Source: Candidatus Iainarchaeum sp.
GTDB lineage: Archaea; Iainarchaeota; Iainarchaeia; Iainarchaeales; DTGL01
NCBI GenBank assembly: GCA_026413945.1
Contig: JAOAJX010000001.1
Span: forward strand, 32,001-96,000
Direction: 5' to 3'
Length of the DNA: 64,000 nucleotides
Positions 1 to 64,000 of the stretch are shown piece by piece; position 1 is the stretch's first letter; each line of letters begins with the position of its first letter. Under the pieces are notes generated by a model. It ran no database searches. It was not told the DNA's origin and saw only the letters and a program-made list of their open reading frames with translations. The position numbers and the translations under genes are program-made.

Positions 1-71
1 GGCCGGTAGTGTAGTGGTAACACGCGTCCTTGGCATGGACGAAACCCTGGGTTCAAATCCCAGCCGGTCCA
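1..71 (+). tRNA. tRNA-Ala(GGC); first 5' base probably cut off by the window edge
   Basis: Cloverleaf: anticodon stem CGTCC/GGACG around loop TTGGCAT, T-loop GGTTCAAATCC, acceptor (G)GGCCGG/CCGGTCC with a G3:U70 pair. Confidence 0.93.
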
Positions 72-272
72 CTCCGCATTTTATTTAAAAAAGAAAAGGC
101 AAATACCAAAAGAAATTTAGTCAATAAATTTAGGGCTTATAGATTATTTTGCATGTCGCTGACGGTTGCTATGGCCTTTCGACCCTAGTTACAGAAGCAA
201 TATGAAATAGTTGGTGGTTCTTGCTGGGGGAAAGTTTTTATATTTGATATGTGTAATATAGATTTGATTTGA

Positions 273-2360
273 ATGCCTGAGACAGATGAAAAAAGGCGAG
301 CAATTATACTTGATTCTGTAAAAAAGTTAATTAGTCTCGACTTATCAGACGATGAAATAATAAAAAACCTAAGAGATGTGGGTATAAACGAAAAAGAGGC
401 AAAAGAACTCATAGCACAAGCGAAAGCTGAAGGTACTGAAACAAAAGCAAAAGTGCCTTCTGAAAACAGAGCTGGAAGGGATTTTCCGAGCGGCTTTGAG
501 GGTAAAGCGGTTGAATTATGGCAAAATGCAGTAATAAACATGGTTAATAAGAAAATTGATGAAAAAACAGCGGCTCAATTTGAAGCTGAGAAAAACAAGT
601 TTATTGCACTAATTGACTCAAAGATAGTGTTTACAACCCAAAAAGTGATGAGTGACATAGAGCAAAGGCAAAAAGAGATGGAAGAGATATTAACTGCTAA
701 AATTAACGAGATTAAAACAATTGCTGAAAAGCACAACCAAGTAGTCGAGGAATTAAAAGAAGCAATTGCAGATAAAGATAAGTTTTTAGAAGACTTAAAT
801 GAAGCAAAAAAGAATGTTGACAAAGCGAAGGAAGAAGCTGAAATGCTAAAAGAATCCATTGAAAAAGACGTTAAAGAGCGCATAGCAGAGATGATGAAAG
901 AAATTGATGAAAAAAGCGAAAAGATGGCGAGGGAGCTATCATCAGTTACGTTAAATAAAGTAAATAAACTTGAGGGCGACCTCGCAAGTATGAGATATAG
1001 CATAAAGAAAGTCAGTGAAGATGCTAGGGCAGAACTCGAGAATGCTGCAACGGATATAAAAGCAAGGATTACAAAGGATATAAACCAGCTGATGGAGAAA
1101 AAGGTTGGTGAAGCCGGACAGGAAATAAATGTAATAAAGCAGACACTTGTAACAGAAGTAGAAGATGCTTTAGCGAAGTCGAGAATGGATACTAAGCAAT
1201 TCTTGAGAAAAGCGCAACAAGAGGTAAGCCGTCTAGATACTCGTGTTGTTAAAACACTTGAGCTTGAATCTGAAGTTATAGAGGACCTTCTCAAAGAAGC
1301 TGCAAACCACATAGAAAGCATGAAAATATCTACAAGAGACGAACTTGTAGCCGAAATAAACAAGCATCTTGAGGAGCTTGAGGCGCTTAAGAGAGACATA
1401 AATCCGGAGGCAATAAAGGCAAAGATGACTGAATTAGAGCAGATGAGAAAGCAAATACCAAAAGACATTGAGCAAATCGCTAAAGATAAGCTGGGTTCAC
1501 TCGAAAAGGAATACACTGCAAGAATAAGCGCTAAAATTTCAGAGATAGAATCAAAGATGGCTGAAACAGAGGACGTAGTTGAAGAGATTGTGCATTCTGC
1601 AGATCTTAAAGCAAAGGAGCTTGAAAAGCTTGATGAAGTGTTAAATACTAAAACTATTTCGCACATAAACCAAATGGAAAAAGATTACAAAAGCAGGATG
1701 AATGAGCTTACAAAGGATATTGAGGCAGCAAAAAAGAATTATTCGAAACTCATAGAAGATACAAGTAAACTAAAGGAAGAGCTTGCAGCTGCAAAGGTAG
1801 AACTAGAAAATGAGGCAAAATCGAATAAAGAGTTCTTGCTTGCAGCAATTGATAAGATAAGGGCTGAAGAAAAAGCAAGAGTCGAAGAGTTCATAAATGG
1901 CATAGAAAGCGGAATAATCAAAAGATGTGAGAGAGTCCTTAAAGGGTTTGAAGGATACACAACTATGGATCTAAATAGGTTGAAGCAAACCATAGTTAGA
2001 GAGTCATTAAAAGAGATGCAAAAGGAGCTTGAAGACAAAAAAGAGGAATTTGAAAAAGAGATGAAAGATTTGCAGCAAAAAATAAGCAAAGAGGCAGCAA
2101 GCCTAGATCTTGAGAAAGTAAAGAGTGAAGTTGAGGCAGTAACTGTTTTTAGGGAGCAGTTTGTTAAAGTGCTTGATGGGCATATTGAAAAGTTCAATGA
2201 GAAAATACAAAAATTCAACGAAACTGTAAACCAGATGGATGCGCAATATAAGGAAAGAGTAAAGTTGATTGATGAAAAAATAGAAGAGCTGAATAAATTT
2301 GAGAAGAACTTTGCAAAAATTATTGGTTTAAGCTTAGATACTCTTGTTGAGAAAAAATAG
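273..2360 (+). CDS. Long coiled-coil hypothetical protein with a small N-terminal helical domain
   Basis: 695 aa, E/K/L-rich heptad pattern throughout, no Walker A motif. Confidence 0.75.
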   Translation: MPETDEKRRAIILDSVKKLISLDLSDDEIIKNLRDVGINEKEAKELIAQAKAEGTETKAKVPSENRAGRDFPSGFEGKAVELWQNAVINMVNKKIDEKTAAQFEAEKNKFIALIDSKIVFTTQKVMSDIEQRQKEMEEILTAKINEIKTIAEKHNQVVEELKEAIADKDKFLEDLNEAKKNVDKAKEEAEMLKESIEKDVKERIAEMMKEIDEKSEKMARELSSVTLNKVNKLEGDLASMRYSIKKVSEDARAELENAATDIKARITKDINQLMEKKVGEAGQEINVIKQTLVTEVEDALAKSRMDTKQFLRKAQQEVSRLDTRVVKTLELESEVIEDLLKEAANHIESMKISTRDELVAEINKHLEELEALKRDINPEAIKAKMTELEQMRKQIPKDIEQIAKDKLGSLEKEYTARISAKISEIESKMAETEDVVEEIVHSADLKAKELEKLDEVLNTKTISHINQMEKDYKSRMNELTKDIEAAKKNYSKLIEDTSKLKEELAAAKVELENEAKSNKEFLLAAIDKIRAEEKARVEEFINGIESGIIKRCERVLKGFEGYTTMDLNRLKQTIVRESLKEMQKELEDKKEEFEKEMKDLQQKISKEAASLDLEKVKSEVEAVTVFREQFVKVLDGHIEKFNEKIQKFNETVNQMDAQYKERVKLIDEKIEELNKFEKNFAKIIGLSLDTLVEKK

Positions 2361-2433
2361 TGGGCCTGGGCAGAATTGAACTGCCGACCTCCTCCGTGTC
2401 AGGGAGGTGTCATAGCCACTAGACCACAGGCCC
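2361..2433 (-). tRNA. tRNA-Val(GAC)
   Basis: Reverse complement GGGCCTGTGGTCTAGTGG...CCTCC CTGACAC GGAGG...GTTCAATTC...CAGGCCCA. Confidence 0.95.
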
Positions 2434-2485
2434 TTAAAATGATTTTGATGCACAACTAATTAAAAACTTGTCACAGTTAGAAAAA

Positions 2486-3481
2486 CTAATTCTTCAATAT
2501 ACTTAGTTTCTTGCAAGTATCGCATATTTCTTTAGTGCTTGGCTCACCACATTTTTTGCATTTGTTTAGCTCAATTCCTGATAAGATTTTCAATGAGATG
2601 AACTTTACTCTTAATTGAATATAGAAATTCCAAAGGGAATATTTTGTGCCGGGATAATGTTCTTCAAGTTCGTTCAGTATCTTCCTGTAAATGTTCCTCT
2701 TAGCTTTTGCTCTGAAAGGGCAGCAGCTTCCGGAGTAGTGTTCTATACCAACGTAGTTAGCATAGAGAAAAATCTCAGCTTCTGGTATCTCGCAGAGGGG
2801 TTTTACTCTTTGTACCAAATCAGGTATCTGCTTCACACCTGCTAGTGGGCCTGAGCGAAAAAATCTAGCAATATCATTGTCGCATGCATTCATTAGTATG
2901 CTTTGCAACTCATCATCGAGATTGTGCCCAGTAATAAGCTTGTCTGCACTGAGTTTTTTTGCATATCTGTTCATTAAAGTCCTTCGCATCGTTCCACAGA
3001 AAGAGCACATAGATCCGAAGTTTTTTTTGGTTTTACTTATTTTCTTGCTGATATGGCTCATCCCAATACCAAATTCGGTTTTAAAACTAACATGCTTATA
3101 TGGAATACGCCACTTTTTGCAGTTTTTCATGGCTATTTTTAATGCCTTATCTCTGTAACCTGAAATGCCTTCGTCTATTAAAAGAGCTGTTATCTTGTTT
3201 TGTTTGCCAAAGTATTTTTTGGTGAGGTAAAGTGCTGTGAGAGAGTCCTTTCCCCCGCTGACAGCAACCAAAAGATGCTCACCTTTTCTTATTAGAGAAT
3301 ATTTTCTTATGGTTTTTCTAAACCTTTTCTCGATGAGTTGTATGAAGTGCTTATCACAAAACTTTTGCGGCCCATAAGGGAGATAAACAGAGGCAGGCTT
3401 ATTGCATTTAATGCATTTATCGCCTTTTTTTAAACCACATTTGAGATTTTTTGCCATTATGAAAGGCATCTCACAGCCCAT
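2486..3481 (-). CDS. ttuA: tRNA 2-thiolation protein, TtuA/Ncs6 family (PP-loop)
   Basis: SGGKDS PP-loop, CSFC, GHNLDD, N- and C-terminal Zn-finger CxxC pairs. Confidence 0.88.
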   Translation of the reverse strand: MGCEMPFIMAKNLKCGLKKGDKCIKCNKPASVYLPYGPQKFCDKHFIQLIEKRFRKTIRKYSLIRKGEHLLVAVSGGKDSLTALYLTKKYFGKQNKITALLIDEGISGYRDKALKIAMKNCKKWRIPYKHVSFKTEFGIGMSHISKKISKTKKNFGSMCSFCGTMRRTLMNRYAKKLSADKLITGHNLDDELQSILMNACDNDIARFFRSGPLAGVKQIPDLVQRVKPLCEIPEAEIFLYANYVGIEHYSGSCCPFRAKAKRNIYRKILNELEEHYPGTKYSLWNFYIQLRVKFISLKILSGIELNKCKKCGEPSTKEICDTCKKLSILKN

Positions 3482-3556
3482 ACCAAAACCTTTAAATTAA
3501 TTCCTCAGGAGAAATAATTAAATTAAGAATCTCGTTTTTGTTTTCTGGTGATTTGT

Positions 3557-4111
3557 TTGAGTGCAAGAAAGCAAATAGCAGATACAATTAGGAAAGAGCA
3601 CAAGGAAGAAAGGGGTCTTTATAATTATAAAGCGATTAAAAAGAGCAAGATATTAGAATATAGAAAAACAGAAGAATCTGTAAAAAGATTAGATAAGCCA
3701 TCAAACTTACCCAGGGCAAAAAGCTTAGGTTATAAAGCAAAAAAGGGTTTTTTGGTTGTAAGAGTTAGGGTGAGGCGTGGTGGCGGTGCTCATAAAAGAC
3801 CTCGCTCTGGCAGAAGGCCTAAGCGTATGGGTGTTAACAAGCTGACGAGAAATATAAGCAAACAGCGCATTGCTGAGCTGCGTGCAAGCAGCAAGTTCCC
3901 AAATTGTGAGGTTCTTAACTCTTATTATGTAGGCGAAGATGGGAAGCATAAATATTATGAGGTAATTCTGGTAGATAGAAATGCACCAGAAATTAAAGCT
4001 GACAAAGACATTTGCTGGATATGTTGCCAAAAAAACCGCGGAAGGGCTGAAAGAGGCCTTACGAGCAAAGCTAAAAAAGAGAGACGCGGCAAAAGAAAGA
4101 AAGGCAAATGA
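3557..4111 (+). CDS. rpl15e: 50S ribosomal protein L15e
   Basis: RAKSLGYKAKKG, RVRVRRGG, LNSYYVGEDGKHKYYEVILVD; TTG start after GGTGA. Confidence 0.95.
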   Translation: MSARKQIADTIRKEHKEERGLYNYKAIKKSKILEYRKTEESVKRLDKPSNLPRAKSLGYKAKKGFLVVRVRVRRGGGAHKRPRSGRRPKRMGVNKLTRNISKQRIAELRASSKFPNCEVLNSYYVGEDGKHKYYEVILVDRNAPEIKADKDICWICCQKNRGRAERGLTSKAKKERRGKRKKGK

Positions 4112-4167
4112 GGCGCCAAAAAGCAAATGCACTTTAAGAAAAAGTTTTTTTAAGAGCTGGTGCAAAA

Positions 4168-5256
4168 ATGTTTGTTAAATTTGGAAAAACTAAAAAATGG
4201 TTTACTGCGAGCTGGCTTAAAAATTCAGATGTGAAGATGATTGACCAAAGGCTTCTCCCATTCGAATTTAAAGTGATAACACTTAAAAACCATAAAGAAA
4301 CTGCTTTCGCTATCAAGGACATGGCTATTAGGGGAGCTGGTTCTATAGGTGCAGCAGCGGCATTTGCTTGTGCACAAGCAGTGCTTGAATGCAAAAATGA
4401 GAGGGGCTGGGAGGAAAAAGTTTCGGCTTCTTTTGAGACAATTGCAAAAACAAGGCCTACAGCAAGAGATCTTTTTTATGCTATTGAGCGCTTAAGAAAA
4501 AAGATTTTTGGAAAAAATCTGCAAGAAGCCAAAGTTTTAGCAATCAAAGAAGCAATAATGATTGGAAAAGAATATGAGCAAAATGGAAAATTAATAGGGC
4601 GACATGGTCTAAAATTAATAAAAGAGGGCTCCAGAATTTTAACGCATTGCAATGCTGGTTGGTTAGCACTTCACGATTGGGGCTCTGCACTTGCACCACT
4701 TTATTTTGCCAAGCGCGAGGGTAGAAAATTTTTTGTTTTTGTGGATGAAACAAGGCCAAGGCTTCAGGGCGCCAAGCTAACATCTTGGGAGCTCCTAAAT
4801 GAAGGGATCAAGCATAAAATAATAGTAGACAATGCTGCTGGCTTTTTCATGCAACAAGGCAAAATTGACCTTTGCATAGTAGGGGCTGACAGAATTGCAG
4901 CAAATGGTGATTTTGCTAATAAAATTGGCACATATGAAAAGGCGATTGCTGCAAAAGAAAATGGAATACCTTTCTATGTTGCAGCACCTAAGAGCACATT
5001 TGACCTTGAATGTAAAAATGGAAGAAAGATTGAGATAGAGGAAAGAGCTGATGAAGAAGTACTTTTTGTGAATGGATTTGATAGCACACACAGGAAAATA
5101 AGGGTTGCCCCTTTTGAAGCTAAAGCCACTAATCCGGCTTTTGATATTACTCCGGCAAAGTACTTGAGTGGCATAATAACGGAAAGAGGCATAATTAAGC
5201 CGAAGAAAAGCTACATAAAAAAGGTGTTGATGGTTGAAAACAGATCTTGTGCCTAG
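4168..5256 (+). CDS. mtnA: S-methyl-5-thioribose-1-phosphate isomerase (eIF-2B alpha/beta/delta family)
   Basis: IDQRLLP, MAIRGA, TRPTA, LTHCNAG, ETRPRLQG, GADRI, NKIGTY, NPAFDITP. Confidence 0.88.
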   Translation: MFVKFGKTKKWFTASWLKNSDVKMIDQRLLPFEFKVITLKNHKETAFAIKDMAIRGAGSIGAAAAFACAQAVLECKNERGWEEKVSASFETIAKTRPTARDLFYAIERLRKKIFGKNLQEAKVLAIKEAIMIGKEYEQNGKLIGRHGLKLIKEGSRILTHCNAGWLALHDWGSALAPLYFAKREGRKFFVFVDETRPRLQGAKLTSWELLNEGIKHKIIVDNAAGFFMQQGKIDLCIVGADRIAANGDFANKIGTYEKAIAAKENGIPFYVAAPKSTFDLECKNGRKIEIEERADEEVLFVNGFDSTHRKIRVAPFEAKATNPAFDITPAKYLSGIITERGIIKPKKSYIKKVLMVENRSCA

Positions 5257-5767
5257 CGAGGAAGAGTGCCTTAAATTGCTAAAATTGCAAAATGTACCTG
5301 AAAACATAATAAGGCACTCAATTAAGGTTAAGGAGCTTGCCATTGAAATATGTAATTCGTTAAAGGACCGTGGCATAAAAATCAACGAAAAGCTTGTCGT
5401 TGCTGGGGCGCTATTACATGACTTAGATAAAGCAGAGACTTTAGATTCTGAAAAAAAAGGCCATGGAAAAGTTGCCGCGGAAGAGCTTGAGAAGCTTGGT
5501 ATGAAAAGTGTTTCTGAAATTGTAAGAAAACATCTCTTGGAGAATATTCTTTACGGCGAGTTAAAGACAATTGAAGAGAAAATAATATTTTATGCGGACA
5601 AAAGGGTTCAGGATGATAAATTAGTAAGTTTAGATGAGAGATTTAAATACTTTAAAGAAAGATATGGTTTAAAAGACAGTTCAATTATGAAAATTATATG
5701 CGAAAGCTATCCCAAGGTTGTTGAACTCGAAAAGGAGTTGATTGGTTGGAGAAAAAGCTCAAGCTAG
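5234..5767 (+). CDS. HD/HDIG-domain metal-dependent phosphohydrolase
   Basis: HS...ALLHDLDK...GHG...RKH...YADKR. Confidence 0.85.
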   Translation: MKTDLVPSEEECLKLLKLQNVPENIIRHSIKVKELAIEICNSLKDRGIKINEKLVVAGALLHDLDKAETLDSEKKGHGKVAAEELEKLGMKSVSEIVRKHLLENILYGELKTIEEKIIFYADKRVQDDKLVSLDERFKYFKERYGLKDSSIMKIICESYPKVVELEKELIGWRKSSS

Positions 5768-6276
5768 TGCTTGTTCTTTTAATTTTGCTTTGTGCATTGG
5801 TAGCTGGAGGTATACTTAGCGAAATTTTTGGCAACCAATACTTAATCTTTCATATGGCAGTGTGCATTATAGCATTTTTTACAACTCTTCTTTTACTTAA
5901 AAGGGAAGTTGGCAATGACTTTTCGAGGTACGCAATATACTTTGTGCTTATGCTTGCACTGATTATTTACGCTTTGTTTGCAGTTCTTTCATTAAAGGAA
6001 AATCTAATGGATTTCAGACCGGTGCTTCTAGTGATAATGAGTCTTATAGCTGTAAATCTTATTTTCAGATCCTTTTTTGCGAAGAGCTTTGTTGAGGGAA
6101 AAGTGCTTCTCTGCGATGGCGAATTTGCCGCAGTTGAAGTGCCATTTGATCTTTTTGCGGCCGTAAACCCTGGAAAATATGTGGTGAAATGCGAAAAGAA
6201 TTTCAGAAAAGGAGATGTTGTAAAGGTAAAGATAAGAAAAGGTTTTTTCATAAGAATTCCTGAAAAGGTAATCTGA
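5746..6276 (+). CDS. Membrane protein, DUF2101-like
   Basis: Four TM helices, then a C-terminal beta domain VEVPFDLFAAVNPGKYVV. Confidence 0.6.
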   Translation: MEKKLKLVLVLLILLCALVAGGILSEIFGNQYLIFHMAVCIIAFFTTLLLLKREVGNDFSRYAIYFVLMLALIIYALFAVLSLKENLMDFRPVLLVIMSLIAVNLIFRSFFAKSFVEGKVLLCDGEFAAVEVPFDLFAAVNPGKYVVKCEKNFRKGDVVKVKIRKGFFIRIPEKVI

Positions 6277-6319
6277 GAAGCGATATAATAAAATATTTTT
6301 GTTTTAAGAATAATATTTA

Positions 6320-6682
6320 ATGCTGCTAAGGGAATGCTTATTGAGAAGGATTGCGCTTTTATGCGCTGCTGTCGGCATTATTCTGCTATTTGTGTATTCT
6401 AGTATTGACTCTCCAAAGAGGACAAAAATATCTGAAGTAAAGATAAGTAGCATCGGGGATAAAGTGGAGATAGATGCTATTGTATCTTCAAGCAAGGTTT
6501 CAGGAAATGTCCTAATCTTCGAGCTTGATGATGGAGACAAAATAACTAGTGTTTTTTTCAATCCTAGGATTGAACAAAAAATTATTTTGAGAAAAGGCAA
6601 CTTCGTACGAGTATCTGGAAGAATAGCTGAATATAGGGGCAATCTAGAAATAGTCGCTGAAAAGGTGTTGCTCATTGATTGA
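6320..6682 (+). CDS. Membrane-anchored OB-fold protein
   Basis: N-terminal TM helix; OB-fold end VRVSGRIAEYRGNLEIVAEKV. Confidence 0.7.
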   Translation: MLLRECLLRRIALLCAAVGIILLFVYSSIDSPKRTKISEVKISSIGDKVEIDAIVSSSKVSGNVLIFELDDGDKITSVFFNPRIEQKIILRKGNFVRVSGRIAEYRGNLEIVAEKVLLID

Positions 6683-7856
6683 GCTTCTCTTTTGGATTCT
6701 TGCAGGTTGTTGCTGTGGCATCATAACAGGTACATTGCCAGGCCTTCATGTAAATACACTAGCATTTTTACTCATGCTTGTTTTTGCAGACATGCCAATA
6801 GGTATTGCTGCATTTATTATTGCAATGGCTGTTACACATAGTTTTTATGATTTTATCCCAAGCATAGTCCTTGGGGTTCCGGATGAAGATAACTATTTAG
6901 CTATTCTGCCAGGTCACAGGTATTTTATCAAAGGACTAGCTTATAAAGCAATAATGCTTACAGCTCTCGGTGGTTTATTTGGAACAATTATTCTTTTGAT
7001 ATTTATGCCCTTGTTTGTTGGCTTTTTGTTATATGCAAAAGAATATTTGCCATTTTTAATACCGTGGATACTTATTTTTGTACTAATTTTGGTTGTTCTG
7101 GCATCAAAACAAAGGGCAAAAACTGCTTTTGTAATGGGAATGTCTGCACTTCTTGGAATAGCCGTTCTTACTAATATGTCAATGAAAAATGGTGTAATGG
7201 CAATTGTTTTGGGCTTTTTTTCTATGAGTATCCTTTTGCTTTCAATATTAAATAGGGTAGATTTTAAAAAACAAAAACTTAGGATGGGAAAAGTGGTTAC
7301 TAAAAACGTCTTGAAAGGCTCTTTACTTGCAGTGCTTGGCTCAGCCATTGTTTCAGTGTTGCCGAGCATGGGGCCTAACCACGCAGCATTTATATTGAGA
7401 AAAATTTTTGGTAAAATTAAGACAGAAGCATACATGGTTATGATCGGCGGCATAAATACATGTAACCTTCTATTTTCTCTTTTTGTTCTGCAGATGCTCG
7501 GTAAGACAAGGACTGGTGTTGCCATTGCGTTAAGATCATTTGTAGAGAACAATCAGAACACATTCATTCTTTTTGCAGGGATTGGTTTGGTTTCGGCATC
7601 CTTTTCAGTTATAAGTATAATTTTTTTCGCAAAAGTCATAATAAATAATTTAATAAATGTATCTTACAGAAGGTTAAATGCAGTGACATTTATTGGAATA
7701 TGTTCTTTTATACTTTTATTTGGGGGATTTTTGGAACTTATTGTTTCGCTTGTTGCTTGTGCACTAGGTATTTATGCGTCTACATCGAAGGTTGCAAGAA
7801 GTAGTTGCATGGCTTTTTTAATTATACCCACTATTATGATTTATTTGGGCCTTTAA
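6675..7856 (+). CDS. TctA-like (DUF112) membrane protein
   Basis: GIITGTLPGLHVN, FIPSIVLGVPD, LPGHR; many TM helices. Confidence 0.8.
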   Translation: MIELLFWILAGCCCGIITGTLPGLHVNTLAFLLMLVFADMPIGIAAFIIAMAVTHSFYDFIPSIVLGVPDEDNYLAILPGHRYFIKGLAYKAIMLTALGGLFGTIILLIFMPLFVGFLLYAKEYLPFLIPWILIFVLILVVLASKQRAKTAFVMGMSALLGIAVLTNMSMKNGVMAIVLGFFSMSILLLSILNRVDFKKQKLRMGKVVTKNVLKGSLLAVLGSAIVSVLPSMGPNHAAFILRKIFGKIKTEAYMVMIGGINTCNLLFSLFVLQMLGKTRTGVAIALRSFVENNQNTFILFAGIGLVSASFSVISIIFFAKVIINNLINVSYRRLNAVTFIGICSFILLFGGFLELIVSLVACALGIYASTSKVARSSCMAFLIIPTIMIYLGL

Positions 7857-8221
7857 TGCTGAAAATAAAGAGGAGTTTGTTAGAATGTATTTCTGAAGCA
7901 GCAAAAAATACATACCCAAGAGAATTCTTTGCTTTGCTCGGAAGGTCAAAAAATGAGGTAATAGATGAGCTGATAGTTGTGCCTTCAGTGTACGGAAAAA
8001 CACATGTTTTGGTAAAGTCGCATCTAATCCCAATAGATTCAAAGATAGCTGGTTCAGTGCATTCGCATCCAGCCAACTCTTCAAAACCAAGTGCTGAAGA
8101 TATAGGTTCTTTTCCAATTTTTGGTGAAGTACATTTAATTATATCGTGGCCTTTTAGTATTGAAAATATAAAAGCATATGATGTTTTTGGTAAGGAGATT
8201 CATTGGGTGGTAGTTGAATGA
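7856..8221 (+). CDS. JAB1/MPN/Mov34 (JAMM) metalloprotease
   Basis: YPREF...GSVHSHP..SKPSAED JAMM motif; ATG overlaps the upstream stop (TAATG). Confidence 0.88.
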   Translation: MLKIKRSLLECISEAAKNTYPREFFALLGRSKNEVIDELIVVPSVYGKTHVLVKSHLIPIDSKIAGSVHSHPANSSKPSAEDIGSFPIFGEVHLIISWPFSIENIKAYDVFGKEIHWVVVE

Positions 8222-9744
8222 GAAGGATAATAATGGTAATAAGAGATGGTTGGGGACATAATCCTAAAAAAGAGGGAAATGCAATAGCACATGCAAAAAC
8301 ACCAAATACGGATTTTTTAATGAAAAATTTTCCAAGCACATTATTGGAGTGCTCTGGTGAGGCAGTTGGGCTTCCGGAAGGATATCAAGGAAATAGCGAA
8401 GTTGGCCATATGACAATAGGTAGCGGCAGAATACTTTTCCAGCCCATGGTGCGCATAGATAAAGCAATATCCTCCGGAGAATTTTTTAGGAATAAAGCAT
8501 TCAAAGCAGCGGCGGACAACTGCAAAAAACATGGCTCAGCAATGCATATATTAGGGCTTTTGCAGTCGGAAGGGGTGCATTCGCACGAGAGGCATTTATT
8601 TGCACTCTTAGAGTTTTGCAAAAGAGAATCACTAAAGAAAGTTTATGTACATGCAATATTGGACGGCCGCGATGCTCCGCCTACAGATGGGATAAAGCAC
8701 ATTAAGCTGCTGAAAGATAGAATAAAGGAGCAAAACATTGGAAGCATAGCGACCATTTCAGGAAGATATTTTGCTATGGATCGAGACAAAAGATGGGAAA
8801 GAACAAAAAAAGCTTATGACTGCATAGTCTTTGCACATGCAGAAGATGAATTCGAAGATCCTGAAAAAAAGCTTTCTGAATGCTATGCTGCTGGCGAAAC
8901 TGACGAGTTTATAAAGCCGAGAAGATATGTTGTTTATGAAGGAGTAAAAGAACATGATAGCATAATATTCTTCAATTTCAGAACTGACAGACCAAGGCAG
9001 CTTACTCAAGCAATAGTAGAAAATGTTTTTGGGGGGTGGCAAAGAAAGCCGCTTAATGTTTGCTTTGTGGCAATGACTCAATATTACAGTCCAATGAACG
9101 CTTTGGTTGCATTTGAAGACCAACCACTTAACAATTTGCTTGGTGAGATCATAAGCAGGGCCAAAATAAAGCAGCTTAGGATATCTGAAACCGAAAAATA
9201 TGCACATGTTACTTTCTTCTTCAATGGCCAAAACGAAAAACCTTTTGATGGTGAAGATAGGATTCTAATAGATTCGCCGAAAGTGGCGACATATGACTTA
9301 AAGCCAGAAATGAGCGCTTATGATGTGACTGAAAGACTCTTAAAAGAGATTGAAAGCAACAAATATGGTTTTATTGTTGTGAATCTTGTAAATGGTGATC
9401 TTGTGGGGCATACAGGTGTCTGGGAAGCTTGCATAAAAGCAGCGGAAGTCGTTGATGAATGCTTAGGAAAGATATGTGAAGCTGGGTTAAAGAACAAATA
9501 TACTATTTTTGTGCTATCAGACCATGGTAACCTCGAGGATAAAAGTGCTGCTTTTAGCACATCGCATACAACAAATAAGGTGCCTTTTATCCTTGTTTCG
9601 GATGAGCCAATACTCAAAAAAGCAAAATTATTAAAAAATAAGGGACTTCAAGATGTTGCACCAACAGTTTTGAAACTCTTAGGACTTCCAAAACCAAAGG
9701 AAATGACTGGTGAGATTTTAATAAAAAATTTCAGAAGTAGGTAA
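8218..9744 (+). CDS. gpmI: 2,3-bisphosphoglycerate-independent phosphoglycerate mutase
   Basis: DGWG, GNSEVGH, LDGRD, GRYFAMDRDKRW, ETEKYAHVTFFFNG, DLVGHTG, SDHGN. Confidence 0.95.
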   Translation: MRRIIMVIRDGWGHNPKKEGNAIAHAKTPNTDFLMKNFPSTLLECSGEAVGLPEGYQGNSEVGHMTIGSGRILFQPMVRIDKAISSGEFFRNKAFKAAADNCKKHGSAMHILGLLQSEGVHSHERHLFALLEFCKRESLKKVYVHAILDGRDAPPTDGIKHIKLLKDRIKEQNIGSIATISGRYFAMDRDKRWERTKKAYDCIVFAHAEDEFEDPEKKLSECYAAGETDEFIKPRRYVVYEGVKEHDSIIFFNFRTDRPRQLTQAIVENVFGGWQRKPLNVCFVAMTQYYSPMNALVAFEDQPLNNLLGEIISRAKIKQLRISETEKYAHVTFFFNGQNEKPFDGEDRILIDSPKVATYDLKPEMSAYDVTERLLKEIESNKYGFIVVNLVNGDLVGHTGVWEACIKAAEVVDECLGKICEAGLKNKYTIFVLSDHGNLEDKSAAFSTSHTTNKVPFILVSDEPILKKAKLLKNKGLQDVAPTVLKLLGLPKPKEMTGEILIKNFRSR

Positions 9745-9778
9745 ATTTAAATACTTCTTTTTTTATTAATCGTATAAT

Positions 9779-10207
9779 ATGTCTTTAAAAACAAAAAACA
9801 AAAACAGAAAAGGACAGCTTACAATAGATCTCCTTTTGGCCTTTCTATATCTCATAGTTTTAGTAGATGCTTTGCTTATTATAAATAACAATTATATTAA
9901 AAACCAAAATGAGGTGCTAATAAGACTCCAGGAGAGAAGGGTTGCATATATTATTGCAGAAATGCTTAACGCTAGTAACATACTTTCGGATGGTTCTACA
10001 GAGATAAAATTTAGTGTCCCTGGTATAAGGCATGTTAACAAAACAATGCCGATGCCATGTAATATTAGCATAGGAAATAATTACATAGAAGTGTCAACAG
10101 ATGTGAACGGGCAAACAATTGCTGAAAGAATTGAAATAATAAAACCTACAAATGTTGCAATAACTGGCAGCAAATGTAATAGTGAATTTACCATAAGATA
10201 TACTTGA
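9779..10207 (+). CDS. Type IV pilin-like protein (class III signal peptide)
   Basis: KNRKG|QLTIDLLLAF then a hydrophobic stretch, D at +5. Confidence 0.75.
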   Translation: MSLKTKNKNRKGQLTIDLLLAFLYLIVLVDALLIINNNYIKNQNEVLIRLQERRVAYIIAEMLNASNILSDGSTEIKFSVPGIRHVNKTMPMPCNISIGNNYIEVSTDVNGQTIAERIEIIKPTNVAITGSKCNSEFTIRYT

Positions 10208-10216
10208 TGAGGTGCA

Positions 10217-10768
10217 TTGATGAAAAAGCTTGGATATATTGCTAGTATCGATTTAATGCTTTCAACCATTTTATTGATGTTTGCGATTGGCTATGCTTAC
10301 AGGGTTGCTGAAGGAAACTTTTATTCACTCAAACAAGACGAGATTTATGAAGAGCTTAGGCTTTTTGGCAGCACTGCCGCTGAGCTGCTAATAAGCTCAC
10401 CAGAGACAACATGTAGATGTTCTGTCAGAACAGGAACAAACCCTGGAGATCCGCACTATGTAATGAATTGCATAGATACTTCAAAGCTAACAAACTTATC
10501 TTCAAATCCTGATGCTCTGAAAAGTGCTCTTAAGGTACCACCGTCTAGATTTGGGCTAAGGATAGAGATTTTTAAAAATAGAAATATTTTAGTTGGTAAT
10601 TACGGTGAGCCAATTCCAAATCCTGCGGAAGTAGCAAATATATACTCTGAGGGGAGAGCTGTAATAATAAATGCTGGTGATATCACAAAAGGCAAGCTAT
10701 TTGAATGTATATCTGGCAAAGAAATGTGTGAAAGACATGTTGCAAAAATAACAATCTGGAGGAAATGA
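10217..10768 (+). CDS. Type IV pilin-like protein
   Basis: MMKKLG|YIASIDLMLS then a hydrophobic stretch. Confidence 0.7.
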   Translation: MMKKLGYIASIDLMLSTILLMFAIGYAYRVAEGNFYSLKQDEIYEELRLFGSTAAELLISSPETTCRCSVRTGTNPGDPHYVMNCIDTSKLTNLSSNPDALKSALKVPPSRFGLRIEIFKNRNILVGNYGEPIPNPAEVANIYSEGRAVIINAGDITKGKLFECISGKEMCERHVAKITIWRK

Positions 10769-10769
10769 T

Positions 10770-11129
10770 ATGCGTCTTCCTACCCTTGGAAAATTTGAAT
10801 TTCGGATGAAGAAGCGTGGTTTTATATTTACACTCGATAGCATTGCCGCTGCTTGCATAATAACCCTTCTAGCAGTAACATGGTCAATCTCAGTTAAGTC
10901 AAAAGATAGTATGCCATATTTCACATATTTAGATAAAATAGCAATGGATGAGTCATTGGTAAACACATACACAGCAAATTTTGGTTATGATGACTTCACA
11001 CCAAATGACCAAAATGCAAACATAAGCTGCAAGAATTACTTTATTGTAAAAGAAAACAACAGACATAATGATAAGGATATCAATACTTATGTAAAATGTG
11101 TATATGATATTCTGGTGAGATTGCCATGA
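10770..11129 (+). CDS. Type IV pilin-like protein
   Basis: MKKRG|FIFTLDSIAA then a hydrophobic stretch; alternative start at 10806. Confidence 0.75.
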   Translation: MRLPTLGKFEFRMKKRGFIFTLDSIAAACIITLLAVTWSISVKSKDSMPYFTYLDKIAMDESLVNTYTANFGYDDFTPNDQNANISCKNYFIVKENNRHNDKDINTYVKCVYDILVRLP

Positions 11130-11713
11130 ACTGGAGGGGTGCAATATACTCAACAATGACCGCAGCAATTGTTATGGTTACAATTGCGCTGGTTATGCAT
11201 TCAAACATATCTGCAATCAATCAGGAATATTATGCAAGTTGCACAAATAATATTTCTGATCTTAAGCGAATATGGCAAAACACAAGATTGGTATTAGACA
11301 AAATATCTGGAGAAGCTCTTGCTGATTATGTAAAAGACCAGAATATTGTTAATTCTTCTTGCGATGCATCACTCATATCTCAGCCAAGCGCTCAATCAAA
11401 AGTGGAAGAGTACATGACAAGTGCATTAAACAGAATGATGGGTAAAATCAAAGGTGAAGTTGGCTGCAGGATACAAAACTTAAATTATAATCCAGCTGCT
11501 GGTGGCACACCACAGGCAGCTTCTGTGTCAATATCATTTACCTTAATTTGTGAACAAGTAGTAAAGAAAGGCAGTAGCAATGAGAATGCTTTTTATGTAA
11601 GTTATTCTAAGAATGTTAATTTTGATAAAAGGGTGGAAACAAAAGGCTCTGACTGTATTGTTGTAGCCTATGATTCGCAATCAAATACTATAGATGCAAA
11701 CACTTGGTATTAA
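11126..11713 (+). CDS. Type IV pilin-like protein
   Basis: MNWRG|AIYSTMTAAIVMV hydrophobic N-terminus; ATGA coupling to the upstream pilin. Confidence 0.6.
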   Translation: MNWRGAIYSTMTAAIVMVTIALVMHSNISAINQEYYASCTNNISDLKRIWQNTRLVLDKISGEALADYVKDQNIVNSSCDASLISQPSAQSKVEEYMTSALNRMMGKIKGEVGCRIQNLNYNPAAGGTPQAASVSISFTLICEQVVKKGSSNENAFYVSYSKNVNFDKRVETKGSDCIVVAYDSQSNTIDANTWY

Positions 11714-12524
11714 ATAATTGCTTAATCCTTTTTGATACGCCACTGCCATATTGAATAGCGTTTTTCCTTTCGTAACATATTTCATCGGGAAGACCTAGTT
11801 TCTTGGCGAGTTTTCTCAGCACATGCTTTCTTAAAAAATCGTTAGGCCCACATATGTTTTCCTTTGGTGGAAATGCCAGGGCAATGAAAACAAAGCTGCT
11901 TTCAAGAAAAGGAAAATGTAGAGAAAGCGAAAAGTTTTTTGCGATGGCTAAATCGCGTTTTATATCTAAATTGCAAACTTTCTGAAGTTTATCTAACCTT
12001 GCAGTTTCAAGACCATCATTACTTTTGCTTTGCAACATGCGTCTGAACTCATCATAACCGAAAAAAAGCTCATCTGCGCCTTGTCCTGAAAAGACGTGCT
12101 TTATATTGTGTTCTTTTATTCTCTCCATGCAAAAGTAAAATGGCACGGCTATTTGCAATTGCATTTTATTCTCTGAGGATATTATTTTTGCAATTTTTGG
12201 TAAAAGCAAATGCAATCTTTCTTCATCAATTATTACAGTGTTAAGACTAAGGTTTAGTAAAGATGCGGCCTTTGACGCTTTTTCGAAAACTTTCGCGTTT
12301 GGAAGACCTACGCAGTAGAGCTCAGTTCTTTTTACTTTTTTAGAGACAGCATACGCTATTAATGATGAATCTAAGCCCCCAGAGAAAAGTACCGCACACT
12401 TTTTTTTGTTAATTGCTTGTGATGAAATTGCTGAAAGAAACGCTAGTTGCAAATTTTCAATTGATGGCCTTTTTGATGCATTGGGCAGCTTAAATAGCAT
12501 ATTTGACTCAAAAAGCGCACACAT
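11688..12524 (-). CDS. Asparagine synthase C-terminal (ATP pyrophosphatase) domain protein
   Basis: FSGGLDSS, SGQGADELFFGY, PFL, K..LR, K.AIQYGSG; no N-terminal glutaminase domain. Confidence 0.82.
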   Translation of the reverse strand: MCALFESNMLFKLPNASKRPSIENLQLAFLSAISSQAINKKKCAVLFSGGLDSSLIAYAVSKKVKRTELYCVGLPNAKVFEKASKAASLLNLSLNTVIIDEERLHLLLPKIAKIISSENKMQLQIAVPFYFCMERIKEHNIKHVFSGQGADELFFGYDEFRRMLQSKSNDGLETARLDKLQKVCNLDIKRDLAIAKNFSLSLHFPFLESSFVFIALAFPPKENICGPNDFLRKHVLRKLAKKLGLPDEICYERKNAIQYGSGVSKRIKQLFNTKCLHL

Positions 12525-12628
12525 AATAAACTTTAAAAGCGTAAGGCATAAAACAAATGCATAATTTGCATTATACGGCCTTTTCCGAACAAAAACAAAT
12601 TATTTTAAATTAGTTTGATTTCAATAAT

Positions 12629-14194
12629 ATGTGTGATTTTATGAACGACCTAAAAAAGATTTTAATTTCAGTTGCTGTGATTGTTGTTTTGCTTTCTTTA
12701 GTTGTTGTAATTATGGTTTACCAAAAGCCAAATGAATTAGGTGAGATATCTGAAGAAAAGGTAGGTAATTTCTCAAATAATGATAGATTCGAAAAAATAA
12801 ACATTAAAGAATATTCTTCAGTTGTCAGTGCTGAGAAGCCTGCACAAATTATGCTAAAGTTTGCAGAATCTTCATCAAAAGAAAAAGAAGGAACTGAGCT
12901 CACTGTTTATAACCAAAACATGGCGCTGGTAAAAGAGATGAGGGCATTAAATCTTAAAAATGGGCTTAACCTTGTGCAGTATGAGGACATTGCAAGCCAG
13001 ATAAAGGCAGACACTGTACTTTTTACTGATCTTAGTGATCCTAATGCAATAGTAATTGAGCAAAACTACGAGTATGATTTGGTAAGTTTAGACAAAATAC
13101 TAAAGAAGTATCTTGGCAAAACTATAACAGTAACTGCGAAAGACGGAAATTCTTATACCGGGAAGCTGCTTAGCTATAGAGGCAGTGTAGTGCTTGAAAC
13201 AGAGGGAAAAATCATTTCCATATCGGAAGTATCCAGATATGAATTCCCTGAGCTACCAGAAGGCCTTCTTACGAAGCCAACGCTTGTCTGGAAGCTATAT
13301 ACGGAAAAGGAGGGCATCCACAATACTCAAACAAGCTACATAACAAATGGTGTTAATTGGTCCACAAGCTATGTTGCAAAGGTGAGCGCTGATGATAAAT
13401 TTGCAGACCTAACTGGTTGGGTAACTATTTACAATAACTCAGGAACGAGTTATCCAAATACAAGCTTAAAGTTGGTTGCTGGAGAGCTTAACATAGCACA
13501 GCAAGAGTATGTTGTAAAAAGGTATGAGTATGCCGAAACAAAACCCACGTCCGGCCCACAATTCACTGAAGAAGCATTTTTTGAGTATCATCTTTACACC
13601 CTCGATAGGAAAACTGACATAAAGGACAATGAGACAAAGCAAATAAACCTATTAGAAGCGGAAAAAATAGCTTTGAAAAAGGAATACATTTTTGATGAGC
13701 AGCAAGATTACTATTATTATAGCAGCTATTACAACACTTCAAAAGGAAAGGTTAAAACGATGGTCTCATTTGAGAACTCAAAGTCAAACAATATTGGCAT
13801 GCCGTTGCCGAAAGGCATAGTGAGGGTTTACAAAGAGGATTCACAAGGAAAACTTCAGTTCGTAGGTGAAGACTCAATATACCATACACCGAAAGATGAA
13901 AAGGTCAGGTTGTTTTTAGGTTATGCTTTTGACATAGTTGCTGAAAAGAAAGTTTTGGAAACTACAAATGTCGGCGATCGCTGCACTAGAAAATCTTATG
14001 AAGTTAGCATAAGAAATCGTAAAGATGAGGACATAATAGTAACATCGATACAAAAAAATTACTACGCTAGCAATGATTTGCTAACCTCAAGCCACAAAGG
14101 CAACAAAAAGGATGCATATACCTATGAGTTTGATGTCCCAGTTAAAGCCAACAGCGAGACAAAGCTTACATACACGATCATGAGCTGCTGGTAA
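12629..14194 (+). CDS. DUF4139-domain membrane-anchored protein
   Basis: N-terminal TM helix; ELTVYNQNMALVKE, EQNYEYDL, LVAGELN, FEYHLYTL, GMPLPKGIVRVY. Confidence 0.8.
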   Translation: MCDFMNDLKKILISVAVIVVLLSLVVVIMVYQKPNELGEISEEKVGNFSNNDRFEKINIKEYSSVVSAEKPAQIMLKFAESSSKEKEGTELTVYNQNMALVKEMRALNLKNGLNLVQYEDIASQIKADTVLFTDLSDPNAIVIEQNYEYDLVSLDKILKKYLGKTITVTAKDGNSYTGKLLSYRGSVVLETEGKIISISEVSRYEFPELPEGLLTKPTLVWKLYTEKEGIHNTQTSYITNGVNWSTSYVAKVSADDKFADLTGWVTIYNNSGTSYPNTSLKLVAGELNIAQQEYVVKRYEYAETKPTSGPQFTEEAFFEYHLYTLDRKTDIKDNETKQINLLEAEKIALKKEYIFDEQQDYYYYSSYYNTSKGKVKTMVSFENSKSNNIGMPLPKGIVRVYKEDSQGKLQFVGEDSIYHTPKDEKVRLFLGYAFDIVAEKKVLETTNVGDRCTRKSYEVSIRNRKDEDIIVTSIQKNYYASNDLLTSSHKGNKKDAYTYEFDVPVKANSETKLTYTIMSCW

Positions 14195-15979
14195 TTATAA
14201 GTAATAGTATTTGCCAGCTTTTTTTTGTTCACGGTCTTTTACAGAGTTGGGCTTATTTGCACGGGGCCTTAATGTTTGTGCGTCTCGCCTGAAAGTAACG
14301 CCAAAATTCTTGAGGAAAAGATTCATAGCTTCTTCTTTTGCTTTTGGCTCTAGCGCCAAGCCAAAACGGGCAGGTTCGCCTTCAAAAACTATAAATCTAT
14401 CACACAAGCAATCCTGAAAGAGCAAATCATGGTCAACCACAATGCAGGCTTTATTTTTCTTTTCAATAACTGACTTTATAAAGGCAGCAGCATTAAGGCG
14501 CTCTTCAACATCTAAGAAAGCGGATGGTTCGTCAAGTAGAAATAGATCTGCATCTTTGCACATAGCTGTTGCAACAAGAACTTTCTGTAATTCGCCGCCG
14601 CTTAGTTCAGTCATTTTGTTTTCATAAAGCTCTTTTAGGCTTAGCCTTTTTTCTGCTTCCGAGCTAAAAAGCTGCATATCTGTTACATTGCGCATTACAT
14701 ACTCTAGGACTGTTTCATCTTTCTCGGCCTTTATGTACTGTTGCTTATAAGAAAGCTTAAGTCCGGATGAAAAGACTCCGTTGTTGTGCTCAATGCTGCC
14801 AGCTATGACGTTAACGAAAGTTGTTTTGCCAATTGCGTTGGGCCCTAGAATGCCAACAACTTCACATTCCATTATTGAGCCGCCTTTTGCCTGAAGCTTA
14901 AATTTACTATATGATTTCTCAAATGATGGGTAATTAAAATATTCCTTGCACTTTTTCTCGAAAGCAGCTACTTTAGAAAAGCTTAGTTCTTTGTCGCGAA
15001 AAACAATATTCTCTGCCTTTAGGTGGCCTTCGAGGTACTGGTTTATGCCATTTAGCACACTCATCCTAGAACTTACAACGCCATAGGCACCTTTAACTCC
15101 AAAAAGAACGTGCACAAAGTCGCTAAGATAATCTAGAACTGCAAGATCATGCTCCACAACCAAAACATACTTTCCTTTTTCTGCAAGGCCTCTTATTGCT
15201 CTGGCCACGGCAAGTCTTTCCTTAACATCAAGATAGGATGCTGGCTCATCGAAGAAGTAAAAGTCAGCATCTTTAAGCATAGTTGCCGCAATTGAAACCA
15301 TTTGAAGTTCGCCGCCGCTGATTTCAGAGACTTTGCTTTGCAATATTTTTTTGAGATCGAAAACTGAAGTGATTTGTTTAAGATTATTTTTCTCATCAAA
15401 GTGTTTCAGCAAATCTTCAACTTTGCCATTAAAGGATTCCCGCACCTTATTTATGTCCTGCGGCTTAAAAGATGCCTTGATGCCTTCTTTAGAAAGTCTT
15501 TCGAAGTATGCTTGAAGCTCATTGCCTTTGAAAATTTCTATCAAAAAGTTATAACCTTGCTTTTCGTTATCTTCTGTTTTCGGAATAAGTTTTCCAGAGA
15601 GTACTTTCAAAGCGGTTGATTTACCTATGCCATTACTGCCAATAAGACCCACAACCGCGCCTTTTACAGGAATTGGTAAACCATATAGCTTAAATCTGTT
15701 CTTGCCATAACTATGAACTGGGACATCAACTTTTGCAGTAAGGTTTACAATTCTTATTGCATTGAAAGGGCATTTGTGCGTACAAATGCCACAGCCTGTG
15801 CAAAGCATCTCAGATATCTCGGCAGTTTTTCCTGGGATCGTAATGCACTGCTTACCTGAACGGTTTATAGGACAAACCTTGGCACACAGAGAGCCACATT
15901 TTTCAGGATAGCATTTTTTTTCATCTATAATGGCAATTCTTATACGACCTTCTTTGCTCATAACAGAACATTGCATCAA
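14195..15979 (-). CDS. rli: Ribosome recycling ATPase ABCE1/RLI
   Basis: N-terminal FeS cysteines (CYPEKC..C...CP; CTGCGICTHKCP) and two ABC domains (GSNGIGKST, GPNAIGKTT). Confidence 0.95.
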   Translation of the reverse strand: MMQCSVMSKEGRIRIAIIDEKKCYPEKCGSLCAKVCPINRSGKQCITIPGKTAEISEMLCTGCGICTHKCPFNAIRIVNLTAKVDVPVHSYGKNRFKLYGLPIPVKGAVVGLIGSNGIGKSTALKVLSGKLIPKTEDNEKQGYNFLIEIFKGNELQAYFERLSKEGIKASFKPQDINKVRESFNGKVEDLLKHFDEKNNLKQITSVFDLKKILQSKVSEISGGELQMVSIAATMLKDADFYFFDEPASYLDVKERLAVARAIRGLAEKGKYVLVVEHDLAVLDYLSDFVHVLFGVKGAYGVVSSRMSVLNGINQYLEGHLKAENIVFRDKELSFSKVAAFEKKCKEYFNYPSFEKSYSKFKLQAKGGSIMECEVVGILGPNAIGKTTFVNVIAGSIEHNNGVFSSGLKLSYKQQYIKAEKDETVLEYVMRNVTDMQLFSSEAEKRLSLKELYENKMTELSGGELQKVLVATAMCKDADLFLLDEPSAFLDVEERLNAAAFIKSVIEKKNKACIVVDHDLLFQDCLCDRFIVFEGEPARFGLALEPKAKEEAMNLFLKNFGVTFRRDAQTLRPRANKPNSVKDREQKKAGKYYYL

Positions 15980-16059
15980 ACTGTTAAAAATCTTATAGCA
16001 TATTTTGGAGAATTTGTTTTTAGTAATATTTTAAATAAGGTTTTAGATTAGCACTATTT

Positions 16060-17088
16060 ATGAGGATATTAAAGATTGATGAGAAGCATGGTATAATTTC
16101 AGTAATTCCCGAAAATGAGGATGATCTTTGGCATCTAAGCAAAGTGATTGAGCCGGGAGACAGGGTTATTGGGTTAACATCTAGGAAAGAGAAGGGAAAA
16201 GAAGGCACTTCTGCTATTAGAAGGGTTTTTCAAGCAGAAATTGAATCAGTTGACGTTTCTTTTGACAGCTTTTCCAAAGCACTTCGCATAAATGGAAAGA
16301 TTTGTGGTGGAAACCTTGATGTTTTGCCACTTGGCTCAATGCAAGTAATAGAAATTACTCCAAACGAAAAATACAAAATAATAAAAAAAGCAATTAGAAA
16401 GCATCACAGAGAGAGGATTGAAAGGGCTGCTAAAAGTCATAGGGAAGAAATAACAATTATAGTAATGGACGATGAAGATGCGACAATCTCATCTTTTAAG
16501 GATTTCAAATGTGATATAAAAGCAGAAATTCATTCTAACAAAGCTGGTAAGCGCTACACATCCGTGGATAGTATGAAAGAATATTTTGGAAATATATTGA
16601 AGAAAGTAACAGACATGGGAGCTAAGATAATAGTAATAGCTGGGCCGAGCTTTGTTAAGGACGATTTTGCCTCATTTCTACATGAGAGGGGTTTTTCTAA
16701 TAAAGTATATATTCAGGGCACGAGCACTACCGGCATAACAGGCACAAATGAGGTAATAAAAAGCAAGGCATTTGAAAATATAGCAAGAGACTCCCAGCTT
16801 GCTGAAGAAGCACGACTTATAGAGAAGCTGCTTGAGGAAGTCGCTAAGGGTAAGCTTGCTACTTATGGCTTTGAGCAAGTGAAGAGAGCATTAGAGCACG
16901 GGGCAGCGGAAAGAGTTTTTGTTCTAGATAAGCTTCTTGAAGAAAGGAAGAATGAAATATATGAGATGATGGAATTGGCTGAAAAAATAGGTGCAAGATT
17001 GCATATTTTTAACTCAGAATACGAGCCTGGAAAAAAGCTTGAGGGCTTGGGTGGCTTGGCAGCAATATTAAGATACTCAATTTCTTAA
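16060..17088 (+). CDS. pelA: mRNA surveillance protein pelota
   Basis: PENEDDLWHLSKVIEPGD, IAGP, YG..V..A...GA, LGGLAAILRY. Confidence 0.93.
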   Translation: MRILKIDEKHGIISVIPENEDDLWHLSKVIEPGDRVIGLTSRKEKGKEGTSAIRRVFQAEIESVDVSFDSFSKALRINGKICGGNLDVLPLGSMQVIEITPNEKYKIIKKAIRKHHRERIERAAKSHREEITIIVMDDEDATISSFKDFKCDIKAEIHSNKAGKRYTSVDSMKEYFGNILKKVTDMGAKIIVIAGPSFVKDDFASFLHERGFSNKVYIQGTSTTGITGTNEVIKSKAFENIARDSQLAEEARLIEKLLEEVAKGKLATYGFEQVKRALEHGAAERVFVLDKLLEERKNEIYEMMELAEKIGARLHIFNSEYEPGKKLEGLGGLAAILRYSIS

Positions 17089-17095
17089 ATCTATT

Positions 17096-17455
17096 TTACT
17101 TTGCATTGACTTCGCACCACTCAATTTTTTTATCTTGAACGAGCTTTTTTATTTTTCTTTCTTTATCGCTAAGTTTTGAGTCTGCAAACTTAAACTCGCA
17201 AAAGTATATACGATCTTCGCAGAAGGCAATACCATCGATGGGGGACCCTAAAAACCTAAAGTTTGCTGGATCAAAAGGGAATTCCTTACTAAATGGTAGC
17301 CATTGCTCTGCTATTAAGCCATAACGTACACTCTGTGACCTTTTGTCATAGCTTAATTCTGCTAACTTTTCTTCCAGTTGCTCATTACGTATGTAGAGAA
17401 TGATTGCAATTAAAGAAACCAAAATTAGAAGAAAAATTATAATAAATTCAATCAT
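17096..17455 (-). CDS. Membrane-anchored Holliday-junction-resolvase-like endonuclease
   Basis: N-terminal TM helix; SQSVRYG..AEQWLPF, FRFLGSPIDGIAF, FCEFK (PD-(D/E)XK). Confidence 0.8.
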   Translation of the reverse strand: MIEFIIIFLLILVSLIAIILYIRNEQLEEKLAELSYDKRSQSVRYGLIAEQWLPFSKEFPFDPANFRFLGSPIDGIAFCEDRIYFCEFKFADSKLSDKERKIKKLVQDKKIEWCEVNAK

Positions 17456-17489
17456 AAATTAATTATTGCTGTTATTCTTAAAAAAATAA

Positions 17490-17837
17490 TCAGTATTCCT
17501 TAAGCCCATCTCTAGTTAGTACTACTATCTTAAAACTTTTACCTGCTTCCTTAATGGCTGAGAGAAGTGCAGAATGCTCTCTTCCAGTTCCAGAGATAAG
17601 GGATATGCAAAGCTCATCTTCCGGTAATCTGTCCTTTATTTGCTCTTTCAGTGACTCAAATCCGCTTCTCGGGTTTATGAGTATCCAATCGCATTGCTTT
17701 TGTGGTTTAAAATTTTCCTTTGCGAAATCGGTACCTATTAGAACAATTTTGTCCCAATCGCTCTCTTGTATTATGCGTCCGACATGACCCCAAGTACCTT
17801 TTCCCATACCAAGGGTTGCAACAAAAACTTTACCCAT
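17490..17837 (-). CDS. Small Rossmann-like hypothetical protein (possibly CARF-like)
   Basis: 115 aa; VATLGMGKGTW...KIVLI...CISLISGTGREH. Confidence 0.6.
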   Translation of the reverse strand: MGKVFVATLGMGKGTWGHVGRIIQESDWDKIVLIGTDFAKENFKPQKQCDWILINPRSGFESLKEQIKDRLPEDELCISLISGTGREHSALLSAIKEAGKSFKIVVLTRDGLKEY

Positions 17838-17880
17838 AGTAAAAGGTTCGCATGCAAATTCTTTAAAAGGGTTGTGATGG

Positions 17881-18261
17881 CTAAACCTTTAGCTCTTTAA
17901 GGCCTCCACGAAGTATTGCTAACCTAGTTTTATCATAGAGTTCAATGAATCTTTTGCCGAGATCTGTAAGATAATAAAAATCCTTATTTGTTGCCTTAAA
18001 CCTGCTTACAAGCCCTATTTTCTCAAGAAGTGCCAAAATTTCGAGTAGATCTTCCCTTTCAATGTAGGGAAAAACAGAGCCAAGCATTATTAGGTCTTTT
18101 GCATTCTTTAAGTATCGCAGTATTTGTATGAAAAGAGTGGAATGCAATATTGGAAACAAAACAGGATATTTCTCAATAAAATGCATTAGCTCTCTATATG
18201 AGTTCTCAACCGAATCACTTTGAACACTGCTGGAATTAGCTTCATTTTGCATAAATAGCAA
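17881..18261 (-). CDS. Winged-helix domain protein
   Basis: LEKIGLV...YYLTDLGKRF wing signature. Confidence 0.65.
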   Translation of the reverse strand: MLFMQNEANSSSVQSDSVENSYRELMHFIEKYPVLFPILHSTLFIQILRYLKNAKDLIMLGSVFPYIEREDLLEILALLEKIGLVSRFKATNKDFYYLTDLGKRFIELYDKTRLAILRGGLKELKV

Positions 18262-18273
18262 TACATACTTGAA

Positions 18274-19863
18274 CTATAAAAGTCTTTTGTAAAGGTATGG
18301 GCCATTGTTTTTATAGCCGAATTTTTTTCGGTAGTACTCTTTAACTCCCAAGCCGGAAATAACAAAAATATTTTTTCTTTCAAAATCCTCTTTAGTTATA
18401 CGCTCTGCTTCCATCACTAGTTTTGTGCCAAGGCCTTGGTGCTGTATTTCGCCGCTTATTTTTTCACCCAAGAGCAGTGGCTCACCAAGTACGCGGAGTT
18501 CCCTTATTATCGATGCTTTATCGGCTATCTCACGCCTATAGGACCTTTCAGGAATTCTAAGGCGACAATATGCATAAAGCATTTCTCTTTTTTTATCTTC
18601 AAAAGAGAGAAAAATTTCATTGCCGTTGCTTGCATAATATTCATCCCTGAAAAGTTTGGTGGCCTCTAGCGAAAGCTCTTTTCCTTGAGAAAGTTGTTTT
18701 AACTTTGCCTCTCTGCATCGTATGCATCTGCAATATAATCCTTTTTTTGCCATTTCAGCTTGTACTATCTGCCTAAGATTGCTCTTCTTTACGCCAGCCT
18801 CTATTATTTGTGCCGGTATGTCACGCTGTACTCGCATTATCCTCACCCAGTATGGCACATATCTTTTCATCTTCACTATAAGCTTTGTAGCTTTTTCAGT
18901 GTCGAGAGGAAGGTATTCACCTTTTGCATACATTTTGCTGAGCTCAGTGCCTTTTATTACAAGGCATGGATAAAGTTTGATGTTGTCAGGCATGAATTCT
19001 TCACATGAAAAAAGCCTTTTGAAATTATAAAGATCGATTTTTGGCGTTGTATATGGCAGACCTGGCATAATGTGGTAGCACACTTTTAGTCCGGCGTCTT
19101 TGAGGATGTGAGTTGCGTTAGTTACATCTTTGACTGTGTGTCCCCTTTTTATTTTGGAATATATTTCATCATCAACAATCTGTACACCGAGTTCACATCT
19201 CGTTCCGCCAAAATTAAGCATCCTATTTACATGAACTTTTTTGCAATAATCTGGCCTCGTCTCAAAGGTTATTCCAATTATTCTGCGACTTGATTTCTCA
19301 GCCATTTTTTTTGCGTCTTCCAAGGATTTTGATTTTTTACCTATTACACCATCTATTGCACCCTTTACAAAAAGTTTCTGGTATTCTATGGGTGTAGAAA
19401 GAAAAGTACCGCCCATTATTATTAGCTCAATCTTTGACGCATTATGGCCAGTCTCTACAAGTTGCTTTATCCGATCTTCAACTTGTTTTTTTGGATCAAA
19501 TTTTGCCTGCAGCGCACGCATAGTTGCTGGCTCTCTCCCTGTATAGCTTTTTGGGGTTTCTTCAAAGATTTGGCTGCTAGGGCAATATATGCAATTACCT
19601 GGGCACTTATGTGGTCTTGCCATTATTGCTATCACATTTATTCCTGATGATGATCTGATTGGTTTTTTCGTAAGAATTGATGCAATTTTTTCGCTTTTAT
19701 TAGATTTATAACGCATTATTGTTGGATTTGTAGGTATTCTATCAAGACAGTATTTTTTCGCAAGTTCGATCTTTGCTTTATTAAGCTGTGCCTTGCTCTT
19801 CAAAGAGCCCTTCTCAATGAGCTCAATTATTTCTTTGCAATATTTCTCTTCGCTTTTGTTCAT
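18274..19863 (-). CDS. elp3: tRNA uridine(34) acetyltransferase Elp3 (radical SAM + KAT)
   Basis: CPGNCIYC, PKSYTGREPA, GGTF, ETRPDYC, RVQRDIP, QHQGLG, ISGLGVKEYY. Confidence 0.95.
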   Translation of the reverse strand: MNKSEEKYCKEIIELIEKGSLKSKAQLNKAKIELAKKYCLDRIPTNPTIMRYKSNKSEKIASILTKKPIRSSSGINVIAIMARPHKCPGNCIYCPSSQIFEETPKSYTGREPATMRALQAKFDPKKQVEDRIKQLVETGHNASKIELIIMGGTFLSTPIEYQKLFVKGAIDGVIGKKSKSLEDAKKMAEKSSRRIIGITFETRPDYCKKVHVNRMLNFGGTRCELGVQIVDDEIYSKIKRGHTVKDVTNATHILKDAGLKVCYHIMPGLPYTTPKIDLYNFKRLFSCEEFMPDNIKLYPCLVIKGTELSKMYAKGEYLPLDTEKATKLIVKMKRYVPYWVRIMRVQRDIPAQIIEAGVKKSNLRQIVQAEMAKKGLYCRCIRCREAKLKQLSQGKELSLEATKLFRDEYYASNGNEIFLSFEDKKREMLYAYCRLRIPERSYRREIADKASIIRELRVLGEPLLLGEKISGEIQHQGLGTKLVMEAERITKEDFERKNIFVISGLGVKEYYRKKFGYKNNGPYLYKRLL

Positions 19864-20642
19864 TAAGATCGTATTAAAAAGGAGCCCAAAAGGGAATTTA
19901 AAAGATACCCTGGAAGCAAAGAAATCGAAAAGAAAGGCATTGAGTATATGGCAGTTGTATATTTTGCACCCAATGCAGGGGCTACTTTCATTGTTGCCTC
20001 TGCTTGGGAAAAAATGGTTCCTGATAAGGCTGATTTCGTTGTAAAGGTAAACCTTTTGTAGCCTGGGGTAAAAGCATTTACTTTAAGTGTGATTGTCTTG
20101 GAGCTTTTAGGTGCTAAAGAAATCCTTTGTGTTGAAAACCATGTCTCTGGCAAAGAGCTTGTTATCTCAACAGTATGCTCAGCTAAGCTCTCATTGGTAA
20201 TTACCAGCTCAAATTCAGGCCCACTATTTACATTGCAATCTATGTGCGAAACATTCAAACCAGCTTTAATTAGGTCATTGCGGACATAGACTGCAAGATT
20301 AAATGATTCTTCAACACCTGTTTGCCCATCTTTCAAGGTTATTTCAGTATTATTTACCGTTGGTATTTTTTCATGAAGAGGGACTGTTAGAACCAATCTT
20401 ATTGTCTTATCTATAACTTGTGCATTATTGGGCCAAGCGCTTTTTACTGTTATGTAATCCCAATGCGAATTTGGGCTTTTCCTGTCGAATATAAAAACAA
20501 CGTTTTCGCCTGGCTGTGCATATTTTGCCTCATAGAGACCATTTTTTTCTAACACTGCTTCGTATGGGCTATTCACTATTACACTTGCGGCCACATCAAG
20601 GCACAAGAATAGCAAAAATGCAAAAATAACCTTTTTTAACAT
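19863..20642 (-). CDS. Exported Ig-like protein with a C-terminal hydrophobic segment
   Basis: Signal peptide, beta-rich body, hydrophobic C-terminus. Confidence 0.6.
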   Translation of the reverse strand: MLKKVIFAFLLFLCLDVAASVIVNSPYEAVLEKNGLYEAKYAQPGENVVFIFDRKSPNSHWDYITVKSAWPNNAQVIDKTIRLVLTVPLHEKIPTVNNTEITLKDGQTGVEESFNLAVYVRNDLIKAGLNVSHIDCNVNSGPEFELVITNESLAEHTVEITSSLPETWFSTQRISLAPKSSKTITLKVNAFTPGYKRFTFTTKSALSGTIFSQAEATMKVAPALGAKYTTAIYSMPFFSISLLPGYLLNSLLGSFLIRS

Positions 20643-20696
20643 TTAAACCACATAAGATTATAGGACGCAAAGAAAAAAATACTTAATGGTGATCTC

Positions 20697-21332
20697 TTGA
20701 GAATACTTGCGCTGAGTGATATACATCAGAGAGAAGAAAACCTGCTCTCCATTCTCAATGAAGTTCAAAAAATTAAATTAGACTTGGCAGTCATAGCTGG
20801 GGATTTGACAAATTATGGCAACGGCACTGATTCAGCCAAAATCATTGAAGCCATAAAAACGCCAAAAATATTTGCTGTTCCTGGAAACCTTGATGGAAAA
20901 GCAGTATTGGACTATCTTGAGGAAAGAAACATGTCACTGCACAATAGAAAAGCCCATTATAATGGCTTTGAATTCTGTGGGTTTGGAGGCGGCCTTTTAG
21001 GCAAAACCGGTGAATTGCTTTCATCAGAGCTTGAAATAGAAGAATGCTTGGGAAAAATAGTAACTAAGGGCAGCATACTTGTGACGCACCTGCCACCAAA
21101 AGATACGCCTCTGGATTTTACAGAGGATGAACACATAGGCAGCTCAGCAATCAAAAAAGTAATTTTAGAGAATAAGCCTTTCATGCATATATGCGGCCAC
21201 GCACATAATGCACACGGCAGAATCAAATTAGGAGAAACCATATGCATAAATGTTGCCTCGGTAAAGGATGGCTTCGCGAGCGTCATTGAAATAATGGGAA
21301 GAACAGTGCGCATCAAGAGGATATCAGTATGA
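20697..21332 (+). CDS. Calcineurin-like metallophosphoesterase
   Basis: SDIH, AGDLT, PGNLD, THLPP, CGHAH. Confidence 0.9.
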   Translation: MRILALSDIHQREENLLSILNEVQKIKLDLAVIAGDLTNYGNGTDSAKIIEAIKTPKIFAVPGNLDGKAVLDYLEERNMSLHNRKAHYNGFEFCGFGGGLLGKTGELLSSELEIEECLGKIVTKGSILVTHLPPKDTPLDFTEDEHIGSSAIKKVILENKPFMHICGHAHNAHGRIKLGETICINVASVKDGFASVIEIMGRTVRIKRISV

Positions 21333-21919
21333 GCGAAAAAACCACAAGGTTTGATATGGTGAAGGCGCGGCATAAAAGACGATTAGATGATGCAATAAAA
21401 AATGGTGAGGCTGATGAGCTTATATGTGGCCTTTGCAAATTAATCAACAGCAAAAAAAATTTTTTTACATCCTCAAGTTGTAGTGGTAGAATAATCCTTC
21501 TTGGAATCAAAGGCACTGGTAAAAAAAACGCTTATTTTCATAGGAAGTGGCACTCAAAAGTGAATTTTGCTGAGGTTTGGAGTGCTTTGAGCGAAAAAAC
21601 AAAGGGCACGATTTGGTTCAAAATGGAGTCATTCATAATTCATATTGGCGCATTAAATAAAAATGACGCATTGAAGGTGCTTGAAATAAAGAACAAGGCC
21701 GGTATAAAGAGAGGTGGCATAATATCAATGAAACCCGGCAAAATAATTGTGGAACTAATAGGGACAGAGGATATAGCAATACCTGTAAAAGTTGGCAGTA
21801 AGATCATTGTTAGTGAGAGCTTTATGCACGAAGCAGTAAACCAAGCTAACAAAAAAATGGAAGAGAACTTAAAGCGCCTCAAAGTTTTTGAAAGCGCTGT
21901 TAAAGGTGGGCTTAAATAG
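21329..21919 (+). CDS. taw3: tRNA wybutosine methyltransferase Taw3/TYW3
   Basis: FTSSSCSGRI, KWH, AGIKRGGI. Confidence 0.88.
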   Translation: MSEKTTRFDMVKARHKRRLDDAIKNGEADELICGLCKLINSKKNFFTSSSCSGRIILLGIKGTGKKNAYFHRKWHSKVNFAEVWSALSEKTKGTIWFKMESFIIHIGALNKNDALKVLEIKNKAGIKRGGIISMKPGKIIVELIGTEDIAIPVKVGSKIIVSESFMHEAVNQANKKMEENLKRLKVFESAVKGGLK

Positions 21920-21927
21920 GTTTTGGT

Positions 21928-22455
21928 ATGAGGGTTTTCATTGCAGTAAACATACCTGAGAATGTGAAAGAAGAGCTTTGGCAGAAATTCTCCGGAAAAC
22001 TTAGAAGAAAAGGAATTAAAGTTGTGGAGAGAGAAAACCTGCATATAACTTTGCTTTTTTTGGGAGAAGTACCAGAGAATTATGGAGAAATGATAAAAGC
22101 TAAACTTATGCCGTTGAGAGAGTTTGGAAAGTTTGAGTTATCATTTGGTGAGATCGGCTACTTTGAGCCAAGAGTGCTTTGGATTGGTTTTTCCTGTGGC
22201 GAAGAGAAGCTAAAGGCCTTACATAAAGAGATTTGCTATCTTTTAGGGCTTGTTGAAGAGCGCTTTTCAGCCCATCTTACAATTGCTAGAAATAAAAATC
22301 TAAATGCAAGAGATTTTTGGAACTTGGTTGAGGAGTGTAGAAAAGAAAGGATATGTGCCTCTTTTGTTGTTTCCAGCATAGATATTATGAAATCTACTTT
22401 AACAAAAGCAGGGCCGATTTATGAGAAGATAGGTGAAGTCAGGTTTAATGCTTGA
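21928..22455 (+). CDS. thpR: RNA 2',3'-cyclic phosphodiesterase (2H family)
   Basis: MRVFIAV, HITLLFLG, HLTIAR, S.LT..GPIYE. Confidence 0.92.
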   Translation: MRVFIAVNIPENVKEELWQKFSGKLRRKGIKVVERENLHITLLFLGEVPENYGEMIKAKLMPLREFGKFELSFGEIGYFEPRVLWIGFSCGEEKLKALHKEICYLLGLVEERFSAHLTIARNKNLNARDFWNLVEECRKERICASFVVSSIDIMKSTLTKAGPIYEKIGEVRFNA

Positions 22456-24010
22456 ATACTTTATCAAGTACTCCCTTTGGGTCTGTGTAGTATTGGTTTA
22501 TTATATCTTGAACTTCAGCCCATTTATTTATCTTATTTGCTAGCATCCATTCAAGAACATGTTGCCGTATTTCAACCTCTTGCATTATTTCGCTTTTAGT
22601 AAGACCAGTCGCTTCAGCAAACTTATCGAGCAATCTTGAAGGCACATCTGTTTTGTCAATAGTATCTTTGCGTTTATTCCATTCATATACATTGCTTAGT
22701 AATATTTTTTCTTCCATGTGCTCTATTTCCGCAACCTCACGAACACGCCTTATCAAACCATGTTGCTTTGTATAAACTTTAAACATAATAACGCTAATAT
22801 CAAGTAGAGGTATCATATTTAGTGGAACGTTCATTGGAGCTGACTTGAGTCGCAAAATCATTTCTCTTGCTGTATTAGAGTGCAGCGTGCCCAAAAGCCC
22901 TTTGTGACCAGTGTCCATAGCAACAAACATTGTTTGGGCTTCTTCGCCACGAACTTCACCAACAATTAGCCTATCTGGCCTCATACGAAGAGCATTTTTA
23001 AGCAAATCATCCATTGAGACTTCACCAAGGTTCATTATTTTGGGCCTTGATTCAAGTTGTATTATGTTCTCTCTCTCCCCAAGATCTAACTCAAGTGTGT
23101 CCTCTATGCATATTATGCGCTCCTCAGGTCTTATGAACGAACAAAGGGCATTAAGCAGTGTTGTTTTACCTGACCCTGCTCCACCACTTATTATCATATT
23201 TGCTGGGCTTAAGCGTATTCCCTCAACTGCTAACCATAAGAAAGCTGCAACTTCTGGACTAAGCGTTCTTTTTTCTATAAGCTCTATTATCGATATTGGA
23301 TTTTTATTGAATTTTCTTATTGTGAGTGTATAACCAAAAGGTGTGACACTTTTAAAAGTAGCATTCACTCTGGAGCCGCCTGGAAGTCGTGCATCCAAAA
23401 GCGGGTGCTCCTCATCGAAGGCCTTGCCAATTGTTCCAGCTATTCTGCTTATCAGCCTATACAAAGTTTGCTCTGTTTCAATTATAACATTTGTTTTGCA
23501 AGTGCCATACTTTTTATGGAATACAAAAACCGGCTTTCCTTTACCATTGATCATTATTTCCTCAAGGTTTTCATCTTCCATAAAAGGCTCGAGGAAACTG
23601 TAGCCAACGGAATCACCCAAAATTCTTGAGATTATTTCTTCTTTCTTTTCGATATCGGGAAAAAATTCGTTGAAGAGTTTTAACATTGCTTTTTGCAGCT
23701 CTTTATAAGTTTCATCAGAAGGCAGCTTGGTAAGCAGTTGGTTAACTTCTATTGTTTGCACAATTTCCCTGTTAAAGCGCTCTGCAAAATCTTCTGCGCT
23801 TTCTATTGGCATAACTGCACTTAGTTCCTCGATTGAATATGAGCGCTTGACTGCGCTGGACAAAAAATCGATAAAGCGTTGTTGCTCATTCGTGAACATA
23901 TTTGTCTTAACGGAATATAATTTGTAAGGAAACCCGTTGTAAATGGTCACCTGGCCGTATGACTCAATGAGTTCATCTTTGCTTGTAGAGGCCTTTTTTT
24001 CTTGCATCAC
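22445..24010 (-). CDS. Type II/IV secretion (pilus assembly) ATPase, CpaF/TadA/VirB11 family
   Basis: LEEIMING, GGAGSGKTT, IEDTLEL, LRMRPDRLIVGEVRG, TGH, TLH. Confidence 0.92.
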   Translation of the reverse strand: MMQEKKASTSKDELIESYGQVTIYNGFPYKLYSVKTNMFTNEQQRFIDFLSSAVKRSYSIEELSAVMPIESAEDFAERFNREIVQTIEVNQLLTKLPSDETYKELQKAMLKLFNEFFPDIEKKEEIISRILGDSVGYSFLEPFMEDENLEEIMINGKGKPVFVFHKKYGTCKTNVIIETEQTLYRLISRIAGTIGKAFDEEHPLLDARLPGGSRVNATFKSVTPFGYTLTIRKFNKNPISIIELIEKRTLSPEVAAFLWLAVEGIRLSPANMIISGGAGSGKTTLLNALCSFIRPEERIICIEDTLELDLGERENIIQLESRPKIMNLGEVSMDDLLKNALRMRPDRLIVGEVRGEEAQTMFVAMDTGHKGLLGTLHSNTAREMILRLKSAPMNVPLNMIPLLDISVIMFKVYTKQHGLIRRVREVAEIEHMEEKILLSNVYEWNKRKDTIDKTDVPSRLLDKFAEATGLTKSEIMQEVEIRQHVLEWMLANKINKWAEVQDIINQYYTDPKGVLDKVFKH

Positions 24011-24072
24011 ATCACTTTAAATTTCCAAATATAATTAAAAGGTTTTCAATATTAAAAGGTTACTGTGGTTGT

Positions 24073-25437
24073 ATGGACGGAAAAATAGAAAAGATAATCG
24101 AGAGAGTTTCAAGTAAAATCACTCCAAATGAAGAGGAAAAGAATAAAGAGCTTGAAGTAGTTAGAAAGATGATAAAAAGAATTTCTGGCCTTAGAGAAGA
24201 TGTAAAGGCTTTACTTTGCGGTTCTTTAGCGAGAGATACACACTTAAAAGGAGAGAGAGACCTTGACATATTTGTGCTTTTCAATAAACATATGCCAAAA
24301 GAAGAGTTTGAAAAAGAGGGTATAAAAATTGGGCTCGAAGCTCTTGCTGGTTACGAGCATTGGTTAGAATATAGTGAACATCCCTATGTCAAAGGCATAG
24401 TTGATGGTTATGAAGTTGAGATTGTTCCTTGTTATAAGGTAGATGCTGCATGTGAGCTTAAGAGTTCTGTGGATAGATCACCTTTTCATGCAAAGTTCTT
24501 GAAGAGAAAGTTAAAGCCTGAACAAAAAAAAGAAGCACGTCTCTTGAAAGCTTTTATGAAAGGAGTTGGCTGTTATGGCGCAGACATATCTACAGAGGGC
24601 TTTTCAGGATATCTTACAGAGCTATTAATATTAAAGTACGGAGATTTTATAAGCTGTGTAAAAGCAGCATCTAATTGGAGGCCTGGCATAAAAGTGGCAC
24701 TAGAAGAAAGGCATTCGCGGAAGTGTAAAGCGATTGGCAATCTTGTCTTTCCAGATCCGACAGATCCGAAAAGGAACGTTGCCTCAGCTGTGAGTTTAGA
24801 GCAATTTGCAAGGTTTGTTGCTGCAAGCAAATCATTTCTTAAAAAACCTTCAGAAAAATTCTTTTTTGGTCAGAAAAAGCAAAAAGTAAGCAAAGCTGAT
24901 GCCTTAAGAAAACTAAAGAAGCATAACTTGGTAGTTGTTAAAATATGCCTCAAATCACTTGAAGGACATGACACGATACTTGGGCAAATGAAAAGGTTCA
25001 AAAACCTGGTGTCTGGCTGGCTAAAAAGAAATGGTTTTATGGTATTGAATGAAGAGATAATCAACTTAGAAAATACAGTATACTGTGCAATTGAAGTTGA
25101 AGAAAAAAAGCTGGGCAAATTCAAGAAGATTGTGGGGCCACCAGTGTTTGATGAAAAAAATGTAGCAGCCTTCCTCAAAAAGCACAAAAAAATTGTTTCT
25201 GGTCCAAGGATAGAGAATGATCGCGTGGTTATTGTTGAGGAAGCCAAGGGAAGAATAGATTACCTCGTAGCAAAAGAGGTTGTTGATTTTCTTTCAAAAA
25301 GAGGCAAAGAACCGCTAAAATCGCTCTTGAAAAGCGCAAAAGTGCTTGAGGGAAAAACACTTATCAGGGAGTTGGAAAAAAGCAACTTCAGGGAAGCGCT
25401 ACTTGAGTTTGTCATTGGCAAAGAGGTTTTCTTTTAG
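24073..25437 (+). CDS. cca: Archaeal (class I) CCA-adding enzyme
   Basis: GSLARDTHL...DLDIF, YSEHPYV, SVDRSPFH, GFSGYLTELL, DPTDPKRNVA. Confidence 0.95.
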   Translation: MDGKIEKIIERVSSKITPNEEEKNKELEVVRKMIKRISGLREDVKALLCGSLARDTHLKGERDLDIFVLFNKHMPKEEFEKEGIKIGLEALAGYEHWLEYSEHPYVKGIVDGYEVEIVPCYKVDAACELKSSVDRSPFHAKFLKRKLKPEQKKEARLLKAFMKGVGCYGADISTEGFSGYLTELLILKYGDFISCVKAASNWRPGIKVALEERHSRKCKAIGNLVFPDPTDPKRNVASAVSLEQFARFVAASKSFLKKPSEKFFFGQKKQKVSKADALRKLKKHNLVVVKICLKSLEGHDTILGQMKRFKNLVSGWLKRNGFMVLNEEIINLENTVYCAIEVEEKKLGKFKKIVGPPVFDEKNVAAFLKKHKKIVSGPRIENDRVVIVEEAKGRIDYLVAKEVVDFLSKRGKEPLKSLLKSAKVLEGKTLIRELEKSNFREALLEFVIGKEVFF

Positions 25438-25449
25438 TTTTATTTTTTA

Positions 25450-25544
25450 TGGCCCCGGGGGGGTTCGAACCCTCAACCTGCCGGTATCTTCAAATTAAAG
25501 GAGCTTCCGAAGCCGGCTGCTCTATCCTATTGAGCTACGGGGCC
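25450..25544 (-). tRNA. tRNA-Arg(TCG) with a 21-nt intron at position 37/38 (25486-25506)
   Basis: Acceptor GGCCCCG/CGGGGCC, anticodon stem GCCGG/CCGGC, bulge-helix-bulge with a CTTC/GAAG helix and GGA/ATA bulges. Confidence 0.9.
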
Positions 25545-25607
25545 TGTCGAACTATTTAAAAATATAGTGTTAAAAGAATTAATAATTACTGCTACTTAGG
25601 TGAAAAT

Positions 25608-25763
25608 ATGAAAAAATGTGGAACTTGCAACGTTAGCGTTACTAATGACTATGTGGAGTTTAAATGCCCAAACTGCCTAAAGGCAACCATAATAAGGTGT
25701 GACGGCTGCAGAAAAAAAGGCAAGCTTTACAAATGCCGTGAGTGTGGATTTGTTGGTCCTTAA
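25608..25763 (+). CDS. Small Zn-ribbon protein (DUF1610/HVO_2753-like); not in the ORF track
   Basis: MKKCGTC...FKCPNC...RCDGCRK...YKCRECGFVGP, 51 aa, AGGTGA RBS, typical position upstream of EF-1beta. Confidence 0.9.
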   Translation: MKKCGTCNVSVTNDYVEFKCPNCLKATIIRCDGCRKKGKLYKCRECGFVGP

Positions 25764-25780
25764 AACCAAAAGGTGATTTT

Positions 25781-26038
25781 ATGGCAGAAAACATAGCTGT
25801 TTATAGGATAATGCCAGAAGAGCCGGGTTATGAAAATGAAATAAAGAAAAAGCTTACAGGCATTAAGGTTGCGAATCTTAAAGATATTAAAATAGAGCCA
25901 TTTGCCTTTGGCATAAATGCAATAAATGCTGTTTTTGTTTTAGAGGAGCGCGAAGGTGCTCTGGATACTCTTGAAGAAGAAATAAAAAAAATAAAGCATG
26001 TAAGTGATGTTCGCCTTGAGCATATAAGTAGGATATGA
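25781..26038 (+). CDS. ef1b: Translation elongation factor 1-beta
   Basis: IMPE...EPFAFGINA...LEEEI..I..V; GGTGA RBS before ATG 25781. Confidence 0.9.
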   Translation: MAENIAVYRIMPEEPGYENEIKKKLTGIKVANLKDIKIEPFAFGINAINAVFVLEEREGALDTLEEEIKKIKHVSDVRLEHISRI

Positions 26039-26078
26039 ATGAATTGTAATTTAAAGAATAATTTATAACAATGTTTTT

Positions 26079-28469
26079 ATGATAAAGAAAGTTTTAATTG
26101 AAAATTGGCGCTCACACAAAAGAACCGAGCTAGAATTTGGGAAGGGTAGCAACGTCTTAATAGGGCGCATGGGTGCTGGAAAAAGCAGCGTATTGAATGC
26201 TATTTGTTTCGCTTTTTTTGGCACATATCCTGAGTTGCAACGCAGAGAAACTAACGTTGAAAATATAATCATGAGCAGGCCTAACAAACAAGATTATGCA
26301 AGGGTTGTACTTGACTTTAGCTTTGATGGCAAAAACTATTCTATTGAGAGAAAAATCTACTCTGGCAGCAAGATAAATGAGGCTAAGCTATGCTGTGAGG
26401 GAAAACTTATTGCTGGGCCAAAAGTAAGCGATGTTAACAACGAAATTGAGAAAAGGTTGGGTATTGATTATGAACTTTTCAGCCGTGCGATGTACGCGGA
26501 ACAAAATAATATCGATTATATATTAAAGCTTACTCCAAATGAGAGGAAGATCAGATTTGATCAGTTGCTCGACCTAGAAAAATATGAGAAAGTAAGAAAA
26601 AATGCAGTTACTCTGAGAAACACTCTCAAAGCACTCTCAGAAGACAGAAAGGCAGCCCTTTCTGAGATTAAAGCAATGTTCTCAGAGTCTGATCTTTTGG
26701 CGCTTCAGAGAGAGGTTGAAGAGCTTAAAAAGTTGATTGAACAAAAACAGGCATTGCTAAGAGATATTGAAAAAGAGGTTGAAAAAGCAAAGGAAGATAT
26801 GAATGAGATTATTGAAAAGCAGAAAAAGTATTCGAAACTAAAAGATGAAATAGCACAGCTCAAAGGGCGCATTTCAATGCTTAAGAAAGAAATTGAAAGG
26901 AATGAAAAAATAGTCGGTACAAGCGTTGCTAATCTAAAAAAAGATTCTGTCGAAGCAAAGATTTCCAGTCTAGAAGGTAAGAAAAAAGATCTTGCAAAAA
27001 AAACGGATGAGCTAAATGAGATCAGAGCAAAAATTAGGGAGAGAAAAGCAAGGTTGACGAGTATAATGGAAGAAAACGAACGCTTGAAAGCTGCGATGCC
27101 AAAAGACGCTGCAAGCCCTGAACAAATCATTGAAAAGCTGAAATACAATGAAAAAGTATTTTTTGAGATTGAGTCAGAAATTAAATCTTTAAAGAAAGAG
27201 ACGGTAAAAAGCGAAGAGGAGCTAACAAAAATTAAAGAAAGAGTAGAGGTAGAAAAAAACAAAATTTATGAAGCTCAGGAAAAAATAAAGGCCTTGGAAA
27301 AAGCAGGGGCTTTGTGCCCAACATGTAGCCAGAAGCTTACTGATGAACACAAAAAAAGATTGCTAAAAGAATTCAATAAAATAATTGAGGACACGAACTC
27401 GAAAATAAAAAGTGCAACTGAAATTTCAGAAAAAATCTCTGAGAAAATTAAAGTCTATGAGAATAGATATGACGAGGCTAGCAAAAAGCAGAAGGCACTT
27501 ATTGAAGAAAAGGCTTATTTGCAGAGCCTTAATGAAAAAGCCAAGAGAATACAAGAAAACGAAAATGCTTTGGCTGGTCTTGTTGGCGAGATTTCTGAAC
27601 TAGAGTCAAAAGAAAGAGGCTTTGTTGATATCAGGACAGAGCTTGAAGACCTACAAATAAAGTTGGATTGTGCTAAAGTCGAGCTTGAACTCACAAATTA
27701 TGCTGGTATGCTCACAGAAAGTGAAGAAAAATTAGCACTTGTAGAGAAAGAAATTTTTTCACTGGGATTTGATGAATCGAAAGCGCTCGATATAAAAGCA
27801 AATTTTGAGAGAAAAAATGCTGAAAAACGGGCTTTAGAAGATGCTATAGACTCTAGCAAATCTATTTTGGCTGAGAAAAAGCGCAGGCAGGATGAGTTGG
27901 AAAGAAGAAGTCAACAGATTAAAGCTCTAGAAGGCAAAATAACTGCGAGCGAGATGATGGCTGAGAAGATCCTGCTATTCATAAATGCAATCAAGTCAGC
28001 TCAGGCTGAGCTTAGGGAAACACTTATAGATGCTATAAATCAAGCCATGAATCAGCTTTGGACGAGCATATATCCTTATAGCGATTATTCTGAAATAAGG
28101 CTTTCTGCCTCTGAAACTTATGAGCTCATGGTAAAAAGCAATGGTAATTGGATAAGCGTACAAGGTAATCTTAGCGGTGGTGAGACAAGCGTCGCTGCTT
28201 TGGTTCTCAGGATTTCAACGTCACTCGTTCTTGCCAGGAGCTTAAGGGTTCTTATACTTGATGAACCAACACACAATCTTGATGAAAGAACTATTGAAGT
28301 TTTAAGTGGTTTGGTAAAGGAAATACTTCCGAGATTTGTGGAGCAAATATTTCTTATAACACATGAGAGAGGCATGGAAAAAGCGGCAAGTGCAACATTG
28401 TATATGTTAAGCAAAGATGAGGAGCATGGAAATGTTACAAAAGCAGAGCTTATCTCTTTGATTTCTTAG
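26079..28469 (+). CDS. rad50: Rad50/SbcC-type SMC ATPase
   Basis: GRMGAGKSS Walker A, coiled coils, CPTC Zn-hook, LSGGE, ILDEPTHNLD, ITH. Confidence 0.9.
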   Translation: MIKKVLIENWRSHKRTELEFGKGSNVLIGRMGAGKSSVLNAICFAFFGTYPELQRRETNVENIIMSRPNKQDYARVVLDFSFDGKNYSIERKIYSGSKINEAKLCCEGKLIAGPKVSDVNNEIEKRLGIDYELFSRAMYAEQNNIDYILKLTPNERKIRFDQLLDLEKYEKVRKNAVTLRNTLKALSEDRKAALSEIKAMFSESDLLALQREVEELKKLIEQKQALLRDIEKEVEKAKEDMNEIIEKQKKYSKLKDEIAQLKGRISMLKKEIERNEKIVGTSVANLKKDSVEAKISSLEGKKKDLAKKTDELNEIRAKIRERKARLTSIMEENERLKAAMPKDAASPEQIIEKLKYNEKVFFEIESEIKSLKKETVKSEEELTKIKERVEVEKNKIYEAQEKIKALEKAGALCPTCSQKLTDEHKKRLLKEFNKIIEDTNSKIKSATEISEKISEKIKVYENRYDEASKKQKALIEEKAYLQSLNEKAKRIQENENALAGLVGEISELESKERGFVDIRTELEDLQIKLDCAKVELELTNYAGMLTESEEKLALVEKEIFSLGFDESKALDIKANFERKNAEKRALEDAIDSSKSILAEKKRRQDELERRSQQIKALEGKITASEMMAEKILLFINAIKSAQAELRETLIDAINQAMNQLWTSIYPYSDYSEIRLSASETYELMVKSNGNWISVQGNLSGGETSVAALVLRISTSLVLARSLRVLILDEPTHNLDERTIEVLSGLVKEILPRFVEQIFLITHERGMEKAASATLYMLSKDEEHGNVTKAELISLIS

Positions 28470-28669
28470 CTCGTTTCTTTTGTTTGTGATAGTTTAATAA
28501 GCCTTGCGATGTAGCTAGCAGTTAGGTTTATTTCAAGTTTGGTAAGCTGAACTCCAAGATCTTTTAAAGAGGCCTTATTTTTTTCAAAATCAGTGGAAAA
28601 TTTGTTAGGATATAGTTCAAGAAGCTCTTTTGCTCTGTTTTTTATTATCCTAGGAACTGCTTTGCCCAT
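28466..28669 (-). CDS. rps17e: 30S ribosomal protein S17e
   Basis: MGK...IKNRAKELLELYP.KFSTDFEKNK. Confidence 0.9.
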   Translation of the reverse strand: MGKAVPRIIKNRAKELLELYPNKFSTDFEKNKASLKDLGVQLTKLEINLTASYIARLIKLSQTKETS

Positions 28670-28677
28670 AAAATCAC

Positions 28678-28881
28678 CTAAATTTCAACTTTTTCAAAAG
28701 TGCCATCAGCATATGTCCTTATCACTGCTATTGGCAAAACTTTCTGTTCAAACTCTTTCTTTGCTACGCTTATTGATGTTTCATCCTTATCTGGTTTTAT
28801 TAGTGGTGGCGCACCTAATGATAATTGTAGTGCACGCGCACCAATAATTCTTGCAATTTCAAATCTTGTGAGCTTTTTCAT
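28678..28881 (-). CDS. rpoK: RNA polymerase subunit K (Rpo6)
   Basis: LTRFEIARIIGARALQLSLGAP. Confidence 0.95.
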   Translation of the reverse strand: MKKLTRFEIARIIGARALQLSLGAPPLIKPDKDETSISVAKKEFEQKVLPIAVIRTYADGTFEKVEI

Positions 28882-28975
28882 GGGAACACCGCTAAAAGCA
28901 GATAATATTGAGATGTGTGTGGAAAGGATTAAAAAATTATATTTTTGGTATTTATGCTACAAAAATCGTAAAAAG

Positions 28976-30511
28976 TTAGAGAAAAGAATGTGCTTCATTA
29001 TCGGATTCTAACTTATTCTTCTCAAATTTAATCGCTGCTTCCTCAAGCGTTTGCTCATGCTTTGAAGGCATTGAGCGCCTTTTTCTTACCTTAAAAAATA
29101 AAGGGTAGCCAACAGCCTCACCTATGAGGAGCGCTTCTCCGACATGAAGAGAAGTTATCATGTCCATGCTGATTTGATCTATAGCTTCTGCTGACTGAGC
29201 AATATGTTTGAGATCATAGGGGTTTGTTATCCTGAGGATTATCTTTGTGTTGCATTGACTTAGTGCAGTAGTATCTAGTTGCACAGGTCTTTGTGATATA
29301 AGACAAAGACACGCACCGAACTTGCGCCCTTCTCTAGCAATAGTTCTTATTATGCTACGTGAGATGGCATTCTCTTCCTTTGTCTTTTCTGGGCAAAATT
29401 GATGGCTTTCTTCTATAATGAGTAAGAAGGGCGGAATTTTACCTTTGCATCTCAGACTGAAAAGTTCCTGTGAAAAATAGCAGAGTATCATCTGCTTTTT
29501 TCTCACATCAATAATGTCAGAGAGGTCAACTACTGTTAGCTTACCAGCTTGTGCTATGTTGCTCAAACCTGGCGAGTCTGTCTTTGAAAAAAGGTGCATT
29601 GCATCTAATTCCTCTAGCCATGACAATAGGGCTTCTTTTGTGTTTTCCTGAATTTTGGAATCTTTAATCTCTTTTATCAGATCTTTTAAGTCAAAGGGAC
29701 CGGATCCATCATGCATTTCCTCTTTCAGCTTTAAGAAAGTTTTATCAAAAGTTCTGCGCTGTACTGTGCTAAGGCTTGAAGCAATTATTGAAATTACTCT
29801 TGGACTTAAGTTTGATACTCCAATTCTTATGTTTGATCCTTTAATAAGAACAGTTTTGCTGCTATAATCAGTATAACCTTTTTCTGCTGGCTCAGCAAAG
29901 CTAGTATATTCTCCATGCGGATCGAAGACAACACAAGCGATTCTTCCAAGGTCTTTTTTTCTGTCTAATAGCTCTTCAAAAAGCACAGATGCACAATATG
30001 ATTTTCCTGCACCGCTTATACTCAATATTGCAAGGTGCTTTTTTAGCAATTTTGTCATGTTCAGTATTACTGGCAAATTATTTGCTTCAACATCGCCCAA
30101 ATACAAGCCATTTTTATCCATTTGATAAAAGCTTTCCAAAAGCGAATTATCCGCAGAATAAACCTTGCTTCCTGGCATGGGTGGCACATATACTCTTTTG
30201 GCTTTTTCTTCTGAGAAAATACTGAGAAGCTTTGCTTCTGCAACAGTATACTCCCATTCGCTTGTTGGAAATTGCTCAAGAATTGAAGTTCCTCGCAGCT
30301 CAAATTCCTTAACTGAGTCAGCCCTCTCGAAGTATTTATTTGTTTTGTAGATACTCACAACAAGTGAAAGAATAGTGCCTTCTGGAGAGTTGATTTTAAC
30401 AAACTGTCCTTTTCTCACTTCTTTTGAGGTTAAGACGAAACAAAAGCGCTCAGTGTTGGGTGAATCTGGGGTAGATATTACAATGCCGAGATAATCTTCA
30501 TTCGCGTTCAT
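28976..30511 (-). CDS. herA: HerA helicase/translocase
   Basis: N-terminal HAS barrel, HLAILSISGAGKS, DPHGEY, IEESHQF, REGRKFG, SQRP; adjacent to nurA. Confidence 0.9.
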   Translation of the reverse strand: MNANEDYLGIVISTPDSPNTERFCFVLTSKEVRKGQFVKINSPEGTILSLVVSIYKTNKYFERADSVKEFELRGTSILEQFPTSEWEYTVAEAKLLSIFSEEKAKRVYVPPMPGSKVYSADNSLLESFYQMDKNGLYLGDVEANNLPVILNMTKLLKKHLAILSISGAGKSYCASVLFEELLDRKKDLGRIACVVFDPHGEYTSFAEPAEKGYTDYSSKTVLIKGSNIRIGVSNLSPRVISIIASSLSTVQRRTFDKTFLKLKEEMHDGSGPFDLKDLIKEIKDSKIQENTKEALLSWLEELDAMHLFSKTDSPGLSNIAQAGKLTVVDLSDIIDVRKKQMILCYFSQELFSLRCKGKIPPFLLIIEESHQFCPEKTKEENAISRSIIRTIAREGRKFGACLCLISQRPVQLDTTALSQCNTKIILRITNPYDLKHIAQSAEAIDQISMDMITSLHVGEALLIGEAVGYPLFFKVRKRRSMPSKHEQTLEEAAIKFEKNKLESDNEAHSFL

Positions 30512-30524
30512 AAGACCACAAACA

Positions 30525-31595
30525 TCAATCAAATGGGCGCCTATTCCTCCTCAATCCAAGCACGTTTGGGCGTATTTTGCAAAATAGTCTATCAATAACT
30601 GCTTGAACTTCTTCGGGTTTCAGGCGTGCGTGAAGATCTGCTTCAAGCAACACTGAAGGATAACTGTATTCACGGTGTCCTTTGCTAAGAAGGTAAGCAA
30701 TACTAGCCGCATTTTCAACGCAACTACTTAAGTTTTCTTTTGAGTTTGCTAAAATTTCGACTCTTAAAGGAACATCATGTTTGCTTGGTCTTATATAAAA
30801 AACAAATATTTTTTCGCAGAATTCTTTTTTTATATCCTTAAGCACTGGGTGCTTAGATGGGTTTTTTGAGTATGGGAAAGCAAACGTGCGTTCTCCCTCT
30901 TCCATAATGTAGCTCAAAAGTGTTGTATCATACACTGGTTCTTCTGAATGTAGCTCTAAGGTATCCTGAAGCATCGTACCTTTTGAATCTTCAACGCAGG
31001 CAACAAGCAATACTTCGTAACTAAGAGAACATTCGTAAAGCTCCTGAAAAAGAGATAGGGTTTTTTCGTAAAGTGGTTTTAGGCAAGAGTTTTTTCCTGG
31101 TTTATCTGCACTTTGTGGAACTATTGAGCCATCAAGAAAGCAAAAATCTGGCCTGAATTGCTTGATTGTATCACAAGCCAAATTTGCTTCCTTTGTAAGG
31201 CGCAGTAGGCTTTTGTTAACCGAAATATCTTCGTTTTGCATTGCTTTTGTACAAATTATTGGCTCTGGCAAGGGAATGGCTTTAGGCAAATATTCGGCAC
31301 GCTCTAAAGAATTATTCTTGTAAGTAAAAACAGCAGCAATAGCTCTGATAAGAACAATCTCCAATGTTGATAAGCTTAGATTTGTGAAACCTGAGTCAAC
31401 GCCAGCAACTTTTGCGCTTAGTCTTTGCTCTTTTATAGGAATGAAAAGTTCTTTATCTGGTAAAGATAACTTATGAATTCTATTTGTTGAATCAAAAAGT
31501 TTTGAAGCCAATGACTTAATCTTGTTTTCTTGTTCTTTTATTAAAAAAATTGCACGATTCAATGTTTCTTCAAAGCATAGCATAAGATAAATCAC
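30525..31595 (-). CDS. nurA: NurA nuclease
   Basis: AGVDSG, FLDGS, YSYPSVLLEADLHA; coupled to herA. Confidence 0.85.
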   Translation of the reverse strand: MIYLMLCFEETLNRAIFLIKEQENKIKSLASKLFDSTNRIHKLSLPDKELFIPIKEQRLSAKVAGVDSGFTNLSLSTLEIVLIRAIAAVFTYKNNSLERAEYLPKAIPLPEPIICTKAMQNEDISVNKSLLRLTKEANLACDTIKQFRPDFCFLDGSIVPQSADKPGKNSCLKPLYEKTLSLFQELYECSLSYEVLLVACVEDSKGTMLQDTLELHSEEPVYDTTLLSYIMEEGERTFAFPYSKNPSKHPVLKDIKKEFCEKIFVFYIRPSKHDVPLRVEILANSKENLSSCVENAASIAYLLSKGHREYSYPSVLLEADLHARLKPEEVQAVIDRLFCKIRPNVLGLRRNRRPFD

Positions 31596-31643
31596 ACCAT
31601 GAAGATTTTTTTAAGATTGCTTGGCTTGTTTTCCAGTGAATTT

Positions 31644-32918
31644 TTATCGCTTTGTTATCTTGATCAAAACCCTTTTGTTGCTTGTGCCAACATTTTCAAT
31701 TAGAAGTGTGTGCGTTCCTGGGCCAAGATGAAGGTTGCTGTTTATATCGATTGTTGATTTTGAATAATCTAGGCCTGTTTGCACCTTATATACGCTTTCA
31801 GAAGGATAACAAAAAACAGGGTTAATTCTCTTCAGAAATTCGCCTTCTCTGAAAGCATAACGGTTCTTTTCAATAGAATTGTAAGTGCAAGGTCCAAAAA
31901 CGAAGAAAAACTCTTTTCCGTAACCTGGTGTCCAAAAATGAGTTGCATAGAGGTTGAATATATTTGGATTAACATTGGTTATATTTATTTCATAACAGGA
32001 GCCTGTTGAGGTGAGACCAAAAAAGCTGCTTGTAGACTGAAAGCCAGCATAATCAATATTAAGGCCTGATGTCAGCATTTGACTTGAAACATTGCTTACG
32101 CGGGTTCCATTTATGAAGCTTGGAATGTATAAGTCATAATTCCTATAATTACCATCAAGCTTCACGCCAATTGTGAATGTGTGGTTGGATAACTTTAAAG
32201 CAGCGTAGCTGCTCTTTGTACTTTCAGTGTTACCAGCAATATCAACAGAATAATATTCAATCAAATGGTTGCCATCTTTCACAATAGTGATTATGTTTCC
32301 TGTTTGCCAAAGACCAGAGTCTATTCTGTAATATGTTTTATTACAGCCAGATTTAATATCAGAGCATGTAAGTGTTACATTAAATGAATTTGACTGCCAG
32401 CCAATTGGGGCATTATCAGTGGTTATTGGTGCATTATTGTCTATCATAAAGCCTGAGTTGCTTGAAACAATGCTATTTAGTCCAGTACTATCATGGATAT
32501 TGACATCAATGAAATAATTTCCATCTATAACAGATTCTGTAGTCCAAGAGTATCTGCAAAAAGTAAAATCTTGGAAGTTTGTGTCGTTACAATTAAACAA
32601 GTTTTTGTTGAAAAGATTTCCATCCTTTATTATTAGATTGCTAAAACCACCTTTTGTTGATGAGTAGTATATGTCAATGAAAAGCTCACCGTCCTCTATG
32701 CTAGCTATATCTTCGTCCTTAGCATAAAAATTTATGTCATAAATTCCTCTCAAATATTCTCCGCCATTTGGTGCAACAAGTTGGACTGATGGGGCAGTAG
32801 CTCTTGCTGACAGTTTGCTAAGTATCAAAAATAAGCAAAACAAAAGCAGTCTTTTTGAACAACTAGTTATTTTTTTAATTTTCAAAAAATTTTTATCATA
32901 TGGTTCAATATTTTGCAT
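31644..32918 (-). CDS. Exported Ig-like domain surface protein
   Basis: Signal peptide; APNGGE, IDNNAPITT, YYSVDIAGNTE Ig-like motifs. Confidence 0.7.
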   Translation of the reverse strand: MQNIEPYDKNFLKIKKITSCSKRLLLFCLFLILSKLSARATAPSVQLVAPNGGEYLRGIYDINFYAKDEDIASIEDGELFIDIYYSSTKGGFSNLIIKDGNLFNKNLFNCNDTNFQDFTFCRYSWTTESVIDGNYFIDVNIHDSTGLNSIVSSNSGFMIDNNAPITTDNAPIGWQSNSFNVTLTCSDIKSGCNKTYYRIDSGLWQTGNIITIVKDGNHLIEYYSVDIAGNTESTKSSYAALKLSNHTFTIGVKLDGNYRNYDLYIPSFINGTRVSNVSSQMLTSGLNIDYAGFQSTSSFFGLTSTGSCYEINITNVNPNIFNLYATHFWTPGYGKEFFFVFGPCTYNSIEKNRYAFREGEFLKRINPVFCYPSESVYKVQTGLDYSKSTIDINSNLHLGPGTHTLLIENVGTSNKRVLIKITKR

Positions 32919-33005
32919 ATAATTTTATAAAAGGTTTATTTATTAATAAACATTTTCATATGTAAAAATCAAGTGTTTTTAAACTCTTTCAGGGAATTAG
33001 CTTTT

Positions 33006-34586
33006 ATGGAGTATTTTGAGCATGCACTTCTGAGGCCAAGCACTGTTGAAAAGAGGGCATACCAAGAGCGGCTTGTAAGAAGCTTTTTGGAAAAGGGCAA
33101 TACGCTAATAGTGGCACCAACAGCCATAGGAAAGACAGTGATAGCAGCAATAATTGCTGCGCATGTTATTGAAAAAGGTAAAAATGTTCTTATTTTAGCT
33201 CCTACAAAGCCTTTAGCAGTACAGCACAACAAAACCTTTTGCAATATTTTGAATGTGGAAAAAAATGCTATTGTGCTAATAACTGGTACCACGCCAGCGA
33301 AGAAGCGTGCATTAGCTTATGGTGGCTCCAAAGTTGTTTGTGCTACACCACAGTGCATTGAAAATGATATAAAAAATGGCTCATTGACGCTTGGAAGATT
33401 TGGCCTCTGCATCTTTGATGAAGCACACAGGGCTGTTGGAAATTATGCATATGTTTTTATAGGCAAAGAGTTTTTGAAATTTGGTGGCAATGTTCTTGCG
33501 CTTACAGCTTCTCCGGGCCATGAGAGAGAACATATTGTAGAGGTATGCAGAAACCTGAATATAAGAAACATTGAGATTGTTACTGAGAATGATCCTGATG
33601 TTAAGCCATATCTTCCAGAGCTTAAGCTTGAATGGCTTAGGGTTTCGCTGCCTGAAGATTTTGTGTCTGTGCAAACGCTTTTGAGAAATTATATAAGGGA
33701 ATCTGGTGAAGCTCTTATAAGATCGGGCTTGCGAATGCGCAAGAATGATTTTTTTAATAGAAGCAGGTTATTGGAAGTGCAAAAAAGGGTTAGCTTTCAA
33801 ATAGCAAAGCACGGTCGTAGAAGGCCTGCTCTTTATGGCATTGCATCGAAAATCGCAGCTATAATAAAAGCAAATCATGCTTTGCTTCTTCTTGAGACAC
33901 AAAGTGTAAACGCGCTTATGAGCTATTTTGAAAGGCTTTATGAGAAAAGAAAAGTTGAAAGAGCAACTGTTAGCCTTTTCAACGATGAAAGAATAAAAAA
34001 AGCTATTGAGATAACAAAGGAATTGCACAATAAGAAAGCTAAGCATCCAAAGCTATTGAAGCTATTTGACGTGATTTCTGAGCAACTCGCACGAAACCCT
34101 GAAAGCAGGGTAATTGTCTTTAACCATTATAGGGACTCTGTAAGTGAGCTTACTGAGGCATTAAATTCAATTAAAGAAGTTCGTGCGAGGGCTTTTGTTG
34201 GACAAGCAAAAAAGTTAGGCAATGGAATGAGCCAAAAGGAACAGACAAAAACTATTGAAGATTTTGAGTCCGGAAAATACAATGTTATAGTGGCAACAAG
34301 TGTTGCTGAAGAAGGACTTAATATACCTTCTTGCGATTTAGTTGTTTTCTATGAGCCTGTGCCAAGTGAGATAAGGCAAATACAGCGCAGAGGTAGAACA
34401 GCACGTTTAAGAAGCGGCCGTGTAGTTATTTTAATTACTAGAGATACTAAGGATGAGTCAGCTTATTGGAATGCCAGAAGAAAAGAAAAAGGAATGTTCG
34501 AGCAACTAAGACAGATAAAGAAAGATGGACTTGAGCAGCAGAGCCGCATTACAGATTATGCTTCCTTGGGTGATAATGGTGAGTGA
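33006..34586 (+). CDS. Hef/FANCM-like SF2 helicase (helicase half)
   Basis: PTAIGKT, PTKPL, DEAHRAVG.YAY, TASPG, ATSVAEEGL, QRRGRTAR. Confidence 0.9.
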   Translation: MEYFEHALLRPSTVEKRAYQERLVRSFLEKGNTLIVAPTAIGKTVIAAIIAAHVIEKGKNVLILAPTKPLAVQHNKTFCNILNVEKNAIVLITGTTPAKKRALAYGGSKVVCATPQCIENDIKNGSLTLGRFGLCIFDEAHRAVGNYAYVFIGKEFLKFGGNVLALTASPGHEREHIVEVCRNLNIRNIEIVTENDPDVKPYLPELKLEWLRVSLPEDFVSVQTLLRNYIRESGEALIRSGLRMRKNDFFNRSRLLEVQKRVSFQIAKHGRRRPALYGIASKIAAIIKANHALLLLETQSVNALMSYFERLYEKRKVERATVSLFNDERIKKAIEITKELHNKKAKHPKLLKLFDVISEQLARNPESRVIVFNHYRDSVSELTEALNSIKEVRARAFVGQAKKLGNGMSQKEQTKTIEDFESGKYNVIVATSVAEEGLNIPSCDLVVFYEPVPSEIRQIQRRGRTARLRSGRVVILITRDTKDESAYWNARRKEKGMFEQLRQIKKDGLEQQSRITDYASLGDNGE

Positions 34587-35262
34587 CAAGCAGAGTACTC
34601 TTACAAAATATGTTGTTTGTGAAAAACCGGTTATTTTTTGTGATGATAGGGAAACGAGCTGCAAAGTTGTTCTTTACTTGAAAAAAATGGGTGCAGATAT
34701 CAAAAGCATTCGCTTGGACATTGGTGATTATCTTATATCTGAGAAGATTGTTGTTGAGAGAAAAACATCGGCAGATTTTCTCAGCAGCTTATGCGATGGG
34801 CGTCTTTTTGAGCAAGTTAAAAATATTACATCCTATGAAAAGCCAATTTTAATAATAGAGGGAAGCCCTGAAAGCTTGTTTGCGATTAGGGATATAAACA
34901 AAAAGGCAATACTTGGTGCACTTATAGCTATTAGCATTGACTTTGGCATCTCAATTTTATTTTCTCGGGATGAAGCACAGACTGCGGAGATATTGTATTT
35001 GATTGCAAAAAGAAATCAGCTGGGGCCTAATAAAGAGATTGTGCTTAACAAAAAGAGAAAAATGGGTCTTCTGGAACAGCAACAATTCATAGTGGAATCA
35101 TTGCCATTGATAGGTCCAAAAACAGCAAAGGAGTTATTAAAGAGATTTGGGTCGGTAAGAGGTGTTTTCAGTGCTAACGAGAAAGAGCTTGAAGATGTAA
35201 GCAACATTGGCCCAAAAAAAGCGAAAAGAATAATAGAGGTTCTGGACGCAAAATATAATTAA
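34576..35262 (+). CDS. ERCC4/XPF nuclease with HhH motifs (nuclease half of Hef)
   Basis: DDRE, GDY, VERKT..DF..S..DGRL..Q, HhH LPLIGPK and IGPKKA; own GGTGA RBS. Confidence 0.9.
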   Translation: MVSDKQSTLTKYVVCEKPVIFCDDRETSCKVVLYLKKMGADIKSIRLDIGDYLISEKIVVERKTSADFLSSLCDGRLFEQVKNITSYEKPILIIEGSPESLFAIRDINKKAILGALIAISIDFGISILFSRDEAQTAEILYLIAKRNQLGPNKEIVLNKKRKMGLLEQQQFIVESLPLIGPKTAKELLKRFGSVRGVFSANEKELEDVSNIGPKKAKRIIEVLDAKYN

Positions 35263-35284
35263 AACAAAATATCTAAAGAGACAA

Positions 35285-35355
35285 GCGGCTGTGGTCTAAT
35301 GGCAGGATACCAGCTTCCCAAGCTGGTTGTCCGGGTTCAAATCCCGGCAGCCGCA
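35285..35355 (+). tRNA. tRNA-Gly(CCC)
   Basis: GCGGCTG...CCAGC TTCCCAA GCTGG...GGTTCAAATCC...CAGCCGCA. Confidence 0.95.
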
Positions 35356-35363
35356 CTCCAAAG

Positions 35364-35915
35364 GTGTTCTTCTTGGCTGATTTGCTTGAAGAAAACAGTG
35401 AGTTGCTCGAATACTATAACTCAGCCGGCTTTTTTAAAGGCCTTGCAGATAGAAAAAGTATACATAATAATGGTCTTTGGCATAAAGGAGTTCATGTTTG
35501 GCTGTTTAATAGCAAAGGCCAGCTTTTCCTTAAAAAAAGGTCAAAGTATAAAGAGATGCATCCTTTGCACTGGGAAGACGTTGGCGAACATTTAAAGCCA
35601 AATGAAGATTTCAGAAGCGCAGCACTAAGAGGTCTCAAAGAAGAGCTTGGCGTTGAAGAAGAAAAAATAAAAGAGGTTTATAAGGTTTCAAGCCAAAGAA
35701 TGGAATTTGGCAATGATCGGGAGTTTATTGAATTGTGGTTCTGTATATACGATGGACCGATAATCGAGTCTAAGGAAAGCTTTTCCGGAAGATTTTTCGA
35801 AAAGGAAGAAATAAAGGAAATGATAAGAAAAAGAAGCTTAATAACCCCTTGGTTCAAAGAGCTTTTTTATTGGTGTTTGAAGGAAGATATATGGATAAAG
35901 CAAAAAACTCTCTAA
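35364..35915 (+). CDS. NUDIX hydrolase (IPP isomerase type I/YfcD-like)
   Basis: H..GLWH..VHVWLFNSKG.L....RS..K...P..W, AALRGLKEELG. Confidence 0.8.
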   Translation: MFFLADLLEENSELLEYYNSAGFFKGLADRKSIHNNGLWHKGVHVWLFNSKGQLFLKKRSKYKEMHPLHWEDVGEHLKPNEDFRSAALRGLKEELGVEEEKIKEVYKVSSQRMEFGNDREFIELWFCIYDGPIIESKESFSGRFFEKEEIKEMIRKRSLITPWFKELFYWCLKEDIWIKQKTL

Positions 35916-36280
35916 AAGATGAGATGAAAAGTGTTGCTCTGCAGAGGATAAGAAAACTCTTTGAGCTTGCTGAAGCAAACTTTGATGAGAGGCCCGAACT
36001 TAGCAAACGCTATGTGTGGATTGCAAGAAAGATAGCAATGCGCCATAATGTAAGATTCGATTTCGAAATTAGAAAAAAATTCTGCAAGAAATGTGGTGCA
36101 TTCCTTTCTGTTGGCAAAAATGCAAAAGTTAGAGTGGGGGGCGGCATAGCAAAATTATCATGCATTGAGTGCGGTTTTGTAAGGAAGATATGTTTAAAAA
36201 GAAAACAAAAGGTCAAGGAAGCTAGGAAAAATCCAAGAGACCAAGATTCCAAAAAGAAGAAATGGTGCAAAAGGCGGTAG
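35891..36280 (+). CDS. rnp4: Ribonuclease P protein component 4 (Rpp21)
   Basis: ALQRI..LF, RYV..ARKIAMR, FCKKC...CIECG. Confidence 0.9.
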   Translation: MDKAKNSLKDEMKSVALQRIRKLFELAEANFDERPELSKRYVWIARKIAMRHNVRFDFEIRKKFCKKCGAFLSVGKNAKVRVGGGIAKLSCIECGFVRKICLKRKQKVKEARKNPRDQDSKKKKWCKRR

Positions 36281-37024
36281 GTTTCTGTAAACAGGTACTT
36301 TCTTGATTCCTTTTTTTTTCAATAGCTCTTTTTCTTTCTCAGAAATCACACCTTTAAATGATCCAAGTAATTGGAGGGCATCTTTTTCGAGATATTCTTT
36401 TGCAACTATTTCATCTTCATCAAGTTGGTTTATATTTACCCATTGCAAAAAAAGCTCTTTCTGTATTTGGCTCTTGAAAGCAATAAAAATGAGTGAGAAA
36501 AATAGAGGTAATGAAATTGCTAGAAGCGCAAATAAACTTATGGCATTTAGCACAAAATAAAGAAAATACAAGTAAGCCACAACAAAGATGCCTAAAGCCA
36601 AAGCTTTAAAAGATTCTTTGTCAAGTTTTATTTTCTTCTTATTTTTCGACAGAAAAACCTTAATTATGCTTTTTAGCGGTATCACAAATGCGCTTGTTAG
36701 GGATGCAATAAGCACTACACTGAGCACAAAAATTTTTCCCTTGTAAAATGGCAGAAGCAGTGAAAGGCCTAAAAGAAACTTGACATCGCCACCACCAAGT
36801 TTGCCGGCATAATAAAGCACATATGTGAAGGCAAAGACTAAAGCAGGGATAAAAATAATTATGAGGCTTTCACCCAAAATTATATCTGCTGTAACAAAGA
36901 AAGCACCTAAAGCTATCATTGGATAAGTGACTTTGTCATAAATTAGGCCTTTCTTTATATCAGTATAAGTAGAGATTAAGGCACAAAGTAATATTATTCC
37001 AAACCGGAAATCTTCAAGAAACAT
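36194..37024 (-). CDS. A24 family prepilin/preflagellin peptidase
   Basis: YTDIKKGLI, LGGGDVK (GxGD), C-terminal PPFAPFLLFG; multi-TM. Confidence 0.88.
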   Translation of the reverse strand: MFLEDFRFGIILLCALISTYTDIKKGLIYDKVTYPMIALGAFFVTADIILGESLIIIFIPALVFAFTYVLYYAGKLGGGDVKFLLGLSLLLPFYKGKIFVLSVVLIASLTSAFVIPLKSIIKVFLSKNKKKIKLDKESFKALALGIFVVAYLYFLYFVLNAISLFALLAISLPLFFSLIFIAFKSQIQKELFLQWVNINQLDEDEIVAKEYLEKDALQLLGSFKGVISEKEKELLKKKGIKKVPVYRNLPPFAPFLLFGILVSWIFPSFLDLLFSF

Positions 37025-37025
37025 G

Positions 37026-38357
37026 CTATCGCCAAAATTTTTTCTTTTTCTTCGCTGAAAACTTTTTAAGTATTTTTTCCATGTTAACATCTTCCAAGGA
37101 ATCGGTCTTTGCAATCTTTTTTATCTTACCAAACATGCGCTCCATTTTTTTGTAATTTCTTAATAGTTCTCTTACGCTGGCTTCAGTGCTCCCCGATCCT
37201 TTTGCTATACGCTTTATCCTGCTGCCATTTATAATATCTGGCCTCTTTCTTTCTTGTTTAGTCATGGAATCCATTATTATTTTAAATTTTTTTAGCTTCT
37301 CGCCAGTTATCTCAATCTGTTCTTTTGGCAGCGTTTGTTTGAGGCCCAGCATTTCAGCAACTTTATCAAGAGGTCCCATGCTCATTGTTGCCTTTAGCTG
37401 CTTGTAAAAAACATCTAAGTTGAATTCATCTTCAAATAGCTCTTCTGGGCTTTCAAGTTCAATTTCCGCTGCTTTCTCTAGTAAGCCTTTGAGATCGGGG
37501 TAGCCCATTATTTTGGCAATGTAGCGCTTTGCATCGAAAAGCTCCAACTCATCTGGTTTTTCTCCAGTTCCAACAAAATAAACTGGTGCCTTTGTTTCTG
37601 CACAAGCAGCAATTGTACTACCCGCCTTGGCAGAGCTGTCTGCCTTTGAAATTATTATGCCATTGATGCCAACAGCATCATGAAATGCTTTTGCCTGTTT
37701 TTTTGCAAGTTGTCCGATATCCGCACTTAAAACAAGCCATATCTGGTCTGGTTTTAGCACGTCTTTTATATCTTTTACTTCATCAATAAGCTCGGAATCT
37801 AACGCAGATCTTCCTGCAGAATCAACAATAACAAGATCTTTTTTCTTCATCGTGCTTATTGCCTGTCCAACAATCTTCTTTGCGTCCTTTTCACCTTTTA
37901 TCCCAAAAAAATCAACCCCAACTGCTTCTGAAAGTTGCTTGAGTTGTTCATAGCTTGCTGGTCTATGAACATCAGCACACACGAGCCCAACGCTTAGCCC
38001 ACGCTTCTTATAGAATCTTGCAAGCTTTGCAGCTGTTGTCGTTTTGCCTTGCCCAAAAAGGCCCAGAAGAAGTATTGTTTTAGGCTGCTCAGGTACAATT
38101 GGAGTGCCACCAAGTAAGGCTGAGAGAAGCTCATAAGTATTCTTTACTATGAACTCTTTTCTGGAGAGGCCTTCGGGTGGCTTTTTTTTGGAAAGAGCAC
38201 GAATCTCATTTGCGAGATTGTAGACGAGGTTAACATCAACATCGCTTGCAATTAGAGCTCTTTGAATGTCCTTTATTGATTCTTCTATTGTCTCATCGCT
38301 AAGGAATCTCGCCGAATTTATTCTTTCAAGTGCTTTCCTAAGGTTTTCGCCTAACAT
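37026..38357 (-). CDS. srp54: Signal recognition particle protein SRP54
   Basis: GLFGQGKTTT, DSAGR, GTGEK, M-domain IMDSMT..ER, SRIKRIAKGSG. Confidence 0.95.
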   Translation of the reverse strand: MLGENLRKALERINSARFLSDETIEESIKDIQRALIASDVDVNLVYNLANEIRALSKKKPPEGLSRKEFIVKNTYELLSALLGGTPIVPEQPKTILLLGLFGQGKTTTAAKLARFYKKRGLSVGLVCADVHRPASYEQLKQLSEAVGVDFFGIKGEKDAKKIVGQAISTMKKKDLVIVDSAGRSALDSELIDEVKDIKDVLKPDQIWLVLSADIGQLAKKQAKAFHDAVGINGIIISKADSSAKAGSTIAACAETKAPVYFVGTGEKPDELELFDAKRYIAKIMGYPDLKGLLEKAAEIELESPEELFEDEFNLDVFYKQLKATMSMGPLDKVAEMLGLKQTLPKEQIEITGEKLKKFKIIMDSMTKQERKRPDIINGSRIKRIAKGSGSTEASVRELLRNYKKMERMFGKIKKIAKTDSLEDVNMEKILKKFSAKKKKKFWR

Positions 38358-38408
38358 ACAAGAATAGGTTGTGCAAAATATTAAAAGAAGGTTTGCTTTT
38401 ATATTATT

Positions 38409-39398
38409 TTATATTATTCTCTCAATTATTTCTTCTGGATCAAACCTTTTCAAGGCATCGTAGCTTTGACCTGTGCCAATAAAAATTATCGGCTTCTTAA
38501 GTTCGTGGAGTATGCTGAGCATCGTGCCGCCTTTTGGATCTGCATCGACTTTTGTCATTATGAAAGCATCTATACCAATTGCGTTATCAAATGACTTTGC
38601 CTGTTCAATAAGTGTCTTTCCGGCGAACGCTTCTCCAACAAAAATTTTAATATTTGGCTCAGTTACCCGGGTAATCTTTTTGAGTTCTTGTATAAGATTC
38701 ATGTTTGTTTCTTGACGACCAGCAGTGTCAATCATAACAATATCTATTGATTTTGCTTTTGCTGAATTTATGGCATCAAATGCAACCGCGGCTGGATCAG
38801 CTCCGTATTTGTGCTTTATAAGTGGCACACCTAGCTTCTTTGCGTGCTCTTCTAATTGCTCAATTGATGCCGCTCGGAATGTGTCTGCAGCAGCAAATAT
38901 TGTTGTAAGACCATTTTCACTGAAAAGCTTTGATAGTTTTGCCATTGTCGTGGTTTTCCCGGCGCCGTTTGGTCCTAAAAAAAGTATTTTGAATGGTTTT
39001 TGTGAGGACTTTGCTTTTTCGATAATGTCTATTTGATCAACATACATCAGTTCTTTCAGTGTATGCCTTATGGTTTCCTTGACAAAAGAATCCACGCTTT
39101 TCTTAGGGACGCTCTTGCTCAACAATCTATGTTTGATTTCCTCACAAAATTTTTTTGCAGTATCTTCGTGTACATCTGCCTCAAGCAAAGCTAGCTCTAA
39201 TTCACAAAGGGACTCTCTTAAGTCTGCTTCTCTAAGTCGAACCTCTTTTTCAAAAAGAGCCCTTACCTTTGTTATTGCTTTAAGCTCTGGAGTAAAATCG
39301 CGTTTGTCAGGAATTTCTTCCTTTTTTTCTTCTGGTGCTTTTTTTGTGACACCAGCAACAAAAGCTGAAAGCTTGTTTTTGAGTAAGTCAAACATCAT
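38409..39398 (-). CDS. ftsY: SRP receptor FtsY
   Basis: GPNGAGKTTT, DTFRAASIEQL, DTAGR, TKVDADPKGG, GTGQ. Confidence 0.95.
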   Translation of the reverse strand: MMFDLLKNKLSAFVAGVTKKAPEEKKEEIPDKRDFTPELKAITKVRALFEKEVRLREADLRESLCELELALLEADVHEDTAKKFCEEIKHRLLSKSVPKKSVDSFVKETIRHTLKELMYVDQIDIIEKAKSSQKPFKILFLGPNGAGKTTTMAKLSKLFSENGLTTIFAAADTFRAASIEQLEEHAKKLGVPLIKHKYGADPAAVAFDAINSAKAKSIDIVMIDTAGRQETNMNLIQELKKITRVTEPNIKIFVGEAFAGKTLIEQAKSFDNAIGIDAFIMTKVDADPKGGTMLSILHELKKPIIFIGTGQSYDALKRFDPEEIIERII

Positions 39399-39403
39399 GG
39401 CAC

Positions 39404-39889
39404 CTATGCTACGCCTGGCGTGCTTTCTTGAGCCATTTTTTTCTGCGCTTCCTTAATGATTTTTTCAAGTTGTGAGAGGGAAGTTATTGCTTGCATTTTT
39501 CTCTTTGATACTTCTTTGAGGTTTGTCTTTAGCTGTGATTTTCTGGCCTCCAGACGTTCAATTGCTTTTAAAGAAGGCATCTTTTCGAAATAGTTGTTTC
39601 CTATTTCTAGCTTTACTGATTCTGGTTCGGAAATTTTTGCATAGGCAAATACGCCCGCGCCCAGAGGCACTAAAATGCTTGTGTCTTTTTCAGAAGTTTT
39701 TATTTCTCTGATTGCATTCTGTGCTGCGTCAATTTCTGCAATAATATTATTTATAAAGCTTTCTTGTGATAGTGCTGCCTCAAGCAGTTGCTGGTTCTGT
39801 TGATACATTGCGAGCACTTGCTCAAATGATAACTTTATCTCTTTCTTTTGTGTTTGCTCTTCGCTACTTTTTTCCTTCTTTTTCACCAT
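39404..39889 (-). CDS. pfdA: Prefoldin subunit alpha
   Basis: ILVPLGAGVF, IGNNYF beta-hairpins between coiled coils; conserved operon position. Confidence 0.9.
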   Translation of the reverse strand: MVKKKEKSSEEQTQKKEIKLSFEQVLAMYQQNQQLLEAALSQESFINNIIAEIDAAQNAIREIKTSEKDTSILVPLGAGVFAYAKISEPESVKLEIGNNYFEKMPSLKAIERLEARKSQLKTNLKEVSKRKMQAITSLSQLEKIIKEAQKKMAQESTPGVA

Positions 39890-39893
39890 AAAA

Positions 39894-40091
39894 TCACTCC
39901 TTTCTATCTTCCACATGCTTTACTTTCTGCACTGATTCTATCTTAACGAAGCGCCTTGGTAAGCCATGTTCTGAGCCGAAAAGGCCAAAAAGTTTTTCTT
40001 TTGCAAAGTTTTCTGTTGGCGCATTCACAACCCTACAAAAAGACCTCCAATTGCCCTTGATCCTTATTTTGCCTTTAAACTCAAATTCCAT
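39894..40091 (-). CDS. rpl18a: 50S ribosomal protein L18a (LX)
   Basis: F...V.A.....A.EK....FGSEH.L.R..VKI; between eIF6 and prefoldin. Confidence 0.88.
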   Translation of the reverse strand: MEFEFKGKIRIKGNWRSFCRVVNAPTENFAKEKLFGLFGSEHGLPRRFVKIESVQKVKHVEDRKE

Positions 40092-40100
40092 TCAATCACC

Positions 40101-40757
40101 CTACCCAAAAAAATCATGAATCCTTAAAATCTCATAAGTTGTTGTTCTATTTCCTAAAAGCATTGCCTTTGAGTTCATTACTGCACTGTTGCCAACAAAT
40201 TTGTCACCATAATTAAGAGTGCAGCCAATTCCATCGGTGCCAAAAGCCTTTTTTAGAACCTCAAGCTCTTTCTGCTTGACATTCGGGTTAACAATAAAGC
40301 CATTTTCACAAGCAATTGTGCATGATCCAACTATGTCAAGAGAAGCAATTTTTGTCTGGTAAAAATTAATCCCAAAAAAATATTCTATTGAAGACAATTG
40401 CTCTTTCGTTAGAATCATACTTGCAATGCCTCCTTTTTTACTAACCCTGATCAGATTTCCTATGGCGGTAGTTCCTTCGATTCTTTTTATTTCTAGGCCT
40501 AATGACTCTAATTGCTCAATCTCAGAATCGAGCGCAAGCTCTGAGACAACAAACTTTTTATCCATTCCTGAGCAAAGCACACCGAGCAAAGAACTGTCTG
40601 AAAGTTTTGTCTTTATAATTTCAACGTCAAAAATGTTCTTTAACTTTGCTTCCTCTTTGGGCAGTATTCCTGAAGGAACCAAAGCAACGGTATCTGTAAG
40701 TACAATGAAAACGCCTACAAAGGGGCTTGAATTAACTGTTCCTTTATCAATTTTCAT
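40101..40757 (-). CDS. eif6: Translation initiation factor 6
   Basis: SPFVGVF, GNLI, VGS, T.NYG..FVG, TT.YE..RI. Confidence 0.92.
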   Translation of the reverse strand: MKIDKGTVNSSPFVGVFIVLTDTVALVPSGILPKEEAKLKNIFDVEIIKTKLSDSSLLGVLCSGMDKKFVVSELALDSEIEQLESLGLEIKRIEGTTAIGNLIRVSKKGGIASMILTKEQLSSIEYFFGINFYQTKIASLDIVGSCTIACENGFIVNPNVKQKELEVLKKAFGTDGIGCTLNYGDKFVGNSAVMNSKAMLLGNRTTTYEILRIHDFFG

Positions 40758-40777
40758 AAGAACCTATTAACCTGCAT

Positions 40778-41263
40778 TTATTTATCCTGCCTTCTTTTTA
40801 TTGCTGTTCTTTGCGCTGCCTTTTCTCGTTCTTTTTTATCCTCAAGCATCTTTTTCTCTTCTACTTGCTCAATCTTATCCTCTTTTTTTTGCTCTCTTTC
40901 TGATTTTTCTATTTTGGCCTCTTTTTCTTTAGCTTTTTCCTCTTTTGGCTCCTTCTTTTGCTCTTTTTTCTCTTCCTTCTTTTTCTCCTTTGGCTCTATC
41001 TTCTCACTCTGCAGGTATGCTCTTACCTTATTCTCCTCTGAAATGACTTGAAGCTCAAGCATGCGTGGTATTTTTTGCGGCCCTCTTGCAAAGATTGTTT
41101 CATTTATTTTCTGTGAGATGAAAACACTATCTTCAGAAACCTTGTGTTTCTTTGCTAAGTAACGCCTTAAGCGAAGAATTGCTCGCCTTGCTCTTTTCGT
41201 ACAAGGGTGATCAAATAACTCTTTGAGGGGAAAATTAATCTTTTCTGGTTTTGCTTCAGCCAT
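40778..41263 (-). CDS. rpl31e: 50S ribosomal protein L31e with a K/E-rich C-terminal extension
   Basis: KRARRAI..LR.YL.K, INE.IFARG...IP; operon position. Confidence 0.85.
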   Translation of the reverse strand: MAEAKPEKINFPLKELFDHPCTKRARRAILRLRRYLAKKHKVSEDSVFISQKINETIFARGPQKIPRMLELQVISEENKVRAYLQSEKIEPKEKKKEEKKEQKKEPKEEKAKEKEAKIEKSEREQKKEDKIEQVEEKKMLEDKKEREKAAQRTAIKRRQDK

Positions 41264-41264
41264 A

Positions 41265-41459
41265 TTATGCCTCCTTTTTTAATTTTCTATATTCTTTTCC
41301 AAATTCGCATGTTTTCCAGGACCTTTTCTGTTTTGAGCTAAATATTCTTTTGTTTGCTTTTTGAAATATCCATACGGGTGTGCTACCTATACCGGGGCGT
41401 ATGCTCCTCCTCTTACTTATAATAAAATCTTTGAATTTCTTTTCCTTGTTTGAAGACAT
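41265..41459 (-). CDS. rpl39e: 50S ribosomal protein L39e (divergent)
   Basis: MSSNK...PVWIFQK.......KRSWK; between the DNA-binding protein gene and L31e. Confidence 0.75.
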   Translation of the reverse strand: MSSNKEKKFKDFIISKRRSIRPGIGSTPVWIFQKANKRIFSSKQKRSWKTCEFGKEYRKLKKEA

Positions 41460-41463
41460 AAAA

Positions 41464-41772
41464 TCACTTTCTAACAATTCTTGTCTCTCTTTTTTCAGAT
41501 AGTTTTATTAATAGCTTTTTAATGGATTCATCATCAACAGGCACTGAAATCCTGCCTGTTTTGGCAGCAGCAACAATTGATTGCACAACCTTATAATAAA
41601 GTTCTGGGTTCACGAGACGGACATTCTTAAGGCGTTGTCTTGCTTGTGTAGTTAGCAGCTGCCTTAAAACTAAATTTAGTTGCCTTTCTGCTTCTAGTTG
41701 TTGGGCAATTTCCTTTTGAGCCTTATAATATTTTTTTAGATCCTCATTTTGGTTGTTATCTGTGCCATTCAT
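41464..41772 (-). CDS. PDCD5-like double-stranded DNA-binding protein
   Basis: LRQLLT.QARQRL.NVRLVNPE; conserved position after S19e. Confidence 0.88.
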   Translation of the reverse strand: MNGTDNNQNEDLKKYYKAQKEIAQQLEAERQLNLVLRQLLTTQARQRLKNVRLVNPELYYKVVQSIVAAAKTGRISVPVDDESIKKLLIKLSEKRETRIVRK

Positions 41773-42413
41773 TCCGATACCTTGCCTTCGGCATACTTAT
41801 TTTCAGTCGGGGCCTTAGCAAGCTTCTCTTTTAGCTCTGAGATGACATCTGTACTTTTCTGCTTCTTTTCCGATAGTGGTTGTTTTTGTTCTTTGCCCTT
41901 TTCTTGCTTCTGAGCATCTTTCTTCTGTGTCGATTTTTCCTCAATTGCTTTTTTTGCACCAAGTTCTTTTTGCTGCAAAGCAACCTTTATCTTTTCTTCC
42001 CAGTTCTTTTTTGTTTTTGAAGCAATTTTTGAAAGGTATTGCTGACCTTTTGGCGTTAGAATGCGGCCTTTCTGCACCTTCTTAACAAAGCCAAGTGTTT
42101 CCAATTGCTGTAAACCATGCCTTATTATTTTTCCGCCAGCACGCATAAACTTATGCTTTCTCCTGCCTCTATTCTTCTTACTACCATAATACGTGCGCAG
42201 TGCACCAACACCAAGAGTGCCTTCTTTAAGTAGTCTGTAAAGCATTGAAGCCAATCTTTTGTAATACCAATCTCTTTGCATTGGAACTCTTTCTTTCGAG
42301 GGTGCTGTTTTTACGAAAGGAGCAAAATTTGGCTGCTCAACCCTTAGGTTATTCTTTAAATCATCCGCTACTGCCTCTATAAGTTCATTTGCAGGCACAT
42401 CAAATGGGTTCAT
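41769..42413 (-). CDS. rps19e: 30S ribosomal protein S19e with a K/E/Q-rich C-terminal extension
   Basis: FVKT...KER.P...DWYYKRLAS, LRTYYG, GKIIR..LQQLE..G.V, GRILTPKG. Confidence 0.93.
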   Translation of the reverse strand: MNPFDVPANELIEAVADDLKNNLRVEQPNFAPFVKTAPSKERVPMQRDWYYKRLASMLYRLLKEGTLGVGALRTYYGSKKNRGRRKHKFMRAGGKIIRHGLQQLETLGFVKKVQKGRILTPKGQQYLSKIASKTKKNWEEKIKVALQQKELGAKKAIEEKSTQKKDAQKQEKGKEQKQPLSEKKQKSTDVISELKEKLAKAPTENKYAEGKVSE

Positions 42414-42510
42414 AAAATCACGCTTCTTTCGAAGCCATTGCTCTACGCTTTAAGCGGAGCAAAAACAGGCCTCTTTTCTAAGTAAAATGCATGCAAATAT
42501 TTTTAACGCT

Positions 42511-43656
42511 TTACCTTTTTTCTTGCCTTACAAAAAACAAAAGCACAAATGAAATGAATGTTAGAGCCAATGAAATGCAGAATGGCGCCTCAATACCAAA
42601 AGAATCCCAAAGAAGGCCTGCAAAGGCAGATGCTGGCAAAGCACACAAACCAACAACCATTTGGAAAGTGCCCAAAGCGCTTGCCCTGTGCTGTTGTGGA
42701 GCCAGCTCAGAAACAAATGTTTTTTGCACTGGTTCGAGAGCGCCCTTATGAAGGCCGTAGAAGATAAAGGCAATCAAAATTGCCTCAATGCTTTTGAAAT
42801 AAATGAAGATAAAACACACGACGGCCCAAAAAACATACGAAACCATTATCAGTGGCTTCCGTCCTATTCTATCTGATAATTTACCTGCTGGCAATGAGAA
42901 TACTGATGCAATAAATGTGAATAGAAGGTAAAGAACTGGAACAAAGAAAATTTCAAAGCCAACGCTCTTAGAAAAAACTAATAAGAAAGAATAGCTAAAC
43001 GATCCAAATGCAAAGATGGCGCTCAAAAAGAGGAAAAGCTTAAAATTATTGGAAAGATCTTTAATCCTAAAGCCCTTGTAGATTCTTGTCTCTGCTTTTG
43101 TTTCCTTTATTATAAAGATAACAAGCAGTGCTGCCAAAAATGATGGTATTGATGCTAATATAAAAAGGTTCTTATAGCCAAGGATTGGGAAAAAAACCAA
43201 ACAAACTATAATGCCGAGAACAGCGCCAAGGTTATCCATTGTACGAAGCAATCCGAAATTTCTTCCACGATTTTCGTTGCTTGATACATCTGCAATCATT
43301 GCATCTCTCGGTGCACCTCTGATTTTGCCAGCCCTGTCAAGTATCCTAAATGGCACTAAGTGATGCCAAGCTGTTGAGAAGGCATAACCAACTCTTGAGA
43401 CAGCACCGAAAACATAGCCAGTCCAAATGAAAACCTTTCTGCGCCTTAGCTTGTCTGAAGCATATCCTGAAATTGCCTGTGAAATTGAAACCAAAGCTTC
43501 ACCTAAGCCATCTATAAAGCCCAAAATAGCCATATTTGCGCCCAAAACAGAGGTAACAAATATTGGCCATATTGGATAAATTATGTCAGAGCCAAGGTCG
43601 TTCAGAAAAGAAGCTAAGGCAAAGGTACGCACTGTTTTCTTTTCTTCTTTATTCAA
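42511..43656 (-). CDS. MFS transporter
   Basis: ASFLNDLGSD, GYASDKLRRRK, RGAPRDA, GKLSDRIGRK, about 12 TM; start moved to TTG 43656 (or GTG 43665) because the ORF-track start lies inside tRNA-Gly. Confidence 0.88.
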   Translation of the reverse strand: MNKEEKKTVRTFALASFLNDLGSDIIYPIWPIFVTSVLGANMAILGFIDGLGEALVSISQAISGYASDKLRRRKVFIWTGYVFGAVSRVGYAFSTAWHHLVPFRILDRAGKIRGAPRDAMIADVSSNENRGRNFGLLRTMDNLGAVLGIIVCLVFFPILGYKNLFILASIPSFLAALLVIFIIKETKAETRIYKGFRIKDLSNNFKLFLFLSAIFAFGSFSYSFLLVFSKSVGFEIFFVPVLYLLFTFIASVFSLPAGKLSDRIGRKPLIMVSYVFWAVVCFIFIYFKSIEAILIAFIFYGLHKGALEPVQKTFVSELAPQQHRASALGTFQMVVGLCALPASAFAGLLWDSFGIEAPFCISLALTFISFVLLFFVRQEKR

Positions 43657-43683
43657 AAGAGACACCGTAAAAATGCGCCAATA

Positions 43684-43755
43684 TGCGGCTGCCGGGATTT
43701 GAACCCGGGCCACCAGCTTGGCAAGCTGGTATCCTAACCACTAGACAACAGCCGC
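43684..43755 (-). tRNA. tRNA-Gly(GCC)
   Basis: Reverse complement GCGGCTG...CCAGC TTGCCAA GCTGG...GGTTCAAATCC...CAGCCGCA. Confidence 0.95.
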
Positions 43756-43803
43756 ACAGTAATAAATTTTCATAGAATTGTTTTTATAATGTTTTTATAA
43801 GTT

Positions 43804-43876
43804 TGGGCCTGGGCAGAATTGAACTGCCGACCTCCACCTTGTAAGGGTGGCGTCATAACCACTAGACCACAGGCCC
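43804..43876 (-). tRNA. tRNA-Val(TAC)
   Basis: Reverse complement GGGCCTG...CCACC CTTACAA GGTGG...GTTCAATTC...CAGGCCCA. Confidence 0.95.
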
Positions 43877-43923
43877 TCAGAAAAAATATTGTAGGTGCAA
43901 TTTAAAATTTGTGCTGAGAAGTT

Positions 43924-44664
43924 TTATTTTTTTGGCTTTTTATCTGCTTTAAAGCCAATTGAAATGTGTGTTCCGTCGCAAAATGGTTTGTTGCTAGAAG
44001 CACCACATCTGCAAAGCGTAACCCTGTTTCTTTTCTCATAATAGAAGCCTTTTGACGACTTTATGGGAATGCCGCCTTTTACCCAAATGGGGCCCGAGCA
44101 TTTAGCTTGTGGATCTTCAACAAGAGCAATGCCTTTTTTGTGCTTTGGCTCAATCTTACCTCCGTTTTTTTCGAGAGCAACAAGACGCCCTGAAGGGCAA
44201 TTGCAAGCGGATTCTATTGCAATTTTTCTCATTTTTTTGTCAGAGGATTTTTTAATTAAGTTCCATATGCCATTAGCTCTATGGCAAAACCTTGCTGAAG
44301 CGCAAAGCTCAGGCCAGTCGAGTAAGTCAAGCTCTGGGCCGGAGTATTTTTTAGCTTTCTCTATATAAGATGCGTTATCAGCTGTTTCTGTGCCATCAAA
44401 GTTTATAAGTATGTGAGTGCCATCGCAGTACGGCTTATTTTTTGATCCACCGCACCTACACAAAGCATAGGTTTTTTTGCTTTTAAAGGCCTCTGCTTTC
44501 AACCATTTCTGTGGCTCATTATCCGAACCTATTGCAATGATTTCCTTGCGCAAAGGCACGCGGCCCGAGACAATGTAAGGCCCATTTTCGGTTATATTTA
44601 TTTCAGCGAAAGTTCTTCCCTTTTGCATATTGGCTTTTTTAATATTTTTATTGGAAGAATCCAA
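43924..44664 (-). CDS. CDGSH iron-sulfur protein (two CDGSH domains flanking a divergent 4Fe-4S domain)
   Basis: LCRCGGSKNKPYCDGTH, CASARFC...CPSG, LCRCGASSNKPFCDGTH. Confidence 0.9.
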   Translation of the reverse strand: MDSSNKNIKKANMQKGRTFAEINITENGPYIVSGRVPLRKEIIAIGSDNEPQKWLKAEAFKSKKTYALCRCGGSKNKPYCDGTHILINFDGTETADNASYIEKAKKYSGPELDLLDWPELCASARFCHRANGIWNLIKKSSDKKMRKIAIESACNCPSGRLVALEKNGGKIEPKHKKGIALVEDPQAKCSGPIWVKGGIPIKSSKGFYYEKRNRVTLCRCGASSNKPFCDGTHISIGFKADKKPKK

Positions 44665-44699
44665 AAAAACACCCGTATTAATAATTCATATTAAACTAC

Positions 44700-44737
44700 A
44701 AAAAAGAAAAAAAGAGCGGGCAAAGCCCGCATTTTTT
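44700..44737 (-). terminator. GC-rich hairpin with U-tract (intrinsic-terminator-like, possibly bidirectional)
   Basis: GCGGGC-AAA-GCCCGC at 44716-44730, flanked by an A-tract and a T-tract, downstream of the 44764-45885 gene. Confidence 0.6.
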
Positions 44738-44763
44738 AGTTAAGTTTTCGTTCTTCGTTTGCT

Positions 44764-45885
44764 CTAGTCTGGTGCCAGATAGTATAGGAAATCTTCTACT
44801 ACGCTCTTGCTGCAGCCAAACTTCCTGTGGCCTTCCATTTTGCCGTAAAGCGCTGGGTTATATTTTTGCAGGATGTCGAGTATTTGAGTGCAGCTGCAAC
44901 CGTTTGTCATGTCAAGTGTAAACGCTGACTGTGCTGCAAAGAAGTTCGTCTTGCCTTTCACTGTTTTTGAAGACAATGTAGTGAAGTAGTCATCCCATGA
45001 ATAAGCATCTGTCCACATGAGCCTGTTTACACCTAAGTAGCCTGCAGTCCCTATGTATTTGCCGTTAATCTTCCATGGGTCTTTTTGCGTTATCTCGCAA
45101 TACCAATTGCACGCATGCTTGTCAACAGCGCCATCGCAGTCGTTATCCAAAGTATCACAGATCTCTTCGGCCCCGGGGTTTACATTTGATTTTGTATCAT
45201 CACAGTCTGTGTTGTCTTCAACATAGCCTTCTGAACATTCACCACAGAAATCTTTAGAATTGTATGGATCTCCAAAGCCATCTTCATCATTGTCGGCATA
45301 GCATGTTACTAAAGGCAATTCTTCATAGCTTATCTCTGCCTTGTAAATCAATCCTGTTGGGTTTGTCTGTGGAGTGCTTCCGGCCATAGCGTAGTTTCTG
45401 ACAATAACCTGCAATTTGTTTTTGCCAGGTTGCAATCCGGTTAAGGGGTAATCCCAGACAGTATTCCATTCTTGGTCATCAGTGAAAGGCCCATCAATTT
45501 CACCATCGTGGCCAATTAGTGCTCCATTCAAGTAAGCTTCTTCTGCGTTATCTGAAGTAATGCTAAGTTTGCCGGACAGGTTGATTGCACAAACGGGGAG
45601 TTCAAACTCTCTTTCAAATAATCTCCAGCTGTCGTTTATTGGGTCTTCTGTGTTATAAGCGCTTGAAATCCAGCTTGCATTTGGTATCGTTGGCCAAGAA
45701 GAATGCACCCATGTTAAAACTGCTGCTTTTGAAGTTACCCAATCTGAAGAATCAATTCCAGCATAGTGATCTATTGGGCCATAAACATTTGTGCTTGTGT
45801 CGCTGACTATTGTCATTGTGCCTGCCATTGTAGTTGCTGCTAACAAAAGCCCCACAAAAAGAACCCCAAATAGTTTTGCTTTCAT
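44764..45885 (-). CDS. Secreted protein with a beta-sandwich domain and a putative metal-binding (MopE-like) Cys/Asp motif
   Basis: Signal peptide; DCDDTKSNVNPGAEEICDTLDNDCDG; AAGGAGGT RBS. Confidence 0.75.
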   Translation of the reverse strand: MKAKLFGVLFVGLLLAATTMAGTMTIVSDTSTNVYGPIDHYAGIDSSDWVTSKAAVLTWVHSSWPTIPNASWISSAYNTEDPINDSWRLFEREFELPVCAINLSGKLSITSDNAEEAYLNGALIGHDGEIDGPFTDDQEWNTVWDYPLTGLQPGKNKLQVIVRNYAMAGSTPQTNPTGLIYKAEISYEELPLVTCYADNDEDGFGDPYNSKDFCGECSEGYVEDNTDCDDTKSNVNPGAEEICDTLDNDCDGAVDKHACNWYCEITQKDPWKINGKYIGTAGYLGVNRLMWTDAYSWDDYFTTLSSKTVKGKTNFFAAQSAFTLDMTNGCSCTQILDILQKYNPALYGKMEGHRKFGCSKSVVEDFLYYLAPD

Positions 45886-46000
45886 CTTTATACCTCCTTC
45901 ATTTATACCTTTTAAATTAAATTGGGCAACAAACCCAATTTAGCTTTAACCTATGATAAGGTTAATATTCCCGATCTAATGCTTTTTTTGTTTCAGTTCC

Positions 46001-46756
46001 CTATTTTTTCTCCTTCTTGAAGCAAAGAAACCAATCAATGCAGTGCACATCTGCTTGCTTTTTCTCTGCTCTTTCCTTGGCTGCGCCGCATGATCCTGGT
46101 GCGGGAATAATGACATCTTCGCCTGGCTGCCAGTTTGCTGGCGTAGCAATTCCTTCCTTATCTGATTTTTGCAATGATAAAAGCAGGCGCTTTATTTCCT
46201 GCATATTCCTGCCTGCTGATAAGGGGTAATAAAGTATTGCCCTTATTTTTGCCTTGTCATCTATTATGAAAACAGCCCTTACGGCTTGTGTGCTTGAAGC
46301 GTTTGGCTGTATCATGCCAAATTTCTTTGCGACTTCCATCTTTATGTCCTCAATTACAGGAAACTTTACCTCAACATTTTTGCGCCCTTTATACTCAATC
46401 TTCTCCTTGATTGTTCTTAGCCAAGCGATGTGCGCATATATGCTGTCTATTGAAAGCCCAATGAGTTCCGTATTGAGTTTCTTAAAATCCTCGTGCATTG
46501 AAGCAAACTCTATGAATTCTGTTGTACATACAGGCGTAAAGTCAGCAGGGTGGCTGAATAGAATTACCCATTTGCCCTTGTAATCCTCTGGAAAGTTTAT
46601 TTCGCCCATTGTTGTTCTTGCCTTGAAGGAAGGCGCATCATCGCCTATTAAAGGCATCTTGTTGCAGGAGCATTCGTGCTCACTGCAGCATTTGCATTCG
46701 CAACAACATTTGCAGTGGCATTCACTGCATCCACATTTGCATTTTTGCTCTTCCAT
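46001..46756 (-). CDS. Peroxiredoxin (Prx6/archaeal type) with a Cys-rich N-terminal extension
   Basis: FSHPADFTPVCTTE, VRAVFIID, GRN..EI.R, TPANW.PG, C.DWFLC; start at MEEQKC after a GGGGGT RBS. Confidence 0.92.
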   Translation of the reverse strand: MEEQKCKCGCSECHCKCCCECKCCSEHECSCNKMPLIGDDAPSFKARTTMGEINFPEDYKGKWVILFSHPADFTPVCTTEFIEFASMHEDFKKLNTELIGLSIDSIYAHIAWLRTIKEKIEYKGRKNVEVKFPVIEDIKMEVAKKFGMIQPNASSTQAVRAVFIIDDKAKIRAILYYPLSAGRNMQEIKRLLLSLQKSDKEGIATPANWQPGEDVIIPAPGSCGAAKERAEKKQADVHCIDWFLCFKKEKK

Positions 46757-46766
46757 AAAAACCCCC

Positions 46767-46916
46767 TTATTTATATTTTTTAAGTGCTTTTTCAATGCTA
46801 TATTCCTTTCTTTCAGAAAATTCCTGCCTTTTGCCATCGTTCCAATTTTGGACAGGCCTGTAATAGCCAACAACTCTTGAATAAACCTCTGTCCTTCTTC
46901 CGCATTTCTCATTCAT
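46767..46916 (-). CDS. Stand-alone 49-aa NrdD-type glycyl-radical domain protein; not in the ORF track
   Basis: MNEKCGRRTEVYSRVVGYYRPVQNWNDGKRQEFSERKEYSIEKALKKYK; ATGA overlap with the upstream stop; its TAA abuts the RBS of the peroxiredoxin gene. Confidence 0.9.
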   Translation of the reverse strand: MNEKCGRRTEVYSRVVGYYRPVQNWNDGKRQEFSERKEYSIEKALKKYK

Positions 46917-47440
46917 ATTGCGCCACGCTCTTCAGATAATTGCAAGTGATCGGTTTCAACCTCAACTAATGCCTCGAATATCTGCTTTACCCTTGGGTTT
47001 TTTGATTCTGAAGCTGCTCTGCTGTAAAACTCGATAGCTCTTGTTTCCCTTGCATGCGACTCCTTAAGGTTATCAAGATAATTCACTGAGCAAGAGTCAT
47101 TGCTTTGGGGTATTTCTTTGAGCTTTAATATCTTCTTCCATATGCTTGCGTGCTCTGCCTCAACTTTGCCCAAGGCCTTGAAAAGCTTTTTAGCTTCTGG
47201 ATCATTTGTTTTATCTGCAGCGCAGAAATAAAATGCAGAGTTGCTTACTTCAACTTGCAAAGCATATTCTGCATTTTTCTTGTCCTTTGCGTTCAGCTCA
47301 ACATCGAAGTTTGGCTTTGCGTCGCTGAATGCTTTTACATGCCTTCCACGAGCTCCGCAAAAAGGGCAGCATGTTGGCGGCGCATAGCCAATGTAAGGAT
47401 CTCCACAAATTTCACAAATCCAAAGCTTGGCGTTTGCCAA
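46913..47440 (-). CDS. Reverse rubrerythrin-like protein (N-terminal rubredoxin domain + ferritin-like diiron domain)
   Basis: WICEICG...CPFCGA; E...FY...EAEH and E..A..FY...ETDH; TTG start after AGGTGA. Confidence 0.88.
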   Translation of the reverse strand: MANAKLWICEICGDPYIGYAPPTCCPFCGARGRHVKAFSDAKPNFDVELNAKDKKNAEYALQVEVSNSAFYFCAADKTNDPEAKKLFKALGKVEAEHASIWKKILKLKEIPQSNDSCSVNYLDNLKESHARETRAIEFYSRAASESKNPRVKQIFEALVEVETDHLQLSEERGAI

Positions 47441-47444
47441 AAAA

Positions 47445-47831
47445 TCACCTCTTTTCAGAACATTTTTTGCAAAGGCCTTCAACACACATTATTACTGATT
47501 CTACCTTGAAGCCTCTCATATTTGGCACATCTGATAGCTTTGTACAGAGCTCTTTGTCATTATGGTCTATTATAGAACCGCAGCACCTACAAACGAAGTG
47601 AACATGGCTGCTTCTGTCGCAATCAAACCTATATTCATTATTTACTTTAAATCTTAATATTTTCCCATCATCCGCAAGCTTGTGAAGATTTCTATAGACT
47701 GTTGCTAAGGTTATGGACGGAATTTCCTTGCGGACATGTTCAAAAACCATTTCAGCATTTGGGTGGCTTCTAACGCTGCAAACATATTCCTTTATTTTTT
47801 GCATTTGAATTGTTTTTCTTACCTTCGCCAT
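47445..47831 (-). CDS. perR: Fur-family transcriptional regulator, PerR-like
   Basis: HPNAE, LATVYRNL, RFD....HVHFVC..CG.I.D, C-terminal CKKC; His/Asp/His/His/Asp ligand pattern typical of PerR. Confidence 0.85.
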   Translation of the reverse strand: MAKVRKTIQMQKIKEYVCSVRSHPNAEMVFEHVRKEIPSITLATVYRNLHKLADDGKILRFKVNNEYRFDCDRSSHVHFVCRCCGSIIDHNDKELCTKLSDVPNMRGFKVESVIMCVEGLCKKCSEKR

Positions 47832-47842
47832 ATAAGCCCCTA

Positions 47843-47859
47843 TTGAAAACGATTATCAA
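47843..47859 (-). promoter_or_regulatory. Fur/Per-box-like operator
   Basis: Minus strand TTGATAAT-C-GTTTTCAA, 2 mismatches to the 7-1-7 TGATAATnATTATCA; lies between a TATA-like TTTTAAATA (47874-47882) and the perR ATG. Confidence 0.65.
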
Positions 47860-47958
47860 ATAATATCCATTCTTATTTAAAACCTTTCTGTAGTGTGAAT
47901 CTCAAAAGGTTTAAATATACCTTAAGCCCTATTATCTAAATAAAGTAAAGGTGTTATT

Positions 47959-48399
47959 ATGCTGAAAAAAAGGGTTTACTATATAAGCGAAAAAAATTTG
48001 CATCTTGTGCGCCTAATAGGCTCATTCATATTTTTTGGTGCAATAATAATGATTCTTTATTCTGCGGCAATGATGTTCGAAGATTGGGATGCGATTAGAG
48101 AATATGAGAAATGTTCAGCAAGCGAATGCAAAGAGATTCTTTACAAAACAACAGGAGTTTACCCAAGCGGCTTTGCTCTCAACACAAAGCAGAAATTCAT
48201 GATAATGGTAAAGCCAATTGCAATGCTCTTCTTCTGGGCCATTGTTTTCTTTTTAGGCCTTTTGCTTTATGGTTGCAGAAGAATTAGCATTGCATTCTAT
48301 GAGGCTGAGAATGCTGAACATTTGCTGCACACAACACTAAAGCGTGGCGAAACGAAAGATGAGAAAGAGGTTGAAAAGAAAAAAAGTAAAGCACAATAG
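47959..48399 (+). CDS. Two-TM hypothetical membrane protein
   Basis: Two hydrophobic helices; AGGTG RBS. Confidence 0.65.
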   Translation: MLKKRVYYISEKNLHLVRLIGSFIFFGAIIMILYSAAMMFEDWDAIREYEKCSASECKEILYKTTGVYPSGFALNTKQKFMIMVKPIAMLFFWAIVFFLGLLLYGCRRISIAFYEAENAEHLLHTTLKRGETKDEKEVEKKKSKAQ

Positions 48400-48423
48400 C
48401 TTATTGCGGTTATTGATTTTCTT

Positions 48424-49614
48424 TTACTGAACTTCTGTTAGTTTTAATTTCTTCGGCTTTGCATCGAGTTTTCCTATCTTCGCACCAACTATTTCCGTTA
48501 CGCCTGCTTCTTCTGCTATATCAACTAAGCGTTTAGTTATTATGCCGTCCAACACAATAACTTTCGCACCTTTTGTTTCGTTGATCGTCTTAAGCAAATC
48601 CCTCACAGCTACCGTTTTAAGCTCAGTCAGATTATCACCAAATATTTTTGCTTTAAGTGTGCCTCTTAGTTCGGCCATGACAGCAGCATAAGGGCTTTGG
48701 GTTTCCAATGCCGGTGGTGCGTTCATTTCTTTTGTTATTGCACTCAATTCTGCAGCAATATTTTCCGGAATATCTTCAGCTAGTTGTGGGGCAAGCTTAA
48801 TCTCGCTAGAGGGAACTTTCTTGCGTAATGCCATAACTATCTCTTTGTTTGTCAGTTCTTCAACTTCTTTACCTTCTGGGGCCCTTGCAACAAAGTCGAT
48901 CTTTGCTAGCTGCATTAGTTTCCTGAGTATGAGTTCTCCGCCACGGTCGCCATCAACAAAAGCAACTATTTTTTTACGTTTTGAAAGCTCCGCTATTGTG
49001 GGGGATATCTTTGAGCCATCCATGCCTATTACGTTTCTTATGTTGTTTTTGAGCAGTGTAAGTACGTCAGCCCTACCTTCAACAACAATAACATGATCAG
49101 AAGACTCTATGGCATCTCCCGCTGGCAGTTTGTCGGGCCCGTATTCTGCTAAAGAGGATACCCTTAAGCGTTCCTTTACTGTTTTTATAAGCTCCTCCGT
49201 CTCTGGAATTTGCTCGTGCATTGCTTTGTCTAAAAGCTCCTGTGCTCTTGATACTATTTGCTCCCTTTTCCAAGTTCGTTTGTCCTTTATATTCACAACT
49301 TTGAATGTCGCATTACATGGACCAACTTTGTCAACAGTCTCTATAGTTGCGCCTATAATGCATGTTTCCACTATGTCCAAAGAACTTGGTACAACAAGAT
49401 TACCTGTTGTTATGCCATTTTGCACGTTTGCAATTATTTCTATTCTACCAATCTTACCATTTTTTTGAAGTTCTCTTAAGTCTAAGTCTTCTCCGAGGAG
49501 CCCTTCGCTTTGGCCAAATATTGCTCCAACAACATCGTGCTTATCAACTACGCCCTCAATCTTGAATACGGCGCTTATTTCATACTTTGTGGAGTTAATA
49601 TATGTTTTTGCCAT
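48424..49614 (-). CDS. dnaG: Archaeal DnaG (primase-like, exosome-associated)
   Basis: GVVDKHDVVGAIFGQSEGLLG..LDLRELQK.G.IGRI, TOPRIM VVEGRADV, DGDRGG. Confidence 0.95.
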   Translation of the reverse strand: MAKTYINSTKYEISAVFKIEGVVDKHDVVGAIFGQSEGLLGEDLDLRELQKNGKIGRIEIIANVQNGITTGNLVVPSSLDIVETCIIGATIETVDKVGPCNATFKVVNIKDKRTWKREQIVSRAQELLDKAMHEQIPETEELIKTVKERLRVSSLAEYGPDKLPAGDAIESSDHVIVVEGRADVLTLLKNNIRNVIGMDGSKISPTIAELSKRKKIVAFVDGDRGGELILRKLMQLAKIDFVARAPEGKEVEELTNKEIVMALRKKVPSSEIKLAPQLAEDIPENIAAELSAITKEMNAPPALETQSPYAAVMAELRGTLKAKIFGDNLTELKTVAVRDLLKTINETKGAKVIVLDGIITKRLVDIAEEAGVTEIVGAKIGKLDAKPKKLKLTEVQ

Positions 49615-49781
49615 TAATTTCACCTCTTTTTTGCTTTTTAGAATTAGGCAATCGAAATACGCTAAAAACTCAGATTATTGGATAAAAATGAATATGACAT
49701 GCTAATGATTGCCTTTTTCTTATAAATACCTTCCCTAAAAGGGTTTTTAAGGTTGACTTTGGCGTTGAAATTAAAAATAAA

Positions 49782-50810
49782 TTATCTTGTTGGTAGCTGA
49801 ATGCTAGTTTCCTTTTGCAGTTTTTTTCCACCAGTGGTTACAAAAGAAACCGCTAAAGTGCATTTTTCATAAGAAATTGTTTGGCCTGATTTTGGGGTAA
49901 GATTCATATCAGAATAGTTTGCGCTGAAATAGTAGCTTATTGCCTCTCCAAGATATGGGTTGGTAAAAACAAAGTCCTTTGGCTTTATTTCTCTGCGATC
50001 TTCGAAAATAATTGCGCCATTTGAATTAGAAATCTTTGTTTCGAGAATGCCAGCAGCGGCAACAAATGTGGAGCTTTTTAAGAAGCGGACAATAATAGTG
50101 ATGCCATTGGTGCTTGCATTTGAATAAATACCTTCTATCTTCTCTGGTTCACAAGAATAATTCTCAATATCAAGAAACTCCTTGACGCTATTGGTTTTTT
50201 CGAGCTTGTTGTAGTTTGCACTACTCAGCACTTTTTTCCCGTCTTGAGCATTAAATTCTACAATCACATAGCCCCTAGAATCAATGCTTTTGTTTATGTC
50301 GCTCTTATTTATCTGAATTTCGTATTGAGTATCCTTAAATTCTTTTGTTTCAGCATAGAATGTTTTAGTGTAGAGCAGTTTGTCAAAGAAATTCCTGACC
50401 TCAATTGTTACTACACCATCCTCAACAGCCTCGGCTCCAGAGTAATCAAGGAGCTTAAACTTTACGATTAATGCATTTGAGTCCTCAACTGAAATTGATA
50501 TGCTCTGAACAGAGCTTTTCTTTTCAACAGGCGTCATTGTTACTTCTGCTGTCAGTGTCTTTTCCGGAGTCCTATTTTCTTTTGTTGCTTCCGGTGTCTT
50601 AGATGTAATTGTTGGTCTAATTTCTCTTTGGGAAGTGCTTGAGAAAAAAACAAAATAAACAAATGATGCGCTTAAAATTATTATTGCCAAAATAGAAAAA
50701 AGGAAGATCTTATTGTTGCTTTTTGGTTTCTCTTCTTTGTTAATGACATTTGCTATGGTTGGTTTTACTTCATTGTTAGTGGCTGGGTCATCATATATTT
50801 TGAAAATCAT
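49782..50810 (-). CDS. Membrane-anchored hypothetical protein with two beta-rich domains
   Basis: Single TM helix, T/P/E-rich linker, two similar beta-rich regions. Confidence 0.6.
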   Translation of the reverse strand: MIFKIYDDPATNNEVKPTIANVINKEEKPKSNNKIFLFSILAIIILSASFVYFVFFSSTSQREIRPTITSKTPEATKENRTPEKTLTAEVTMTPVEKKSSVQSISISVEDSNALIVKFKLLDYSGAEAVEDGVVTIEVRNFFDKLLYTKTFYAETKEFKDTQYEIQINKSDINKSIDSRGYVIVEFNAQDGKKVLSSANYNKLEKTNSVKEFLDIENYSCEPEKIEGIYSNASTNGITIIVRFLKSSTFVAAAGILETKISNSNGAIIFEDRREIKPKDFVFTNPYLGEAISYYFSANYSDMNLTPKSGQTISYEKCTLAVSFVTTGGKKLQKETSIQLPTR

Positions 50811-50880
50811 TTTGTTAACACCTGTGCATTTTTGATTAATGCAATCCTTATTAAAAAATCTTTCGTATTACCACAATTTC

Positions 50881-51282
50881 ATGGCACGTTACAATAAAGG
50901 TGCGAACGCTGAGAGAGAGTTGTTGGGCATGTTCTATAGCGCTGGCTTTGCTGTTGTACGTGTAGCAGGCTCTGGAGCCTCAAAATATCCCGAACCGGAC
51001 TGCCTTGCATTAAAAAAAGAAAAAAAATTTGCATTCGAGTGCAAAGCTCGATCTGGCAAGTATCTAAACATACCAAAGGAGCAGCTTGAAAGCTTGGTTG
51101 CATGGGCCAATCAAGCTGGTCTTACTGCATATATCGCTTGGAAAATGCCTAGAAAAGGCTGGCTTTTTATAAAGCCGGCTTGTTTTGTGCTGAGAAAAAA
51201 AGGTTATGCTATCAGCATGGATGCAGCCTTGCGACTTGGTCAAACATTTGAAGATATTTCTCAAAAGGAGGTGAAAAAATGA
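50881..51282 (+). CDS. hjc: Holliday junction resolvase Hjc
   Basis: KGANAERELL, GFAVVRVAGSG, PD, FECK. Confidence 0.92.
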   Translation: MARYNKGANAERELLGMFYSAGFAVVRVAGSGASKYPEPDCLALKKEKKFAFECKARSGKYLNIPKEQLESLVAWANQAGLTAYIAWKMPRKGWLFIKPACFVLRKKGYAISMDAALRLGQTFEDISQKEVKK

Positions 51283-51395
51283 GCATGGACGAGGAAAAGC
51301 TTAAGACACTTAAAGGTATATATCTTAACACGATTGCAATATTGGTTCTAAATAGTATCATGGTTGGGGTTATGCTCGCAAAGCTCATCCTCTAA
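51279..51395 (+). CDS. 38-aa single-TM micro-protein; not in the ORF track
   Basis: MSMDEEKLKTLKGIYLNTIAILVLNSIMVGVMLAKLIL; strong AGGAGGTGA RBS, ATGA overlap with the hjc stop. Confidence 0.65.
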   Translation: MSMDEEKLKTLKGIYLNTIAILVLNSIMVGVMLAKLIL

Positions 51396-52042
51396 ACAAC
51401 AGATGCACTAAAAAACATCACTGTGCCTGTGATTGAAATTGTAATTATAAGTATTAGCAAGTCCATTGTAAGGTATTGGAATTGTGTTATTAGCAAATAA
51501 AGTGCTGTAACGAAAAAGGCAATTCCACCAAGCACTAGCAAAAGAGCAACCCACTCATTTTTTGTGCCTAAGCGTCTCATCTTCATATCTTTTACTTCTT
51601 GCCTTAAAGCAGCAACTTTTTCTTCAATGCTTCTTGTCTTTTCGATTGAAGTGTTATTAAGATCATGTAAAAGATTTATGTCGCGCTTAATGTCTTCTCG
51701 TATTTCGGCAAGACCACCCCTAAGTTCACTTTTCATTTTGCTTTCGAGGTCACTTCTAAGCTGGATTAAAGCGCGGTCAAGGTATGTTTGAATCCTCGGA
51801 AGCTCATTGTTTATCTGTTCTCTAGCGATTTTGCCTATCTCCGCCTCTAAAAGAGCAAAGGTATCTGCCTGTGAAACAGACAGCAAACGTCTTGCTTGGT
51901 TTTCAGTAATGCCTGTCTGAACAAGAGTTCTTATTATGGAGTCCTCACTTTCACCTGCGCGCATCAAGTCTTTTATTATCTTTACTACATTTGTCTCTTT
52001 CTGCTTGAAATCTGGCATAGGCGTTTCTTCCAAAAACATCAC
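51392..52042 (-). CDS. Coiled-coil protein with two C-terminal TM helices
   Basis: N-terminal helical domain, coiled coil, two TM helices. Confidence 0.7.
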   Translation of the reverse strand: MMFLEETPMPDFKQKETNVVKIIKDLMRAGESEDSIIRTLVQTGITENQARRLLSVSQADTFALLEAEIGKIAREQINNELPRIQTYLDRALIQLRSDLESKMKSELRGGLAEIREDIKRDINLLHDLNNTSIEKTRSIEEKVAALRQEVKDMKMRRLGTKNEWVALLLVLGGIAFFVTALYLLITQFQYLTMDLLILIITISITGTVMFFSASVV

Positions 52043-52668
52043 GCTTCTATTCCAATTTTTTTAGCAATTTCTTTCTTGAAAAACTCCCCAGTAACAATAA
52101 AAATAATTTCTGTGTTTCCACTTTTTATAGGCAAATACTCAAATGCAGTCTTCCTGCAACCACCAGCCTTAACATCAAATAATATAGTTTTGTTTTCTTC
52201 TTTTATAAAGGTTGCGTCGTGCGTTTCGGAAACCGTTATGAAGATATCTTCAGAGGTTTTGTTGCATATGTTAAGGTATATCTTAAATTTAGAACCGACT
52301 TTTGCATTTTCTTGATCAACTTCAATGCTCAGCATGGCCTCTGGCGATTCTGCGAAGGCATATTGTTTTGCTTCTTTATGAAATGGTGCCTTTGCTATTA
52401 CAAAACCAATTTTCCTATCAGATGGCACATAGATGCGTGTTTTTTGGTATGGTGCAAGCACAGGTATGCAGTCAATTATTAGCCCAGAATCTGTCTCAAC
52501 GGTTATATTCTTTATTACATGGCTGCTTTCATTTTTAAGGTAAAGTTTCTCATTGATAATTTCAAATTTCAGTCCTGGCGCAAAAAAAATCAGATATATG
52601 GCTAACGAAGAGTAAGCTACAAAAACAAATGAAAAAACAGCTAGTAGGCGCTTAACTTTTTCATCCAT
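52039..52668 (-). CDS. Membrane-anchored hypothetical protein (Ig-like)
   Basis: N-terminal TM helix, beta-rich body. Confidence 0.6.
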   Translation of the reverse strand: MDEKVKRLLAVFSFVFVAYSSLAIYLIFFAPGLKFEIINEKLYLKNESSHVIKNITVETDSGLIIDCIPVLAPYQKTRIYVPSDRKIGFVIAKAPFHKEAKQYAFAESPEAMLSIEVDQENAKVGSKFKIYLNICNKTSEDIFITVSETHDATFIKEENKTILFDVKAGGCRKTAFEYLPIKSGNTEIIFIVTGEFFKKEIAKKIGIEA

Positions 52669-52710
52669 AGTTTATATATAGAAATACTTTATTTATATTT
52701 TTAACCAGAT

Positions 52711-53064
52711 TCACAAAAGCTTTAGATCTGAAAAAATCTTATCTAAAATCTCTGATGGTGCTGGGCCTGCTGCAAAACACGTTAAAGTGCCTGGCTTTGT
52801 CTGTGTAATACCTGCGTCCTTTATAAGCGCTGCAGGAACAAGCCTCTTTGATTGATGATAGAGTTTCAAAAGAGTTTCTTCATTTGGAACCTTAAGCACG
52901 ATCTTTGCTTTGCCGCCTTTAGCCCAGGCAACAGCCCACTCTGGCTTTTCTTTCAGAACTATCTCATAAGCCTCAAGTGATGCATGCGCTGCTTGAGCTG
53001 CAACCTTGCCTTTGCCCAGCTTTAGATCTGATCTGACAACTATTGTCTGCTTGAACTCGGCCAT
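52711..53064 (-). CDS. pth2: Peptidyl-tRNA hydrolase Pth2
   Basis: KQTIVVRSDLKLGKGKVAAQAAHA, KIVLK, DAGITQ, GPAP. Confidence 0.95.
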   Translation of the reverse strand: MAEFKQTIVVRSDLKLGKGKVAAQAAHASLEAYEIVLKEKPEWAVAWAKGGKAKIVLKVPNEETLLKLYHQSKRLVPAALIKDAGITQTKPGTLTCFAAGPAPSEILDKIFSDLKLL

Positions 53065-53148
53065 ATGTAAGCAAACCATATTTATTATTAAAAAAGTTGC
53101 TGGGTGTGTGAGGCAAAATTTATATTTAAATAGAATTATAGTATATTC

Positions 53149-54870
53149 ATGCAGCTTAGGAAAATATCTTTGTGCTTTATCTTATTTTGTCTGCTTGTGC
53201 AGTGCTTTGCCGAAGTTGACTCTGATAACGATATGGTACCAGATGAACATGAGCTTTTAGACAAAACAGATCCGAACAATGCAGCAGATAATGCCTTGGT
53301 ACTTAAAATCCGTGGCGAAATTGCTTTAGATAAAACCATTTTTATATCAGTTGAGCACCCAGATCTTGGCAAGATGAAAGGTGTTGAATTTTCAATAAAG
53401 ACAAAATCTAAAATAACAAATTTGAATAGCGCTAATTTGGGGGAAGTAGAATATAAGATTGAAGAATCCGGCATTCATTATATAAGCGCAAAAAAAGGAA
53501 ATTTTTATCTAATGCAATATATTATTCCTGCCTGTGGTTATGAACAAAAAGAAAAAAGTTTTGTGCCTTTAGCTGTTCTGTTAACAGTAAATTTTACAAA
53601 TATTATTGTTGCCCTAATATTCTTCGTCTTTTTTATGACACTGCTTAAGGCGTATTTTACAGACTCGGAGGACATAGCGGCACTAATTGCCGGGTTTGGG
53701 GCTTTTAGTATATTTTATGCAAATTATTCTTTGCTATTGCCCATTCTTGCTAAAGAACGCTTGGTTGTTCAGGCATATCTTCTTGTTGAATTTCTTTTTG
53801 GGCTTTTCGCTACAAATCTTGTTAAGACAAGTGCTGCTAAGAGAATTGCTGAAAAAGAGGTGCTTGCTGCGGATAGAAAGCCTTTTTCTTTTGGTGGGCT
53901 TTTTGCAAATCTTTTTATCTGGAAGCGGGATTTGAAGGCCAAAAAAGTTTTTGAAATGAAAAAAGATATTGCTAAAACAAAGGCAAAGCTAGGTAATGCT
54001 ATTATCGAAGCTAGAGCTGCTGAAAGTAAGGAAGTTATTCAGGAAAAGATGGGGGCCATCAGCGAACATATTGAAAACTTGCAAAAAAATCTTATTGAAG
54101 CAAAGCTCATGAAAGACGAGGCAGAGAAAAAAGAGGCAAAAACAATTGATGATCTACGCACTGAAAAAGAACTTGAGCTTATGATTGAAGATATAAGCAA
54201 AGTGCTTGCATCCGAATTGCAAATCAGCGAACTACCTGAAAAGATAGAGCCCATTGAGGAGAAAAAAGGCTTTTTTAGCTTCTTGAAATTGAATAGAAGA
54301 GGCGAATTAAAAAAATTAGAAAAAGCAAATGTTTGCATATCACTATCTGATGTTTATGGCCAGGCACTGAACGCGTCAAACGCATCTTTTTTTATAGGTG
54401 CAAATGAAGTAAAGCCCGTAAAAATTCTTGCTGAGAGGGCTTATTTTTACTTTACGGAAACTGTGGTTGAACTCTATGTGCGCTATCTTGGCTACACTGA
54501 TGCACATAAGATGATTGAAACCAGCGATTCTATGGGGGAAGTTGAGATAAAAATGAAACATTCTTTGCTTCTCAAAATAACTGATGCCGCTGGCAAAGAG
54601 CTCAGGGATGTATTTATAACAATAACCGATGACTCTGGTAAAAAAGTAGAGGATATACAAAAGAACAGCATATGGAAAACTCCTTGTCCGATGAATGCTT
54701 CCGATGGCACAGCTGCGATCGCTCTTAACCCTGCAAACTTAAGGGGCAAGATGTTGAAAGTAAATGTCGTTAGGGCTGGTTTTAAAAATGCAGAATTGCT
54801 TATACCATCGTCAAAGATTTCAACTGAGGAGCAAACAATTAAGGCAATTATGCTCGAAAGAGCAAAGTAA
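53149..54870 (+). CDS. Multi-domain membrane protein
   Basis: Signal peptide, Ca-binding-like DSDNDMVPDEHE...TDP, TM bundle, coiled coil, C-terminal beta domains. Confidence 0.65.
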   Translation: MQLRKISLCFILFCLLVQCFAEVDSDNDMVPDEHELLDKTDPNNAADNALVLKIRGEIALDKTIFISVEHPDLGKMKGVEFSIKTKSKITNLNSANLGEVEYKIEESGIHYISAKKGNFYLMQYIIPACGYEQKEKSFVPLAVLLTVNFTNIIVALIFFVFFMTLLKAYFTDSEDIAALIAGFGAFSIFYANYSLLLPILAKERLVVQAYLLVEFLFGLFATNLVKTSAAKRIAEKEVLAADRKPFSFGGLFANLFIWKRDLKAKKVFEMKKDIAKTKAKLGNAIIEARAAESKEVIQEKMGAISEHIENLQKNLIEAKLMKDEAEKKEAKTIDDLRTEKELELMIEDISKVLASELQISELPEKIEPIEEKKGFFSFLKLNRRGELKKLEKANVCISLSDVYGQALNASNASFFIGANEVKPVKILAERAYFYFTETVVELYVRYLGYTDAHKMIETSDSMGEVEIKMKHSLLLKITDAAGKELRDVFITITDDSGKKVEDIQKNSIWKTPCPMNASDGTAAIALNPANLRGKMLKVNVVRAGFKNAELLIPSSKISTEEQTIKAIMLERAK

Positions 54871-54872
54871 TG

Positions 54873-56459
54873 TTATTCTTTAAGATTATTATAATACAAG
54901 AAATAATATCTGCTTTTATTGGCGCTTGTGCTACCTTTAACCAAAAACCAAATGGTTGAAAGCTTTGTCTGTTGGTTATAGTTGAGGTCCCAATCTATGC
55001 CTTTTACGAGAAGACTGACTGGCGCCCCTGAACCTAAGCTTGAAACTTCGATAAGTGCCAAGCTTTCAAGATTTAAGTCACAATTTTTACAACCAACTGA
55101 AAGGAACTCAGCATCAAAATTTATGTCTAGCAAGACATTTGTATCTTGCCTTGAAGTTTTACCTGCATTAAAAGCCAGTGGCAAACGATAACTTACATTT
55201 GCTGAAAGCCATTCTTTTTCCTCGATGTTCTTTATTGAAAACTGCACTGTTTTTGGGTTAAATATAAATGCTTGGCTTGCAGATCCTAAGTAGGTTGTTA
55301 CATTTGTGCTCTCTGCATCGCCACTAACTATTGAAAGTTGGCATTCTGGTTCAGTGTAATTTAAGTTAGCGTAAGCTGGTCTATCTTTTCTGTATGGCAA
55401 GAAATCGAAGTAAAGGTAATAAAGCTTTGTTGAGTTTGCTGGAACCGTGCCAGGCATCTGCCATTTAATTATTGCTTTTTTAGATGTTTCAGAATATGAA
55501 ACATGGAAGGGGATTGGCTCCACTTCGTTTGTATCTGGATCATAGTCGACAGGGCTAAAATTCTCATATTCTATGAGTCTAAAGCTATTTTTGTCAAGCT
55601 CTGCTGAAATATTTAGCTTTTGCATTATTTCATTGAGGTCAATTGTTTTTTGTAAAATTGCATTTGTTAGATCGCAGCTCAAAGTGTTTACAGCAATAGG
55701 TATGCGGTAATGCCACCAATAATCATCATCTTTGTTGTAATCCCACCATTCTGCTGAGCTTAGCACACCGATAGAGTCACCAATTTGCCAATTAGTTGCT
55801 GAACTCTGTATGTTAATTTGTATATCGGTGGGCATATCAATCCAAAACTCGTTTGTGTTTGGGAAAAAGATGAAGCTGAAGTTCCTGTCAGGATCACCAA
55901 TTATTATAAGACGATCAGAATTCTTTAGTAAAGACATGTTCATATCAGGATACCTAATTACGATATCTGGTGAGTTTGAATCTATAAAATGAACGCTTGC
56001 AAAAGTATTCGAAACATTTATATCAAAGTATGGGTTCAAAACCCTATATTTGCCTGTGATCAGTGCTTCTGCTTTAAGACTTGTATTTTCATCATACATT
56101 GGTTCTATTAGACCTTTTGGCAATACGTATACGCTATGAATTTCTCCCGTTGGAATGACAAAAAAAAGCCTGTTAAGGTATTGATCAAAAGGCCTACTTA
56201 CAAGATAATTGTAATCAGTATTTACATCAAGTAGCACTGGAAATTGTCTATTACAATCATAACGCTGTGAGTTGCAGTCAGTTTTTAGAAGTATTGCCTT
56301 TGCTTCTATTTTGTTTGCGATATTGTTCATGATATTTTGCATCTCTGTTTCAGTTATTGTTGGAGCATTTATAGACATAAGCCAAGGTATTGCAAAGAAT
56401 AAACCGACGATTAAAAAAACAAATATCACTGAACTTATTATCCAGTCGGTTGATTCCAT
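54873..56459 (-). CDS. Membrane-anchored surface protein with two DUF2341-like repeats
   Basis: N-terminal TM helix; repeats WHYRIPI...SFRLIE...YYLYF and SYRLPL...SLALIE...YYFLYY. Confidence 0.6.
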   Translation of the reverse strand: MESTDWIISSVIFVFLIVGLFFAIPWLMSINAPTITETEMQNIMNNIANKIEAKAILLKTDCNSQRYDCNRQFPVLLDVNTDYNYLVSRPFDQYLNRLFFVIPTGEIHSVYVLPKGLIEPMYDENTSLKAEALITGKYRVLNPYFDINVSNTFASVHFIDSNSPDIVIRYPDMNMSLLKNSDRLIIIGDPDRNFSFIFFPNTNEFWIDMPTDIQINIQSSATNWQIGDSIGVLSSAEWWDYNKDDDYWWHYRIPIAVNTLSCDLTNAILQKTIDLNEIMQKLNISAELDKNSFRLIEYENFSPVDYDPDTNEVEPIPFHVSYSETSKKAIIKWQMPGTVPANSTKLYYLYFDFLPYRKDRPAYANLNYTEPECQLSIVSGDAESTNVTTYLGSASQAFIFNPKTVQFSIKNIEEKEWLSANVSYRLPLAFNAGKTSRQDTNVLLDINFDAEFLSVGCKNCDLNLESLALIEVSSLGSGAPVSLLVKGIDWDLNYNQQTKLSTIWFLVKGSTSANKSRYYFLYYNNLKE

Positions 56460-56525
56460 TTTGGCACCCGTGTAAATAAGTAGCGCTTGTAGTTAAAAAA
56501 TCTTTTCTTGGGCATTAGCCAAAAG

Positions 56526-57125
56526 CTAAATTATCTTTTGTTTCCATAGCTCTTGGAAGAGGTTTGTTGCTGCAAATGCGCTGTTGTCGCAGACAAGATC
56601 TATAACTGTTCTAACCTTGTTGGTGTACTTATAATCAGAATCAGAAACAAAGTCAAGGGGCAAGTCAATGCTATAGAGGCACAAGTTTGTTTTGTCGCCT
56701 GGCATTGCTGCAAGCTTTTCAATTAAGTTAGTGTCCTTTTCAGTAAGATATGCGCAGATTCTCTTTGTCTTTACATTATTGCAATAGTAGCTTAAAGCAC
56801 TATCCAAACAAAAAACGCTGTTATGCTTTATCATTTCCTTCACTGCCTGTGGCGCAATTGAAAGGTTAAATCTTGCGATAATAGTTTTCTCCATAGACCT
56901 ATATGCGGCAATTTCGCTTATTATTGAAAGCGCATCTTTTATGAAATAGCCGTTTTTTCCTTTTTCGATGGAACCTTTTTGCTGGAAGTATTTCACAATC
57001 TTATTAACTTGCCCCAAAGATACTTTTAAGTTTTGGCTCAAAGAAAGCTGTGTAAATTCCTTGCATTCAAGCATCGCATTAACTATGTTGAAGCTCACCG
57101 GCTTGCTGAAATCAAGCGTTGACAT
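56526..57125 (-). CDS. HTH protein with an AbiEi-antitoxin-like C-terminus
   Basis: FTQLSLSQNLKVSLGQVNKIV HTH; SAL..Y, T...RT.IDL pattern. Confidence 0.55.
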   Translation of the reverse strand: MSTLDFSKPVSFNIVNAMLECKEFTQLSLSQNLKVSLGQVNKIVKYFQQKGSIEKGKNGYFIKDALSIISEIAAYRSMEKTIIARFNLSIAPQAVKEMIKHNSVFCLDSALSYYCNNVKTKRICAYLTEKDTNLIEKLAAMPGDKTNLCLYSIDLPLDFVSDSDYKYTNKVRTVIDLVCDNSAFAATNLFQELWKQKII

Positions 57126-57204
57126 ATTTGGATTTTAACCAAAAAAATATTTAAAATGATGCAATTAATAGTTTTTTTGCTAAAAAGCATTTTAGGGATG
57201 CAAA

Positions 57205-58383
57205 ATGGGTTTTGGATTGAAATTTAGTAGAAGAAATGCATTGATGCTTTTTTTGATAATTCTTACAATGTTTTTTTTGATTTTTTTCGGGACTAGCTTT
57301 ATAGGGTTATTACTCGGAAAAGAAGGGTGGGAAGAAAAGGTTGAAAGTATCGACGAAAAATCGATTATTAATACTGCCCCAGAAGAAATAAAAGCCCATA
57401 TTGAGATCGTTGAAATAACATTGCATGACTGCAATGGCTGCCTAAATTTTGAATATCTAAAAGCCCAGCTCAAAGACATGGACATTCGCTTAGATGAGAA
57501 AAAAATTTATTATCCAGATGATGAGGCAAAAAAATTAATTGGTAAATATTCAATAAAAGCGCTTCCGACAATTATAGTAAGAGGCGACTTTAAAGGCCTC
57601 GATATATTCAAAAATTGGTCTTCTTTTGGCTATGTGCTTAATGATGCCCTTGTCTTTGACAACAATATTCCTGTATACTATGATTTAGATTCCAAGAGAT
57701 TTGTTGGTGCAGTGAGGATAATTGAGCTTGTTGATGGTTCTTGTGAGCAGTGTAAAGAGCCATTTGAGTTGCTTTCAGCACTTACATCTCAATCTGGAAT
57801 AAATGTTGTTGATTTTAAGCGCATAGATGTAAACACTGATGAAGGAAAAGAGCTTGCCAAGAAACATTACATTGATTTTGTGCCTTCTTTGATATTTTCA
57901 AAAGAAATAAGCGATTACAATCTTGGCGAATATATTGGAATTGGCACTTTTGGTCCAGATGGTTCCTTCGTTGTAAGGGAAAAGTTTCCTCCATACAAAG
58001 ACTTGAAAAGCGGCACAGTAAAAGGCCTTTTATATGTTACTATAATAGAGCACAGCTTCTGTTGGGCTTGCCAAGGTGCAAAAGAAATGCTTGCTTTCCT
58101 CAGAAACAACCTTGGATTGAGCTTTAAGGAAATATTAGTATATGATTTCAATTCACCAGAAGCGAAAAAGCTAATTGAAAACTATGGAATTAGTTACATA
58201 CCTGCTGCGCTTGTTTTCGGTGATACCTCTGAGTACAAGCTTTTTTCAGAGCATTGGCCAAAGCTTGGAATTGTGTTCAAAGATGGGGTTTATATGCTTG
58301 ATGATTACAAGCTTCTAGGCGAAGGCTATTACTTTGACTTGAACAGTTATCAGATTTTCCATTATGGGAAACATGAAGGGTAG
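57205..58383 (+). CDS. Membrane-anchored protein with three thioredoxin-like repeats
   Basis: N-terminal TM helix; CNGC, CEQC and CWAC, each followed by a (E)AK.L..KY.I...P..I repeat. Confidence 0.75.
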   Translation: MGFGLKFSRRNALMLFLIILTMFFLIFFGTSFIGLLLGKEGWEEKVESIDEKSIINTAPEEIKAHIEIVEITLHDCNGCLNFEYLKAQLKDMDIRLDEKKIYYPDDEAKKLIGKYSIKALPTIIVRGDFKGLDIFKNWSSFGYVLNDALVFDNNIPVYYDLDSKRFVGAVRIIELVDGSCEQCKEPFELLSALTSQSGINVVDFKRIDVNTDEGKELAKKHYIDFVPSLIFSKEISDYNLGEYIGIGTFGPDGSFVVREKFPPYKDLKSGTVKGLLYVTIIEHSFCWACQGAKEMLAFLRNNLGLSFKEILVYDFNSPEAKKLIENYGISYIPAALVFGDTSEYKLFSEHWPKLGIVFKDGVYMLDDYKLLGEGYYFDLNSYQIFHYGKHEG

Positions 58384-58445
58384 CGAAAAAAATATTAATA
58401 TAGAAGTATATTATAGAAGTAAACAGTTTTGCTGAGAGTGTTTAA

Positions 58446-59738
58446 ATGGCAGTGAATGTAAAGTTGTGCAGCAAAGCATCTCTTCTGCTTGTACTTATTC
58501 TAATATGCGCAAACGCATTTGCAACAGTGCCAAGGTTGCTAACAGTCCAAGGCCGCCTTAAAGACGGCACTGTGCTTGCGCATGGAGACTATAACATGAC
58601 ATTTTACATTTACAATGCCTCTAGCGGCGGCACTTCTCTATGGAGTGAGCAGCATTTCAATGTTCCTGTTGACAGGGGCTACTTTAGTGTCATACTTGGG
58701 GAAAGCAATCCAATAACGCTGCCTTTCACTACACAGTATTGGCTTGCAATAAGAGTAAATAATGAAGCTGAAATGACACCACGCTTAAAGCTGACAAACT
58801 CAAGCTATGCTTTTTATGCAATAGATGCAAATGTAAGCCCTTCGCAATGGATAACCTCGGGAAGCAATATTTATTATAATCTGGGCAATGTTGGAATAGG
58901 AGTGACTTCGCCTTCGTATAGATTAGATGTCAATGGCCCGTTGCGTCTTATGCCTGGCACTGCTCCGACTGGCGCGAATGGTGTGATTTACTATGACACA
59001 AGCACAAACAAATTCAGGTGCTACGAAAATGGTGCATGGGTTAATTGCATAAGCTCTGGTGGCGGCTCAATAATTTCCGCAGGTGACTCAAATGTTGAGG
59101 TTGTCGATGCTGGAGATGGTTATATTGTGCTCAGGGAAGACAATGCTGAAATAATGAGGGTTTCCGGTGGTAATATAGGCATTGGAACAACAAACCCCGG
59201 AACTAAACTTGATGTGTCCGGAGGCAGCATCCGTACTTCCGGGCAATTGATTTCAACAGTTGCAACCGGCACTTCGCCACTAGTTGTTTCCTCTACCACG
59301 GTGGTAACAAATTTAAACGCAGACATGGTGGATGGTTACCATTCATCTTCCTTGGCGAGAGCAAAGACAATATACCTTACAAGTACAACTTTTTATGGTA
59401 ATCATAACTGTGATGATGTGCCCACTAACTGCTGCGCTTCTGGCTACAGGATGTGCAGGTTGGGTGACTTGATGTCATACAGACCTGAACAAGACATAAT
59501 TGAATATAGTGGCACCGGCAGACACACTAGCCCATGGTTGTATGTCAATGGTTGGGTAGATGCAACATATTACAATTGTAATAGCTGGACTTCCAGTGAG
59601 GATGGAGTTTATGGAAGTATTGTGCAGCTCTATGGCCAAAGTGCAACAAAATTAGGCGGTTTTGGTTATTGGAATTATCCTTATTATACACAAGGTTGCT
59701 TATACGCTGCAAGGATTTGGTGCTGCAAAGAAGTATAA
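58446..59738 (+). CDS. Secreted protein with tail-fibre/adhesin-like repeats and a Cys-rich C-terminal domain
   Basis: Signal peptide; QGRL..G...MTF.IY...GG..LWSE, GNVGIG/GNIGIGTT repeats, NADMVDG, terminal WCC. Confidence 0.7.
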   Translation: MAVNVKLCSKASLLLVLILICANAFATVPRLLTVQGRLKDGTVLAHGDYNMTFYIYNASSGGTSLWSEQHFNVPVDRGYFSVILGESNPITLPFTTQYWLAIRVNNEAEMTPRLKLTNSSYAFYAIDANVSPSQWITSGSNIYYNLGNVGIGVTSPSYRLDVNGPLRLMPGTAPTGANGVIYYDTSTNKFRCYENGAWVNCISSGGGSIISAGDSNVEVVDAGDGYIVLREDNAEIMRVSGGNIGIGTTNPGTKLDVSGGSIRTSGQLISTVATGTSPLVVSSTTVVTNLNADMVDGYHSSSLARAKTIYLTSTTFYGNHNCDDVPTNCCASGYRMCRLGDLMSYRPEQDIIEYSGTGRHTSPWLYVNGWVDATYYNCNSWTSSEDGVYGSIVQLYGQSATKLGGFGYWNYPYYTQGCLYAARIWCCKEV

Positions 59739-59820
59739 GGCATATAGCTCTAAAACCTCTTTGTTTTTTATAAAAGGCAATTTAATGGGCTTTATTAATT
59801 TTTCCGGTTAAATTTTAAGT

Positions 59821-60753
59821 ATGCCAATAAAGCGCCTTGATCTGAAGCTTGGCTTCAGGTGCAACAACAATTGCCTTAGCTGCCCTCAGGCACATAGGAG
59901 GCATCTTGGTGACTTGCGCCTTGAGGAAATAAAAAAACTTCTTGAAAAAGGCCGTGAGCATGAAGCCAATGAGGTTGTGCTTACAGGCGGAGAGCCAACA
60001 GTAAGGCCTGATATCCTTGAAATAATTGCTTACGCAAAAAAAATTGGCTATGAGTTTATACAGCTTCAGACAAATGCAAGAATGCTCTATTACAAAGAAT
60101 TTTGCGAGAAGCTTGTTGCAGCAGGCATAACTGATTTTGCACCTGCAATCCATGGTCCTAACGCTCAAGTTCACGACTATTTGGTGCAATCTCCAGGAGC
60201 ATTTGAACAAGCAATAAAAGGTGTTAGAAACCTCAAAGAACTGGGCCAATATGTGATAATGAACTCTGTCATAAACAAAATAAACTATGTGCTGCTTCCT
60301 GAAACAGCAAGGCTTTTTGTTGACCTTTGCGTAGACCAATACCAATTTGCATTTATACATTGTGTTGGAAATGCGAAAAAAAATATTGATCTTTTGCTGC
60401 CCAGGAAAAGTGAGGTTAAGCCTTATCTGCACAAAGCGCTTGATATTGGAATAAATGCTGGAATAAAAGTAATGGTTGAGGCATACCCTTATTGCTTTAT
60501 GCAAGGTTATGAAAAGCATTGCTCTGAGCTTTATATGCCAAATGCAGAAATTATGGATGCTGAAGGCATAGTTGAAGATTTTGAAAAGCTTAGGAAAGAG
60601 ACAGGCAAGCTAAAGGGAGAAAATTGCGAAAAATGCCGCTATGACCTTATTTGTGAAGGTCCTTGGAAGGAGTATCCACAAAAATTTGGCTGGAAAGAAT
60701 TTGTGCCTGTTAAAGGCAAAAAGATAATAAGCAAAAAGGAGTTGCTTGGATAA
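59821..60753 (+). CDS. Radical SAM protein, HxsC-like
   Basis: CNNNCLSC, TGGEPT, QTNAR, C-terminal CEKC....CEG. Confidence 0.85.
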   Translation: MPIKRLDLKLGFRCNNNCLSCPQAHRRHLGDLRLEEIKKLLEKGREHEANEVVLTGGEPTVRPDILEIIAYAKKIGYEFIQLQTNARMLYYKEFCEKLVAAGITDFAPAIHGPNAQVHDYLVQSPGAFEQAIKGVRNLKELGQYVIMNSVINKINYVLLPETARLFVDLCVDQYQFAFIHCVGNAKKNIDLLLPRKSEVKPYLHKALDIGINAGIKVMVEAYPYCFMQGYEKHCSELYMPNAEIMDAEGIVEDFEKLRKETGKLKGENCEKCRYDLICEGPWKEYPQKFGWKEFVPVKGKKIISKKELLG

Positions 60754-62251
60754 GAGAAATGAGTTAATTGTTTTAAAAAGATTGCTCGCAATTCCTAATA
60801 TGGTTGAGCGCATGAAAGAAAAAAGCATCGACTTTGATTCTTGCTATTTGCTTAATCAATACAACACAAAAAAACTAAGAGATAATGCATATTTGATAAC
60901 AACAGAACATGGCGCATGGGCCTTATTGAACAAAAAACAGTACAATCTGCTAAGGCTACAGCGGCTAAGCAAAGACAGAAAGCTCTTTGATGCGCTTGAG
61001 AAGAAGGGCATAGTGTTAACTGAAAATAATGTACAGAGCATAGTAAAGGCCTATGCTGTGAGAAACTCATTTCTTTTTCAGGGACCGTCATTGCACATAG
61101 TTGTGCCTACGTTGAGATGCAACCAGCGTTGCATATATTGCCATTCAAGAGCAGAGCCAGAAAGCGGCAGGGGCTTTGATATGGACAAAGATACAGCAAA
61201 AGCAGTTGTTGATTTCATCTTCAAGAGCCCTTCAGAGATTCTAATAATAGAGTTTCAGGGCGGCGACTGCCTTCTAAACTTTGAAATAACTGAGTTTATA
61301 ATAGACTATGCAAAAGAGCTTGCAAAAAAACATAAGAAAAAAGTTGGATTTTCAATTGTAACAAACCTCACAAAGATGGATGAAGATATAATAAGAAGCT
61401 TGAAGGAAAGGCACATAATGGGCTTAGCAACCTCCCTCGATGGTCCAAAGTATTTGCATGACAAAAATAGGCGTTATCTCGGTGGCAAAGGCACTTATGA
61501 AGATGTTGTGTATTGGATTAAAAGGATTAAGGAAGAATGGAAATACGATTTCAACCTAAATGCGCTTTGTACAATAACAAGGTACTCTTTACCCTATGGG
61601 AAGGAGATTGTTGATGAGTATTTGCGCCTTGGCTTTGATGGTATTTGGCTCAGGTTTATGAACAATATTGGTTTTGCTGCAGAAGCTTGGGGTAAAATTG
61701 GTTATTCTCCAGAGGAATATCTTGGCTTTTATGAAAATACACTTGATTACATTGTGAGCAAAAACACCAAAGAGAAGCATTTCACTGAGCTTATGGCTTT
61801 GATATTTCTTAAAAAAATACTCGGTGAAAGAGATCCCTATTTTACAGATATCCAAAGCCCTTGTGGAGCAGGAATAGGGCAACTGCTTTACAAATACAAT
61901 GGCGATATACATACGTGCGACGAAGGAAAGCTATTCGAGGAGTTTAAGCTAGGCAATGTTTTTACATCTAAGTATGAGGAAATATTCAAAAATGATACGC
62001 TAACAACAATGATTGATATATCATCAAAAAAGAATTATCTGTGTGATGCATGTATTTGGAGCCCATATTGTGGAATATGTCCGCTGCACACTTATGCAAC
62101 ACAAGGCACAATAGTTTCAAAGCTCGCTTTGGATGAACGATGCAAAATAATGAATGGCCTCATAAGCAGGATCTTCGAGAGGCAGTTGTTCTCAAAAAGG
62201 CACAGGGCTGTTTTCGGGAGATGGGTCGAAAAAGATGTTGTCTTTAAGTAG
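60746..62251 (+). CDS. hxsB: Radical SAM/SPASM maturase, HxsB-like
   Basis: LHIVVPTLRCNQRCIYCHS, IEFQGG, TSLDGP..LHD.NR, SPCGAGIGQL.Y.YNGDI.TCDEG, CDAC....YCG.CP. Confidence 0.8.
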   Translation: MDKRNELIVLKRLLAIPNMVERMKEKSIDFDSCYLLNQYNTKKLRDNAYLITTEHGAWALLNKKQYNLLRLQRLSKDRKLFDALEKKGIVLTENNVQSIVKAYAVRNSFLFQGPSLHIVVPTLRCNQRCIYCHSRAEPESGRGFDMDKDTAKAVVDFIFKSPSEILIIEFQGGDCLLNFEITEFIIDYAKELAKKHKKKVGFSIVTNLTKMDEDIIRSLKERHIMGLATSLDGPKYLHDKNRRYLGGKGTYEDVVYWIKRIKEEWKYDFNLNALCTITRYSLPYGKEIVDEYLRLGFDGIWLRFMNNIGFAAEAWGKIGYSPEEYLGFYENTLDYIVSKNTKEKHFTELMALIFLKKILGERDPYFTDIQSPCGAGIGQLLYKYNGDIHTCDEGKLFEEFKLGNVFTSKYEEIFKNDTLTTMIDISSKKNYLCDACIWSPYCGICPLHTYATQGTIVSKLALDERCKIMNGLISRIFERQLFSKRHRAVFGRWVEKDVVFK

Positions 62252-62259
62252 GGGTTTGC

Positions 62260-63330
62260 TTGTTTGAGTTCTTTTTTGTTTTTGCAATGCTGATTTCTTT
62301 TGCTATTGCACTCGAAGATATCCGTCATGGAAAAATACCAAATAAGCTAATAGTTTTACTTTATGCTCTTGGTATTTTTTATCAAGTGTTTTCAGCGACT
62401 GAGTACATGAAAGTAGTTTACACTTTTTTTTATGCACTAGCAATATCTTTTTTCCTTTGGCTTATCGGAATATGGCCTGCTGGCGATGCAAAGCTTTTTT
62501 CTGTTCTATTCTTGCTTTTGCCTCAGGCACTTTACAGCTCGACGACCCTAACTTTTGATTTTATGGTGAATTGCTTCGTGCCGATATTTTTCAGTATGTT
62601 TTTTGTTATAATAGCAAAGAGCCGCTTTTCGGTATTAAAAGATGCGATTAAGTTTACATTACAGCCATACAGAGTAACGATTCTAGCTTTAGCTTTGCTT
62701 GGCTTTGTTTGGTTTATCTCAAAAGGATTAAGCTTTCTCGCTTTTGGGCAAGCAATTTTCAGCGATTATTTTGTAATGTTGCTCTTGCTTTTTTTAACAT
62801 ATGAAGTCCTGAGGCGAATGTTAAGTGCAAAGGTTGAGCTTATTTTATTTTTTCTTGCTGTTCTGAGAGTTTTTCTTGATTATAGAAATGTATACTCGCT
62901 CACTTTCATGCTTAACTTCGGAAAAATGATTGCTGTATTCCTTCTCTTCCGCTTTTTTATAATATACCTGGCCTTTAAGCTTTACACAAAAAGTGTTGCA
63001 ATAAAGAACCTCAAGCCAGGCATGTGTCCTGCGGAAATGATTTTGCAGAAAGGCGATGAATTCGAGAGGATAAGCTTTCTGAATTCAGGCCTTTTGACAT
63101 TTGGCCATGAAAAGAAGGGTGAGCTAATACACAGCATTGACTACCTGTCAGAGGAGGATATAAAAAGGATAAAAAAACTGCGAAAGGAAAATAAGATTCC
63201 TTTCAATGACATGCTGATAAACTTCACGCAGCCATTTGCAGTATTCATTGTTCTCGGTTATGCGCTTACTGTGCTTTTTGGTACAAACTTTGTGCTTTAC
63301 ATTACAAAGACCGTCATGCTTTCCCAATGA
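62260..63330 (+). CDS. A24-like prepilin peptidase family membrane protein
   Basis: EDIRHGKIPN, WPAGDAKLF, LKPGM.PAE, C-terminal PFAVFI..G. Confidence 0.8.
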   Translation: MFEFFFVFAMLISFAIALEDIRHGKIPNKLIVLLYALGIFYQVFSATEYMKVVYTFFYALAISFFLWLIGIWPAGDAKLFSVLFLLLPQALYSSTTLTFDFMVNCFVPIFFSMFFVIIAKSRFSVLKDAIKFTLQPYRVTILALALLGFVWFISKGLSFLAFGQAIFSDYFVMLLLLFLTYEVLRRMLSAKVELILFFLAVLRVFLDYRNVYSLTFMLNFGKMIAVFLLFRFFIIYLAFKLYTKSVAIKNLKPGMCPAEMILQKGDEFERISFLNSGLLTFGHEKKGELIHSIDYLSEEDIKRIKKLRKENKIPFNDMLINFTQPFAVFIVLGYALTVLFGTNFVLYITKTVMLSQ

Positions 63331-63380
63331 TTTTTTCCTTCTTAGATAAATTAAAAACAATTATTTGAGGTAATTTAAAT

Positions 63381-64000
63381 ATGCCTGAAACAAAAACTGC
63401 GCTGCTTTTGGGATACAAGTGCAATAACAACTGCAGGTTTTGCTATGCTGCTGATAAGCGTGAACTATATGCAATGAGCACCGAAGAAGCAAAAAAGCAC
63501 TTAAAGGCAGCTGTGGAAAGAGGCTCAAGCTTTGTTGACTTCCTTGGCGGTGAGCCAACTATAAGAAAAGATCTTATTGAGCTAATCTCTCATGCAAAAG
63601 ACCTCGGCTTTAAAACGATAAGCATTACAACAAATGGAAGAATGCTTTCAAATATTGAATATGCTAAAAAGCTTTACAATGCTGGTTTGAATTCAGCGGT
63701 CTTTTCTGTGCATGGGCATAATGCGGAGCTGCACGATTATCTTGTGAATGTTAAGGGCGCTTTTGATCAGCTCGTGAAAGGCATGCAAAATTTTAGGGCA
63801 TTATCAGATGATGTTTACATATGCACTAATACCGTCATTGTAAAGCCGAATGTTTCTTTTTTACCCGATATAGCAGAGCTAAACGCGAAGCTTTTGGCTA
63901 ATGGCATGGAATTTATTTTTCCGCATCCGAGAGGCAACGCATACAAAAATTTTGAAGAAATGGTGCCAAGGTTGGAACAGCTTATAGGCGTTGTTCAGAG
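63381..64000 (+). CDS. Radical SAM protein, HxsC-like; runs off the window end and is not in the ORF track
   Basis: MPETKTALLLGYKCNNNCRFCY...FLGGEPT...ITTNGRM...SVHG; GAGGT RBS; paralogous to 59821-60753. Confidence 0.85.
   Translation, partial: MPETKTALLLGYKCNNNCRFCYAADKRELYAMSTEEAKKHLKAAVERGSSFVDFLGGEPTIRKDLIELISHAKDLGFKTISITTNGRMLSNIEYAKKLYNAGLNSAVFSVHGHNAELHDYLVNVKGAFDQLVKGMQNFRALSDDVYICTNTVIVKPNVSFLPDIAELNAKLLANGMEFIFPHPRGNAYKNFEEMVPRLEQLIGVVQ

Follow-up and report, generated by a model that had tools for sequence, protein, structure and literature searches.

Glycyl-radical enzymes (GREs) are irreversibly cut by oxygen. In the available portion of one account, the only validated spare parts for such enzymes are GrcA/YfiD of E. 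coli and Y06I of phage T4, both of which serve pyruvate formate-lyase (PFL), and the same text regards spare parts for other GREs as possible and poses the question explicitly (PMC8683613). For class III ribonucleotide reductase (RNR), NrdD, an excerpted source holds that O2 cleaves the enzyme as it does PFL (PMC12288474), and the accessible part of another describes how the glycyl-radical domain (GRD) of NrdD flips out for NrdG (PMC12662201). In the literature searched on NrdD and GrcA, to the extent that its texts were available, no spare part for NrdD is described. The subject of the present analysis is a 49-residue stand-alone GRD, hereafter the mini-NrdD, that is encoded in a 64,000-nt stretch of DNA (the window) from Candidatus Iainarchaeum sp., which we take to be a DPANN archaeon. 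Like GrcA/YfiD, the mini-NrdD is a small, stand-alone GRD that coexists with a full-length parent GRE whose own glycine loop is intact. It differs in that its parent is a class III RNR and not PFL, and its family is PF13597 and not PF01228; moreover, it is archaeal, contributes a single ligand to a shared Zn site, and belongs to a Fur/PerR-like rubrerythrin/peroxiredoxin operon. It is also shorter, at 49 residues, than the 14.3-kDa YfiD and is without the disordered N-terminal region that the available text ascribes to that protein (PMC8683613). No match at E≤1 was obtained between the mini-NrdD and the models for PF01228 (the PFL-type Gly_radical domain) or GrcA, and judging from these profile comparisons it is a GrcA analogue derived from NrdD, not a GrcA homologue. 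By analogy with GrcA/YfiD and T4 Y06I, as far as these are covered by the excerpts at hand, the mini-NrdD would be activated by its parent’s own activase and would replace an O2-cleaved domain (PMC8683613, PMC13450708).

The mini-NrdD gene lies on the minus strand at positions 46767..46916, and its translated reading frame is exactly the 49-residue peptide reported by a first-pass annotation, which had been made from the letters alone and which had recognised in this 49-codon gene the glycyl-radical loop of NrdD, with Gly17 as the radical site and only the last Cys of the Zn site retained. At the level of sequence, that identification was confirmed. The PF13597 (NRDD) profile matched the peptide with 44.2 bits (cut-off 26.2; E = 1.4e-11) over positions 526-562 of 562, TIGR02487 matched over positions 545-580 of 581 (E = 1.4e-11), and four NCBIfam NrdD models matched over their last ~37 positions with E-values of 8e-13 to 1e-11, the peptide being a fragment only that does not reach the whole-protein equivalog cut-offs of the NrdD models. 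On these profile scores, homology to the NrdD tail is far above chance. A profile built from 50 tails could be aligned to residues 608-645 and 705-737 of the solved NrdD chains (T. maritima 4COI/4U3E; P. copri 8P23), placing the RVVGY motif that contains Gly17 opposite RIVGY of the T. maritima enzyme and RITGY of the P. copri enzyme; the single mini-NrdD peptide, when compared with PDB sequences by phmmer, had no match at E≤1. The radical glycine of P. copri NrdD is Gly711 according to the available part of PMC11226230, and the equation of Gly17 with this residue includes a 4-residue offset inferred from chain length.

The mini-NrdD thus possesses the same loop and the same following helix as the GRD of full-length NrdD (4COI/4U3E, 8P23), with Gly17 as its predicted radical site and the C-terminal helix as its predicted docking element, and it retains all 7 invariant and all 8 nearly invariant positions of the 50 tails, including those of the predicted body-contacting helix. 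Unlike the full-length GRD, it forms a polypeptide by itself, begins at a start codon of its own, has its gene at a distance from nrdD, and holds only the last of the four Zn ligands, Cys5; the others (the C641, H644, C654 region) reside on the NrdD body, an arrangement that is likewise seen in naturally split tails. The exact peptide is absent from a collection of 15 billion proteins, and therefore no gene caller had reported it.

Four genes follow one another on the minus strand in the order perR-like, rbr, mini-NrdD and prx, with spacers of 4, -4 and 7 nt. The first encodes a 128-residue Fur-family regulator (47445..47831; PF01475, 77 bits) that the first-pass annotation had called PerR. 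Its Fur-family membership stood, and among the NCBIfam models those for PerR scored best (81.3 and 80.1 bits, with Fur models at 48 or less), albeit below the PerR cut-offs of 180 and 200, and it is referred to here as PerR-like. Next comes a 175-residue rubrerythrin (46913..47440; PF02915, 43.8 bits) with rubredoxin-like N-terminal CxxC pairs and a likely TTG start at 47440 behind GAGGTGA. The mini-NrdD start codon overlaps the rubrerythrin stop as ATGA, the 4 nt at 46913-46916 being common to both reading frames, and its TAA is followed by GGGGG and then, 7 nt after the stop, by the peroxiredoxin ATG; the coupling to rubrerythrin and the termination at the peroxiredoxin ribosome-binding site were both read correctly in the first pass. 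The peroxiredoxin itself (46001..46759, minus strand; 252 residues; NF009668, 340 bits against a cut-off of 211; PF00578, PF10417) has a C-terminal domain of the Prx6/1-Cys type and a Cys-rich N-terminal extension. A longer, 303-residue “peroxiredoxin” frame (46001-46912) overlaps the mini-NrdD gene in another frame and had been held to mask it through a false N-terminal extension. This also proved right: the Prx domain starts at the ATG at 46759, the additional N-terminus of the longer frame is without counterpart in relatives, and in another genome of the same genus (G004) the peroxiredoxin begins right after rubrerythrin.

Upstream of the perR-like gene, a candidate operator in the form of a 7-1-7 Fur/PerR-type inverted repeat (47844..47858, not assigned to a strand) is located 13-27 nt before the ATG and agrees at 12 of 14 positions with the Fur/PerR-box consensus as we assume it to be, a consensus match only. 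It sits between the perR start codon and a TATA-like box, TTTAAATAA (47874..47883, minus strand), that lies about 48 nt upstream of the same ATG and is presumably a promoter element. Each of the 6 operons compared has an equivalent inverted repeat (11-13 of 14 positions) at -27 to -38, placed between the start codon and a TTTAAA(T/C)AA element that keeps a constant relative position in the same 6/6. From this arrangement, it may be supposed that the mini-NrdD operon is regulated by peroxide.

The genome comprises 0.95 Mb on 21 contigs and is 92% complete and, like every genome in the comparison, it is a metagenome bin. The first-pass annotation had noted that neither nrdD nor nrdG lies in the window, and it had made its interpretation hinge on whether both occur elsewhere in the genome and whether the full-length enzyme keeps its own loop. 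Both genes are in fact present on another contig (C16), where a full-length NrdD of 710 residues (NF006126, 1100 bits) retains an intact RVVGY loop and where NrdG2 (TIGR02495, 210 bits; cut-off 131) is encoded ~2 kb downstream, after aspS. The mini-NrdD shares 34 of 46 residues (74%) with the tail of this NrdD. It is an extra copy of that tail, not a missing piece. Neither PF02867 (the large subunit of class I/II RNR) nor PF01228 was found in the 92%-complete genome, and NrdD is therefore the only RNR and the only GRE detected.

NrdD tails as separate polypeptides turned out to be common. When the mini-NrdD was searched against all 196 genomes of the order, 117 matches were obtained in 107 genomes, 14 of them in frames of more than 300 residues. 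Classification covered 113 matches (left out were G149 together with three matches in long frames, G138, G177 and the window genome’s own C16). By far the largest class, with 90/113, consists of short frames that directly follow a tail-less nrdD body and are usually followed in turn by nrdG, that is, a split nrdD. The remainder includes fused, full-length NrdDs (11/113), copies linked to PerR and rubrerythrin (6/113), tails with nrdG at a contig end (4/113), and two extra copies in a single genome (G112) that follow an ArsR-like regulator in the vicinity of an FTR1 iron permease and of which one has an in-frame stop (2/113). At 89 junctions (one of the 90 split loci being left out), the ATG of the tail, with the body as reference, is in frame 0 in 18 cases, in +1 in 39 and in +2 in 32; the body ends in TAA (40), TGA (40) or TAG (9); and the spacer has a median of 2 nt, with overlap at 38 junctions. 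Each tail has an ATG of its own, and at 89/89 a Shine-Dalgarno-like motif, from a permissive motif set, precedes that ATG. Recoding or assembly error as the source of the split was considered and rejected, given the three frames, the three stops, the separate ATGs and a complete chromosome that carries the split.

The layout is not confined to the order. Of 80 loci that a search with a bacterial tail retrieved, 36 have a body-tail-nrdG arrangement, and split nrdD genes occur, among others, in Brevinematales (one of them on a complete chromosome), Aquificota, Aminicenantes, Deferribacteres, Leptospirales and Micrarchaeota; the tail of such a bacterial split nrdD is annotated by NCBI as a separate hypothetical protein. 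Split class III RNR is apparently undescribed: no description was found in the literature searched, and the supplements of PMC9531940 and PMC9669993 might list such sequences. In the available part of PMC9669993, splitting is discussed only for class II RNR. There, NrdJa/NrdJb of Pseudomonas aeruginosa resembles the present case in that a C-terminal Zn-finger part forms a separate chain, and differs from it in RNR class, in the large size of its pieces, and in having neither a glycyl radical nor a spare copy (PMC9669993). By implication from these gene layouts, the NrdD tail would naturally work in trans as a separate subunit. In many organisms the tail is a separate polypeptide, and therefore the premise that a spare part needs holds. 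With split nrdD being so common, the stand-alone state of a tail is not special in itself. The mini-NrdD shares with the natural split tails (~45-77 residues) its size, its conserved positions and its boundary just before the last Zn-ligand Cys. Split tails are placed between the nrdD body and nrdG and are their enzyme’s only GRD, whereas the mini-NrdD gene, flanked by rbr and prx in a stress operon, provides an additional copy to a genome whose own nrdD is fused.

Recurrence of stand-alone homologues next to oxidative-stress genes had been anticipated in the first pass, and it was found: in 6 genomes of 4 genera, a mini-NrdD gene comes after a Fur/PerR-like regulator and a rubrerythrin, always with that pair upstream. 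The expectation held for these copies only, and most stand-alone homologues, namely 90/113 in the order and 36/80 at the loci from other phyla, are ordinary subunits of a split nrdD. The order PerR-Rbr-mini-Prx is shared by the window genome and another genome of its genus (G002). Within genus g3, the gene terminates a PerR-Rbr-mini series in G012, is followed by a CDGSH/Fe-S protein gene in G011, and is preceded by MsrB-PerR-Rbr in G008. In a genome from another family (G017), the order is PerR-Rbr-desulfoferrodoxin-mini, and the encoded peptide carries a Cys/Gly-rich C-terminal extension. The neighbours of the stress-linked copies are Prx, desulfoferrodoxin, MsrB and the CDGSH/Fe-S protein. 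Rubrerythrin orthologues were present in 8 of the 15 genomes searched, those of G002, G004, G008, G009, G011, G012 and G017 being 67-84% identical, and a mini-NrdD gene lies downstream in 6 of the 8. In the remaining two, G004 has PerR-Rbr-Prx with a 48-bp gap in place of the mini-NrdD gene, and G009 has Rbr-desulfoferrodoxin without it; in 4/6 other genomes of the window’s genus, the rubrerythrin query did not find the operon. The mini-NrdD gene is dispensable and patchy in its distribution. In genus g3, a split nrdD with its own adjacent tail coexists with the second, PerR-linked copy. Beyond the order, a phylum-wide search (215 genomes, 113 with a match) gave no further two-copy genome. A metagenome scan with the mini-NrdD returned, among its best 80 loci, 69 long frames (ordinary fused NrdD), 10 loci cut by contig ends, one split nrdD and no PerR-linked mini-NrdD; the scan was driven by a universally conserved motif and so is uninformative on frequency.

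It is tempting to suggest, and we hold it with slightly more than even confidence, that the mini-NrdD is a functional, stress-regulated spare glycyl-radical subunit for class III RNR that replaces an oxygen-destroyed tail. The gene would be transcribed as the third of the Fur/PerR-like, rubrerythrin, mini-NrdD and peroxiredoxin operon and would be translationally coupled to rubrerythrin. Oxygen would destroy the glycyl radical of active NrdD and cut the chain at that glycine, and the same stress would derepress the operon, thereby providing both peroxide scavengers and a supply of 49-residue GRDs. On the return of anoxia, NrdG2 would install a radical on Gly17 of the mini-NrdD, which would then dock into the damaged NrdD, filling the place of the enzyme’s own tail in the barrel, with Cys5 completing the Zn site alongside the Cys/His ligands of the body. 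The only RNR found in the genome would thus be restored without resynthesis of the 710-residue enzyme. In the sister genus g3, where nrdD is split, the corresponding gene would encode the small radical subunit a second time, under stress regulation. Several points speak against a spare part. The regulator is no more than PerR-like, the operator is a consensus match, the gene is patchy and dispensable, and its six occurrences may go back to 1-2 events. In addition, an O2-cleaved, fused NrdD keeps a stub that ends at the glycine and contains the Zn-ligand Cys, and displacement of this stub would be required. Activation by NrdG2, docking onto cleaved NrdD, displacement of the stub and rescue are all steps that the mini-NrdD may be supposed to undergo by this scheme. 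Established by the analysis are the existence of the gene, its homology and the selection on it, its recurrence in stress operons, the presence of an intact NrdD with NrdG2 in the same genome, and the natural occurrence of tails as separate subunits. The predicted complex described below, within its limits, also speaks for the proposal. The first-pass annotation had likewise proposed an oxidative-stress repair subunit for NrdD, and the proposal fared well with respect to the intact NrdD loop, the presence of nrdD and nrdG2 and the recurrence in stress operons, and less well with respect to the stand-alone tails at large, most of which are subunits of a split nrdD, a finding that it had not anticipated and that favours function in trans.

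A different role, which we consider unlikely, is that of a regulator or decoy, in which the mini-NrdD would occupy NrdG2 or the GRD pocket of NrdD under stress and so block NrdD activation, sparing the enzyme irreversible cleavage for as long as oxygen persists, or would serve as a sacrificial radical acceptor. The gene is in an operon with stress genes, to be expressed when activation of NrdD would be counter-productive, and the loop for recognition by NrdG is present. In addition, the residue before the glycine is Cys and not Val in 4 of the 6 stress-linked copies, in which they are unlike the 105 aligned nrdD-linked tails, and this hints at functional divergence; the window copy, however, has Val and hence an ordinary RVVGY. 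A decoy for NrdG2 would need the glycine loop only, yet the C-terminal half of the mini-NrdD (residues 24-48, body-contacting in the structural model described below) is as conserved as in true tails, with W25, N26, G28, K29, E32, F33 and R36 all kept.

It is still more doubtful that the mini-NrdD serves another partner altogether, either as a radical cofactor for an unrecognised enzyme or as a Zn/Fe peptide acting with rubrerythrin or peroxiredoxin. Stress-linked copies are always apart from nrdD and nrdG and within redox operons, and such a role would accord with the Cys/Gly-rich extension in G017, the Cys-rich N-terminus of the window’s peroxiredoxin, and the extra copies of G112 near the iron permease. 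Against this, the genome yielded no GRE or RNR other than NrdD, the sequence constraints on the mini-NrdD are those of NrdD tails, and a predicted complex placed the peptide in NrdD. The model was computed from the organism’s own NrdD cut at residue 664 (residues 1-664; alignment of 42 rows), Zn and the mini-NrdD (50 rows). Over three runs, the mini-NrdD and tail-less NrdD gave ipSAE values of 0.86, 0.84 and 0.86, and the best of three controls, which included an unrelated 712-residue protein, gave 0.01; the pass mark is one reached by 58/80 solved complexes and 2/110 mismatched pairs in a calibration made without custom alignments or a riding ligand. The runs agree in at least 93% of contacts, with partner pLDDT of at least 80, and they pair mini-NrdD residues 9-12 with body residues 637-641 and set Cys5-7 against Cys654. 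Modelling with a C-terminally truncated NrdD was a check put forward in the first pass. What such a pass indicates is likeness, not binding, and it may reflect memory of solved structures, because full-length NrdDs have been solved and the mini-NrdD is 74% identical to the native tail.

That the mini-NrdD is a decaying or neutral nrdD fragment, or a chance reading frame, is highly improbable. The gene is certainly very short, public protein sets do not contain it, the operon of G004 is without it, and one of the two extra copies in G112 contains an in-frame stop, but the substitution pattern speaks otherwise. Across 15 pairs and 42 codons, synonymous sites are saturated (pS 0.77-1.14), with pN at 0.04-0.26. 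For example, the window copy and that of G002 differ at 20 synonymous positions per 24.7 sites and at 9 non-synonymous positions per 101.3 sites, and G011 and G012 are separated by 18 synonymous and 4 non-synonymous differences. By this measure, the mini-NrdD is under strong purifying selection. The reading frame is moreover intact, with start-stop coupling, in 5/5 operons of family f1, its HMM E-value is about 1e-11, and an orthologue is common to two genera. A tree of the tails (111 rows and a weak 42 columns, after removal of L046, which is without the S/T-R-V/I motif, and of tails shorter than 38 residues) places the five f1 copies in one group (81/66, with inner nodes at 95/84 and 100/87), apart from the g3 split tails (99/93) and beside the fused tails of genus g1 (91/86). 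With the f1 copies grouped in this way and separate from the g3 split tails, the mini-NrdD is therefore an orthologue of long standing, as opposed to a newly arisen pseudogene copy. A recent duplication of each genome’s own tail was also considered and rejected, in that the f1 copies group across two genera and not with the tail of their own genome, the support for the whole group being moderate (81/66). The G017 copy falls among tails of other families (87/69). The stress-link label needs 2 changes on the tree, and a single origin of all six copies is compatible with the starred branches; the six occurrences may thus amount to 1-2 evolutionary events only, among kin that are not independent.

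Finally, it is equally hard to credit that the mini-NrdD is no more than a split NrdD’s small subunit, free of any special link to stress, as are 90/113 of the matches in the order. The organism’s own nrdD is fused, complete and on another contig. In genus g3, a tail already adjoins the split nrdD, and the copy linked to PerR is additional to it and phylogenetically distinct.

For the family as a whole, we would give about an even chance to the broader view of the class III RNR GRD as a “fuse” that is modular and can be exchanged: a separate subunit of ~50 residues in many archaea and bacteria, of which some Iainarchaeales keep a second copy under a peroxide-responsive repressor of the Fur/PerR type, such that after exposure to oxygen the peptide alone, as opposed to the 700-residue enzyme, would be exchanged and then re-activated by NrdG. 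This essential subunit of ~50 residues systematically escapes gene callers and RNR surveys. Split NrdDs provide ready-made, two-piece enzymes for the study of GRD docking, NrdG recognition and radical transfer in trans. As for the stress-regulated spare subunit, the enzyme that it would serve is the source of all DNA precursors, and no other RNR was found in the organism. If the proposal is true, it would mark the first case of a spare-part system that serves a ribonucleotide reductase, the first beyond pyruvate formate-lyase and the first in archaea, and it would account for the ability of strict anaerobes with minimal genomes to come through transient oxygen with DNA synthesis preserved.

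Among relatives of the window organism, nrdD is naturally carried in two ORFs, a tail-less body followed by a 43-77-aa ORF for the glycyl-radical tail, with nrdG next. This split layout was seen in 90 of the 113 classified matches from the window organism's order (loci within L015-L121) and also outside the order, at 36 of 80 loci (within L205-L282), with split loci from other phyla belonging to Brevinematales, Aquificota, Aminicenantes, Deferribacteres, Leptospirales and Micrarchaeota. No published description of nrdD split into a body and a separate glycyl-radical ORF was found in the literature searched. In three divergent split tails (loci L073, L078 and L079, from genomes G072, G030 and G033), a CxxC pair is retained, which puts their boundary with the body one Zn-ligand pair nearer the N-terminus than is usual for these tails; the three form one long branch with full support in the tree.

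In many relatives the NrdD body is interrupted near residues 277 and 389 (numbering of the window genome's NrdD) by inserted segments that keep the reading frame, measure roughly 0.8-1.2 kb and look like inteins; examples are found in L091 (742-1703), L085 (907-2072), L094 (949-1751), L068 (4094-5271) and L074 (935-2136). In family f3, nrdG is followed by a separate short ORF similar to the ATP-cone with which NrdD begins (N-terminal residues 8-100), at L102 (3826-4086), L104 (2013-2276) and L105 (1771-2049), and also at L106-L108 and L110.

The position directly before the radical glycine is Val or Thr in the nrdD-linked tails examined; Cys replaces Val there in four (L012, L018, L020 and L025) of the six stress-linked minis, the stand-alone tails downstream of PerR-like and rubrerythrin genes, and likewise in the database protein P0001. 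In addition to its split nrdD, genome G112 possesses two near-identical further tail copies on two short contigs (L060, 867-1004, plus strand; L061, 2239-2361, minus strand), both downstream of an ArsR-type HTH gene with an FTR1 iron permease nearby. One copy contains an in-frame stop, and the pair represents either a third, non-PerR setting for the stand-alone tail or strain heterogeneity within the bin.

About 1.3 kb downstream of the stress operon in the window lies a gene for a CDGSH iron-sulfur and Fer4_19 protein (43924-44664, minus strand), and a shorter homologue immediately follows the mini in G011 (L018, 1657-2187, plus strand). The interval that separates the window's CDGSH gene from the operon encodes a 373-aa protein (window 44764-45885, minus strand), which combines a hydrophobic N-terminus with a MopE-type putative metal-binding motif (PF11617). 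Finally, proteins of the stress operon themselves carry Cys-rich appendages (window 46664-46759 and L024 619-680, both minus strand). Specifically, about 30 Cys-rich residues with C-x-C and CCC runs extend the N-terminus of the window peroxiredoxin, the G004 peroxiredoxin has a shorter extension, and the G017 mini ends in a Cys/Gly-rich C-terminal extension; such additions to proteins of the stress operon may serve to bind metal.
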